A stretch of 64,000 nucleotides of DNA, from NCBI RefSeq assembly GCF_000143415.4, contig NW_003314450.1, positions 32,436-96,435 on the forward strand, read 5' to 3'. Of the stretch, positions 1 to 64,000 are shown in pieces. The notes under the pieces are model-generated. The model saw only the letters and a program-made list of their open reading frames with translations, did no database searches and was not told the origin of the DNA. Each line of letters starts with the position of its first letter. Position 1 is the first letter of the stretch. The stretch comes from Selaginella moellendorffii (taxonomy: Eukaryota; Plantae; Lycopodiophyta). The position numbers were made by a program, and so were the translations under genes.

Positions 1-31
1 TTTGATGATCCAATCCGTGTGTTCTGTGTAG

Positions 32-700
32 GCCGAGCATGATACTGTGGTTGAAGTAGATGACGAATCGAAGCAGGCGATTGAGGAGGAAGAAGCGAAA
101 GAAGCGAGGAGGACGATAACGGTAGGGTGTGGCTTTTTCTCTTTTTCTCTTTGCTTTGATGTGGTAGTAACGTTCTATCACAGGTCGCGGACATAAAAAC
201 CGCTCCATTCGATATTCGCTTCCCTTCGACCAACCAGACCAAGCACTGCTACACTCGCTACATCGAGTTCCACAAGTAAGTCGTCTCCAAAGTTCGACAA
301 AGTTCTTGGCTTTTTTTCTTACAAAGTTCTCAACTCTGGCTTGATTCTTCCTTTTTTTTTCTTGCGATCTCTTTCTCCAAAATTCTCAAAGTTCTTGCTT
401 GATTTCTCCAAAGTTCTCAAAGTTTTTTTTCAACTTGGGCTTGATTCTTCCTTGCGATCTTTCTCTCAGGTGCCAGAAGGAAAGGGGCGAGGGTGCTCCG
501 GAATGCCAGAAGTACGCGCGATACTATCGATCGCTGTGTCCCTCGGAATGGGTAAGCAAGAAAAATAGAAAATCTATAGATCTTTCTTGTTCTTGGCTAA
601 ATTTTCCATCCAAGATCTATACTCATTTCTTCCCACCAATTGCCAGATCGAGAGATGGAACGAGCAGCGAGCGGATGGTGTGTTTTGTGGGCCTTACTGA
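32..700 (+). CDS. COX6B: Cytochrome c oxidase subunit 6b, 5'-truncated (exons ~32-121, 184-275, 470-551, 647-700)
   Basis: Spliced translation KTAPFDIRFPSTNQTKHCYTRYIEFHKCQKERGEGAPECQKYARYYRSLCPSEWIERWNEQRADGVFCGPY* has the COX6B Cx9C...Cx10C pattern; GT-AG introns. Confidence 0.93.
285..466 (+). repeat. Degenerate short tandem repeats inside a COX6B intron
   Basis: Recurrent tctccaaagttctcaaagtt and ggcttgattcttcctt..gcgatct units. Confidence 0.55.
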
Positions 701-1269
701 AAGAAAAACAATGGCTCTCAATAAACCCTAATGGCCACCTTTTTCAGTAAAGAATCATAATAACCCTAAGGGCCTTTTCCATTAAAAAAAGGATTCTTTT
801 GTAATTCTTTTTTCTTGGTACTGCCCTAATTACCACCTTTTGTCTTTGACCCCATATTTTATAAAGTCACAAGTGGGACATTTAGGTCCACCCCACCAAT
901 TGCGGACCGCGCACGTAACCGCGCGTGGGTCGTGGGTCAAGGCCCCAATCGCGCGGTTTCGCGCGCTGTTCTTGCGGTATAAGCGAGTGAACTTGTCGGG
1001 GGCTCCTCGGTCTATCGAGATGGGTGTTGTTGGTCGGAGTAAAAATCAAAATCTCCACCACGGGATTACCACCACTAATACCGATGGATCCAAAATCCCC
1101 ACCTCCCCACTGCCAGAGTCTCTATCTCTTGTTACTCTTGGTTGATTCGGTCGTTCGTGGGTCATCGTCTTCCTCCATGGTTGTCCATTGGAACCCATCG
1201 CTCTAGCGTAAGTGGCCAATCCTTCCATCGCCAGTGATCACTCCACCATCGCCCAAGAACGAGGAGAGA

Positions 1270-4200
1270 ATGCTCCACCATGTCTTCTTGGTGGCCATCT
1301 CCGTGCTTGCTCTGGATTCCACTGCTGCCACTGATCTCTCCTGTGCGTCCGAGCGATCGGCATTGCTGGAGTTTCGAGCCAGGCTAGGCGGCGGCGGCGG
1401 CGGCGGTGGAGTGCTCGAGAGCTGGAGCAGCGGTGCCACCGTAAGTTCGTCCTGGCGAGGAGTGACGCTGGGAAGCCGGGGCCAGGTAGTCAAGCTCGAG
1501 CTCTCGTCGCTGGAGCTCACGGGAGAGCTCTATCCGGTCTGGGACTTCTTGCCGGCGCTCCAGGTGATGAATCTCTCGCACAACTCGCTAGGTGGTCGCT
1601 TGGATTTCTCGAGCTCCTGTGGCGGCGCTGCGCTCGTGTCCCTGGATCTCAGCTTCAACCGGCTTGCGGGGCCTGTGCGCGAGGGAGTCCGTCACTTCCA
1701 GGCGCTCCAGCTCCTCCGCCTCGACCACAATGGCTTGTCCGGCGAGCTCCCGCGGGGTCTCTTCGAGCTGCGGTCCCTGGTAGCTCTCGATCTCTCCTGG
1801 AACAACTTCTCGGGGCCCGTGAGCTCCGACTTTGAGCTCCTCCGCCGGATGGAGCTCCTCGATCTCTCGCACGACAACTTCTCGGGTGCGTTGCCGGCTT
1901 CCAACTTGTCCAGGATGGCCGCATTGGCGAAGCTCGATGTTTCTTCCAATGCCTTGGACTCGATCAAGGTGGTGGAAATGGGCTTGTTCCAGCAGCTACG
2001 AACTCTCGATCTCAGCAGTAACAGCTTCTCTGGAAACCTCCCGGAGTTTGTGTTCGCCACCACCTCGCTCGAGGTACTTAATCTCTCCTCGAACCAGTTC
2101 ACCGGGCCTGTCCGAGAGAAAGCTTCTGGCCAGAGGAAGATCCGAGTGCTCGATATGGCATCCAATGCCTTGACGGGTGACCTGAGTGGCCTCGTCGGCC
2201 TCACGTCGCTGGAGCATCTCAACCTGGCCGGAAACAACCTCTCTGGAACGATACCGTCGGAGCTTGGACACTTCGCCAACTTAACCATGCTCGATCTCTG
2301 TGCCAACGAGTTCCAAGGTGGAATCCCGGACAGCTTCTCCAACTTGGCCAAGCTAGAGCACCTGAAAGTGTCGAACAACCTGCTCTCGTACATGCTCGAC
2401 GTTGGCGTCTCTCTTCCGAAGAGCCTCAGAGTTCTCAGTGCCGGCAGCAATCTCTTCTCGGGGCCACTTCGCGTGTCGTATAACTCCGCTCCGTCCACCT
2501 TGGAGGTCTTGTATCTTCCAGAGAACCGCTTCACCGGGCCGCTTCCACCAGAGCTTGGCCAGCTGAAGAACCTCAAGAAGATCATCCTCAACCAGAACAG
2601 CTTCGTAGGGAGCATTCCACCGTCGATAGCGCACTGCCAGCTCCTGGAAGAGATATGGATCAACAACAATCTTCTCACAGGTCACATACCCCCGGAGCTC
2701 TTCACGCTCAAGCATCTCCGAGCGCTTGTTCTGGCCAACAACAGCTTGTCCGGCTCTCCAGTCCCCCTGGGTATTTCGCAGTCCAAGACACTCGAGGTGC
2801 TGTGGCTGGAGCAGAACAACTTCTCGGGCCCGATATCTTCCGAGGTTGGCCAACTTTCCAATCTTCTCATGCTGTCGCTCGCCTCCAACAAGTTGACGGG
2901 ACACATACCTGCGTCTCTCGGCAAGCTGACTAATCTCGTCGGCCTGGACCTCGGCTTAAACGCTCTCTCGGGGCGTATACCGGACGAGCTAGCAGGCCTC
3001 TCTTCCATCCAGTTTCTTTTCTTGAGTGGCAACCGGATGGAGCAGCGGATACCGGGATGGATCGGCAACTTGTCCAAGCTCCGAGCCGTGGATCTGTCCT
3101 TCAATAGATTCAGCGGGAGCATTCCGACGGCCTGGAGTAACTCCACGCTAACGAGCCTGTCTCCCAGGTACTCGGACAAACCTCCATCGGCACTCGTCTA
3201 CAACAACGAGGGACAGAGATTTATCGGCTATGCTTTGCCGACCACCCTTGACTTCTCGCATAACGAGCTCGTTGGAGGCATTCCCGCTGAGCTGGGAGCG
3301 TTGAGGAACTTGCAAATACTGAACTTGAGCCACAACAGGCTCCAGGGAAGTATTCCTCCGTCGCTGGGAAACGTGCCTGCGCTGCTGAAGCTCGACTTGT
3401 CCAGGAACAATCTCACCGGCACCATTCCACAAGCGTTGTGCAAGCTGACGTTCCTGTCCGACTTGGATCTCTCGGACAACCATCTGAAAGGTGCCATCCC
3501 GAGCTCCACCCAGTTTCAGACGTTTGGCAACTCTTCGTTCGCTGGCAATCCAGACCTTTGCGGAGCTCCACTCCCAGAATGCCGTCTGGAGCAGGACGAA
3601 GCTCGCTCGGACATTGGAACAATCTCTGCTGTCCAGAAACTGATTCCTCTGTACGTCGTAATTGCTGGAAGCCTCGGATTCTGCGGCTTCTGGGCGCTCT
3701 TCATCATCCTGATACGGAAACGTCAAAAGCTACTCTCGCAGGAGGAAGACGAGGATGAATACAGCAAGAAAAAGCGTTACCTCAACTCCTCGGAAGTGTC
3801 CAACATGAGCGAAGGCGTAGCTTGGATCCATCCGAACGAGCTGATGTCCGCAACGAGCAACTACAGCCATGCAAACATCATAGGTGACGGGGGCTTCGGA
3901 ATAGTGTACAAGGCGATTCTAGCGGATGGATCGGCCGTAGCGGTGAAGAAGTTGATAACAGACGGAGGATTTGGAATGCAGGGGGAGCGAGAGTTCCTTG
4001 CCGAGATGCAGACGCTGGGAAAAATAAAGCATAAGAACCTGGTGTGCCTCAAAGGATACTCTTGCGACGGAAAGGACAGGATACTGGTGTATAAGTACCT
4101 CAAGAACGGGAACCTCGACACCTGGTTGCACTGTCGGGATGCCGGAGTGAAGCCTCTGGACTGGAAGACGCGCTTCCACATAATCCTCGGAGCAGCCCGA

Positions 4201-4818
4201 GGCATTACTTTCCTCCACCACGAGTGCTTCCCTCCCATCGTCCACAGAGACATCAAGGCCAGCAACATCCTTCTCGACGAAGACTTCCAGGCTCATGTTG
4301 CGGACTTTGGCCTCGCGAGGTTGATGAGAGACGCTGGCGATACTCATGTCTCCACCGACGTTGCCGGGACCGTTGGCTACATTCCACCGGAGTATAACAG
4401 CTCGTGCATGGCCACCATGCGCGGAGACGTCTACAGCTTCGGCGTTGTCGTTCTCGAGACCATCATGGGGAAGCGTCCCACGGACAAAGGTTTCCGGAGA
4501 GCTGGAGGCATCGGTCATTTGGCTGGAGAGCGCGTCACAGTCCAGGAGCTCCAGTCGGCCATCGATGCGGCCATGCTAGCCGAAAACACCACCGCCAGCC
4601 CCACGAACGCTGGAGAAGTTTCGGCAGAGATTCTCGAGGTGATGAAGATAGCCTGTTTGTGCTGCGTCGATAAACCAGGCAAGCGACCCGAGATGACGCA
4701 CGTCGTGAGGATGCTGGAAGGCGTGGAAAGGCGACACTCGAACGGTGCGTCCAATCTTGTAAGTCCACCGTCTGTAGACGGAGGGTCTAAGCACTTCCTG
4801 AATAATGTAGAGATTTGA
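1270..4818 (+). CDS. Intronless LRR receptor-like kinase, LRR-X type (PSKR/PSY1R/EMS1-like)
   Basis: Signal peptide from ATG 1270, >20 plant LRRs, short island (..LVYNNEGQRFIGYALPTTLDFS), GNPDLCG cap, TM helix, kinase with IIGDGGFG, HRDIKASN, DFG, GTVGYIPPEY. Confidence 0.92.
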   Translation: MLHHVFLVAISVLALDSTAATDLSCASERSALLEFRARLGGGGGGGGVLESWSSGATVSSSWRGVTLGSRGQVVKLELSSLELTGELYPVWDFLPALQVMNLSHNSLGGRLDFSSSCGGAALVSLDLSFNRLAGPVREGVRHFQALQLLRLDHNGLSGELPRGLFELRSLVALDLSWNNFSGPVSSDFELLRRMELLDLSHDNFSGALPASNLSRMAALAKLDVSSNALDSIKVVEMGLFQQLRTLDLSSNSFSGNLPEFVFATTSLEVLNLSSNQFTGPVREKASGQRKIRVLDMASNALTGDLSGLVGLTSLEHLNLAGNNLSGTIPSELGHFANLTMLDLCANEFQGGIPDSFSNLAKLEHLKVSNNLLSYMLDVGVSLPKSLRVLSAGSNLFSGPLRVSYNSAPSTLEVLYLPENRFTGPLPPELGQLKNLKKIILNQNSFVGSIPPSIAHCQLLEEIWINNNLLTGHIPPELFTLKHLRALVLANNSLSGSPVPLGISQSKTLEVLWLEQNNFSGPISSEVGQLSNLLMLSLASNKLTGHIPASLGKLTNLVGLDLGLNALSGRIPDELAGLSSIQFLFLSGNRMEQRIPGWIGNLSKLRAVDLSFNRFSGSIPTAWSNSTLTSLSPRYSDKPPSALVYNNEGQRFIGYALPTTLDFSHNELVGGIPAELGALRNLQILNLSHNRLQGSIPPSLGNVPALLKLDLSRNNLTGTIPQALCKLTFLSDLDLSDNHLKGAIPSSTQFQTFGNSSFAGNPDLCGAPLPECRLEQDEARSDIGTISAVQKLIPLYVVIAGSLGFCGFWALFIILIRKRQKLLSQEEDEDEYSKKKRYLNSSEVSNMSEGVAWIHPNELMSATSNYSHANIIGDGGFGIVYKAILADGSAVAVKKLITDGGFGMQGEREFLAEMQTLGKIKHKNLVCLKGYSCDGKDRILVYKYLKNGNLDTWLHCRDAGVKPLDWKTRFHIILGAARGITFLHHECFPPIVHRDIKASNILLDEDFQAHVADFGLARLMRDAGDTHVSTDVAGTVGYIPPEYNSSCMATMRGDVYSFGVVVLETIMGKRPTDKGFRRAGGIGHLAGERVTVQELQSAIDAAMLAENTTASPTNAGEVSAEILEVMKIACLCCVDKPGKRPEMTHVVRMLEGVERRHSNGASNLVSPPSVDGGSKHFLNNVEI

Positions 4819-5050
4819 GAATGAAAAGGATGTGTGAAATTGAGTGCGAGCTTACCATGACATTCCCCATGCCCTTGAGGGACGAGCAGACAGACATCCA
4901 ACCAACGCATGGCCTAGATTGTCTTTGAATAAGTAAACAAGACACAGCTTTAGAGAAAAACAAAAGAGAAGTTTTAGTTTGACAATGTCACCTGTGCACT
5001 CGAGTGTATACATGTACAAACCGCCTCTGAGTGGGATTAGATGCTGTTCA

Positions 5051-6607
5051 TTACTTTCTCCTCAGTGTTCTCCCACTTCTGCTTGTCCTGGTTAGTACAG
5101 GCATGCTGGTACGCTGGTTCTGCAAAGCTGCTAACTCACGTACACGAGCAAGAATTGGCTGAGGTATAGAAACTGCAAAATGTTTCTTTTTGTTGTGCTC
5201 CGCCTTTTATCACAACCAAAAACTGGATCAGACCAAAAGTGCACGAAGAGAAAAAATACATTGAAGGTACCTGCTGCTGCTTTGAAGTAAAGTGGACACG
5301 ACTTGCTCTGAGTAGGTTCCTCCATTTATCCTGAGAACTTTGCCATGAGCAAGAGTCAAGGAAAAGAAAAACTTTACCTTCAAGTCAACAGCCGTGCGGT
5401 ATGATACAGATGAAAACTCGAGCTTCTTGATGTCCGCCCACTTCCCTCCACCACAGCGAGCGACCCCTTCGACGAGTATCATAACTTCCCGTAGCGTCCA
5501 GGGACGATGATGTTTTCTCCTAGTACCTCCATTCGGTGTTGGAACAGTCTCCACATGCTCCCCAGAAAAATCCAACTCACAATCTTCTCCACCCATGCTT
5601 TGCACATCTTCGTAGTCTTCAAGCATTTGATCCATACCACCTTCCAGATCGGAGTAACTTTCCTGAACGGAAACACAATATTCTTCAAAAGGCAAAATCT
5701 CAAAGGCTGAAAGAACCTTGTCTGAAGAAGACATTGTCTTCTCTTTGCTGGACCCGATGCTGGGACCGCGCTTGCGGGACGACCAGGCGAGTCGCGCAAT
5801 TTTAGAGGCCTTGCGCTCAGCCTTTAGTTTCTGTGCGATCAGAGAGTTTTAATCTACAAAACTTAGAGAATCAACAAAAACTCGCAAGAAAGCTAAAGCA
5901 TACCATCATGCTGCTGCGGCGACCGCCGTAAGACACTGCCGCTTGAGTTGGAGACTCAAACTCCGGGTACTCGATATCGCTGCCACTGTCAAGCTTCTCA
6001 GTTATATCCCGGTGAGACTTTGCTCCATCACACGAATCAGTTCCATCGGACACCAGCCTGTGAAGCTCTGACGTGAAGTAGAGGTTGTCCGTCTCATCTT
6101 CGATGTATCGCCGGTTTGGTTTCCTCTTTCTCTTCCCTTCGACGTTCCTCGTGGCAACAGAAAAGTAAACTTCGCCGGACACGGTAGAGGGATGAACCGT
6201 TTCATCGTTGCTAAGAACTTCTTGGCCCCGTGTGGAGTGAACGCCAGCCTTTTCTTTCACATTCCTGGAACTAACGTCGTCACCGTGTTTCACCACGGCA
6301 GGAGTAGCAATCTCGTGAAGATTTTCCCTCTCGGCGAAACACTCCAGTTGCAAGTCATCGTCCTCGGCCGAAGGAAGCACCGATCCATCATCTCCAACCT
6401 GAGATTAAATTCTCTTTAAGGACAAAAAGAAAATTTAAAATGCTCAACGGGAAGAAGAGGAGAGAAAGAACTTGCCCTCACTAGCTTGTAGACGAGGCGA
6501 TCGAGCGAAATTTCACCGGCATTCTCAATCCTCTCCATCGGCGCCAGGGCGTGACCTTGAATCTCAAGTTTCGGGCATCGCGCAGCTTCATCCCTGCGCT
6601 GATCCAT
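5051..6607 (-). CDS. TRF-like (telobox Myb) protein, TRFL6/TRFL8-type, multi-exon
   Basis: N-terminal VYKLVRVGDDG motif, KRKRKPNRRYIE, Myb RKHHRPWTLREVMILVEGVARCGGGKWADIKKL..RTAVDLKDKWRNLLRAS, C-terminal IPQPILARVRELA. Confidence 0.85.
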
Positions 6608-7976
6608 ACCTGGCGTGCGGCGCTCCCCAAAATCACCTCGAGATCGCGGAAAGAATGCGCAGTTCCAGCCAGCGCCTTCGGATCCTGGGCCAAGAACAAC
6701 CGTAAAATGGACAACCACGTGGACAAAAGAATGGATGAACCCTAAAAACCGTGATAAGAAATATCGTTTAGAGATTAGGGCTAGCATAACCTTTGACGAA
6801 ACTTGACCTTTTTTACCACTATTGACTTGTCCTTTTTTCCGCTTTTTTTCTCTCTGCCTCCGATCAGATCATCCTAGAGGCATTTAAACCGTATAGCCAG
6901 ACAAGGGTTTCACGGCCTCTGCCATTCTTTTGGCGATTAGCACGTAATGTTCTTCGATCGTACGAGCCAGCATTGAAAATTTGGCGAGCACAAACTCAAC
7001 GAAAGCGCTACGCACACCCTTTAATCTTTTCTACCCTTCGTTTCTTATTCGATCCTGGCGTCCAGCTCGCTCGCCAGGAGATAAAACTGGGCCAAGCCTC
7101 TGGATCCAGCACGATGGCAAAGACGTAGAGGGTTCCATATCTCCTTTTCTACCACTTCTTTTTACAGCTCCTTTTGTCTGGGTGGCGGTAAATTTCTTGG
7201 AGCATCTCGATGCATCGCAGGGTGGCAGCAGCAGGTAGGGGGTCATTATATTGCTGATCTTGCCAATCTCTCATACCATATGATCGTACCATCACCTTCA
7301 TTCAATTGGACATTGACCGCTTCTATTCTATCAAAAAGTCCAAAGAGATCAAACTTGGCAAGAACTCATACGAATTTATCCATGATATTCGAAAACATCC
7401 ATCCAAAACGGCATTTCTAAATCTTTTGGTCTCGGACTTTCATGTGTGAGCGCCCCGAGACTATATGAATGAATATTCTATTCATTGACAATATATCTTC
7501 TATTTTTATTTTGTGCCCTTGCCCGGGAGGGGCATTTATTCGCCATAACCACAAGCCACATGCAAATGCAGTACCTTGAAGGCAGCGTCCGGATCGCGCC
7601 ACGTCGGACGCGGCGGCGACGTGGCAGCCCAGCTGACGTCGATGGCGGGAATATTCGGCCCATTTGAAAAAAGGGGGCAGGGATCTGATCTGGATCGTTT
7701 CCTGGCGATTGTGTTTTGGAGAATTTAAGATGGGAGGGCCACACACACTGGCTCGCCATTGATCGCGACGACTGCTGCTTTGTACGCTTGCTTCCAGCGA
7801 ATTCAATCGCGCAGATTCGTGAAAGCAAATCCAAAAGCCCACAAACAGTAAAGAATTGGGGGGAAATTGGCCATGTCGTGAATCGCGATCAGGAGGAATG
7901 AAGAGAAAATAAAGAAGTAAAAAAAACTGGATCCAACCGTAACTTAAATGTGCGCGCTCTCGCCACGAAGAGTGGT

Positions 7977-7987
7977 GTATTTATACA
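7977..7987 (+). promoter_or_regulatory. TATA-like box of the putative pri-MIR171 transcript
   Basis: gtatttataca about 350 bp upstream of the hairpin. Confidence 0.4.
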
Positions 7988-8319
7988 GGGGAATGTGAGT
8001 GTGTCGATTGCTTGCTTGCGTATGGCACTGTTCTTCGTGGCGTAGAAAGGAAGAACAGTCTTTGCTTGCTTGGTTTGCTTGAGCCTTGAATTGCTGGAAG
8101 GAATGAGGAGGAACACACCGTTTTGGAGTTCTATACTGTATAGAGTGTCTGTATGTCCTTGAGATTCTCTATTGGTGCCATTCTCTATTCTATTCTACTG
8201 GATTCGCTTGCAGGAAACGTATGTAGCAAGCACGAACAGTAAGTATCGCAACTGGGCATCGTAAAAATTCCCGTTTTCTCGTTCCAATTCTCCCCGTATC
8301 TAGAGGACGGATCATCGAA

Positions 8320-8522
8320 ATCGATGTGTGCTTTGATATTGGCATGATTCAATCCCATGACACCATCTACAAACACCGAAAAGAGAAGCTTTACGATGGT
8401 CTAGCAAAGTTCTTCTCGCGAAAGAGAAGCCTTACGAAGATCTAGCCAAAATTTCGTGGCATGGACGAGCAAAGGGTGCTGGCATTGGATTGAGTCGCGC
8501 CAATATCATGTGATTGCGTTGT
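8320..8522 (+). ncRNA. MIR171: MIR171 precursor hairpin (star 8334-8354; mature UUGAGUCGCGCCAAUAUCAUG 8490-8510)
   Basis: Mature arm matches the miR171 family core (UUGAGCCGCGCCAAUAUC) with one change; star TGATATTGGCATGATTCAATC pairs over 19 nt (1 mismatch, 2 G:U) with 2-nt 3' overhangs. Confidence 0.9.
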
Positions 8523-8700
8523 GATCATAGAAGTGGAAGAAAGGAATAATTTTTTTTTCTAGTCATTTTATTCGTGTGGGGTGGTTTCGTTAAAAATGGC
8601 GAACGAAGAACAAACGAGAGGGGTCGTCACTGTCAATGACTTCTCTCTATGTTCTCCTCGGTTAGGTCACCAAGAGCCCTAATTTCCCTGGGCAGGATCC

Positions 8701-10853
8701 ATGGCGCCCTGGCAGCTGCCGCTGCTACCGATCCTCTCGATGCTGCTGCTCCTGGCAGCGCGATCTGCGAGCTCACGGCCTCTGGAGGAGCAGGAGGAGG
8801 CGGATGCCGCGGTGGAGCTCACCAAGAACAGCTTCAATCAAACGCTCTGGGCGGCTCCGGCCACTTTCGCGCTCGTGGAGTTCTACGCTCACTGGTAAGC
8901 TTAGAGCTCGCGCAATCACGAGTTTCTCACGAGGATTTTGCTCCAGGTGCCCGGTGTGTAGGATTTATAAGGTGGAGTTTTGAAATTTTTTCTTTGTCTT
9001 TGTGGTTTGACACGAGCTTGCAATCGCAGCCTCAATACAGCAAAGTCGCGAAGCTCTTCAATGGAAGAACTGCTGTTCATCCCGGAGAGGTTTTCATGGG
9101 CAAGGTCGACTGCGCAGAGGATGTAAGCTTCACTGTCCTGTAGAGGAAGAGAAACTCATCGACTTGTTTGTTCACTTGCAGGCCAACACTCCCATTTGCA
9201 GGAGATTTCAAGTGGATCACTATCCTTCTCTGTACTGGGGTCATCCCGGAAAGCTTGCCTGGGAGAGCTTCGACCCAAAGGATTCGAAGGCTAGCAGTGG
9301 AATAGAGCTGATACCAAAAACTCCAAGAACAGCCGAGGCGTTACTAGCTTGGATCAACGAGCGCATAGGAAAGTATGTCAAAGTTTTGTGTTTCTAAAGT
9401 TTTGTGTTTGTATTCGAAGTTATCGTTTTGCTAACTCTGCCTTTTTCTTCCAGATCTTATACGCTGAATGACGAAGCTCGGGAGACTACACGTGCGAGTA
9501 TAGTCGAGCAGATCCAGGTAGCTCTTGGTTTTCTCGGTGTTTGCTATGCTAAGGTTCCTTTTCCTTTGGTGATATCTGGTAGCAAAGCCGATGATGTCCC
9601 TCTACGATATTGAGGAGTCGACAGCGCTTTCATACAAGTTTATCTTACAAAGCGAAGTAGGAAAGGCTTTCAATTGAAAAAATGATCTTCTAACTGCGTT
9701 TCATTTAGATGCTGAATGCAAAAACTCGTGCATCTTTTTTACATTTTTTGCAGCTTCTTGCCGTCCACCATCCGTCAAAAAGGTGTTTTTCTTGTCTTTC
9801 AGATGGAAATGAGAATATTTACATTTTCTTTCAGGTGTCGTGAGGGGAGTGCAAACATTCTAGTCCATTTTGAAGACATTTGGCTTGCTGGCGAAAATGC
9901 AAAGCCAAATGGCGACTTGCTAATGCGTTTACAGATTTGTGGCGAAAGAACAAGCACCGATGAGTGGATAACATGCCGTGGGAGCAAAAACTATACTCGC
10001 GGCTACAGGTCTGATCCCCGGTGGCTTTCATATGTACTGACGTCAATTTACATACAGCTGTGGACTCTGGCTTTTGTTTCATGCATTGTCTGTCCGTGTA
10101 GAAGATTCGGAGAGCAAAACAGCCATACAAACTATTCGTGATTTTATAGCAAGTTTTTTCAACTGTGAAGATTGTCGCGACCATTTCTTGACGATGAGCA
10201 CGAGGTAGACTTTTTCTAATAGTCATTCTAGAATCATCCCTTCTGACATGCAATGGTTGGTTCTGATGCGCAAGTGCTGCCGATTCTATCAACTCGCGGC
10301 GCGATCTGGTACTTTGGTTCTGGCGCGCACACAACCAGGTTGGCTCTCTTTGTATGCAAGAGTAGAAATGGAACTCAACTTTTTCCTCCGTACAGGTTAA
10401 CAAAAGAGTTGGAGACGCAGAAGCAGAGTCCAAGACTGGCGATCCCAAGTTCCCAAAGCAGCAGTGGCCTCCGAAAGAACTCTGTACAGCATGCAAGAAA
10501 GACGGGGATCAATGGGACGAATCTGCCGTGTATACATTCCTGACGGAGCTCTACGGACGAGCTCTCGTATCAATACCGGAGGAAAAGCTCGACGCAGCGT
10601 TGCGAAAGTCATCCAAAGCCGAAGTGGCGGTACCGGACGAGAGCTCCAGCACCAGCCGTGTAGCAGTACCAATCGGAGCAGCTTTCGGGATCGGGATGGC
10701 GAGCTGCGGCTTTGGAATTGTGGCTTGCTTTTGGAGAATGCAGCAAAAGAGAAAAAAGTAAACACGCACCTTTCTCTTTGTTCTTCCCTCTTCACTCGAA
10801 TTGAACGGGTTGCCGGTTTTATATCTCGCAGGCTTTTGCGGAGGCGAGTGTGA
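8701..10853 (+). CDS. QSOX: Quiescin-sulfhydryl oxidase (thioredoxin + ERV/ALR), multi-exon
   Basis: Signal peptide, FYAHWCPVC, CRGSKNYTRGYSCGLW, FFNCEDCRDHF, WPPKELCTAC, C-terminal TM helix and basic tail. Confidence 0.9.
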
Positions 10854-11019
10854 AGTTGTGGATCTCGAATTTAGAGGTATATATTACCCATTCTTTCTTT
10901 TTTGAGGCAAGGGAAAGCAGTGGTGACTAATTCTTATCATGTATTCTACTTATATACTTGAATGGAAATTTTACCGAGCTCGGACGACAAGGTTGGCAAG
11001 CTTTCATGTTTTGTTTTTT

Positions 11020-12675
11020 TTACTGCTGCTCGTTTTCTGATCCGTCCGAGCTTTTGTTCTTGCAGGTCCAAGCGGAAGCAGCAATCAGTGGTCTCGATTT
11101 CCAGGAAAGAAGCAACTTTTCAATCTCCTCGTCGCTGTGATGCTCCTTGAGCTGGTACCCGTCCTTGAACAGTCCCAGCAGCAGCCTGGCTTGGCAGATG
11201 TTTCTCCTGCTCAGTGAAACTCGGTGGAATCCGGCCGAGTGCAAGAGGCTAGACCACTCGACTTTGGAGTGCGCGTGGTGGTGAGCGATGAGGGCCGTCT
11301 TGATCCTGGTGGCCAGGAACGCGCGCTCGACGAGTATGTGAGCCGTGGTCTCGCACAAGCTCGCCTCCAGCGAGTCGAGTATGGCGGAGTAGTGATGGAG
11401 TGCCTGGAAGAACTTGTCCACGGTATTTGGAGCGCTCAAGCAGCTCACCACCTCCTCCTCGACGAAGGTCACCAGCCTCGGTGAGAACTTTTGCACGGAC
11501 TTGAGAAACGAGAGCACTGACGACGGCGATTTGTGCGGTACGTGCAGGAGGTGGAGCATGCAGTTGACAATGAGCGTCTCCCCCTTGATCAACTTCAGGC
11601 CAACCAGCTTGGAATCCTCATCGTCCTCGACTTTGGCCTGGTGGAAGGAGAACGGGATCTTGAAAGCAGCAGCGCACTCCATGAGACGCTCCTTGGTCTC
11701 CTGGAAGTTGGCGAGCTGGTGCCTGGAGTGAGGGCGATATACAGCGGTGATCCGGAGATGCGGAGTGCCTCCTTCGCGAAGAGCCAGAGCTTGCATAAGA
11801 GATGGCCACTGGATCCCGAGAGTTACATCGTAGTCGAGGATGTGAACTCTCTTATCGTCGCCAATTGCTTCGAGGATGGCCTGGTTCGCGACGTAGTGGC
11901 CGAACTTGATATAGGGGGATGCTTCGTGGAGAGCCTGGAAAGCCGTGATCGAATCGAGATAGCTCATGGAACAAGAGCTCGCAACTTTGGTGATCCTGGC
12001 ACCGTCGAGGAGTGACTGGAGAGCCTCGGTGAAGTAAAGAGCTAGTCTCTGGAAGACCGGACCGCTGGAAGAACACGAGGAAGTGAGCTCCCGGAGGCGG
12101 AAAAGTATGACTTTGGCGAGATCCAGAGCCTGGGAAAACATGGCCTCGGCTCCGGCGAGAAGAAGATGGAATAGACGGCATCCGAAAAACTCCTGGTGCT
12201 GGAGATCGAGCTCGGGGTCTCCAGGGAGCTGGAAGTCATCGAAATTTATTGGAGAGAAATCCAGGCAGGCTTCCGTTTCCAGGCTTCGGTGGAGGAATTC
12301 GCACAGGGCATCGTCGTCCTCGTCCTCGTCGTCGTTATCATCCTCAGCTCCTTCAACTTCGTCCTTTCTCGAGACCTGCTCAAGAACAGAATGTGGACTG
12401 CTCGGCTGGAGTCTTTTGCGAACCTTCGAGGCCGGCGGCTGCTCTTGCTCGTCTCCACCTTCGAGCAGCGAGTCCAGGAGGGCGGAAGTAATACCTTGCT
12501 CCTCGAGCTCCGGCCACACTGAAAGTAAGTCCAAGTCCCCTCCTTGAATCACATCGATATCACAGACTTTGGTGACGCAGGGATCGACCGAGCAAGCCTG
12601 AAGCTCGGAGTACCAGTAGAGATTTTCCTCCCCTTGCCGCTCCAGAGCCATGTCGACATCAAGATCACTCGCCAT
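11020..12675 (-). CDS. NSP2: GRAS transcription factor, NSP2-like
   Basis: [76 protein letters not shown]; intronless; clade assignment from motifs only. Confidence 0.8.
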   Translation of the reverse strand: MASDLDVDMALERQGEENLYWYSELQACSVDPCVTKVCDIDVIQGGDLDLLSVWPELEEQGITSALLDSLLEGGDEQEQPPASKVRKRLQPSSPHSVLEQVSRKDEVEGAEDDNDDEDEDDDALCEFLHRSLETEACLDFSPINFDDFQLPGDPELDLQHQEFFGCRLFHLLLAGAEAMFSQALDLAKVILFRLRELTSSCSSSGPVFQRLALYFTEALQSLLDGARITKVASSCSMSYLDSITAFQALHEASPYIKFGHYVANQAILEAIGDDKRVHILDYDVTLGIQWPSLMQALALREGGTPHLRITAVYRPHSRHQLANFQETKERLMECAAAFKIPFSFHQAKVEDDEDSKLVGLKLIKGETLIVNCMLHLLHVPHKSPSSVLSFLKSVQKFSPRLVTFVEEEVVSCLSAPNTVDKFFQALHHYSAILDSLEASLCETTAHILVERAFLATRIKTALIAHHHAHSKVEWSSLLHSAGFHRVSLSRRNICQARLLLGLFKDGYQLKEHHSDEEIEKLLLSWKSRPLIAASAWTCKNKSSDGSENEQQ

Positions 12676-13598
12676 CACGCAGGAAAGGTAAGAGCTTTTT
12701 TCTTTCTTGGAAGAGGAAGGACAACTTTTCAAGTTGGGGAAAGCACGCTCCTCCGGACTAAACTCCCGTTTTTCTATAGGTGCGTGGATCTCTTACAGGA
12801 GCGCGGACCCCTAGATGGGAGCATATTTCTCCATCTTCCTGGTATATGCACCGCGATGCGCTCTTCAAAGGTCCCACTTTTCTCTTTGATATGTCTCGAC
12901 TTAGATGCTCTGTCTTCATGGTTGTTCCTGGGCCAACAATGGAACACTAAACTTTGCTTTGTTGGTGCCAGTGGAAGCAAATGGAATGCGAGCAAGGAGA
13001 TCTGTTAGCCTCTCCCGACGAAGTTGTCGTGGAAGCTGCGATTGGCGAGCGAGGTACTTCGTTGTCGATCGATCAGCTGTGAACAAAAGCTCGCGTTTTT
13101 AAATTCGCAGGAAGGGCGGGCGAGCGAGCGAGCGAAAGAGCGAGAGGTGTCAGCACAGGAACACAACTCGATCGAAGAAAAGAGGTGAAGTTTTGACATT
13201 TCCTTTTGGTACGAAAGGGACTCGAAGAACAGTTTTTCTTTTTTCTTCCTTGTTTCTATTCCGTGATGTTAGCGAGTGTGATATTTGTGTGACTAGTGCT
13301 CTGGGATTTCTGGGGATGCGCATCCGCTCCGGTCAAGAAGCCGGGCATTTAGAGCTTCTAAGGTAAAATTTGGAGGTGGGGACATGATGCGGTTCACAAT
13401 GCGGGCGCGATTCTTTTGATTTTGTTCTGTGCTTTGTTGTTTAATGTGCGGAGAAGATGCCCTTCGCTCGTGAAAGTGCCAAAAACTAGATCCCGCGAAC
13501 TAAAATTTAAATGAAGCATATTCTCCTGTGCCCTAAATTTGCCTATGCTTGAAATGATTCGGCGAATATGCCCCAAAACGCTAGTTTATCGTCCAGCG

Positions 13599-15300
13599 AT
13601 GGCGGCTCGGGAGATGATTCTCTCGGCAGCTGTGTGCCTCTGCTCGATTGCGGCGGTGAGACTGATGGATCTCTACTGGGATTCTCCGTCCCCCGGGCCG
13701 CATTGGATGGAGCAGGAATCCGGGCCGGCATTGCGAGCTTCTTGCTCGGGGCATGGTAGGGTTTTCAACGACGGCAGCGATCTGGCGTGCGAGTGTAGCG
13801 ACTGCTACACTGGCGTGAATTGCTCTGAGCTCCAGCATGGCTGCATGGTCGATGCCGATGCGTAAGATCCTCACGAATCTAAGCTCTAGATTTCTATTGC
13901 CTGGAGATTTTATCCTCTCCTTGCTAGAGCATGAGCTAAGGTTGCGTAGCTTCTCGTTCTTTCAATAGAAAGGTCAATCCTAACCTTCTTCGTACTTGCT
14001 TGCAGTGGCGATCCAACTTTCCTGGAGCCCTTCTGGATGGAGCACGGGGCTGATGCCGGCGTGTTCATGCCCAGCTGGTATAGAATGGGCTACAGCGTAA
14101 AGAAGAAGGGATCCTCGCCCGCGCACAAAGAACTTCCGCTTGTGTACGTGATAAAAGAGCTCGAAGACAGCATTAGGGAGCTCCATGAACTGGTCGGGAA
14201 TGCCGTCGTCAAGGACAAGTATTTGGTTATCGGAACTGGTTCCATGCAGCTCGTTGCCGCCGCTCTCAATGCTCTCTCCGATTCGTTTCCGGAGAAGCCT
14301 GGCGCTGTTGTCACCAGAGCACCGTGCTACATGGTAAAGCTTTTCGGTTTTTTCTTCTCTTGGTTCTTAAGCTTTTGCTTGGCTACCATAGATTTACAAG
14401 TTACAAGTCGACGTGCTTTCTTCTTCCAAGTTCCAATGGGGTGGTGATGCTGTGGCGGCTTTTGAGAAGAAAGCATTCGATCCTTCTTCAGTGGTGGAGC
14501 TTCTGGCTGCTCCTAATAACCCCGACACTTCGATTCTAGAGCCTGTCTACAAAGGAACGAACGCGAAGATTATCCACGACAAGGCGTACTACTGGCCGCA
14601 CTACACTGCCATCGCTGGAGCTCTGGACGAGGATGTGATGCTCTTCTCGCTGTCGAAAACCACCGGCCATGCGGGCTCCAGAATCGGGTAAGCAAACTCT
14701 TTCTATAATATGTGATGCAGCTCTGACTCGAGAACCAACTTAAACAGATGGGCGCTGGTGAGAGACATTGAGGTCTACAAGAAGATGTTCATGTACATTG
14801 CGGTGTCAACCATTGGAGTTTCTCGCGAGTCACAGTTGCGAGCCCACCGGCTGATCAAATCACTGCTGGATGGATATCAAAATGGCGGAAGCCACAAAGC
14901 GCGGATGTTTGACTTCGGCTACCACACACTTCAGTCACGCTGGCAGACACTAGCGGAGATATTCAAAGCCTCAACCAGGTTCTCTATTCAGAAAACCGAC
15001 TCTCAGCATTGCTCCTTCTTCAAGAAAGAAGTGTCTCCTTCTCCAGGTATGCCACAAAGTATTACCCCTGTATACATTCTTACGCGTGAGCTCTTTGCAG
15101 CTTATGCTTGGATCCGCTGCGAGCAAGAGGAAGACTGTCACTCGATTTTCGCAGCAGCAGGAATAAATGGCCGTCCAGGACGAGCATTTGGAGTCAGCAA
15201 TCGCTACATACGGCTGTGCATGATAAAACGAGACGACGAGTTCGAGCTACTTGCTGGTAAGCTCCAGGCTCTCGTGGACACAGAGCTAACGAACGAGTAA
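13599..15300 (+). CDS. Tryptophan aminotransferase-related / alliinase-family PLP enzyme with EGF-like domain
   Basis: CSGHGR..CECSDCYTGVNCS EGF-like domain, AGDPTFLEPFW, PNNPD, DKAYYWPHYT, PLP-lysine SLSKTTGHAGSRIGW; 5 exons. Confidence 0.9.
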
Positions 15301-15390
15301 ACAATCGTTTGCTCGACGAGTTCGAGCTACTACTCGCGGGTAAGCTCCAAGCTCCTGTGGACACGCAGGTAACAAACGAGTAAACAATCG
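15234..15390 (+). repeat. Tandem duplication (~75 bp x2) of the TAR gene 3' end including the stop codon
   Basis: 15234-15307 vs 15314-15390: cgacgagttcgagctact..ggtaagctcca..gtggacac..taac.aacgagtaaacaatcg. Confidence 0.85.
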
Positions 15391-15447
15391 CTTATTCAAT
15401 CAATCTGTGTGTGAGCACTGTGAAGAACAAAAAGTTTGCTTTTGCTT

Positions 15448-16839
15448 TCAAGCGGCTGCCTCCAGCTTCTCCTCCAGCTTCTGTGGAAGAGCCTCGTCAA
15501 CTTTCGGGAATTCACTCTCAGGCATCTCGTCCTTCGTTGTTTCTTCCGTTGCATCTGACTTCTCCCTCGCAGCCTTCGCCGAGGCCTGGAGCTTGACGAA
15601 ATCACCCTTCTTGGTCTTGAGCGTTTCCACCACCTTGTTCGCCTCCCCGACCGTGGAGGGCGGCGATATGCCGAGCTTCGCGAAGGAGGCGAGCGCGTCC
15701 AGAGACAAGCAAAGCTTCTCCTTCGGAGGTACCGCGCCCTTTCCTTTCTTGCCTCTAGCACTGGGCTCTTTCGATTTCCCGGCAAACCAGCCCTCATCCT
15801 CGCTCCGGTTCTTCTTGCTCTGCAGCATCGTCCCGAATCCCTCCACGCTGGCCACCGCCTCCCTCGATGCTGGCGTCTCGGGCAACTTATCCTCCGCCAC
15901 CTCCACCGGCGTGAGCTTCTGGAGGTACGCTCCCAGCTGCTCGCACAGGATGATCTCGTCGGTATACTTCTCCACAAAGTTCTCCTCCGCGATCCTCTTC
16001 CTCGTCTTCTCCCGCTCCAGCCACTCGGCCCGCCTCCTCTCCTCGTTCTGCCTCGCTGCCACCGCCCTCCTCTCCCTCGCCACCTTCTCCCTCGCGAAGA
16101 ACTCCGACCACCGCGCGTTGATCCCCTCCCGCAGGTTCTTGATCCTCTCGTACGCGCTGTTCCTCTCCGCCGCCAGCGCCGAGGTGTCCAGCGCCTTGGC
16201 GGCCTCGCTCTCCCGGATCTGGTCCATGGTCTTCTTGAGCTCGTTGATCTCCGCCTTGAGGCTCGTCAGGAGCTTGTCCTTCTCCCTGGCTCGCTCCAGC
16301 GCCGCGCCCCGGAGCTCCTGCTCTTGGGCGATCTGCTCCATCCTCTGGTTGTACTCCACCACCATCTCCCGCGACCGCCGGAGCTCCTTGAGCTGCGCCA
16401 TCGCGCCCCTCTCCTCCTTGATCGCCAGAGACGTGTGCTGGATCCGGTACTCGAGCCGCTGGATCTCAGCGTCGATGAGCTCCAGCTTGGCGGCGGAGGG
16501 CAACTTCTCTCGCAGCGCGCGCGCCTCGACGCGGCCCTGCTCGCGGATCTTGTCCGCCGCCTCCAGCTCCGCCTTGATCCGCCGCTTCTCCTCGAGGTTG
16601 TCCGCGAAGGAGGCGTTCATCACGGCCAGCTTGTTCCGGGCCTCGACGAGCTCCGGCGACTGCGCGTACCTGGTGCCCTTGGACGACTCCAGCTGCGCCT
16701 TGATCTCCACAATCCGGCCCTGGAGCGCCTTGATCTCCTCCTCCGCCGCCGCCGCCGCCGCCTCCACGGCCTTCCGATCCGCTCGATCCGGGCGGCTGGC
16801 CTGCGCCGCCGATGCCGCCGCCTCCACCATCGCTACCAT
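15448..16839 (-). CDS. Coiled-coil protein, BFR1 / proton pump-interactor-like
   Basis: IDAEIQRLEYRIQHTSLAIKEER, YTDEIILCEQLGAYL, LSLDALASFAKLGISPPST motifs; GC3-rich intronless 463-aa ORF; telo-box upstream. Confidence 0.7.
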   Translation of the reverse strand: MVAMVEAAASAAQASRPDRADRKAVEAAAAAAEEEIKALQGRIVEIKAQLESSKGTRYAQSPELVEARNKLAVMNASFADNLEEKRRIKAELEAADKIREQGRVEARALREKLPSAAKLELIDAEIQRLEYRIQHTSLAIKEERGAMAQLKELRRSREMVVEYNQRMEQIAQEQELRGAALERAREKDKLLTSLKAEINELKKTMDQIRESEAAKALDTSALAAERNSAYERIKNLREGINARWSEFFAREKVARERRAVAARQNEERRRAEWLEREKTRKRIAEENFVEKYTDEIILCEQLGAYLQKLTPVEVAEDKLPETPASREAVASVEGFGTMLQSKKNRSEDEGWFAGKSKEPSARGKKGKGAVPPKEKLCLSLDALASFAKLGISPPSTVGEANKVVETLKTKKGDFVKLQASAKAAREKSDATEETTKDEMPESEFPKVDEALPQKLEEKLEAAA

Positions 16840-17120
16840 GATCTGCGCTTAAAATCAAGAACCCTAGCCTTGCTTCTAACTGATTCTTTAACCTTTTGTA
16901 GAGGCTAGCTTTTGCATTTTACCTTTACTATGACAGTTACACGTGGAAGGTGTTTATTGGTTCTTGACCATTGACATGTGTCTGACGTGGCATATTCCGA
17001 GGAACCCTAATCGCTGTGGTTGCCACGACTCCTCAATGTTTCTCGATCGCGAGGGCAGCATCGAAGAGCCCACGTCTCGATCTCGATCACCTAGCGAGCA
17101 TTGCGGTTACCAGATCAGTT

Positions 17121-17828
17121 ATGCCACCGCCCACAACGGCCCAAATCGACGCCTACCTCAAGGAGGACGCCAGTGTCACCAGCGAAGGCTCGGGAGCTAA
17201 CCCGGTGTTCCAGGCCATCCACGCCGCGCGCCTCTTCCCTCTCACATACCGATCGGTGTCCGAGGCCAGGATCCCACTCCCCACCTGGAGCCGCTACCGC
17301 CAGGACGCGCCCAATCCAATCCGGACAGTCGAGTGGAGGAACATCATCATCACCGCCAGGATCACGCTCTGCGAGGACGCCTACTCCCTCCTCGCGGACG
17401 TCTCCAACGTTCTCAAGGAGGAGGCCGAGGATGTGGAGGATTTCTACGGCAAGGGGAGCTTGCTCATGGAGAAGCTCGTTGGATTTCGCGGGAAGAGCAT
17501 GGGCAGCACCAAGAACAAGCAGCTCATCACGTACGTGGAGAACCAGCCGGGCACTGGGAGGGGATGTGGGACGGTGTTCTATCCATTTCTCGAGTTTGAC
17601 AGGGAGTGTGACTACCAAGCGGCCGTGATCTTCATCACCAACCGGATCAGGCGCGATGCGCTAGGAGGGAAGGCCGTGTTTGAGCTAGAGGAGCTCGATA
17701 CGTGCCTTGTTCGCGATCGAGTCATGGCGTTTCTGGCAAGCAGGGGGATTGAGCCGCCGCCGCCACCAGTGGAGGAAGCGCCGCCGGAGGAGGAGCCTCC
17801 GCCACCACCTGCAAAGAAGAGAAAGTAG
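17121..17828 (+). CDS. Uncharacterised protein (~235 aa) with poly-Pro and C-terminal NLS-like PAKKRK
   Basis: GC3-biased ORF; degenerate paralog at 25437-25754. Confidence 0.6.
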   Translation: MPPPTTAQIDAYLKEDASVTSEGSGANPVFQAIHAARLFPLTYRSVSEARIPLPTWSRYRQDAPNPIRTVEWRNIIITARITLCEDAYSLLADVSNVLKEEAEDVEDFYGKGSLLMEKLVGFRGKSMGSTKNKQLITYVENQPGTGRGCGTVFYPFLEFDRECDYQAAVIFITNRIRRDALGGKAVFELEELDTCLVRDRVMAFLASRGIEPPPPPVEEAPPEEEPPPPPAKKRK

Positions 17829-18918
17829 TGGCAGCGATCGAGAGTGGGCAATGTTTTGCGAAGAGATCTTGTACTGCAAACATGCCAGCGCTACGATCCC
17901 TTGCTCATCGTCTAGATCATGCTGTAGAGTTTGCAAGCCCGTGAGCTCTAAAACATTCACTTCTCAAGTGTTAAATGTTTCTAAGATCCAATGGCGCGTC
18001 CGCTTCATCCAGCTAGCAAGATCATCTTCAATCCAAACTCTCCAACTTCCCGGAAGTTTTCGATCCAGCTAGTCCTCCCCGATACATTCACTCCTTTCTA
18101 CTATCACATCTTGATATCTCCAGATAATGGCGATGGAGTGATAAGGAGAACAGCAGCTCTGGATCAATGCATGCTAGAGATAGAAGCATGCTGAGATGAG
18201 GTTGAGGTTGATCTTACGGCTCAGAGAGTTGAATAGGAAAACTCCTGCTGAGACGAACTGAAGCAGTGATAGCCGGTTCTAGAAAGTGGCCACCAATTCG
18301 ACTAGAACATCGTTCTCGTGTCAATGTAAACAGATTCCCATAAAGTATCCACTTCCCAATGGATCACAGATTTCTTGGCTCTGGATCAAGCACCTTTACC
18401 AGATCACTTCGCAACGACAATCGATCGATCAGATTTGAAGGTAACTTCAAATACCTTGGACACCAGATGATCCTCGGCCACCTTTATCCGATCAAGCTCT
18501 CGCCCCCCCCCATACTTTCTGATCGTTTTACTCCAGCTCCCGCAAGTTTGATACGTGTTCGATACGTGTTCGATACCCTTGCTCGTGGAAAAGTAGTTAG
18601 AGAGAGAGAAAGAGATAGAGAGTGGTCACCCTTTTGTTTCGTTGGGGCAGCAGCCACCATCTCCTCGACCACCTCTTCATGTCCGACAGTGTGAAGCGAG
18701 AAAGATCATCGCCACTGCTATACCGACAAGAGCTGGAAATATCACCAGCATGGCCGCAAGGCCGTTGCATGGAAGTTGACACCATACAGCTGAAGTGGTC
18801 GTGGTGTAGGTGGTGATATCCTCGAATTCCAAGATTGCTGCTTGCAAACTTGGATCGCTGGCCTCATGTACAAACAGCGGGGGCTGGTGGCGTGAAGCGC
18901 TGCGGGTGCAAGGCAAAC

Positions 18919-19100
18919 TTTTGATCCTGTTGCTGTTGGCGTGAGTCGAGCTTTTGATCCTGTTGCTGCTGCGTGAGGAGAGCTTTTACTGCTGTTGTGC
19001 AGGTTCTCCACATCGTTGCTGTTGCTGCTACTGTGCTGAATGAGCTCTCCATGACATTGCTGCTGCTGAGCAAGCTCTACATGTTGTTGCTGCTACTAGC
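18919..19100. repeat. Degenerate minisatellite (33-bp duplication plus gagctctccatg..ttgctgctgctg units)
   Basis: ttttgatcctgttgctg x2; unit shared with 19850-20047. Confidence 0.7.
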
Positions 19101-19849
19101 ACCATAAGGTGAGCTCTTGTGGAAGGAAACTCCACAAACACTAAAACAAGTGAGCATATAAAAACCATTGTTGCATAGGGATTTAAATCTTTTCATTCTT
19201 TAATGCTAATTGTCACAGCAAAACCAGTGTTGCATAGGGATTTAAACCTTCTTATGCTTTACCATCCAATTATTCTTCTCAGCACCAACATATTGGTGGT
19301 GTTTCATCACACCACTCATTTGCTTTTTGATTTCCACCTAAGCCTTCTCTTCACACAATGACAAAACTTTGGGATCACATTTAATATAAAAGAAAGGGAA
19401 ATTTCATTTTAACTTTGTTTTTGTTATGGACAATCTTGGCAACAATTGTGCTACATTCTACACTTTTTACTTCAGAACATCTTGAATAAATTGTTACACT
19501 TGTGTCTTTGGATTTTCACTTTTCTTTTCTTTTTGCTAGCTTTGTAGTAAGAGTAACTTGATTGTCTCTTCAGCACTTCCTCTCTCCCTATTATCTAATA
19601 TTTTTCCAACACTGAAATAAAATGGTTTTTAACTTGATTTGGCATGTGTGGAGTTTCCATCCATATTTTTTGGTCCATTGTCTTGAATAAAGAGTGAGCA
19701 AAGTGAGCACAGAAAAATTATTAATGCCTAAGGACTTGAACTTCTTCATTCCAAAAGTTCAGGTTAAGTAGGATTATTATTAATAATTATTATTAATCAC
19801 GTCTAATAATGACCTTGACTTCTTTGACAACTCTCCACGACATTGCATG

Positions 19850-20047
19850 TGCTCTCCATGTTATTGCTGCTGCTGGCGTCATAAAGCGAGCTCTCCATGA
19901 CACTGCTGCTGCTGAGTGAGCTCTCCATGTTGTTGCTGCTGCTGCTGGCATCGTAAAGCGAGCTCTCCAAGACGTTGCTGCTGCTGAGCGAACTCTCCAT
20001 GCCTGCTGCTGTGGAGCAAGCTCTCCATGTTGTTGCTGCAGGCTAGC
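19850..20047. repeat. Minisatellite of ~30-40 bp units gagctctccatg(N)tgctgctgctg
   Basis: About six consecutive units visible. Confidence 0.8.
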
Positions 20048-20866
20048 ATCATTGCGATACCAAACCCACAGCGAGTTTGATAGTGTCTTTTCTCCCTCCT
20101 GCACCGCTGCTTGAAAAGCTTTTCGAGCGTTTTCAGTGTTGGACTTCCCACCATCCTGACCAGGCAAGCTCCGGGGGAGCCATCGCCACACCAATGGTGT
20201 TGGAGCTGCTGGCAGTGCCGGCGTCCATAACAAACCACCTTGTCTTTGACTATTTAACTGTAAACCGCATAATTCCATGTATAAATCCCTAAGAAATAAT
20301 CTCCATGTTGCATTCACATATAAAATGGCCCATGTTGTCTTGTGCCTCTTGAGTGCTTATGCAGCCATGGGTTTGCTTGTACAATATGGTTCTACCACGG
20401 TTGGGAATGGCAGTTTCATCCCTTTGAGCAGCACCAATTCATCACGGTTGACATTGAAGGATTTTGTGGAAATGGTAGTGCTTGTCTCTTCTTGGTGGTG
20501 ATGACAGATCAAAAAGCACTAGCGACTCCGCTCTTGAATTACCCCTACATCAACGTTTGGGTTGCAAACATTCTAGCAGGGAACTCTGGTAAGAACCACA
20601 CTTACAATTTCATGCTCGTGCCGCAGAGGAATCCCTTGGTGAAGCCCATCGCCAAGCGCATGGTTCTCTCTCTGGCCAATATCATCCAGCAGTACCATTG
20701 TGGAAGCCCTCTCCAGGCCGTCTCCTTCACCACCTTCCTCCACTAATCTTAGTTCAAGAACATGAGAATGAGAACTTGTTTTCATTCCACTACCTTTCTT
20801 TGAAGGCTTTGAAAATCAAATCACTCCATAGCTTGTGTCATTCATGATATCTATTCTGACCAGCAC

Positions 20867-22108
20867 TTAGAAAAAGGCTCGGCTGCCATAGAAAACCCGG
20901 TGGTTCTTGCCATGATCACCACTGTCCTGGTGGGACTTGCTCTTCTTGGCGTTTGGAGTGGAGGTATCCTTGCGATCCAGATCGAGCGGGAGCTGCATCT
21001 TGGCCAGCGCCTCCGTGAACTGCTGCATGCTCTTCATGTACATGTCCACGAACTGCTGCTGCATGTCCGGAGAGTCGCTACTGATCGATGACGACGACGC
21101 CTCCTGGCTGCTTCCACGGCACGGCGGCTGCGCTTTGCAGCTCTCCCCCAATCCATGATGATCGCTTGGAGGCCCAGAGCTCACACCGCTGCTGTCGCTC
21201 GACTGATCATGATCGTCGGAGCAAGTGGTGCCCACTTCGCTGCTCGAGGGCGAGCTGTTCTTCTCAGCTGCTCGGTGGTATTGGTGATGGTGACTGCTCG
21301 TTAAGTTCCCGGAATCATGATCCTTGCTCGAGCTCTTCGCCTCGAACAGGAGCGAGGGCCCCGTGACGATCCCACTGCTGTTGTGCGACGAGGAAGATAT
21401 CTCCAGGTAGCTCGACACCAGCTGCTGATCCTCGGACGCGGCTTGCAAGTCCGGGAACTCGATCCTCTCAAACTCGCCGCCATCACCCTGCCAAGGTGGC
21501 GACTCCGACCCGGACGAAGAACTCGCGTGGCCATCCTCGAACACCTTGATGAACCCGTGCTTTTTCTTCTTCACCACGACCACCGGACCTGGCGAGCATT
21601 GATCGGCGGGCGAGGCGTGATCATCCGACGCGAGAGCTCCCTCCCGAAACGCTAAAGTGAGGCGGACGATCCCGGCCGGGGAGTGGAAGAGCTCGGTGGA
21701 GGAGAGACCGTATGCTTCCGGCTGGTCTTGGCCTTTGGAAGCCAAGCTGGAGAGAGGAACGAGCGCGAAGCCCAGGAGCTGGTCCTCGAGGTAGCTGTGA
21801 GCTCGGCTGCTCATCCACATCTCGCATTTGAGCACCGAGTTTGGGCACGTCACGGGCAGCTGGAAGCTCTCGTTGAAGACGGGGTTCTTGCCGGCCTTGG
21901 CGATCACTTGTGTGCAAACGGGCTCGGCCTTGCCGTGCGTGAAGGAGAACTTCGCGAAAACGTCCTGCTTGTCGTAGATACAAATGTTGTGGATCCCCTG
22001 CGCGTCGTGGACGCGCACCTCCAGGATCCCGCCCTGGAAGGAGCTCTGCTGCTCGTCGTGATCATCGCCCAGGGCGCTGCTGCTGTAGCTGGGAAGAGCC
22101 GCGATCAT
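20867..22108 (-). CDS. C2-domain (calcium/lipid-binding) protein
   Basis: GILEVRVHDAQGIHNICIYDKQDVFAKF..AGKNPVFNE..DQLLGFALVPL; conserved tail MYMKSMQQFTEALAKMQLP...RVFYGSRAFF; 5' intron ~22116-22172. Confidence 0.85.
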   Translation of the reverse strand: MIAALPSYSSSALGDDHDEQQSSFQGGILEVRVHDAQGIHNICIYDKQDVFAKFSFTHGKAEPVCTQVIAKAGKNPVFNESFQLPVTCPNSVLKCEMWMSSRAHSYLEDQLLGFALVPLSSLASKGQDQPEAYGLSSTELFHSPAGIVRLTLAFREGALASDDHASPADQCSPGPVVVVKKKKHGFIKVFEDGHASSSSGSESPPWQGDGGEFERIEFPDLQAASEDQQLVSSYLEISSSSHNSSGIVTGPSLLFEAKSSSKDHDSGNLTSSHHHQYHRAAEKNSSPSSSEVGTTCSDDHDQSSDSSGVSSGPPSDHHGLGESCKAQPPCRGSSQEASSSSISSDSPDMQQQFVDMYMKSMQQFTEALAKMQLPLDLDRKDTSTPNAKKSKSHQDSGDHGKNHRVFYGSRAFF

Positions 22109-22458
22109 CGTAGCCCTGGAGTTTTCAGAAAGAATCACAAAGAGAAGCACAATGATCGCGAGCAAGATTTACCTTTGCTCGAAGTTCTTGGAAGCGCGAT
22201 CGAGCACCGCATTGGTACCCGCATGGAACAATCCGAGAATTTATATCATGGTGGAAATGGAATGTCGAGTGTATCCACTGTGATTTTCATTCAATGGGCC
22301 ATACACTCCTTGCTTCGTTCTCACGCCAGGCGCCGCCCCACCAGGGAGAAAACGTAGAAACAAAGTGATCACTGTTGACCAAGAGTGTACTAATTGACTA
22401 GAAGTTGACTTTTGTGATCTTACATGTTCTTCCAAGAAACCGAGCTATTCCTCTGAAT

Positions 22459-23841
22459 CTAGTTGTCCCCTGGTAAAGGAGCCAGCTCGTTGCGAGCGAA
22501 TCTCTCCTCGTCGAAGTAGCTGCCTCTCACTACTCTCCCACCAAAGAAACGGCCATCCAAATCCGCGAGAGCTTTACTAGCCTGGTCCGCCCGCTCAAAC
22601 TGGACGAAGATCCGGACTGCCTCGGTTGGAGCGTAGTCATGCTCGGTGATCTCGAAGATCAGCACGCTTGTCACCACGCCAAACTTGCTACACTCGGACG
22701 CAACCTCTTCCTCGAGCTCGGCATCCACTTCTCCGGGACCAACCTGGAAAAGAAAGGAGAGAAAAACCACCTTGAATACATGAAACTTGGAAAGTTCTAG
22801 ACATACCATGTTGCGGAGTAGAACAACACGAGTAGCCACTGGCCTTTGTTGCTGCTGCTGATTTTGTTGTTTCTTGAGCTCACCCGCATTGACGATCACT
22901 CCAGCGCGTTTATCAGTCTTTCGAGCCATCAGAGGAGTGGTGATTCCCTGCTCTTGTTTCCCCAAGCCTTGGCCTTCTCTCCATCCCATTCTCGCCATCA
23001 TCCTCTGGGCAGCGGTCATTCCTCCACTGTTATTCCCGTTGCCACCACCCTGGCTTTGTTGCTGCTTGCCACCATGGCTATGGTGGCCCTCCACTTGAGA
23101 CGAAGATGGTGGTGGTATGTCCGATGGCCCGGCAGCCGAGAAGGAGGAAGAGCTCCCCCGACCACCTCCGGCACTTAGCATGGCTCTTCTCTTCCAAGCC
23201 TCTTCACCGCTTATATGCACGTCTTCCTTGTGCTGCCTCTCAAGCTCCTTCTGCCTTGCCACCTCTCGCTCCCTCTCTTTTTCTTCCTCTTCCTCCCTCC
23301 GCCGCTCCATATCTCGCTTCAGCTCCTTCTCCATCTTCTTCCGCTTGCGATCGCGGCAGTACTCCTCGTAATCGTTGGGCCGAGCGGGATCATACTCGTC
23401 GATGATACAAACGGGCACCGCCACTGGCGGCGTTGGAGTAACCGCGACCGCCGCCGCTACTACTGCTGGCGTCGCCGCCACCGCCACTGGTTTCACAGTA
23501 GCCACAACCGGCGGTTGCCTGGGAGGAGGCGGCGCCTTGGCGGAGGACTGGTTGCGCAAGACGGAGGGAGGAGCAGCGAAAATACCTGCCTTTCGAAGCG
23601 CCGCTGGCGGGGTCATGAGCTTGCCATTGCCGATCAAGCTGTGCTTCTTGGCTGAATCTTCGCTCGCTGCTGCTGCTGCTGCTGCTGCTCGAGCGTCGGC
23701 ATCGGCCTGCGCGGCTGCCGCCGCTGCAGCAGCCGCGGCCGCAGCCGCTGCGGCAAATGCTGTCGCTGAGGATCCCGAGGACGCCGAAGCCGATGAGGAT
23801 TGAGACGGGGGAGGAAGATCGCCATAGAGCCCTCCCAGCAT
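22459..23841 (-). CDS. DRT111: Splicing factor 45 / DRT111 (SF45 motif, G-patch, UHM); intron 22744-22806
   Basis: MLGGLYGDLPPP, DEYDPARPNDYEEY, AQRMMARMGWREGQGLGKQEQGI, RVVLLRNMVGPGEVD, DGRFFGGRVV. Confidence 0.93.
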   Translation of the reverse strand: MLGGLYGDLPPPSQSSSASASSGSSATAFAAAAAAAAAAAAAAAQADADARAAAAAAAASEDSAKKHSLIGNGKLMTPPAALRKAGIFAAPPSVLRNQSSAKAPPPPRQPPVVATVKPVAVAATPAVVAAAVAVTPTPPVAVPVCIIDEYDPARPNDYEEYCRDRKRKKMEKELKRDMERRREEEEEKEREREVARQKELERQHKEDVHISGEEAWKRRAMLSAGGGRGSSSSFSAAGPSDIPPPSSSQVEGHHSHGGKQQQSQGGGNGNNSGGMTAAQRMMARMGWREGQGLGKQEQGITTPLMARKTDKRAGVIVNAGELKKQQNQQQQQRPVATRVVLLRNMVCLELSKFHVFKVVFLSFLFQVGPGEVDAELEEEVASECSKFGVVTSVLIFEITEHDYAPTEAVRIFVQFERADQASKALADLDGRFFGGRVVRGSYFDEERFARNELAPLPGDN

Positions 23842-24799
23842 CCTTGAAGAACCCTAATTTCCCCTAAAAGAACAGAATATCCTCCAATTTAAATACTTAA
23901 AATGCTAACCATTTAAAAAAGGAAAACAATCTGGGCCGTCCCTTTTTCGCACCATTTTTACTAGAAAAAGGGCATAATGATGCAATTTTGTGTTCCTCTT
24001 AAGGGGAAAATGTGGCTCTTCTTTCTTATGGTTTGCAGCTTGTTACAATGCCTAGTGTGCTCCTAAAAGCAATCTGGAGGCATCTTTACCATTAGCGTTG
24101 GCCTTCAAATGTATTGGAAGGCTTGCTTTTTCATGCAACGACATGATGCTAGCCTGCTCATTCAAACTCTTGGAGGCCACTTCTCCACCTGAAGACCACC
24201 AGAGCCTTGGAGGATGAGAAGCAAAGAGGTTCTTACCTCTATTGCAATAGTTACCCGCCCTTGGCATCTTGTGCTTGCTATATGACTTTGGCTTTTGATG
24301 GAGTATTCATGTAGACTTTGGCGGGCTACTTCTCTACTTGGAGGCTGCTTGAGGTTTTTTACATGGGAAAATTGGTTGTAGTGTTTGCTGTCGTCACAGA
24401 TGGGGTATTTATTTTTAGTTAAAGAAAAGAAAAAGGCTTTAAAACATTTTTACACTAGTTTATATTTGTAGCAAGTTTTAACAATTTCCTTTTTAGTTCT
24501 TTATTAATAACATTTGTTATAAGAGTTGAGAGCATGATATGTGCTGCTATAGCGCAGGAATTTATGCCACCATCATAAAATATACTTCATGTTGATGTCT
24601 GAGATTTATTCATGGGATTTTGGCTTGTTTATAGCCAAATATAGGAATTTATGAGACTTAGATGTTAGAGAGAGCTTGGAGGATATGAGTTAGCCATTTA
24701 AGTGGAATAAAAGCCATTTGAGTGGAGTATATTACTATCACTTTCACATATTTAACGTATGGTTATAATTGGCTACAGTAGAGGCCTTTTAGGAGGATT

Positions 24800-25090
24800 T
24801 GGCTTGTGAAGACTCATTGATTCTTCGTTACATTGTGGGCAGACCAAAATGCTCGAGAGCAGGTTACCATCTATATCTTATTGACCGCAGGCATTGGAAC
24901 CTCAACGCGGAGAACATCATTCATATGCAGAACCTGGACCAGTTCGTGCTCATTGACTTCAAACATGCGTATACTGAATACGACAATGATTTTGGCGAAG
25001 TTCCAGATGCAGTCAGCCTTCAGATGGCTGGGTGGAATAGTGCAGGTCGTAACCGTGCGGTTCCTATCGAGTGGCCCTGTGCTGGCTAGC
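24800..25090 (+). pseudogene. Possible atypical kinase-like fragment
   Basis: HWNLNAENII....FVLIDFKHA resembles kinase subdomains VIb-VII (HGDxxxxNI...LIDF). Confidence 0.35.
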
Positions 25091-25436
25091 TTTGCCAACT
25101 ATGCTTTCACGCTACCTCCCTCCACGCCTTAACCCGATTATCACCATTGGCTGCGGCGCTCGCCGGTGCTGCTGGTTTGCCACCTCCAGAGCTAAGTATA
25201 CATCATAGATCATCCTATAGTGCTGCCTCCCAGTAGTTTCCGCTTTCAAAAGCTATAGTAGGCTACAATCTCACTTGAGTTTCAAAGTTTGGTACGGCGT
25301 TGAACATTAGCTAATCAAATCTTCCTCCAAGATGAAAGTTTCTGAGTGGCACTAATTTGACACGTAGATGTCTTTATTGGCATTGATCCAGGTGGCATTG
25401 TCAATGAGGAATTGAAGCTTTCTCTCCCATTTTCTG

Positions 25437-26043
25437 CCGCGCGCCTCTCCCAGATCGGTGTCCGAGGCCAAGATCCCACTCCCCACCTGGAGCCGCTACC
25501 GCAAGCACGCACCCAATCCAATCCGGGCAGTCGAGTGGCATCATCACCGTCAGCAAGGACGCCTACTCTCTCCTCGCGGACGTGGAGGATTTCTACGGCA
25601 ATGGGGAGCTTGCTCATGGAGATCTAGATTTGAGCTCGATACATGCCCTGTTCGCGATCGAGTCATGGCGTTTCTGGCGAGCAGGGGGATTGAGCTGCGG
25701 CGCCCGGTGGAGGAGGAGGAGCCTCCGCCACCACCTGCAAACAAGAGAAAGTAATGGTGATGACTGCGCGATGCAATGCCGAAGTTTCTGCCGATGTTTT
25801 GCGAGGAGATCGTCTACTGCAAACATCCTACACTAGGACGAGAGTTTGCTCGCGTGGAAGAGCATCGTGATTCGTGTGATAAACGCAAACAAAAAAACCT
25901 TTTTCTAAACTTGATCAAAACATTCACTTCTAAAGATCCAATTGCGCGTACGCTTCGTCCAGCCAGCAAGATCATCTTCAATCCAAACTCTCCAACTTGG
26001 TAAGCCACCCTGGAAGTTTTCGATCCAGCTAGTCCTCCCGATA
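25437..26043 (+). pseudogene. Internally deleted copy of the 17121-17828 gene plus its 3' flank
   Basis: SEAKIPLPTWSRYR and CPVRDRVMAFLASRGIE..PPPPANKRK; flank 25918-26043 matches ~17950-18087; frameshifts and deletions. Confidence 0.85.
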
Positions 26044-26049
26044 CCCGTG

Positions 26050-27420
26050 TGAACGGTGGAAGAACATGGATGAACAGAAGCAGCGAGAATGAAAGGAAAC
26101 AAGGAAGACAAGCGGGAGGAGGAAAAAGAAATACAGAAAATATAACCTAGCGTTCCACACTACTATACCGTCCCGTACTGGTTCCTCACAAGTCTCACTC
26201 AACTCTAGTCCTCCAGAGTTGTGCTGAAAAGAGAAGTTTTCGAGAGAGAGATCACACTCATGAAGTTGGTTGAACTCTTGTTCGGTCATACAAGTGTCAT
26301 ATGTTGCATCTGTCCCTTCCCATCGCACGTTACTCTTTGATGGCCCTGTTTCGTAGGTCCCTTTCATTCTCTCCAACTATCCTTTCTGGACACAGGATTG
26401 GACGACCCTCCTTAGTCTCCAATTTTGGTGGAGGAATTCCTTGAGGAGCTAGTCCGTGGCCTCAAAAATGTGACATTTGAGTCTGCTGAAAGTTTGTTGA
26501 GTGTCGTCACTCCAGGAAAATTGGCCTGCTCAAATGATATCCATCAATGGTGGTGTAGTGTTCTATAAACTTTCGGAGGTAATTGCAGAATCCCAAGAAC
26601 ACGCGGAGTTGTTTCATTATAGAAGGTGCTGGCCAGTTTCAAATCGCTTCCAATTTTGTTGGATCTGGTTTCATCTTCCCAGAAGCTAAGGTATTCCACC
26701 TTGTGCTTGGTGAATGGACATTTTGCGAGCAGTGGAAAATCCTCCAGCTGCTGTAAGACAGTGTCCAACTTGTAAAGCATGGAGTTGAAAAGGTTATTCA
26801 TCATCCCTTGAAAGGTGGTGGGGGCTTTGGTGAGCCCAAATGGCATCAAACTGGTACAAACCACAATTGTCAAGGTCAAAACCTACTCGCTGCCGATAAA
26901 GGGGCAGGAGTCAATATATAATGGAAAAGGAAAATGTACAGTAAGAATGGCCATAGCCAAGAGCAAAAAAACGAGAATCAAGTAAACGTAGCCTACCTTC
27001 ACCTCCTTAGCCAATTAGTCAACTCATAACACTAGTGAGTTTGGAAAGCCATCTTTTTTGATAATATCCCAATCTCAGATCAAACTTAGAGAAATATGCC
27101 ACCTTGCCAAGCTTGTCAATTAAGTCTTCGATTTTGGGAATCAGAAATTTACCTTTGATTGTCACTGTATTCCACCCTCGGTAGTCCACACATAAATGCC
27201 AGGAACATTGAGTACAAGGAAGATTGGTCCTCGATGGTTCATGAGCTCCTTTATCATCCCATCCACCTCTTCATGGCTGAGCCTCACAAATAGCTTGCAA
27301 ACAAATGTGGTGTATGACTCCTGTTGAAGTGCTGGCCTCATGTCATGTAGGAGTCATGAACCTGAGTGAAGTTCTTATTCCACGGCCAACTTAAACGGAA
27401 TATTCTGCCTCTAATACCAT
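26050..27420 (-). mobile_element. Degraded Ty3/gypsy (chromovirus-type) LTR retrotransposon
   Basis: RT remnants WHLCVDYRG..FLIPKIEDLIDKL..YFSKFDLRLGYYQ and MPFGLTKAPTTFQ; chromodomain-like VRWEGTDATYDT; PBS TGGTATTAGAGG at 27407-27419 after a CA end. Confidence 0.85.
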
Positions 27421-27649
27421 GTTAGAGCCTTAAAAAACTCTTCTGGCTCTGCTTATGGGAGGATTGGTCGTTTGCTTGGGCCACAGCTTCTAACATATAG
27501 CAATCAATGTGGCAGCCAATCAAACAATAAACCTTCATTGTATTTTGAGGCATCATATGTGCCACAAGGGTTAACAGTAGTGCTAGCAAACGAAATCACT
27601 GCATAAGTATTTGGTGTAGGCTAAGCTCTACCTTGTTTTCTTAAGAAAG

Positions 27650-30350
27650 CTTAATGAAGGTGGGCATCCATCTCTTGCAAAGCCTGATGCCACAATATGT
27701 CAAACAGTTTACTGTATCTACTATATCTAATGCAGAAGGGTCTTCAAAGGTTATAAAAACCAGTGAGATTATCAATATGAATAGATTTTTTCTTGCTCTT
27801 GTGGTGCATGCTCAAAAATGCACTTTGATTAAGAATGGTGATGTCTGGGGAGGGGGATTGAGAAAGAGTTTAAGAATCCATAAATAAATGGCTAATAACC
27901 CATTACTTGTCCAATGAGTTGTTAAATTCAAGTATGATTAAGTAAAAACTAATATGATAGGTGAGAACTTTGGAGAGGGAATTTAATTGAGACCAAAGCA
28001 AAGATGGTTGGATAGACAAAGTAAGTTAATATATTGGAAAGGAAAATTTATAACTTATACAAATCTAGACAAATAGGCAATATAACTAAACTGGACTAAC
28101 ACATACGAAAGTCTCTTGGAAAACATAGTAAACTAATATTTAGCAAATATTGAGGGATTAAACTCAATATCATAAGGGTTCTTAACACTAAAAAGTGCAA
28201 GCCAATAACATAAATTTATTATCACTATCTCAAGTATACTTGACTAAATGATAACTTCCTTAGTGCCTTTTTAGTTTAAGTGCACATGTGTTGATAAGAA
28301 GATTAAAAGGACTCATTGATAGATAACTTTTGATACCTACAATTACATTTGTGATAAGCATATACTTATTAGTAATTTGTAATGCTATAACAACTGTTTA
28401 TACATAATAAAAAAATATATTAACAAATCAATCCTTATATTGACTACAAAAAAAGCATGAGAAAAATAATTCATCTCTTCTTCCTCATAATTTATATTAG
28501 CCAATTCATCAACCATTTCAGCTTCACCACTACTATCCTCCTTTATAACACTAATACAAGATCTTATTTTATACTTGTTAAGACATTCTAATGACTTATG
28601 TCCTACCTCTCTATAATGGAAGTAATGACTCACACAATAAGTTTCACTAAGAGCAAACTTTATAAATTGTTATTGCTTAAACCAATTAAAAGGAGGAGTA
28701 GAAGGATTAAGACCAGATGAAGCAATTGGTGGATGCCAACAACCATTTTTATTAACTATTGCTTGTAAACTGAAATTTCCCTTCCACACTTTCACTTTGT
28801 TTATTTTTAGAATTTAGAATTATTGATATTATTTCATGAACAACTGACTAAAGGCAACTTGTTAGCTTGCCTCTTCAAAATCTTATTGCAAAAAATTGAA
28901 CCTAAATTTTTTATGAATTAACTCTTGACATCTTTATTACTTATATTTGTAATCATAATGTATTTATGAGCAAATGTGTTGATTTAGTATATAAGGTCCT
29001 CATGCTACTTTAATTATCACAGCTCTACATGAAGATCCAATAAATATTCCTTATGAATACGAGTTCATATCTTAGTCTAACTTCTAATTTACCCTTTTAC
29101 AATTTAGTACCACCAAGTTTTGGTATGATCAATGAAGAAAAACTATATATACACCTTTATATAATCATCTATGTTTACCACTATTAAGTAGTTTTTCATA
29201 TTATACTCAATCTTCCAAAACTTGATAGTCCTCTATATTTATGAAGTTTGGGTGGTTTTGGGGACTTTAATTTTTAAATTTGTTTAAATTGAAGGTGGTT
29301 GCAAAACTTTATTATCCTTAAAACTTGAAAAAAAAGTCTAGTTACTTAGGTCCATTTATTTATTTGTCTCTACTTCTTTCTTTCTTTTTTTTTTGTTCTC
29401 CTTCTTTACTTGTGAACTTTTTTTTGTAAATTCTTAATCTCAATTAAGAGTTTCTTCCTCTTGATTTGCTTATTTAAAGGTTTTAGAGTCATTAGCATAG
29501 TTTTGTTTTGTCATCTATGTCTTTATCAATAAAAAAAATATGTATACAACATTTTTACTAATGGTATAATTGAAATTGCTAAGACAATTCCTCTAATACC
29601 AAATGTATCACACCTAAATTTGTAGTTAAACTTCAAGCCTATTGCACTACATAACAAGGGAGTACACACTTAAATATATTATAAACACTATTTAGCCCTT
29701 ACATGCAAAATGGTGTCATATAATTTTAACATACAACATAAGGAGGTAAGTATCCCATTGACTATCATGGGATGGAATTTGGTCTTAGACTTAAATTGAA
29801 TATATAAAGAACAATGTAGCCCAGTGGGCTAAATTAATATTTTATGTGATTGGCTATGTTTCTAACCATTATCTTTATTAAACATTTGAAACCCCTTGTT
29901 AGATTGTGAATTTAAATATGGAAATAACACTATGGCATTCAAAATACTCTCTACATTTTGAAGATATGCTTCTTTAGCAAATCTAAGCACTTTCTATAAA
30001 TACATGATAAGACTGAAATATAACCAATATATGAGCAGTAGACATAGTAAGATATTATTTAATAATATTGAAGGACTAAACTCAATATTGTAAGGGTTTT
30101 AAACACTAGTTAATGCAAGCCAACAAATGAATTCCTCTAACCATGTCAAGTATGTTTGATTAATATCATTTAAAAATTCCATCTTTAGTCAAGTATACAT
30201 GGCTAACTTGGGTAAAAACTAACAAAGGAAACCAAGAGTATCCACCTCATGCCATCATGCTAGTAAAGAGAGAATGTCCAAAAGGACTAACTAATAAATA
30301 TTTTTCAATGCCCAAAATTATATTTACAATAACTAATATGCCACACTCCA
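27650..30350 (-). mobile_element. Highly decayed AT-rich LTR element (gag remnant, PBS, LTR-like direct repeats)
   Basis: Mutated zinc knuckle HYFHYREVGHKSLECL (28574-28627); PBS 29590-29601 after ..TGATACA; direct repeat ~28140-28380 vs ~30060-30330; boundaries approximate. Confidence 0.6.
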
Positions 30351-30700
30351 ACATATAATTAAAAGACTTCACCTTTTCTACTACTTCATATTACAAAAAT
30401 ATTGTAAAAAGTGTTTTTCATTCAATTATATAGGTTGAAATCATTGTATTATAAGACACTACAGCATGCAATTGTATCCAGTCACCAAGTTTAGAGCTTA
30501 ACCATTACAAGCATACAAAGCAAGCATCATGGAAAAATTACTAGAGCATTATGGAGTCTGATACATAGTCAATAGAAATTATGATATTTATTATATTATA
30601 GAAACAATTATAATGACTCAAAAGTAGTGGAGTAATGTGACTATTTGGATGTTCTCTAAGATGACAACACCAAAGAGAGAATAAAAAATTAAGTGAACAA

Positions 30701-31145
30701 TTATGAGAGATGAATACAACCTAGTGGTATCTCCCAAACTAGGGTGACGTCGAGTTGCGGCTTATCAAGCCTCTTGGGGACAGGCCTTTCGACCTGTTTC
30801 TGGCACTCTTTCGCAAGGAAAAAGCCATTACCGACCATCTTAGGCAAGCTGGGGCATGCCCTCAATTCTCGATAAACATCCACCTCTATAGTGAACGAGT
30901 TCCGGAACATCTGCTTGAGAGCCAGCGGCTCCTCACTAACACCACGCTGTAAACGGCAGCTGGCGACATGTAAAGCTGCTGAACGATTTGTAAACTAAAG
31001 CGCCCCGTGGAAGATGAGAAATCGGCTGTAGATAGAGGGCCAAGGTAACCCCATACCTGGAAGGGTTCCTTTCTCTTGCCCAGTCCCGGTCTCTGTTGCC
31101 CAAGGTCAGACTGTCCTCCATGGACTATGAGAGTCGAAGGCACTA
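30701..31145 (-). pseudogene. Atypical kinase-like fragment
   Basis: EVDVYRELRACPSLPKMVGNG resembles the alphaC/beta4 segment of the kinase relic at ~54235-54310. Confidence 0.35.
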
Positions 31146-31387
31146 CAACAAAAACCTGGGCAATCTGTTGAATAGGCAGCGGCAGCGGCTGCCGACGTAA
31201 CCAGATCGCTCCTCGCTCCTCTGGAAGAAGACCTTCATAGGGTTTTACAGAAAGGAAGCAGTTTGGAGAGGGCTGTCAAGCCAATTCGCCTCCCGAAGGA
31301 TTTCATGAAAATGTAGCGTAGGCACTGTCAACATGAAATACCATCAACTTATTGCACTGGCGAAACTTTCACTTAAAGGTGCTAACG

Positions 31388-32954
31388 TTATTGAGGCCTC
31401 TCTGCAGTTACTACTGTGGAGGCCTCGACCTTTTCCTGAGGAAATATTGGCTGGTGGATGGATTTTGTAGCGGACAAAGCCGCGGCCATGGAGACGGGCA
31501 TGAGGCAAAAGCCCTTGCTCTGGAGGAACTGCAGTGCGCTGCCCATGCTCTCGTCCATGAGCCGAGCTGCCTGCCGCTCCAGGCTCGCCAAGCTCTCTGC
31601 CGAAGCGCCATTGCTCTGGCTCAAGCTCGTAGCCATGGCACTGGAATAAGACTGCCATAACCAAAGAGCTTGGTTAGAAGAAGTTTCAGAATTATAACAA
31701 ACCTCTGGAGGTGGCTGGGACCCTGAGCTTCCCATGCGACACATTGAGAATATCTGGCAAAGGAACAAAACAAACCATTGGGTATATGAGGTGACCGAAA
31801 GATAGTTTTCACAAACCTTTGATTGGAGCTGGAGGAATTTTACGTACTCGATTATCTCATCCAGCATAATCGCTTTGTCGGTCTGTGGCACCCAAAGCGT
31901 TTCCATGACATATGATTCCATATACAGACTATATACCTTGTTAGCATTTGGTACCAATCCTTGCAGCTCCTTCATCCTTTCCGCGATTCTCTCCCTGCGT
32001 TGCTGGAAAAAAGAAATCACAAGATCCACAAGCTCAGCGTAAAAACTCTCTCGATGTACGATCAACAAGCTAAAGGACAAAGCTGGCAAGGATCTTAACT
32101 CGCTCGGCAATGCTGTGAGGGTCGGTGGCTTGGCCCCGGCGAGCACGAACTCGAGGCCTCGGAGCTCCAGAAATTGGAGCCATAGGGGCAGGCTGAGCGC
32201 TTCTATACGAACCTCGCGATGGAGCCTACAAATCGGCAAGAGTTTTCCATCTTAGAGTTTTAGAGGAAGATCAAACTTACTGCTTGAATTTGAGGCTTCT
32301 GCTGGCCCAATCCATAAGCACTGAACACACTACTCGCTCCTTCCCTGTGCTGCTAAGAAAGAAGAAACCAAGAAACCATGAGCAGCAATTCCCAATGAAC
32401 AATCGACTCACCATTCTCAAGTTTGAGGGAATGTTTCCAGCGCTGCGGTATCTCGAGGAGAACATGCCAGCGTTGAGATTGAACAAATCTCCAGGCCTGA
32501 GCTGCTGCTGGAGGTCCCCTATGAAAGGCTGCTGCTGCTGCTGCCATAGCCGAGAGGAATCGCCAAAGCTTCCATGGGAGGGAGAGTTGAGAGAAGCCAT
32601 GACCGAGTTTGCCTCGCCCGGGAGGAGCATGGGGAAAGGCGAGGAAGAACATCCTTGGTTGGCCATGATGTTGCAGTTCACGCCGATTCCTCCTCCTCCT
32701 CCGCTAAGCTGCAAGCCAGAATGATCCAGCAAGCTTTGCTGCTGCTGGCTGTGGAGGAAGGAGTCCACATACGATCCAGCTTGCGACTGATCCTGGCACT
32801 CTTCTGTAACTGCTGAGTGATCCTTGGAGTCCCCAGAGGCTCCCGGTTGATCAGGCGCTGCTCCGGATGGTGGATTGATAAACTCGAGCTGGTTCCTCAG
32901 GCCACCGATATCCGACCACGACGGCATGTTGAGAATCTCCAGGATGTCGTCCAT
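31388..32954 (-). CDS. LRL: bHLH subfamily XI (LRL) transcription factor, copy 1
   Basis: [60 protein letters not shown]; ERQAARLMDESMGSALQFLQSKGFCLMPVSMA. Confidence 0.88.
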
Positions 32955-34569
32955 GAGTGACTCCGGAGTGGAAAACAAAGCAGAGCAAGGATACGAACAA
33001 GAGGGTGACTCTCCAGCGCTCGCCAAGATGAGGACGATGCATAAAGTTGAGTAGGAGTTCTTTCTTTCAGTAGAAAAGAACTCTTTGGTTCAGTATACTA
33101 GGAGGAGCTAGCGAGCCGACTTTCTTTTACTCCTGACACAAAGAGAGAGTGAGAGTGAAAGAGAGTTAGTTTTGCAAGACAAAAAGAATGTGTTGGGAGA
33201 TTTCTCTTTGGCAGTATATCTTAGAGATCACGTAGTATGGAGGCTCTCTAAGCCGCCTAATAGAGTGGCAACCGTTAAAGACAAGCTTTCTAGACGCTTA
33301 GAAGTTGGAGAAAAACACTATACCTCTCTCTCAAGTGTTTGTCCAAAGCACCTGGAAGAAAATGCCAAGAGCTTTGTCCTCGTGCTAGAGTTCTAGGCCA
33401 CCCTTACAGCCTTGACTTTGGCTCCTCGGCCCTGCAACAAACAAACAAAAGCAAGAAACACAAGGAGAAAAAAGAGGATCAATTGAACACGCTGTCTAGT
33501 GATAAGTTGCGAGCGATCAGAGATAGAGAGGAATCGCCCAAGTCGATTGACAAAACTTGGAAGCTCCAGAGAGATTATGAGTCGAGCTTTGGATGGGCGT
33601 GTTATACCTCTCAAAATCCCTTGCGCGGCTGCAAGAATTCCTAGCAAATCTCCATCTCTTCGTGTGAAGTGGACATCATCCCACCCAGGCCTCTCCCAAT
33701 CACTGGAAAATGGAACATTCCCCCCGTGGACATATTGCGAAGTAGCAGTAACAGTGCTGTACCAGTACAAGCAAGCAAGAGTTTCTTTAAGAAAAAAGAA
33801 AGCATTGAAGAAAGAAAGGAAAGAGGGAAAGCAATGCAAAGCTGTGTGTGTAGTATCAAAAGCCGAGAAGGGCAGTGCAGTCAACCATGGGGGCCACGAT
33901 AACAACTTTTGTGATGCGGCACAAAGAAGGAAATGGAGAAATCCCAAAACCCCTCCTCCAAAACAATCACATTTAATCTTCTAATTTGCAAAAGTTTGGA
34001 GATGCGATCGAAGGGTCGGAATTGAAAAGCGTCCAAGAAAAAGCAAAAGGTGGCAGCACAATCCAGTCGTCCACGCAAGGTATTAGGTTAGTGACGGCCC
34101 GTCGCGCCCGTCAGCTTTCCCCGCGTGCGCGGGAGTGACGTTTCGGATGACGTTGGAAGGTCAACCACACGAAAAAAGATTCTTCTTCTCCTTTTACTTT
34201 TTGCTTCCCATTCAAACCAAGCTATACAAAATGCGATAGTAGTTTTTTTCGATTTCTTGTCGATTCCAATCAAGCAAGCGGCAATAGGGAATATTTATAA
34301 AACTCGTAGAAGATCGACCCACTTCGATTCCATCTCTCTTGGGCGAATCTTTCCGCGCCACCAAAACTTTTTGGATCTTGTCCAACGTATTTACAAATGG
34401 CCAGGCCTGCACACAACGTTTTCCACTGTCAAACCAGAAGATCACACGAACAAAGAAGAAAAAAGCGAGAAAACAATCACTCACCTTGGCTCACAGCAAA
34501 GCCCAACGCCACCACCACCACCACTGCGTGTTGCTTTGGCCGCAACTCCTTCCCGTATCATCGGCTCAA

Positions 34570-36380
34570 TCAGTTCGTCTTGCTCTTGGGAGACTTGATG
34601 GACGATGGCTGCTTGATTCCCTCGTTACTCTTGTTGCTAGAGCTGTCCATGATCGCCTCCTTGGCCTTCCCTGTGGCGGCATTGTTCGCGGAGCCACTTC
34701 TATCGGTGGCGACCGTCACCGATGCGTCCGTGTACTGCTGTTTGTCACCGGAGCCGATTGCCTGGAGCGCGCTGAGCGGGACTTTGCCGCTCGCCGTGGC
34801 CAGAGAGATTGGCATGAGGCAGAGGCCCTTGCTCTGCAAGTACTGCATCGCAGAGCCCATGTCCTCGTCCATGAGCCGTGCCACTTGACGCTCGGCGCTG
34901 GCGAGACCGTCGTGGGAGATCCCCGTGCTGCGGCTGAGCGTACTCGCCAGTAAGCTGTTTGCTCCCTGGAACATGAAACGTAAGAACAGCAGCAAAAGAA
35001 AAGTATTTCTTTTACCTCAGATGGTAAGTCTGCCACGAGAGATGGAACAGCTGCCGCACTTCCAAGCCGGCTCATGCTCAAAACCTGCGGGTATACATTC
35101 GCATTCGAAGCTTCTCGAAATGAAAACAAAGAAAGCGCCAACCTTCACTTGCAGCTGCAGAAATTTCACGTAGTCTACAATCTCATCCAGCATCGAGGCC
35201 TTATCCGTCTGGGAAAAACATACAAAAAGATAAGCACCACTAAACGATGCTGAGTATATAAACCTTGTTAGCATTTGGCACGAGGTCTTGCAAAGCCTTC
35301 ATCCTCTCTGCGATTCTTTCCCTACGCAACTGTACTTAAAACAAGTTTAGTCATCCAGAAAAAAAAAAAAAAAAAAAAACAAGGAGCGACAGAGATGATT
35401 ATACCCTCTCCGCAATGCTGTGAGGATCAGTCGCCTGACCGCGCCTAGCACGCACACGAGGCCGAGGAGCCCCACCAGCGACAGGATTTACAGGCTGTGG
35501 CTGCGTACTCGCTGCTTGAGGCCTGTATGCTTGGCCAGACTGTGGCCCCGGAGCACTGGTATTCACCTGCAACTCGCAAGCTTTTCGAACAAAACCACTA
35601 TGACTCGAGAGGCTCACCTGTTGCGAAGGCGGGACGGGCGCTCTAGGCTGAGGAAGCGAAGGATAGACGTTAAACATGGTTCCTGGCGTTCCATCCCGGG
35701 CTTGACCCTGCACCGCTTACGTTAGCATAACCAGAGACGAAGTTGCAAAGTTCGCATCATCTTCGCACCAGTTCCTCGCCGCCACGGAATCCTCTGCCGT
35801 AGACATTCCCCCCGTTGGAGTTCGTGAACATCTCTAGCGGCATGCCTCCAATGAACGGCTGGCGCCACGAGGGCGATAGAGCTTGGCCAGCTTCAGGCCT
35901 CGGTGGAGCACTCCCGACGAGTGTCGAGCCTACGGGAAGTCCAATCGGCACGTCCTCTAGCCTGTGGAGCAAAGGCTCGGAGCCTTGCGAGCCAACCATG
36001 TCGAGGCTGGAGGATGCTCGTTCCATAAGCTGTGATATAGAGCCCTCCGAGAGCATGCTCCGCTGCTGCTGGAGCTGTGCGAAGAGAAAGGCGTCGTCCA
36101 CCATATCACCAATCTGAGGATCCGCGGCCACACTGTCCTGCTGCATTCCCTTTCCCTGCTTCTCGGCCCCGAGGTTGAGCAGTCCGGAAAGCTCTGACTT
36201 TGTCAACTTGGAGGTGTCAATGCCGAATTCCCAGTTCCTCACCCCCAATTCCGACCACGACGGGATGCTCAAGATGTTCTCCAGAAACTCCATGTGTTCT
36301 TTCTCCTCCTGGTTCAGCGGGGCCTGAGAGCTGTCGACGCTTTTCATCACACTTTCTTCCGGCGGGGACTCCTGCTGCAT
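34570..36380 (-). CDS. LRL: bHLH subfamily XI (LRL) transcription factor, copy 2
   Basis: [72 protein letters not shown]; [25 protein letters not shown]. Confidence 0.92.
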
Positions 36381-38571
36381 TCCAGTCGACTGAAGGGAAG
36401 GAGCGAAAAAACAGACTACTTGACCATCCCTGCTGCTGGAGGAAGATCGATTCCAATATTCTCAAGCCGGAATCTCCCAGGGAAATGTGGCTGCAATAAA
36501 CGAGAATCCGTCAAAGAAAGTTTTTCAAACTCCAGGAAATCTCGTTGGCGGTTCAATAATTAGCTTAGACTGACGTAACAGTACGTTGGCAAGCAAGCAA
36601 AGCAAATTCCAAGACAATCCAGGGGAGGAAGAGCTCTAGAAACTCGCAAGAAACCGAGAGAATTACCAATCGGGCATCGCCCGGCGAGAAGGAAACAACC
36701 CAAGACAAGAGCCCAACAAAGAATCCCAGCTGCCCAAATCCAGGAAATCCCAAAACCAGGGGACTGAAGATCGGCAAACGTACCTGGAGCTCCCAGATCC
36801 GCAGCGCAATTGTCCCGAGAAGCCGCTGCTAGCAAGAACACCGCTTCTTTCTCTTCCTCCACAGTCGTCCCCCTCCTCCAAACCAAATGGCGGTGCGCTC
36901 GAGAGACCTCGGGGGGGAGAGAAAGAAAAAAACTCTTCCCTTCTCTACGGGGTCGCTGAGAGCGCACGGATGTCGTCCATCCCAGAGCCACCAACGGTCC
37001 CGGTTGTGCCAGGCACACGAGTTACGCGGTGGAGCATCCGGAACGTTGGGTGCGGGGGATCGACGGCCCAGGCTGCAACCACATTGTAGTCAATGGTTGT
37101 AGAAATGGCAGGGGCTAAATGTAGAAAGTACATTGATTTACCGCAGGGCGTACCACCAACTTTTTTGGATTAAACTGGGAGGAATAAAAGCGATCCCTGC
37201 AAAAAAGCATCCGGTTACTACGCACAAAACTACAACCGTTCGAGAACACTCAACAGAAGATCATATCACTCCACAGGAATATAGCCATGGCTGGCGCCAC
37301 TAAACAGGAGCTAAGCCAAGGATTTGGACGCTAAAAAAGAAAAAAAAAAAGAGAAACCAAAAGCTCTGGACGAGCTAGCCAGGCATCTGCCGCGCTAGGC
37401 TTGTGTGACGAGAAACAATGATTTTTTTAAGATGCAAGGAGCAAGGAAGCGAGAGCAAGCAGGCAAATCTATAGAGCAGCTTACCTGAGCTGGAATTCTT
37501 TTGCGTGGGCTCCATGGATGCACAGACCGCATGCGCATTCTAGGATTGCGAGCGGGACCCAAGTTCTCTCCCCCTTCACATGCCCTGTCCAAAACAAACA
37601 AGCAGTACTCGAAAAGTTTAGCGCGAGCAGTAGAGATCTGTCAGCAAAACCAAAGGACGAACAGTACAGACAGGAAGACAAATTCGCGACGGATACCTTT
37701 GCTTCAAGGATGACACTTGTAAAGCGGGGTCTAGAGATGCCGTCGCGAGCCCGGAAGGAGAAGAAAAAGTGAGACACCCGCGGCTTAGTCCACTTGCAAG
37801 AATCGAATCGAATAGAATAGAACGGAAACCGGAGCGGAGCCGAGAGATGGATGGATTGCCATGGGGGTCAACTAGCAAGGTAGGGAAAAGCAAACTTGTT
37901 AGTGGCAGACAAAGGCTGGTATGTACTTGAACAGTCTTACTTTTTCTCCTGTCATCTCAGTATTGAAAAGAAAAAGCGAACCTTGTGCCGAGCAACATCC
38001 AATGAGACAACCGCGTACGGCATATAGGAATTTTCCAAGGGCCGTGATCTCCGGGAACCTGCGCAAGTTCACATGGCGGGGTCAACACAGCGAGCAAGTC
38101 TGAATAAACTTGCGGGCGAAAAGACGCTTTGAAACGCTTTGCACATAACGAACCAACTATCCTTCCTCCCCGAGAGCGAGCAGCATGATATTTCCTGACA
38201 ATCATGAGTCCAGATAGTGGAGCCGAAAATAAATCAACGAAGAAAAAAAATTAGTTACCAAGTATCGCGTGCGAGCGGCTTGGGTCCCGACGATAGCAGT
38301 GATGTCAGCCAGCTGATGAAGAGTAAGCATAACAAAAGTGGTCAATATCAATCAAGTGTTGTTAATTCAGAAAGCGTTACCTTTCGGGATCGCGAGTAAA
38401 TGTCTCTTACAAATCCAAGAACAAGGTGTGACTTGCGAAGTACAGCTGCGAGTCGGCTTCCAAAGCAGTTTTATTGAAAAACAAGATGTTTCAACTCGAC
38501 GGAGGCAGAGAATGAAATTCTACAGCGAGTGAAAACAAAAAACTCCCTACCTCCACATGGGGTGACGATTT

Positions 38572-40295
38572 TCAGGTGCAAACCCGAGCATTTCCAGGAC
38601 TTAATAGCGTCTCTGACATTATCCAGCCCTGGAAAGCATAGAACTTTAGTACCTCTTCGTCAACCACAATGTTTTACCTGTTTTTCGGCATCGAGTTTGA
38701 AATGTTCATAGAGGGGAGATATGTATTTGCAGCTTTCTTGATACGCTCCTTCGGCAGAAGAACATTTATCAAAAATGTTGACAAACAATTGGCCCTGCAT
38801 AAAGTTACTGATATCAGAAAGCAAAGACCAGAATATTCAACACACTCACATGAAATGCTGCTCGAAGGACGTCATCACCGTTGGCTCTTTCCTTTAGAAC
38901 AACATAGGTGCGCTGACGTTTAGGATTGTAGCTTACAAGGTAGTTTTCCCCCTGGAAAGAGAAAGCGAGAAAGAGAGTGTGTGTGTGTGTCATTCGATAC
39001 TGTGAATAAAGAAGGCACCTTAAATAAAGAGTCTATGTACTGGTAGTCTTGAGGAGCAGAGAAGGCATCAGATACCCGTGCGCCTGAAGAAACTTCCCAC
39101 GGTCAGCAAACAGCATCCAAAAACTAACAGAAGGGGTACCTAATTCTAGTTTCTCTAGTGACCATTGCGGACCAACGATAATTCGCTCTCTCTCATTTGC
39201 TTCAACCAAACCCGGAACTTTCCCTGCAGAGGAAAAATGTCAAACAAAAGTGACTTCCAGACTTGAAATACCTGTCTCTAGAAAAGTGTCGACAGCAATC
39301 CCGAATCTGTGCCGGTTCAATGTTGGCAGCTGAATTGCTTTCACCTGCATTGGAGTGTTGAGGCAGCCGAAGGCGCAGAAAAGAAAACAATACCTCTCGA
39401 AAGGAACTGTAGACGTATCCAAAAGCCAACGCACTAAATGGAGCAAAGACAGGAAAATTTTTGGACATCAGAATTCCCATGCCAGTACCTAGCTAAAAAG
39501 TAGCGTGTTAGCAAACTACCAGTCCTTGCAACTCGTTCTCATACCAGATCCGCAATGTTTCCGATACACTCTCCTTTTGCAGTTATGTCTCCAATGTTTT
39601 CTCGACGCGCAAAGGCCTTGTATATGGGTGCTCGAGTCGAAGTAGACGCCACTGCAGCAACGTTCTGCAAAAGAAAAAACAAGCCTCTTGAGAAGAAATA
39701 ATAAAACAAGGTAAGAACACCTTTCCAATGTTAGCTATACAAGCCAGAGGGAGAAAAAATTGTGGTGTGGCAGATGTAGCTAGTTCCAGTGCCGCAGCTA
39801 ATTGCATTAAGACATCACCAGCAAATCGAATCTGTAAAAGACTCACGAATCAGAGAACTAAGCACGAGAGCAAACGCATAACCTGCTTAAGGTGACAATC
39901 GAACTTCTTTCCATGCCGAGCAAAAATCATTTTTCCGATTCGGCCAGCACCATCCTGAGAAATGAAGTGAAGTCCGTTTTAGAACTACGTCAAAGTTTTG
40001 CATAACACAGCACCGACCTTGACAACCCAGTTTACAGCGATGGCCGAAGACGAAGCTCCATTCCGGACACCAAGAGCATGAAGCAGCGACCGGGTCGTGA
40101 AGACGCCCATGGCACCTCCAAAGAAATACTGGACGAAATCAGCACTGTCGTCTAAAACACGATCCAAGCAAGAGCTTTTACCTGGAGGCATCGCCATTGC
40201 ATGTAAGGCGTGTAGCACGGAAGAACACTGTCCGGAAAGCCTTCCGGCACGACATGCGATCGCACAAAGTCCATAATCTCCTGAAGAACAAGGTG

Positions 40296-40330
<35 letters not shown>

Positions 40331-40528
40331 CGATGCATGACTCACCGCAAGGGCGCTTTGGTGTGGAAACAATTTCTCGCTCTGTAAGACCTGCCCCTTT
40401 GCAACGTATTTCCATTGCACGTCTCCGATTCTCTCCAAGCACAGTGTGGAGCGAGTGGCTCTAGCATCGGCAATCCTCGCGGCTGTGCCGCCATCGCTAG
40501 CGCACTGCCCTCCTCCCAAGCCCTGCAT
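38572..40528 (-). CDS. ROOT UVB SENSITIVE (DUF647) family protein, RUS6-like, multi-exon
   Basis: VPEGFPDSV..YMQWR, FFGGAMGVFTTRSLL, NWVVKDGAGRIGK, IYKAFARRENIGDITAKGE. Confidence 0.87.
40301..40325. repeat. (GA)n microsatellite in a RUS intron
   Basis: About 12 GA units. Confidence 0.9.
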
Positions 40529-41068
40529 TTGCTACCTAGGAGCGCCTCCGAGCTCTCAATCTCGTGTCGTCCGCTCCCCGCCCTAGCTTAAAAGCAGCCT
40601 TATAAATATTACCATGTAATGAGATTTTGTCCATTCATGGTCTACAGTCAAAAGAATCGAGCAACGCCATGCATAGTAAACACCTACCACGTAGAACTTA
40701 TTAGATAGTGTGACTATACAAGGGGATTCTTCGATCGATTGATTGTCCAATGCCGGTGGTAGTAACTTGGAGCACTATGCTCAACAAGGATGTAGCGAAA
40801 AGTAAAAACTTTTTGCAAAAGTTATTGGGTCGGAGTATGACTTATTTACTTCAAGACACACAATAGGGTCACACTCTACAACCCAACAAGTTAACAATTT
40901 AGTTTTCGCCACACTGTTTAAATAAGAAAGACTCAGCAACGCTTGGGCACGTGGGAGAAGTGTATTGCCCTAAGCTTTGCCCTAGCTAAAGTAAACGAAT
41001 AGTTAATTAAACACAGCATATTCTATAGGTGCATGCAATCATTTGTAAATCGAAAACAATGTAACAAA

Positions 41069-41140
41069 ATCAGAGTGGCGCAGCGGAAGCGTGGTGGGCC
41101 CATAACCCACAGGTCGGAGGATCGAAACCTCCCTCTGATA
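41069..41140 (+). tRNA. Cytosolic initiator tRNA-Met (CAT)
   Basis: 72 nt, A1:T72, GGG/CCC anticodon stem, A54 T-loop ATCGAAA, upstream CAA, downstream T-runs. Confidence 0.96.
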
Positions 41141-41316
41141 GTGCTTTTATCATTTTTTAAAAACAATCCAAGAAAACTTGCTATTACGATCTTGATTTTA
41201 CGAAGATCCTCTGTGAATCGAAAACAACGAGTAGAAGTTGTGCGTCGAAATTCAATACTGTTTGCCGCAGAATATTCAAAGTCGTCGTAAATTACTATTG
41301 TCTACCGTGTTTGGCC

Positions 41317-41787
41317 ATGGCGGCTTCCCTGGTAGCAGCTCCAAGTGGGCGATATCCATTTGCGATTGGGCGCCTTCCAAATCGTAATGCACGGTTCCAA
41401 CCAGCTCCAGATGTCCGATTTCCATCGCCAGTTCCAATTGGGCGATTCCAGCCAGCTCGATTTCCACCAGGTGGGCGATCGAGGCTTCGCGTCTGGGCGG
41501 CTTACAAGGTAACGCTGGTGACCCCTGAGGGCGAGAAAGTGCTGAGCGTGCCCGAGGATTCCTACATTCTGGATGCCGCGGAGGAGCAGGGCGTGGAGCT
41601 GCCCTACTCGTGCAAATCGGGGGCGTGTTCTTCTTGCGCGGGCATGGTGAAGCTGGGCGAGGTGGATCAGAGGGACCAAACGTTTCTCACTGATCTCCAG
41701 GTGAAACAAGGCTACGTTCTCACCTGTGTGGCATACCCGGTCTCGGATTTGGTCATTCAAACCCACCAGGAAGAGAAACTCTACTAA
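41317..41787 (+). CDS. Plastid 2Fe-2S ferredoxin
   Basis: [53 protein letters not shown]; N-terminal transit peptide. Confidence 0.95.
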
Positions 41788-41941
41788 AGTTCTAAGACCA
41801 TGATCCAACTTTGGAGATGATTGGATTTACGTTATTCGCAGAGCTTTGCTCCTGCCAAAAAATTTGCACAAAGTGTTGTTGTTGGAGTCATGCACAAAAC
41901 ACTTACAAATCAAAGAAGAAAGAGACCATACAAACTTTCCT

Positions 41942-43942
41942 TCATGGCCGATCCATGCTCTTGAGCTCCTCGGACGACAATTCCTCCCCTCCAGTCCCCC
42001 AGTTCCTGACGTCTTCGATCATCTTCACCACATTTCTCATCTTTGGTCGATCCCCTGGCAGCGTCGCCACGCACACCAGCGCAATCTGAAGCATCTCCAC
42101 CATCTCCTCCTCCGAGAACCTCAAGATCCCCTGGTCGAAAACCTCCTCCGTCCACTCCTCCCGGACAACCGACTGGACCCATCGCGGGAGATCCAGCATC
42201 TCGCCCGAGTGATTGCTCCTCCACGGCGCCTTCCCCGTGAGAATCTCCAGCAGCACCACCCCAAACGCGTAGACGTCCGACTGCTGCGTGAGCTTCCTGG
42301 TGGCGGACAGCTCCGGTGCCCGATAGCCCACCGGGCCCAACGCCGACTCGGACCCCGGCCCCAGCATCTGGGCGATGCCATAGTCCGCCACCCGGGCTTC
42401 CATAGAGCGCGAGAGGAGAATGTTGGAGGATTTGATGTCGCCGTGCACTACTTGGCCCCCCAGCGACTCGTGCAAGCAAGCGATCCCTCTCGCGGCGCCA
42501 AGCGCTATCCGGAGGCGCATGGACCAGTCCAGAGATATCGACTGTTGTGTCTCACCACCTTTTGAAGGAAAACTTAGTATACAAAGACGAGGAGAAAGAA
42601 ATCCGGGTTGCTTACCATGAAGCTGCGCCGCTAAGCTTCCCATTGGGATGAACTCCGTCACCACGAGCTTCTCCGTCTTGGAAAAGTAGTAGGCTCTTGG
42701 GACGTGGAGATTTTGATGCTCGATCTCTCCAAACACCGCCATCCTCTTCTCAAACTCTTTGCTTCCCAGCTCAACTCCTTTGATCCTCTTGACCGCCACC
42801 ATTTGCCCGTCCTCCAGCACCGCCCTGTAGCTCGTCCCAAGGCTCCCCTGCCCCATCATCTCCGCCGATGCCCGCAAGAGATCCTCCAGGCTAAAGTTGT
42901 TCTTACTCGTCTTGAGGAAGACCAGTTGCCCGGCTTGAGCCTCGGCGCTCTTGTCCGAGCTCGAGAACTCCCTCGTGAAATCGTCGGAGCTGCTCACCTC
43001 GGCCTTGGGCTTGGGACTCCGGGCCGAGGCTGCCGATATCTCCCGCTTGTGCTGCTTGTGCCAGTAGCACAGCATGAACAGTGTCGTGAGCACTGCCAGG
43101 AAGGCCACATCGCCAATGACGAGCGCAAGAATTGCGCCAAGACTAAGTCGTCTCCCCGGCTTCGTTTGAGTTGGCGCTGCCGGCCTACTTGGAGTTGGCT
43201 CTGGAGATGCCGGGGCGGAGCAAACAAATCCCAGAGGCCTCCCACAAAGATCAAGGTTGCCCGAAAAATCCTGTGGTGGAAGCTGCGCGAGAGTCTGTGG
43301 GATTTGTCCGCTAAGGCTGTTGTTGGCGACGCTGAAATCCACGATGGAGCTGCCGCGCTGGATTGCCGGAATTTTACCTGTGAAGGAGTTGTTCTGGACG
43401 AGAAAAATCTTGATGCGTGGAAGGCCCTCTAGAGACTGCGGCAAGCTTCCGTTGAGGGTGTTGTAGGAGAGATCGACGCGGACCAAGCGAGGCCAGGACT
43501 GGAAATCCCACGTAATCGGGCCCGTGAATCGGTTCCTTTGCAGCACCAAGCTCCGGAGCTTCCTGCATTTGATGAGATCGCCGGGAAGTGGCCCGGAGAG
43601 AAGATTCGACCTCAGACTGAGAACCATGAGCTCGTCCAGGGATCCAAGAACGCCGGCAGGGACAGCTCCGGAGATCCCCACGCCCGGGAGATTGATCTTG
43701 AACACTCTTTCCCGAATTTCACTTACACTGCCGTTGGAAGACCCGATCGTGGCGTTGATGCACGTAATCCCTTGCCAGCTACAAGGATCCCGCTGCGTGC
43801 TCCATCCAAGAAGATTGGAGGGGTCCGTGGCATTGCGAAACGCGACCAACGCGCTCAAATCCTGCTCCAGCATGGCGGCATCCGCGAGAAAAATCCCAGA
43901 TAACACCAGCGCTGCGCACAACAAGCCGCATCGACAATACAT
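41942..43942 (-). CDS. LRR-III receptor-like kinase (RLK902/PRK-like); intron 42559-42615
   Basis: About 5 LRRs, TM helix, FSLEDLLRASAE, DLPRWVQSVVREEWTEEVFD. Confidence 0.92.
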   Translation of the reverse strand: MYCRCGLLCAALVLSGIFLADAAMLEQDLSALVAFRNATDPSNLLGWSTQRDPCSWQGITCINATIGSSNGSVSEIRERVFKINLPGVGISGAVPAGVLGSLDELMVLSLRSNLLSGPLPGDLIKCRKLRSLVLQRNRFTGPITWDFQSWPRLVRVDLSYNTLNGSLPQSLEGLPRIKIFLVQNNSFTGKIPAIQRGSSIVDFSVANNSLSGQIPQTLAQLPPQDFSGNLDLCGRPLGFVCSAPASPEPTPSRPAAPTQTKPGRRLSLGAILALVIGDVAFLAVLTTLFMLCYWHKQHKREISAASARSPKPKAEVSSSDDFTREFSSSDKSAEAQAGQLVFLKTSKNNFSLEDLLRASAEMMGQGSLGTSYRAVLEDGQMVAVKRIKGVELGSKEFEKRMAVFGEIEHQNLHVPRAYYFSKTEKLVVTEFIPMGSLAAQLHGKQPGFLSPRLCILSFPSKGGETQQSISLDWSMRLRIALGAARGIACLHESLGGQVVHGDIKSSNILLSRSMEARVADYGIAQMLGPGSESALGPVGYRAPELSATRKLTQQSDVYAFGVVLLEILTGKAPWRSNHSGEMLDLPRWVQSVVREEWTEEVFDQGILRFSEEEMVEMLQIALVCVATLPGDRPKMRNVVKMIEDVRNWGTGGEELSSEELKSMDRP

Positions 43943-44591
43943 TTCCAAACCCAAGAAACTCCAAGAATCAAGACGCCGCGCCGCCTCTTCTTCCTGCTCT
44001 TGCGATCCTCGCGACGAATATCAGATATTTCCCTGCCGGATCGCTGTCTCATTTGCAAGGGAAGGCGCTTGGAGAGCGATCCAATAGCTTTCTTGGAAGA
44101 ACCCTAAACCTTAGAAAGAGCTAGACCCGCACATAGCCGCGTTGTCGCTTAACTGCTGGAAAGCTGGAGGTCCGCCAAATGTGGAGTAACGTTAAAAGTC
44201 ATCAAAATTTCACTATTACTAACTTTTGGCGGAGCTCCGCTTGTCGCGTAGCTAGGAGAAATCGCAACGGGCCGGCCGGCCACGCGTGACGCGCCTAATT
44301 CAAATTGGCGAATATCCTTACCGTTGACAAGAATATACTACACGATGGCGCGAAAAGATTAACAAGCTTCAGAAGATTATATAAGCTCTAGATTTCTTCT
44401 CTAAGATTATGGGGAATTCCTCTTTAGATTATAGCGACCATCTAGAACTCTTCTCTAGATTATAGTGACCATCGATAGCACCCAACTGGAACTCATCCTT
44501 TCGACCAAACCAGTAGCGCAGGGACGAAGAATTAGTTGCTCTATCCATCCAAAATCCTATAATCCTCCTCTAAAGCGCCCCATTCTCTCTT

Positions 44592-46597
44592 CTACATGAA
44601 GGACATGACGAACGAGTGGAGCGAATTGATGTCCCTGCGCTCTGATGGATACTTGATGAACTTCGTGCTGTTCTTGGGGAAGAAGAGGATCGTCGGGAAC
44701 GTCGTCATCATCAGCTCTTGCTGGCACATCATCTTGTTCACACCATCGGCACGGAACTTGGCAATCTGGAAAAGAAAAATCGATCATGTTCTACTCTGCG
44801 GAAACAACGCGATTTTTACTTACGTAGACTGGTGTGCCTTCGAGCCTCGTGGCGAGTTCCTTGTATGCGGCATCCATGGCCTGAAGAGAAGGGAAAAAGG
44901 ATCAAGAATGTGAGAACATCGAGAAAGAACTTGTAAAGAGAAAACGGGATACCTGGCAATGTGGGCACCAGGGGGCGTACAGGCACACGACGCCGGACTT
45001 TTCACGCGACGTGGTCTTGCCGAGAGCTCGCATTTCTTCACGACTGAATTTGATGATCGACGGATTGTTGTAGAGATCACCGCCGAATTCTTGTTGCCTA
45101 CGGTAAGGCCGGACGTTGTTCATGTTGCCCTGATAGTATGAGAGAACAATGTTCAGCTTTAACTTTCACAGATCAAAGAGAAAGAAGAACTTGCCTTGTT
45201 GATACCCAGCTCCTTGGAGTTGGTTTCCTCCCACCACCACCGTCCCTCTCGCTCGTGCTGCCATGGGAGGATTGATCTCGTGCAAGGCTCACATCCGATC
45301 GAAGCGAACCCCTGCAAAATACATGAAGCAAAATGGAAAAAGAAAGCAAAATCACCTTTGTATGAAGTTCATTGATCGGCACGTTCATGTTCGTGAGAAA
45401 TCTCCAGATCTCATTATGCGACATACTCGCCAGTGGGTTCCATTTCAGCAGAGTTTCTGGACCATCTCGGCCATCAAAAGATGGATCAATCTGAAAAACA
45501 CAACAAGAGAAAATTAGAAACAAAGAGGATTTCGCAGAGCTTCCTTACCTGGACAACAGGCAATTTTCCACGAGAAACTGGGAGTTGGTCCCGACGCTGG
45601 CCAGTGATCCAGGAGCGAAGGCCTTGCAGCTTCTTCGACAAAGGCCTGATCCTGCGAATGTTGCAGCACTCTTCGTGTCCGTCCTGGTAGAAGGAGAACA
45701 TCCCTTTGTCTTTGGTCAACTTCTCAACTTCTCCAGCGTCCGGGAAAACATATTCTATTTGGATGTTGTAATGCCTCTCAACTTCGGTGAAGAACCGGTA
45801 CGTCTCAGGATTCATCCTTCCAGTATCCAGCGTGAACACTCGGTATGGTCGCGCGGATTGATGCGCAATCTCAATGAGCGCGACATCCTCAGCTCCACTG
45901 GTCGAAAAGAGGAAATGCAAATGAGAGACTACTTGCAAAGCAGTCGCAAAAAGACGTACCCAAAAGCGATGGCAATGTCATTGCCATACATTCCCAACGC
46001 ACGATCCATGATCTCCAAGGGAGAACAGGTGTTCATCTCTTCCGCCAGCTTCTCAGGATCAAGCTCGATTTCTCCAGACTCTGAAAGAAAAACAATAAGA
46101 TGAGCTTCTGAGACAGAAGATAACAAACTTACCAGCTGGAGGTGGCTTAGCGGGCTGAAGAGCCTGTTGAGCTGGAGTGAGAATGGGTTTGAGTGGAACT
46201 TGCTCAGGCTCCGCTGCAACTTCAGCACTAGCCACCGCGCAGTAAGCTCTCATTGATAGACCTCCTTGCCTGGGAAGCCATACTCGCGAGCTGGACTTAA
46301 AAGTCGACTGGAGACTCGTTTGTTTGAGACCAGAGCCTGTAAAAACGCACATGAATAACAAAAATCACTTAAAAAAACGCACAAGAAAAAAAAAAGCATC
46401 TCGAGACCACAAACACACAAGAACATCAAGAACAACAAACAACAAAAAGGATAAACCCCAAATTCGCATCTACATTTGCTCTTCTTCCTCCTCTAAAACC
46501 CTCACACTTAAACCCTATACCCTGGCATTCCCTCGAGCATACCTGACGAGACCAAGGGCACGCTGCAGCTCGCGGCGGGCCATGAGACGGCCTCCAT
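44592..46597 (-). CDS. APR: Adenosine 5'-phosphosulfate reductase-like protein (reductase + thioredoxin domain), catalytic Cys substituted
   Basis: [73 protein letters not shown]; in-frame upstream ATG at 46741 is an alternative start. Confidence 0.9.
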
Positions 46598-47031
46598 GGC
46601 GGCGATGCGAGGCGACGGCGGCGGCGGAGTGGCAGCGGCGCCTCGAGCAGGAGGCGATGGAGTGGCGGCACCGCCTACTGCTGCCGCTCGAGCGGCGGAA
46701 CGAAGGGCAGAGGGCGCTAGAGGGATCCTCAACCGCAGCATTATCGCCTAAACCAAACCAAGGAGGAAGAGACAGTAGCGCCGTGGCTTAACCCAATGCC
46801 AATCAAAATGGGAGAAAGCGACTATAGGGTTTTAGGGGTTTTAGCCCGAGATATTATCTAGGGTTCTTACGCTTTTAATCTCGGCCGTCCACCGCCTGGA
46901 TCCACGGCCAGGATCGTCCTCCGGCTTGTGCTGGCCTCTGGCCGCCCGATGAAGATAAGGGCTTTGGAAAATATCTGGCTTTCAAATTTCGAATATTCCT
47001 CGCGGGGGTTTTAGGGCTTTTTAGCGCGGCT

Positions 47032-48608
47032 ATGGCGTTGCGCTGCGCTCCAATCGCCGAGCGCCCAGGTCTGTCTGCGCGTCAGTCGATTTTTCGTGTT
47101 CTAGGTCGTGGCTCGAGGAGGATTGGTGCAATTCGGGATTCCTTGGCGTTCCCATACGAGAATGTGGGCGACTGCTTGCTTTACACTGCTCCAGACGCGA
47201 TGGCGAGGAAGAAGAAGCCCAAGGCGCTTGTTCAATTCCTTGGGGGGGCATTTATCGGCGCTGCTCCAGAGCTGACTTACAGGTAGAAGAATTCTTCTAG
47301 TCTTCCCTTGCGAATAGTTCTTTTGTTTTCGTGTCAGCTATTTTATTGAGCTCCTTGCGAAGCAGGGATTCTTGATCATGGCAGCTCCTTACAACGTTAC
47401 TTTCGATCACGAGTTATGTGCTCGACGAATTCACGGCAACTGGAGCTCGTCTTTGAATTTGCTTGCACAATCGGGCTGCGAATTGTTTGGGCTCTCTCCA
47501 AGTGATGTCGCCGAGCTTCCAGTGATAAGTGTTGGTCACAGGTATGTCTATCTGTTTGCATTGTTTCTGTTCGTAAAGACTTTCCCTCCTTCTCTTGCTC
47601 ACAGCAACGGGGCACTCATGCAGGTTTTGATAGGAAGCTATTGTATAGACGAAAAGCTTCCAAAGGTGAGATTTTTTTTTTCCTTTGCTTCTGTATTTCT
47701 GGTAATGACATGGTTCTAACACTAACAGGCCAGTGCAATAATCTCTTTCAACAACAAGCCTGCGGTTCAGGCTGTTCCATTTTTTGATCAGGTCTTTCTC
47801 CGAGCTACATTTTGATTGATTGATTAATTTTCCTCCAGTTAGGACCGACCTTATCCTCAGTAGCTCAAGGCTCACCCGTGATGGCCTTTGCGGAATTTTT
47901 AACAGGTAATATATTTTTTCTCCACAACCTCAAGCTGGATGGCTGGTTGTAGAGGAGACAATGAAAGCCATAGCGGATCCACCATTTCCTTTGCCACCGG
48001 GCATAGAGCGAGAAAGTCTGGAGCCTGTGAGGAGATTTATTCAACAAATTCCGTCTGTCTTCGGTCAGGTTTTTACTCTTGGTTTTTATTTCTTCAAAGT
48101 TCTTCTCATGTTTTAAAGTTTGACAGGTTGCTGATGGAGTCTCCGAGTTTAAACCCACTCCAGAGCAAAACAGAAGCTTAATTTCCAGCAGTTACGCAGT
48201 TTCTCATACTCTCCTGGTAAGAAAAGTGTTTTTTTTTCCCTGCCATTGGTAATCAATCACTTCGTCAGGTGAAATTCTCCGTGGACACTATCGACGAGAC
48301 TGATTCTCTCGAAGCCCTGCTAAGACCGCAAGTAGACAAGATTGGAGGCACGCTCAGGAAGATGGCCTTGACTGGAACACACGCAACACCACTCTTACCT
48401 GTAAGTCTCCCAGGATTTCCAAAGCTACGAAGAAACGAGCCTCAGGCCTTCGTTTTCCCAGGATTTGAAGCTAGAACCAGGAAAAATCTACACTCCGGTC
48501 GATGCCGTGAGCCAGGCAGTGAGAAAAGCCGCTCTCGCAGACGTAGAGAACTTGGCGAGAAAGATTGGAGACTGGTTTGAAGAGCTCCGAAGTGATGCTC
48601 TTCTTTAG
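47032..48608 (+). CDS. DUF1350 family (alpha/beta-hydrolase-like) plastid protein, multi-exon
   Basis: KPKALVQFLGGAFIGAAPELTY, VGHSNGAL, VKFSVDTIDETD, LTGTHATP. Confidence 0.85.
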
Positions 48609-49087
48609 AGCTTTCGTGGAAATCCCTTTGCCGTGCATTCTTTGAAGAGAATTTTCTTACCTCGCAGAGAAAACTCAATCTGGTGGAACTTTTCTATTAG
48701 GCTATTAATTAAGATAAGCAAATGCTTGGTCAAGCCGGGGCATAAAATATCAATATCGTCCTCCATTGCAGGAGATTCCGTCCCTTCCGGATGACGTGGC
48801 AGCTCTTAAGAGAGATGGAATATGGTGTATCGTCCAATGCTCCTAGTTAGAAGCGTCTTCTAGGTCTGGTAGAGCCAGTGTACCACTGCGCTAGGGTTTT
48901 CGTGCTCGCGCTCTGGAGCGTGGCGCAGCGCCTACGGCCGTAGCCGCAGCTCAGATCGAGGAGATTTTGGCGGCCAGCTGCCATGCGGAGCCCAGCGCCG
49001 AGGCCGATTCGCCGGGCAATCGCGTGGATTCACCGGTTTTGCTTGCTGGATGACACTTGAGGGGGAAATTTCATGCCGCGGTAAGCC

Positions 49088-51626
49088 ATGGAGGTGGATG
49101 GGAGTGAGAATGGGTGCGACGCCAATGAGGCTATGGATTGGGCGCCCCATCAGCAGCATAGGAATACCAAGCAGGAAGTTCTTACTGAGATTCTCCAGCG
49201 TCTTGTAGAGGAGGGTCACGAGGAAGCCAGTGAGCCAGGCTTCGCTGATGAGCTGCGTGCTCACTTTGCTCGTCTCCCTACCAGGTAGAAAGTTTTTTAC
49301 ATGGTCTGGAATTTCTGTTCTTGGGTTTGAGAGGGAGATCGTTTCTTCCTTGCAGGTATGCTTCAGATGTTAGGAAAGACAGGGCCCAAGTCGTGCTCAT
49401 CCATAAGAAAATGTTGGAGGAAGCTGAAAATCCAAAGAATTTGCCTGTTCTATATGTCCGAGCTGTGTCTGTACGCATTGCTTGCTTGTCTTTCCTTCTT
49501 TCCGTTGTTAACTCTTTTCGTGTTTCTGTAGGTCGAGAGGCCTGATGCGAGCTCCATGAATTCTTCTCCAGCTGATTCGCCATCATATTCACCGTCTTCT
49601 AAGGCAGAGTAAGGATTTAGTTGACCCATGCGCTTGTTGTTGATTTCTCGTTCTTTACAGTTCTCACTCTCCTCCTGCCTTTGAAGGAAGACTTCTCACC
49701 CCGACGAGCAGCATGTGTTCCACGTACGTAAATACTATACGCATTTCTATCGTTGATGCGATTGAAACCCGTCATTGCAGTCCAAGGATAGGAGACATGC
49801 AAATGCACGAAGTGACATTTTCTACTGTTGATAAACCAAAACTTCTTAGCAAGGTTAAGATCTTTTCAGAGTTTGAACTGCCGTGATAATATTTTGCTTG
49901 CAGCTCTCCACGATACTTGCAGACGTAAACCTGCATGTATGGGAGGCTCACATATTTTCTACAATTGATGGTTACTCTCTTGACGTTTTTGTAGTATATG
50001 GCTGGCATACCGAGGTAGGACCGCCTGATCGAAACTCGTAACTTCAGAGCCAAGATCTTTGGCTTACAGAGTTTTGCACTTGCTTCCTAGAATATCAAGG
50101 ATTTAGAACAAGCACTAAGAAACTCCGTCGCCTGTATGGAGGTTAGTTTGTGCTCTTGAGTTTTTCTTGGATCTAACTTTACCATACTTCCTGCCAGGAA
50201 GGGGTGTGGCTGCGAAGCTCGCCATCGACATCGCCATCTGTATCACCATCGTCTTCACCCGACTCAATCATTGCACCGCAAGCGGGAACTAATGGGTGGA
50301 AAATACCTTTGGACGCTCCTGATGATTGGGAAATAGATTCCAGCCAGTTGAAGCGCATTAAGAAAATTCTCCCTTCTTCAAACGGTGACATGTACGTACA
50401 TAGTAAAATTCTCTTTCACGGAGCTAATTCTGCCACAGATACCGAGGTACATTTTGTGGCCAAGACGTTGCAATCAAGGTTATCAAGCCAGAAACTTGGA
50501 CCGAGCATTTGCAAGAGTTTGTCCACGAGATTGCTATCATGCGGTACGCTGATTTCTCTATACATTAAACTCTTATAGGTTTGGTTTCAGGAAAGTCAGA
50601 CACAAGAACATCGTACAGTTTATTGGTGCATGCACAACACCTCCAGATCTCTGTATAGTGACGGGTTAGTACTCGAATTGCATTTAACGTAACCTCTGAT
50701 AAATTAATTTGTTTCGTGCAGAATATATGTCCGGCGGGACTGTGCATGACTACTTACAGAAACAAAAAGGCAATCTTCACCTCTATGTTCTGCTGAGAAT
50801 TGCCTTAGACATTGCGAAGGGCATGGACTATTTGCATCAGAACAACATCATTCATAGAGATCTTAAAGCGTCCAGTTTACTCATGGATGAGAATGGGGTA
50901 TGTTGCAGTTCTTCTAGTTATATGCTCCACTGAGGTTTTTTCAGGTTGTCAAAGTAGCAGACTTTGGTGTCGCTCGTATTCAAGATCAAGATGGAATAAT
51001 GACGGCTGAAACAGGAACGTATCGATGGATGGCTCCGGAGGTATTGTTGCCTCTTGTGTTATAAGTTCTCAAGTTCTTTCTGTTTTATTGTTTCAGGTAC
51101 TTGGACACAGTCATTACGATCAGAAGGCGGATGTGTTTAGCTTTGGCGTGCTGCTGTGGGAATTGCTAACAAAGAAGGTGTGTCCTTTTCCTTTAAAGCG
51201 TAGCGTGCATAAAAGATGGTTATCACTGCTGCAGGTTCCCTACGAGCTAATGACACCATTTCAGGTTGCTGTCGGAGTACTCCAGGAGGTAATCTCCGAC
51301 ATTCCCTGAGGCTGTGTATGCTTACCCTCTGCATGTGTCACACATATAGGAACTAAGACCAACGATCCCTCAAGATGCCCATCCAAAGTTCTCTCAGCTA
51401 CTTGAGTGGTGTTGGCGAACAAATCCTGCTGACAGGCCTGACTTTTCCGAAATCACGTTGGTCCTAAAGGACATTATGTCGGAGGTGAGTCGGGCACTCA
51501 AAACTGTTTTAACACTGGACTGATCACGCAGCTTTCCAGATTGAAGAATCCTCTCCGAGAGAGAGAAGCAAACAACCACAAGCGCTTGGATTCTTCTCGT
51601 TGAAGCGCGGTTCCAAAGTTTTGTAG
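49088..51626 (+). CDS. ACT-domain Raf-like kinase (STY8/17/46 family), multi-exon
   Basis: [75 protein letters not shown]. Confidence 0.9.
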
Positions 51627-51968
51627 CATCTTTCTTATTGACGCCCCTTGCCTAGGTGGAAGATTGGTGTGGCCGGTACTTGCCTTCGTCTTGGGGTACC
51701 TAGCACGTACGTTCTCTTCCTGGTTTCTTGTAGATATTAACGCTGAGTTTGTATTTCTATGCCTACGGAGAAATGCTATCTGAGTTTAAGATCTGAGTTT
51801 GACGTGGCTATAGATATTCCGAGTTGGCTTGCTGACGGGTACAGAGTAGGGTCTTAAAAGGGAGCGAAGAGCAGAGGTAAATTTCTAGTGGGCAGCATTC
51901 GTTTGGCGTCTTTGTTTTCCAGACTGACTCTCAGCGCATTCTTATGTTTCAGGCAGTAGCCTCGAGGA

Positions 51969-52878
51969 ATGGGGGCTCTCGCAGCACAGTCTTCACTCGC
52001 AGCAAGCGTATGTTTGATCTTACTTTGGCTTCGTTTGAACTTTTCTTGACTTGGCTTTGCAGGTTCAGAGTTTTCGCTACCAATTCAGTCAGGATAGACG
52101 AATTCCCCATGATTCAGCGTCTACGTTAGCGCCCTCCAGAGTGTCGTTGAGAAGGGTCGGTTTCGCTCGTAGAAGCACAGATGGGACAACGGAACCGGGT
52201 ACAGGTAGCAATGCCAGGGTAGAAGAGGAACAGGAAATCTCTCCCAAGGTCGCCATCTCGAGCCCGTTTGCCGGTGGGAAGATATCGTCAAGGCTTGCAG
52301 CTGGAAAGGCGGTGCAGCAGCGAGAGATTGCCAAAACAACACCAACCTCGAGCTCTTCCTCGTCGCCACCTTCGGTGCTCGACTCCTCGGATTACAGCAA
52401 GCGATTTCCTAGCCCACCCGCGTCACCTTTCTCCATAAAAAATGGAGGTTCCGTCTCCAGCGACAAGAAGGTCCCAGCTCCAACTTCGAGCTCCGTGGCC
52501 AAGCCATCGACTACAAAAGCGTCGAAAGCTTTTCCAGCTCCAGCCATTTCCAGCCCCTTCGACAAGAGTCCCCTGCAGACTCCCCCGCGAAAGAGGAGCA
52601 CGGGAGACATTGACGAGCGGATCCTAGCGTCGAGGAAGGAGATCTTGGACACGCTGTGGAAGGAGAGGCGGCAGCAGCCAAGGATGGTGAACGCAGCACC
52701 GGCGGACATCTTCGACGATCCAAAGCCTTCCGAGTCTGACAAGGAGTACAAGTTTGAGCTCATCAGGGGGACTCGTCCCATCGTTCTCATCATCTCCTTC
52801 TCACTTATTGCGGCTCTCATGTTTGGGACTGCATTTGTGGCGTGGAAGCTTGGAGCTTTCCACTACGATGAACTTTAG
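51969..52878 (+). CDS. Uncharacterised probable plastid membrane protein (Ser/Pro-rich, C-terminal TM helix)
   Basis: Two exons; transit-peptide-like N-terminus; tail IISFSLIAALMFGTAFVAWKLGAFHYDEL. Confidence 0.7.
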
Positions 52879-53262
52879 CTCAAAGTAGAAAAGTTAAAGT
52901 CAATGCAACTTAAAAATTTACTACTTAGAAATATTTAGTTGTTTAAATTAAAATGAATTTCACTTATTTCAAATGAATAAATTTCGTATTTCAAGCCAAG
53001 GCGAACAGAATGGAAAAGCTCCAGGCACTTAGCTCGTCACCGGCAAAGAGAAGAAAAGGGAAAAAGAAAAAGAAACCTGGAATCTGCTACAGAAAATGAA
53101 CAGCAAACTCGACTAGCCGAAGTGGAAGCTCGTGCTGATGCTCAAGTTGTAAACATAACTAAGGTGTATGTTGTCGATCGAGAGGACGTTTAGACATATA
53201 GAAAACAGCTTAAACAGTTTGTTAAATAAAATTCCAAACCCTAAACCCAATAAGAGTTGACA

Positions 53263-54540
53263 ATGGCGATGGTGCCTCGTTTCATACCGACAAGGGGAGG
53301 GAGAACCCGAGCAGTAAGCTCACGGCCGCAGAGCTGGCCCAGGTTTGTGTACCGCCACCGGTCTACGAGGACGGTAGTGTCTTCCCAGGAAATTCCAAAA
53401 GCATCCACACGGATTTTGCGTCAGCCTCCTGGGCGCTGGTGCAAGACTTCTCGAAGCAGCTGCCAAGCACGGGCTCTTTCTACTCCAAGCCCGACATCAC
53501 CGTGGAGCCCATCTCGGACGTGTCGGGTTTGGCTATGGACCTCCAGGACGGTTTGCATCGCCTGGGACGAAACATCACTGCATTCTCTGCTCAAAGCGTG
53601 GTGGGCTGGCCGGATATCTGCGTGGAATGGCGAGACAGGGATGATGCTCCGGCTCTGCTCGTGGGTATTGTGGAGCTCGATACTTTGCCAGCGTTTCCAC
53701 CGTCGCGTATCCGGGAGGACTTGGTCTCGTCACCGGCATCACAGTTTTGGCCGGCGTTGAACCGGCTGAGGGAGATCCTGGCTCTGTCGCGGGGCCTGCG
53801 TTATGGCTTCGTGACAACGAGGAGAAAGTACTGGTTTTGCTACGGTGACGAGACTGTGCTGGCCCTGTCACTGCCGGTGGAGGCCGAGAGCGTCACCTTG
53901 GCTTGCTTCTGGTACCTCATGGCTCTGTCCGAGGAAAAGGTGGTAAAACCCCCAGAAACTTTGGGGAATGTAGGCCGCGTTACTGATTTCACAGGCATGA
54001 AACACGCGATGAAGGCCATGGTGAAAGACCTTGCAACGACGCTAGATGGTAGCAGCACTGGGGACCAAATCCATGAGGAACTCAAATTTTGGTCGAGTGG
54101 AGAGTTTGAGCTGGGGCGCAGGCTTTACAAATTCAACTGTGACATACTCCATGCTAAGGTGCGTAACGGTGGCGACGAAGTGGTGCTCAAGATCCGGGAC
54201 CTTGGGAGCCATCGGAGCTGCTTGAGGGATTGTCAAGGAGATTTTGGCATACATGAAGCTACTGAGTATCCAAGGCCGTGCCATACCACAGCTGAGGAGC
54301 TATGGGTTTATGTGTGGTGGCATGTTTGCTGTGCTTGTGCTGAGGTATGGTGGCTAGCGTCGCGATTTCCATGCTCTCGACGCTGCATCAGCTGGACGAG
54401 AAGCTGCTCGAGCCCTGAATATGATCCATCACCGTGGCCTTCTTCACAATGATGCTCGGTGGTGGTGAGAAGTGAGGAGCCTCTGCAGGTGACCATTGTT
54501 GGACTTTCTCAAGCCAAGCCTCCTTTTACTGCTAACGGTT
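53263..54540 (+). pseudogene. Frameshifted REase-fold + atypical kinase gene (Crinkler-like architecture)
   Basis: PDI..LLVGIVELDT..LRYGFVTTRRKYWF, then VVLKI, then frameshifted KEILAYMKLLSIQGRAIPQLRSYG, stop, ALNMIHHRGLLHND. Confidence 0.6.
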
Positions 54541-54649
54541 TTACTGGAGAATATTAAGGATCAAGACAAGCTGTGGAATGACACTTCAGGAAGCCAGGGA
54601 AGGAAATAGCGTTGACGATGACATTAATGACGTTGATGATGATTACACT

Positions 54650-57050
54650 AGAATTTCTTTTAATTAAAATAAAAAAGTAGAACTTAATTTAATTTAATTA
54701 AGATTTAAAAGAAAGAAATAGTTTGATGAATAATTGAATTAATTAATTATCATTTATCAATTACCTTTATATGCAAATCCATCAACAATGTAACATATTA
54801 TAGGTGGCTTGCACACATAAAATTTCTAGCTGTCCCAGTGAGTGAAAAAAAGTCTGATTGTTACACACAAGATATAATATACAATAAAAGAATTGATAGT
54901 ATAACATAATCAATTTCGTTTAGGATTAACTTATTGAAGTTTGCATCAAGAATCAAAATGGCAAGCTTGGTTTGGCAAATTAAAATAGTAGATTTTTCAT
55001 CTGGTAGCAAGTTTATTACATCTCTAATCCATCTGCTTGTAATTTATGAGAAAACTCATTGTAAGTGGCAAGCTAATGAAAGAACAATCCTTGGATGGAA
55101 TGACATTTCCAAGCAGCAACCAATAGGAATTAGACATGACAAACTTTCTTATAGTGTATATGAATGTAAAGTGTAAGAGATGCTCAAGAAATTTTCTAAA
55201 ACTCTGTATAGCTTTAAGTGTTGCAAACGGCTGACATTTTCATCCACAGTTCTTTCCTAGCTCGAGCTACTGTTTTGCAGGGACACACTCACACTGGAAA
55301 GAGAAGTGGATCATTTGCCCCATGCTCAAAATATCTCTAGTTTTTTCTTCTTGGTTTTTCTATGCTACTAGAACACTCCAAAAGCTTCAAGAGCAACACA
55401 TGTGACATTTCTCATTTGCATCTTGTTAAGGAGCTCTAAAATAAATTTTTGATAGGATCACAGTCACACAATGTGCAGCATTACTAAAACTCTTAAAACT
55501 CTAACCTTATTAGCATTAAAACTTGAATATAAAACTGATCTTAAAAATAATAATCCAATTGATCAATATTTATAAACATGTTTATAGTTTATAAATCAAA
55601 ATTACATATCCTAGAATAAACAAGAATATACTACAAAGTGTTTAGAGAAGTTTATCAATTATAAACATTTTTATAAACTATAAATACTAGATTAATCTAA
55701 ATGAATAACAACCAAAGAATATCTAAGCATTTTCTAGGTATATCCATTACCATCCTACGCAAATAAAAAATAGAGAAAGTTTAAAGTAAAACTGAAGAAT
55801 ATCCTAAATATACCTGGATATTTTAAGAAAACACAAGGACTACATATTAAATAAAATGTGTCAGGATAAATATATTTTTATATAAATTATTATATAAAAT
55901 TTAATATTATATCAAATTCTAAATATTTCATTATTCATCTTTTTAATTTTAATTAATATTAAAATAATATAGATGTGCTAAAATTTTACCAAACTAAAAA
56001 ATGTCTTTATTCCTAATAAATAATATCAGATCCTAATATTGAATTTATTTTTAGAAAAATAATTTAATAATAAATAATACTTTCATTTATAAACAACAAA
56101 AATGTAAAGTTTATAGTCAAGTTGGTTGTGTATTTCCAGTTTTGAAGTGTCTTAAAACTATTCAAATTAAAATTTTAGTTATTTATGTCTCTTTATAAAT
56201 ATAAAAAGATTATATAGAGCAAATTAGGTTTGAGATTGTTTTTCTCAATTATAAATATTTGTGAAAAGACACTCACCCTATCCTAAATCTTCATAGTTTA
56301 AATAAATTAACTTGGATAAATTTTTATTCTAAAATTTTTTACATTTCTATTTACCAATTATGTTTTCTAAATATAAGATAAAAGTGAAACCTTATAAGTG
56401 ATATATGATATAAGATAAATGCAAAATTGTTGCAATATGTTACTATAGCATTATTTTCCATAATTATACTTAAAATTTATATTTTTAACATTTTTCACGT
56501 AGCATTGGGTTGAAATATTTTATTTCTATCTTTATAAGAAAATAAAATTTAAAAATATGAAAATGATATTTAGTCTTTATTATTCTCAAGCTAGTATTTA
56601 CCTACTTTCACTAACAAAACACCAAGGTTAAGCACAATACAAAATAAATTGCTATGCATTGCACATAACAATGCTTGGTTTGCTTAATAGTAGTGTTATT
56701 CTTACTTATTTATCCAACTGATCATATACACTTTATAATTATAAGCATGTTTGTAATGTATAAACACAAGATTAAAATGATAAAATAAAAAAGAATATAC
56801 TAGAAATGGTTTAAGAAAGTTTATAAATTATAAATACAAGATTAATCTAAATGAATAACAACCATTACATGGTAGAATATCCTAGAATATTCAAGCATAT
56901 TCTAGATATATTCCCTACAAGTTTGCTTGAGCAAACCAAAAATTATTTCTTTAGTACATCCTCTAATCTGTATGAATAAAAAAAAGACACTATTGCTAAC
57001 ACCACTCAATTTCTACATGTTTAAACTATTAGATTGAGGAATTAACAAGA
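54650..57050. repeat. AT-rich decayed repetitive/TE-derived region with dispersed direct repeats
   Basis: ttataaa.tataaatac.agattaatctaaatgaataacaacca at ~55671 and ~56821; CpG almost absent. Confidence 0.55.
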
Positions 57051-59934
57051 GTTTGCTCCCATGCATCTTGTCTTCCATGGAGCAAGATGTCATACGGGAA
57101 TTCAAGTGATGGTGCAAGCGATTGGAGGAATTTCAAGATGAGAGTAAGGATGCAGAAGGCCGTGAGACTCACACACCAAGCCGAGCGGCTTGACGTGTGG
57201 AGAACATGGACACCGGAGAGTCATTGTGCAAACTTGACGCTTGACTGCTTTGTCAAATGTTTCACCACCTTTTCGAAAAAAACTTTACGACTGTTAAGCG
57301 CCTTTCTCTCGCAAAGGATGTTGGTTTTGTAAAGAAGACGAACCAATGTCAGCTCTGGAACTTTTCCAAAACAAAAATGACCCTTGCTAAAGTTTGCATT
57401 CTTAAATTTCGAAAGAAAAAGTCTGCATGACTTGTATGAAGTCGTACAAGTTTGTCTCTTGGTCCTCACGCTCATGTATATAGATAAATTTATACATAAG
57501 AAAAGGTGGACGCGGAGCCGCACCATCATCACCAGATTCACAGTTTATATTCCCTCGTTTTCTCGCTGGCTGCAGCACACTGAGCGCAAAATCTAAGCCC
57601 CACCACGGAATTGCCCAGCCACGGCATTTGTACGCAGCACCAGAGATATAAAACTACTCAAGGGATCAAATTCAAAGAGCCACGGAAACTAAAGAAATCG
57701 CGAAACATTTACCAAGAGGAAACGGAGAAAGACTGCTCTGCTGCTATAGCCTGGGCTGCACTGCTTTTCATGGTCTCTCTGAGAAAAATAAAAATTAGAA
57801 TATATAAAAAAGTACAGGAAAAAAGTATGCACGTAGTTCCAGCCCGGATGATCCCAGCCGCTGCTTGTGGGCCTCCAACGGCCGAGATGCATCGTACCCT
57901 GCACTGACCGGGTGAATAGATTTGAGAGGATCCAACGTCTACATCGCGTTTCTCTTTCTCCACCGAAATGGATGGATTTTACCACACTTCCCCATAAACG
58001 AAAGCTCCATGTATCATCGCGAATCGATACATACCAGCCAAGGACGTGGGATTCATGTGAGAATCTAGTGCTGGTTTCTAGAGACGAGGAGTAAAACCCT
58101 GCGCAGGGATGAGATAGATTTCGTATTTGCTTTGTTTAGTTCGAAGGTAAATGATTATCTTTTTACGAAACCGTGATACGGATATATATATAAAATTTTG
58201 CATGGTCTTTTTTATTATTCTTATATTCTTTGTTGTGTTGCTCGGTATTCTCACGCGGCTAGCCAGGGGCTGCCGCGTCAAGTGCTTTGCTTGTCACTAC
58301 AGTACAGACACAACCACGACTCCACTATGCATGAAAAAAATAGGGACAGAAAAGAGCTGAAAATTGTGTGCCTTTTTTCTTGTCAAAAAGGAAGAGAAAC
58401 ACCCAAGATTTTTCTCTGGTTTTGGAGAGCGTATTTTGTGGCCCCATCTATATGACAGATCTCTCCAAACAAGAGAAGAGCAAATGTTATCCAGGCTTAA
58501 CTTAATCCATCCAAAAAGAGTTACTTAGCACTTAATAGCATTTACGAGTGTGTCCAGAGCAGTCGTGATCACAAATGGCAGGATAATCCGTCTCCATATG
58601 ACCGGGGTCATACAAAAGACAATATGTATAAATTAAGATAAATGCTCTAAAAACTTTTTAACTAAGTGTAGCCACTGTCCTTTATTCCAACCTATTGCTG
58701 GATTGCGAGTTCATCTCGGGCCCCAGATCTTTGCAGGGCACCAGATAGAAAAAACAGTAATTTATATACCATCATTATTATTATCATTTAAAAATAAAAA
58801 AACACACATAAACTTGCATAGAGTGCCATGTTTAAAAATTTCTCCCCCTGGTGGTGGTAATCATGCACCCAGAACATAAAAATTTACAAAACTCTTTGGA
58901 GGTGGGAGAGGAAGTCTTAAGAATACTTGCTGTTTAATAGTTGTCCAGTGAGAACCCGCCTCCATACTCGAGACAACTGCTAAGGCCTGCAATTTACTGG
59001 AAGTCCCTCTCAAGCTCATTTTTGAAATATATGTGTATATATAAAAAAAACTTATTTATTTTGAGAGCTACCGTTTTGTATTTGGAGCCGACCCGAATGT
59101 TTCAAACCTATTTGTATTTTAATCAAACTAGAGAGCATTCTAAGCGTGTCCACTGATTAAGACAGGTTTAAAAACTATTTCGAAGAAATCACAGCTTACC
59201 ATTTCCATTGCTGCCGACCTTGTGGTTGCCAAAAGAAAAAATTGCATCGCTCCTCTTCGCGCCATGTGGATTGCTTGAAGCAAGAAAAAGTTGGCAACTT
59301 GTCGATCAACTGGGGGGAAAACTTGGCCCATTCATATAGCTTTTCTATATGAAAATCTTTTCCTTGGATTGAAACGAGTGAAGGTTGAAATACTCTTCAC
59401 TCTCTTTTTTCGTTTATAAAAATTCAAGAGCAAAAGGCAAAACAGTAGTGTATTACGGCAAGAAACCACGTACCGTTTCAACAGTTTTGGCATCCCGTTT
59501 CGGTCACACAGTGCTTGAATTAATATGAATCAAGGGCTGGTTTTTGTTTTGTCGTCCTCTTGTCGCGCCCTTCGCTCCCTTTCTTCGCTGTCTAGTGTGT
59601 GGCATAGCTTGAAAGGATCGCGCAAACAAACGCGCTGTTCTTTCCTTTGCTATCTTCCACTGTGAGCAGCAGCAATCTATGTAGCATCGCTTTGTAGCCT
59701 TCATAGAAGTCATCAATCAGTCGATCCCAGTGAACGAGTTGTCACGCACACGTCGGAAGGCAACGCGTAAGTTTTTCTACCTATAATCTCTTGGAAAACG
59801 CTTTAGAATTTGTAGATGGTTCTCCCTTATCACTTGTCTTCTTCTTTCTTTTCTTGGGACGCTACTCACCTAGTCTTTCCCATGAACAGAAGAATGCCGC
59901 TGAGGCCTCCTCCCAATCACCAAGATGAGGAGCA

Positions 59935-62241
59935 ATGGGAGGAGATCGTGACGAGCTCCACCAACACGCAACTGAAACGCTCCACCACAACTCGCAAAGC
60001 TTTGGTATTTCCTCCTTCGAGTCGCCCAGCGATGGTGGACTGTCACTTATAGCGACGAACACGACGTCGTACGAGCCAGGAGCATCGACTTTAAGCTCAT
60101 CAAAGTCATCTTCCCAGTCGCGGGTTTCTTCCTCCTCGTCCACCATGGAGCTGCCGCCATCTCCTTCACTTCTAGGATGGCAGCTTCCAAGCCCGGGATT
60201 CTTCCAGGGCGCGTCACCAGGCCTATGGGGATCACTCCACGGGCCATCCGGCTGGTCGTCGAGCAGCGCCGCCAATCTCTTCCGCTCGCCAAGCTCGCAA
60301 TTGTTCGCGCCAGATAATAGTCTCCTCTTCCAGCAAGATCACTACAACGATGGGAGAAACTCCAGCCAGCAGCAGTGGGGAACACTTCCCACGTCGATGG
60401 AGCTCGATTCGAGCATGAATTCCAAGGCCGGGCCGGCTGGAGGAGGAGGATTTTCCATGAACGAGATCAGGTCCATGGACGAGGGAACTGTTGCAGTGTG
60501 GCTGGAAACGATGGTGAGTGACATATCTCACAGCTTTCCGAGCATGCCGGCCGAGCACATATGGCAGTCGCTGCTGGAAAACCTCTCGCCGTGCAATCCT
60601 CACGTAGCTTCGGTTATCGAGTCGAGGATCATCAGCTTGCGGCACCACCACGAGATGTTGCATGGTCATCACTCTCTCAAGCAGCAGCAGCAAAACCAGC
60701 TCAAGCATCATGGCCACTCCGTCAATCCCGCGGCCGCGGCTGTGGAGCAGCCGAGCTTGAAACGGTCGAGAGTGGATCCAGAAACAGTACCCCACCGTCT
60801 GGAAGACTGTGGGAATAGTCGCGTGGAGGAAATGGCGATGGAAGGGAAGTCATTCGAGCAGCAGGCTCCTCCTCCTCCTCCTCACGATGGTCTCAAGTTA
60901 TCACTAGAATCATCCCAGAAATCGCCACCACCACCAACAATTCCAAGCGATTTCCGCCAGCAGCAGCACAAGAATCACGCAAAGCAGCAGCTCCCTTCTC
61001 CAACAAACTCTTCCAAAGACAAATCCTCCGAGTCGCAGGACCAGCCATCGGGGAAAGACGATCAAGCCGGCAGCGGTGGCGGGGCCGCCACCGCCACCAC
61101 CACCGCCACGAGTGCCGCCACCATCGCCGGCACGAGCGACGATGCCGGCTTGCAGCTCCTGGCGCTCCTTCTCCAGTGCGCCGAGGCCATCTCCACGGAC
61201 AACTTCGAGGAGGCCAACCTCATCCAGCCCCAGCTCACGGAGCTGGCATCGCCATATGGGAGCTCCGTCCAGCGCGTCGCCGCCTACTTCGCCGAGGCCA
61301 TGGCGGCGCGGATGGTAAACTCGTGCCTGGGCATTTGCTCCGCGCTCCCGGGGATTCACCACGTCTACAACCACAGCATCGCCGCCGCGTTCCAGATTTT
61401 CAACGGGATGTGCCCTCTCGTCAAGTTCTCGCACTTCACCGCAAACCAGGCCATCCTCGAGGCGTTCGAGGGCGAGCAAAGCGTCCACATTGTCGACATT
61501 GATATCATGCAAGGATTGCAGTGGCCGGCGCTCTTCCACATCTTGGCTTCCAGGCCGGGAGGCCCTCCGAACGTCCGGATCACCGGACTGGGCACCTCGG
61601 CCGAGGCGCTCGAGGCAACCGGCAAGAGGCTATCCGACTTTGCGAGCTCGCTCGGCCTGCCCTTTGAGTTCTTCGCGGTGGCGGACAAGATCGGCCACTG
61701 CGACGCTGCGACACTCAAGGTCCGGCCGGGCGACGCGCTCGCAGTGCACTGGCTGCACCACTCGCTCTACGACGTGACCGGGTCAGATTCCAAGACCTTG
61801 AAGCTACTTGGGTCTTTGGAGCCAAAGGTGGTGACCATGGTGGAGCAAGATCTGAGCCACGCGGGATCGTTTCTCAACCGGTTTGTGGAGGCGCTGCACT
61901 ACTATTCGGCGCTGTTTGATTCTCTTGGCGCGAGCTTTCCGGAGGATAGTCCGGATCGGCATATGGTGGAGCAGCAGCTGCTGTCTTGCGAGATCAAGAA
62001 CATACTGGCGGTTGGCGGGCCTGCACGGACTGGAGAGGTCAAGTTTGAGCAGTGGAGGGATCAGCTCAAGCAGTCGGGGTTTCGGCCGATTTCGTTGGCT
62101 GGGAATGCAGCCACACAGGCGACGCTGTTGCTAGGGATGTTTCCTTTGCAAGGATACACTCTGGTGGAGGACAATGGAACGCTCAAGCTTGGGTGGAAAG
62201 ACTTGTGCCTCTTGACGGCATCTGCGTGGCATCATCCTTGA
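59935..62241 (+). CDS. SCR: GRAS transcription factor SCARECROW
   Basis: SCR N-terminal motif [22 protein letters not shown]; [76 protein letters not shown]. Confidence 0.93.
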
Positions 62242-62585
62242 AGTCCCTCTACTAATTTTGTTAGAGGAAACCTAAGCAAATGAATTTCCAATTTTATTTC
62301 ATTAAAACGTATTTTATCATTTAATGCCCACTACAGTTAATATTCTGTAAGTTTATACCTTATAAAATATCCAATCATACATTTAAATAATATGATAAAA
62401 ATTATATTTACATGTGTAAACCTTACACATGTAGATTTCTTGCTGGATTTGAAAATAGAAAATAATGCATATCTAAATTAAATTTTATAAATGTCCCAAT
62501 ATATTAAATTATGATTGTAAAAAAATTCAAAAAATAGTAATATCTAAAAAAAAATTTACTCCAAATGAATACATAATAATGTAAA

Positions 62586-62630
62586 TGTGTGTATGTGTGT
62601 GTGTGTCTCTCTCTCTCTCTATATATATAT
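62586..62630. repeat. Compound (TG)n(CT)n(TA)n microsatellite
   Basis: tgtgtgtatgtgtgtgtgtgtctctctctctctctatatatatat. Confidence 0.9.
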
Positions 62631-63459
62631 TACAATTTAGAAAAATTTCTTGTAATTTATTTATATTAAAAAATTTAATATTTCAAGATGTAGCTTTATC
62701 TTTATAAAAAATATAAAGATATAAATATATAAAATTTAACATATCTTATAAATATTTATTTTTGCAACATCAATAACTTTATTATTCATTAACACAAACA
62801 TAAAGATGATAATCATCCATAATTATATATTTATTATGATAAATATATATAAATAAGTTATTAATTGTAAGAACATATATTTTCAGGGGAATATATAGTG
62901 TTAGAATTTTTTAAAACATTCAAAGATATTAAAAATCATAACAAGTAAAATGTTTTAACATAAAATTAATTTAAACTAAGAATAACAATTTATGGTCATC
63001 TTCTATAAACTCTTTAAGAGTTCTTTTTTATTTCATATTGTATAATACAGGAAATTATGTGAAGGTAAGGATAAACCTTCATGAAGGGGCTAATGTTAGT
63101 AGTGATAGTGTTATCAACTTGACAATATAAAAAGAATTGATGGGCTTTGAATAATTAAAATTATAAAGTAAACTAAAAAATTAAAAAATATTTTGTCGAT
63201 ATAAATATATTTTTATCTATAAATATTAATTTTTTAACAATTATTTTTAAGAATTATATTTAGTTATATAAGTAAAATTATAAAAAGATGTATAAGATAT
63301 TAATTTTGTGAGTGCATAAAATATGGAAATAAAATATAGAAAGATGCTAGTCCAAAAACCTTAACTTATATACAGAATTGAGTAGCTCAAATTGAAATCA
63401 ATTCAATAGTTATCAAAATCCCACTATGCTAATATTAATAAATAGCATTGACCTAAACT

Positions 63460-64000
63460 TTATATCATCCCCTCCCTTTTGAAGGATAGAGGGCAATTGA
63501 GCCAAAATCTAGAAGAATATTAAGAGGCACTAGTGGATCTGTAGGTAGTGTAAATTATTTTAATCCCTTTGTACAAAGTACTTTAACCATTATAAATGTA
63601 TAATTTTTAAAAGATTGGCATATGTTAAACCTCATAAACTTGTAGTGCAATTTTCTGCAACACTCAATACAATCCCTTCCACTAAGTAAGGAGCCCCTTA
63701 GATAAATCACATATCATAAAATTAGGATAACAAATTAACACTAAATCATCCACTTTATATTCTACCAATGGATGATAATGGGAAATTAATTCCCCACTTG
63801 TATATGTTTAATAGACTCTATTTGCACCAGTGGAAGAATGTTTATCAAATATTGATCCTAGGATTTAGTATTAAAAATTTGTGGCAATCATGATGGTAAA
63901 TTCAACTTTGTTAGCAATATCAAATTATATAAAAATTTATATAGTGAAGCATCAATAGAATTTTATCCCTTGTAACATATGTATATTGAAGAAATAAAAT
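63460..64000 (-). mobile_element. Decayed gypsy integrase C-terminus (GPY/F-like) with PPT and LTR start
   Basis: Minus-strand EYKVDDLVL...WKGLY*VLQKI...VYEV; polypurine AAAAGGGAGGGGA at ~63468-63480 followed by TG. Confidence 0.6.

Follow-up and report, generated by a model that had tools for sequence, protein, structure and literature searches.

APS reductase (APR) is considered to control the flux of plant sulfate assimilation, and the cysteine of its ECGLH motif is, to our knowledge, treated as universal. In the canonical mechanism this lid cysteine forms the E-Cys-S-SO3 intermediate, and thioredoxin only frees sulfite from this thiosulfonate, without attacking APS. The only Fe-S APR recorded for the model lycophyte Selaginella moellendorffii lacks that cysteine and has three coordinated changes in the active site, and the gene is nonetheless expressed and maintained by selection. 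The window examined here is a stretch of 64,000 nucleotides of S. moellendorffii DNA, in which tblastn found no second APR copy.

The gene lies on the minus strand at 44592-46741 and is identified in RefSeq as "5'-adenylylsulfate reductase 3, chloroplastic" of S. moellendorffii, with nine exons. The first-pass annotation had placed the start of the coding sequence at 46597, which is that of an older model of 462 amino acids (EFJ04771); the RefSeq start is the ATG at 46741, 48 codons upstream, and an RNA contig from run X19 spans 46542-46758, extending past this ATG. Full-length searches were made with the database protein P0001, the sequence of which equals the nine exons of the window. The features are as follows.

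44592-46741, minus strand: whole coding sequence of the APR-like gene (RefSeq XP_002994181.2, 510 amino acids; exons 100% identical to the database protein; spliced contigs)
46543-46741, minus strand: coding part of exon 1, Ala/Ser/Arg/Pro-rich presequence with the in-frame alternative ATG at 46597 (X19 contig)
46133-46336, minus strand: exon 2, presequence and linker (contig joints 46335/46542 and 46080/46133)
45960-46080, minus strand: exon 3, beginning of the reductase domain, with Cys153 at 46025-46027 (contigs, alignment)
45549-45897, minus strand: exon 4, PAPS_reduct core, with the CC ligands at 45663-45668, Arg257 at 45651-45653, and QLPVSR (Pfam E=5.5e-24)
45356-45490, minus strand: exon 5, continuation of PAPS_reduct (Pfam E=5.6e-7; contig joints)
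45195-45311, minus strand: exon 6, with CEPC at 45282-45293, REGRWWW at 45231-45251, and ELGIN at 45198-45212 (translation, alignment)
45207-45209, minus strand: CTG Leu codon at the catalytic Cys position, residue 371 of the 510-amino acid protein (translation, alignment, RNA contigs)
45198-45200, minus strand: AAC codon, Asn, aligned with the conserved lid His, H252 of the Mycobacterium tuberculosis (Mtb) enzyme (alignment; PMC8173546)
45130-45194, minus strand: intron 6, GC-AG, donor AAG/GCAAGT (joint 45128/45194, with three ambiguous bases, in X1, X12, and X19)
44953-45129, minus strand: exon 7, from the interdomain linker into the thioredoxin-like domain, with WCPHC at 44956-44970, Cys424 at 44983-44985, and a run of five C at 44971-44975
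44824-44880, minus strand: exon 8, thioredoxin-like domain (contigs; alignment to the C-domain of AtAPR1, PDB 5YRY)
44592-44765, minus strand: exon 9, last part of the thioredoxin-like domain, with the cis-Pro FPT kept, and stop codon (contigs, alignment)

The first-pass annotation regarded the frame and splice sites as intact. The frame is open, and in contigs from three RNA-type runs of three studies (X1, X12, and X19) all eight introns have been removed precisely, but intron 6 is GC-AG rather than GT-AG; its GC donor is identical in the second haplotype, and the codon of Gly175 is split between the last two bases of exon 3 and position 45897. Another 14 RNA-like runs contain about the exonic share of words, and the gene is thus transcribed in many samples. 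The full protein matches PAPS_reduct (PF01507, E=1.4e-43, with exons 4 and 5 also matching separately), Thioredoxin (PF00085, E=1.9e-11), the C-domain of AtAPR1 (5YRY, E=6e-34), and, over residues 125-379, the Pseudomonas aeruginosa APS reductase 2GOY (E=1e-81). In an AlphaFold2 model built on an alignment of 30 sequences the thioredoxin-like domain has a pLDDT of about 90, while the reductase domain is of low confidence (pLDDT 35-70).

Much of the machinery of an Fe-S APR is present. The cysteine motifs reported as intact were located in exons 4, 6, and 7: HEECC with its ligand pair at 45663-45668, CEPC, and WCPHC. All four Fe-S ligands (C252, C253, C343, and C346) remain, at alignment positions where conservation among 90 plant and bacterial APRs is at least 95%, and REGRWWW agrees with the sulfate-binding lid motif R(S/E/A)GR(W/F). 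The redox CxxC is CPHC, which is unique among 184 two-domain APRs.

The catalytic cysteine, however, is gone, as the first-pass annotation had noticed. The minus-strand translation of exon 6, 39 residues long, and an ungapped alignment to PDB 2GOY agree that the catalytic Cys of KECGLH is matched by Leu and its His by Asn, so that the spikemoss protein has KELGINKGN where 338 of 338 other APS/PAPS reductases have ECG(L/I)H. The combination Cys..His is found in all 258 fetched homologues with an RxGRW tail and in all 80 metagenome loci; Leu..Asn is limited, among fetched homologues, to four S. moellendorffii entries. The damage is also wider than the loss of one cysteine that had been described. 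Three of the five lid residues are changed (ECGLH to ELGIN), the QSPGTR loop has become QLPVSR, the sulfate-contact lysine (Mtb K145) is replaced in K257R, and the P-loop serine (Mtb S65) in S175G; these last two residues are Lys and Ser in 90 of 90 other sequences. Two cysteines have been gained at otherwise invariant positions, Cys424 and Cys153, the latter at a position that is Ala in 109 of 110 plants. Mtb numbering was mapped from the 2GOY alignment and from PMC8173546, according to which Mtb APSR C249S has neither the thiosulfonate intermediate nor activity, H252A has weaker substrate affinity, and K145A has reduced activity. Judging from these mutants of bacterial homologues, the spikemoss APR should be unable to run the canonical APS reaction, because the lid Cys that forms the thiosulfonate is Leu, and also because of the changes of His to Asn, Lys to Arg, and P-loop Ser to Gly. 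The suggestion that it is a pseudoenzyme binding both APS and an Fe-S cluster is made less secure, as regards APS, by the changes at the P-loop Ser, the Lys, the lid His, and QSPGTR.

The leucine is not peculiar to one allele. RNA contigs show no difference at the CTG codon; the second assembled haplotype also has ELGIN and an open frame, with no stop or frameshift in either haplotype and only E135Q and I341V differing between the two proteins; and a third genotype, DNA run X2, has CTG or CTA, which is Leu either way. Between the two haplotypes there are nine synonymous and two nonsynonymous differences (pN/pS 0.067, P=7e-5), and all segregating exonic sites comprise 15 synonymous and two conservative nonsynonymous changes (pN/pS 0.04, P=3e-8 against neutrality), with sites counted exon by exon and the single split-codon change counted by hand. 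Synonymous divergence is similar to that of introns (2.5-3.6%, introns about 3.6%), and none of the six variants found in X2 alone changes an amino acid. Purifying selection within the species is strong, and is shown across at least three haplotypes, all with Leu, for the span since today's alleles coalesced. With a pN/pS of 0.04-0.07 the gene is therefore not a neutral pseudogene. The proposal that it is retained without its nucleophile rather than decaying is thus borne out by spliced transcripts, by open frames in two haplotypes, by this constraint, and by the conserved Fe-S ligands, REGRWWW, and CxxC.

On the longer time scale the two domains differ. Among columns invariant from bacteria to plants, 9 of 83 are changed in the spikemoss protein versus none or one in five other land plants; among the nine are the Ser of the P-loop, the Lys that contacts sulfate, and three of the lid's five residues. 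In the reductase domain, 34 of 163 near-invariant columns are changed, versus 5 of 164 and 3 of 163 in other non-seed plants, a 7- to 11-fold excess; in the thioredoxin-like domain the figure is 7 of 42, versus 3 of 42 and 7 of 43. By these column counts the excess is confined to the reductase domain, with the thioredoxin-like domain evolving at the normal plant rate. In all, changes have hit 41 of 206 near-invariant plant columns, and the spikemoss branch is about three times as long as that of the other lycophyte.

For orthologs in other Selaginella or in Isoetes, a full-protein word search gave nothing above 61% local identity among the best 120 of about 2000 matches, the same hunt with a 149-amino acid piece spanning the motif reached 51% identity at best, and a metagenome scan with the motif-spanning piece yielded no more than 46% across its whole length and up to 61% over shorter segments. 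No canonical, Cys-bearing paralogue was present among the best 120 of about 2000 matches to either the spikemoss or the Diphasiastrum APR as query. The published inventory of S. moellendorffii lists one APR and one APR-B (PMC2275785). APR-B has neither the Fe-S cysteines nor the thioredoxin-like domain but retains the catalytic Cys and acts on APS (PMC2275785, PMC11350084), with activity demonstrated in Physcomitrella patens and S. lepidophylla (PMC2275785). Given this inventory and the absence of a canonical paralogue from those matches, APR-B would carry assimilatory APS reduction in S. moellendorffii; the first-pass annotation had assigned sulfate reduction to such an isoform, and the assignment is compatible with these data. 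The searchable literature mentions neither the accessions nor the missing Cys, nor does it describe any APS/PAPS reductase family member that is catalytically dead, and the supplement of PMC9426629 contains nothing on a Selaginella APR.

Taken together, the gene has lost the key catalytic residue and is intact and expressed, as is characteristic of a pseudoenzyme. On balance it is likely that this is a plastid APR ortholog that is no longer a canonical enzyme and has been kept as a pseudoenzyme or a neofunctionalised redox protein; it probably now has a different job. The architecture of such plastid APRs is that of an Fe-S reductase domain fused to a thioredoxin-like domain acting as a glutaredoxin. 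The reductase domain would survive as a scaffold bearing the Fe-S cluster and possibly still binding nucleotide, and the selected activity would sit in the C-terminal CPHC redox domain or act by way of it. Such a protein could regulate sulfur flux in response to redox state or APS, or serve as a glutathione-coupled reductant partner for APR-B, which itself has no redox domain; APR-B would then do the assimilatory APS reduction. A more specific version, which is offered tentatively, is that a dead Fe-S APR was recruited as a non-catalytic plastid sulfur partner, either an APS/redox sensor, with sensing by its cluster-bearing, nucleotide-pocket domain and the signal passed on by its DsbA-like CPHC domain as thiol-disulfide chemistry, or a glutathione-coupled reductant docked on APR-B and acting in trans.

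Three other explanations have been considered. APS reduction might persist in a rewired form, with the attack made by the first Cys of CPHC, by Cys153 or Cys424, or by glutathione, as in the "APS sulfotransferase" idea. Strong purifying selection and expression speak for this, the arginines of REGRWWW, the cluster ligands, and the CxxC are all kept, the two new cysteines could supply a nucleophile, and the unique CPHC dipeptide could reflect a new redox task. However, the Lys, His, P-loop Ser, and QSPGTR loop are altered as well, a pattern which resembles release of the active site from constraint rather than fine-tuning; at its invariant sites the reductase domain has changes in 7- to 11-fold excess; the C249S mutant of Mtb is devoid of intermediate and activity (PMC8173546); and an attack on APS is not the canonical role of thioredoxin. 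A rewired enzyme is thus rather unlikely. Still less likely is a pseudogene in the making, redundant through APR-B, with residual transcription and frame and with a constraint that is short-term or a sampling effect. The long branch, with its many altered plant columns, and the failure to find orthologs elsewhere among the best 120 of about 2000 matches or with the motif piece are what such a gene might show, and run X2 has a possible frameshift allele, a one-base deletion in the run of five C at 44971-44975, just before WCPHC; if real, this allele would amount to a natural loss of the redox domain and suggest that the plant can do without the gene. Against this stand the two assembled haplotypes free of stops and frameshifts, the use of all eight splice sites, the 15 synonymous against two conservative nonsynonymous changes at a synonymous divergence close to that of introns, the uniformly synonymous private variants of X2 itself, the normal rate of the thioredoxin-like domain, and the complete set of Fe-S ligands.

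That the leucine is an artefact of assembly or sequencing, of a mis-spliced model, or of RNA editing that restores Cys is scarcely credible. C-to-U editing is massive in Selaginella organelles, and the unusual GC donor of intron 6 directly follows the motif. However, Leu is read in two independent haplotype assemblies, in DNA from a third genotype, and in each of three RNA runs; conversion of CTG to TGY takes two changes, neither of them C-to-U on the gene strand; and the GC-AG junction is used in the three RNA runs and joins KELGINK/GN in frame. RNA editing and sequencing error as sources of the Leu are ruled out by its presence in RNA contigs and in independent genotypes.

If the preferred reading of a retained but non-canonical APR is true, then S. 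moellendorffii assimilates sulfate via APR-B alone, which bears on why two types of APR coexist in basal land plants and on the purpose of the Fe-S cluster. The protein would be a natural separation-of-function variant, with cluster and redox domain but no catalysis, usable for probing non-catalytic roles of APR, and counts of active APRs in S. moellendorffii would be wrong, for example in the RefSeq name "5'-adenylylsulfate reductase 3" and in Table 1 of Patron et al. 2008. Should the more tentative idea of a recruited partner also hold, the sulfonucleotide reductase family would gain its first pseudoenzyme, and S. moellendorffii would be a natural case of a vascular plant with all sulfate reduction passing through the cluster-free APR-B.

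Among known systems, the spikemoss protein is by descent an ortholog of the plant-type APR (EC 1.8.4.9), represented by Arabidopsis APR1-3 and by Diphasiastrum complanatum. It shares with these PAPS_reduct and Thioredoxin domains, a plastid-type presequence, four Fe-S cysteines, REGRWWW, a CxxC, and the cis-Pro, and it is about 57-59% identical to other plant APRs in local alignments (among the best 120 of about 2000 matches) and 50-53% identical over all aligned columns of a global one. Plant APRs have ECGLH, Lys, the P-loop Ser, and QSPGTR, whereas the spikemoss protein has ELGIN, Arg, Gly, and QLPVSR; their CxxC is CPFC, CQFC, CRFC, or CPYC, in contrast to CPHC. The bacterial Fe-S APS reductases (2GOY; M. 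tuberculosis 7LHR) share the reductase fold and cluster ligands but have no fused redox domain, and they keep ECG(L/I)H, Lys145, and Ser65; C249, K145, and H252, the mutation of which impairs the Mtb enzyme (PMC8173546), are all three naturally substituted in the spikemoss. APR-B, of the type of P. patens 4BWV, belongs to the same superfamily and plastid pathway, but the spikemoss APR is its reverse, having kept cluster ligands and redox domain and lost the nucleophile, and is not itself an APR-B; APR-B is presumably the enzyme that makes the catalytic loss tolerable. The closest parallel in kind is with pseudoenzymes such as the pseudokinases, in which a catalytic residue has likewise been lost while the fold, cofactor ligands, expression, and purifying selection have been kept.

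The window's APR-like gene has nine exons on the minus strand, as read from the six frames of 44500-46700 and translated exon by exon, and its product matches the Pfam domains PAPS_reduct and Thioredoxin. The first-pass annotation had reported leucine in place of the catalytic cysteine and intact HEECC, CEPC, and WCPHC motifs. All three motifs were found in the translated exons, and both the translation and an ungapped alignment to the Pseudomonas aeruginosa APS reductase structure 2GOY (...WWWEEATHKECGLH) place CTG (Leu) at the catalytic-cysteine codon, 45209-45207, with Asn aligned to His. A 510-amino acid database protein (P0001) was recovered by representative search as 100% identical to the exon 4 query; its sequence is that of the nine exons, a word search and cluster look-up identified it as XP_002994181.2 (RefSeq name 5'-adenylylsulfate reductase 3, chloroplastic), and the full-length protein analyses are based on it. 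The start proposed in the first-pass annotation, ATG 46597, is also that of an older 462-amino acid model, EFJ04771, but RefSeq begins in frame at ATG 46741, 48 codons upstream. The transcript includes both starts, since one RNA contig extends to 46758. The 48 extra residues (46598-46741) are rich in Ala, Pro, Ser, and Arg.

In 20 public runs from 11 studies, half or more of the sampled words were present; 17 RNA-like runs contained 0.53-0.63 of them, near the exonic share. Contigs of four runs, the DNA run X2 among them, were placed on the window. Spliced contigs from the RNA runs X1, X12, and X19 (three studies) omit exactly the eight inferred introns, of which seven are GT-AG; the other is spliced in all three runs and follows the altered motif.

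45311-45195, minus strand: exon 6, containing ELGIN (GNMNN continues in exon 7)
45130-45194, minus strand: intron 6, a non-canonical GC-AG intron with a classical AAG/GCAAGT donor directly after KELGINK

At the Leu codon these contigs show 0 differences from the window, and none reads TGY, which lies two changes from CTG. This excludes sequencing error, mis-splicing, and RNA editing, and the probability of an artefact is negligible. The gene is genuine and intact, and it is transcribed and spliced.

Leucine is also present on the other chromosome copies available. The second assembled haplotype (XP_002965456.2 on GL377571.1) has identical ELGIN codons and GC donor, and its protein differs only by E135Q and I341V. 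Exonic differences between the haplotypes number 11 (9 synonymous and 2 nonsynonymous), with about 22 events in 617 intronic bases; site counts made exon by exon give pS 0.0255, pN 0.0017, and pN/pS 0.067 (binomial P=7e-5 versus neutrality). X2, from a third genotype with about 1.5% divergence, has 6 private exonic variants; all are synonymous, and they include CTA in place of CTG at the Leu codon, as well as changes at codons 370+2 and 367. With all segregating sites pooled, synonymous changes outnumber nonsynonymous ones 15 to 2 (ratio 0.04, P=3e-8). All haplotypes seen are thus fixed for Leu, and within-species variation places the gene under strong purifying selection now. In X2, the sole contig covering the C5 run at 44971-44975, which immediately precedes the WCPHC codons, lacks one base. 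If real, this deletion would frameshift the redox domain; neither assembled haplotype carries it, nor does any RNA contig, and it may be either a homopolymer error or a true knock-out allele of the redox domain in the X2 plant. Early decay of the gene is improbable.

Cys and His hold the two altered positions in 258 of 258 fetched non-Selaginella proteins with an RxGRW tail and in 80 of 80 metagenome loci; Leu and Asn occur, among the fetched RxGRW-tail proteins, only in the four S. moellendorffii entries. Of the 206 columns with at least 97% invariance in an alignment of 110 land-plant APRs, the spikemoss protein changes 41, compared with 8 in the lycophyte Diphasiastrum, 10 in the moss Ceratodon, and a median of 1. 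In a deeper set of 20 plants and 70 bacterial Fe-S APRs, it changes 9 of the 83 columns at least 95% conserved (S175G, L203M, V236T, K257R, S280L, T283S, C371L, L373I, and H374N), against 0 in Diphasiastrum and Arabidopsis and 1 each in Ceratodon, Marchantia, and Adiantum (Fisher P=0.003). Residues were mapped to Mycobacterium tuberculosis APS reductase (Mtb APSR) by way of the P0001-2GOY alignment.

S175, Mtb S65: adenine contact (PMC8173546)
K257, Mtb K145: sulfate contact and proposed Cys activator (PMC8173546)
C371, Mtb C249: catalytic Cys (PMC8173546)
H374, Mtb H252 (PMC8173546)

In Mtb APSR, C249S is dead, K145A is impaired, and H252A has lower substrate affinity (PMC8173546). The spikemoss protein retains the four cluster cysteines, LDTG, TGQR, and the REGRWWW arginines. 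It lacks the nucleophile and three other conserved active-site residues, but its cluster ligands, its sulfate-binding arginines, and a CxxC domain evolving at the normal rate are kept. The canonical thiosulfonate mechanism is very probably beyond it. It is a member of the APR lineage by descent, but lacks the catalytic motif that defines a functional APS reductase and should not be filed as one.

Selaginella is often found on long branches, and the spikemoss branch is 1.88 substitutions per site versus 0.62 for Diphasiastrum. The excess of changes is nevertheless confined to the reductase domain, where 34/163 near-invariant columns are changed versus 5/164 and 3/163 in comparators (P=3e-7); in the thioredoxin-like domain the counts are 7/42 versus 3/42 and 7/43. 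From these counts, the redox domain evolves at the ordinary plant rate, and the catalytic domain has been freed of some of its ancestral constraint. Both the CxxC and the cis-Pro are retained in the redox domain. Its CPHC (44956-44967) is unique among 184 two-domain APRs, the others including 75 CPFC, 64 CQFC, 25 CRFC, and 14 CPYC. The CxxC dipeptide tunes redox potential, and CPHC is the motif of DsbA; the resemblance to DsbA is a lead at this stage. Cysteines have been gained at otherwise invariant plant-APR positions, A153C (46025-46027) and V424C (44983-44985), the latter six residues before the CxxC and at the position of the buried Asp26 of E. coli thioredoxin. The AlphaFold model is unreliable in the reductase domain. 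An active enzyme, rewired to use another thiol, is unlikely.

No second APR copy was found within the 64-kb window, and no canonical S. moellendorffii APR among the best 120 matches of the spikemoss or Diphasiastrum protein. Protein database and metagenome searches retrieved no ortholog from another Selaginella or Isoetes, and the literature searched had no mention of the missing cysteine of this gene. The top non-self match of both lycophyte queries, ranking before all other seed plants, is P0151 (UniRef, attributed to Tanacetum cinerariifolium, 602 amino acids), with local identity of 61% and 79% over about half the query; this entry may be chimeric or a contaminant. The neighbors are as follows, and the protein-coding order APR, LRR-RLK, Fer2 is conserved on the other haplotype.

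41069-41140: tRNA-Met gene (ARAGORN)
41311-41787, plus strand: intronless 2Fe-2S ferredoxin gene (Fer2, E=2e-20)
41942-43954, minus strand: LRR receptor kinase gene

The protein has probably been retained as a pseudoenzyme or neofunctionalised as a redox protein, with a selected function that would involve its Fe-S scaffold and CPHC domain, while APR-B, the cluster-free APS reductase, would carry assimilatory flux. Speculatively, it could be a regulator that responds to APS or to redox state, or a partner supplying glutathione-coupled reductant to APR-B, which has no redox domain of its own. A Physcomitrella APR knock-out study reportedly showed that the moss can live without its Fe-S APR. That study is in the reference list of Patron et al. 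(2008), who enter S. moellendorffii as "1+1a" (one APR and one APR-B) and state that APR-B reduces APS in both P. patens and S. lepidophylla (PMC2275785).
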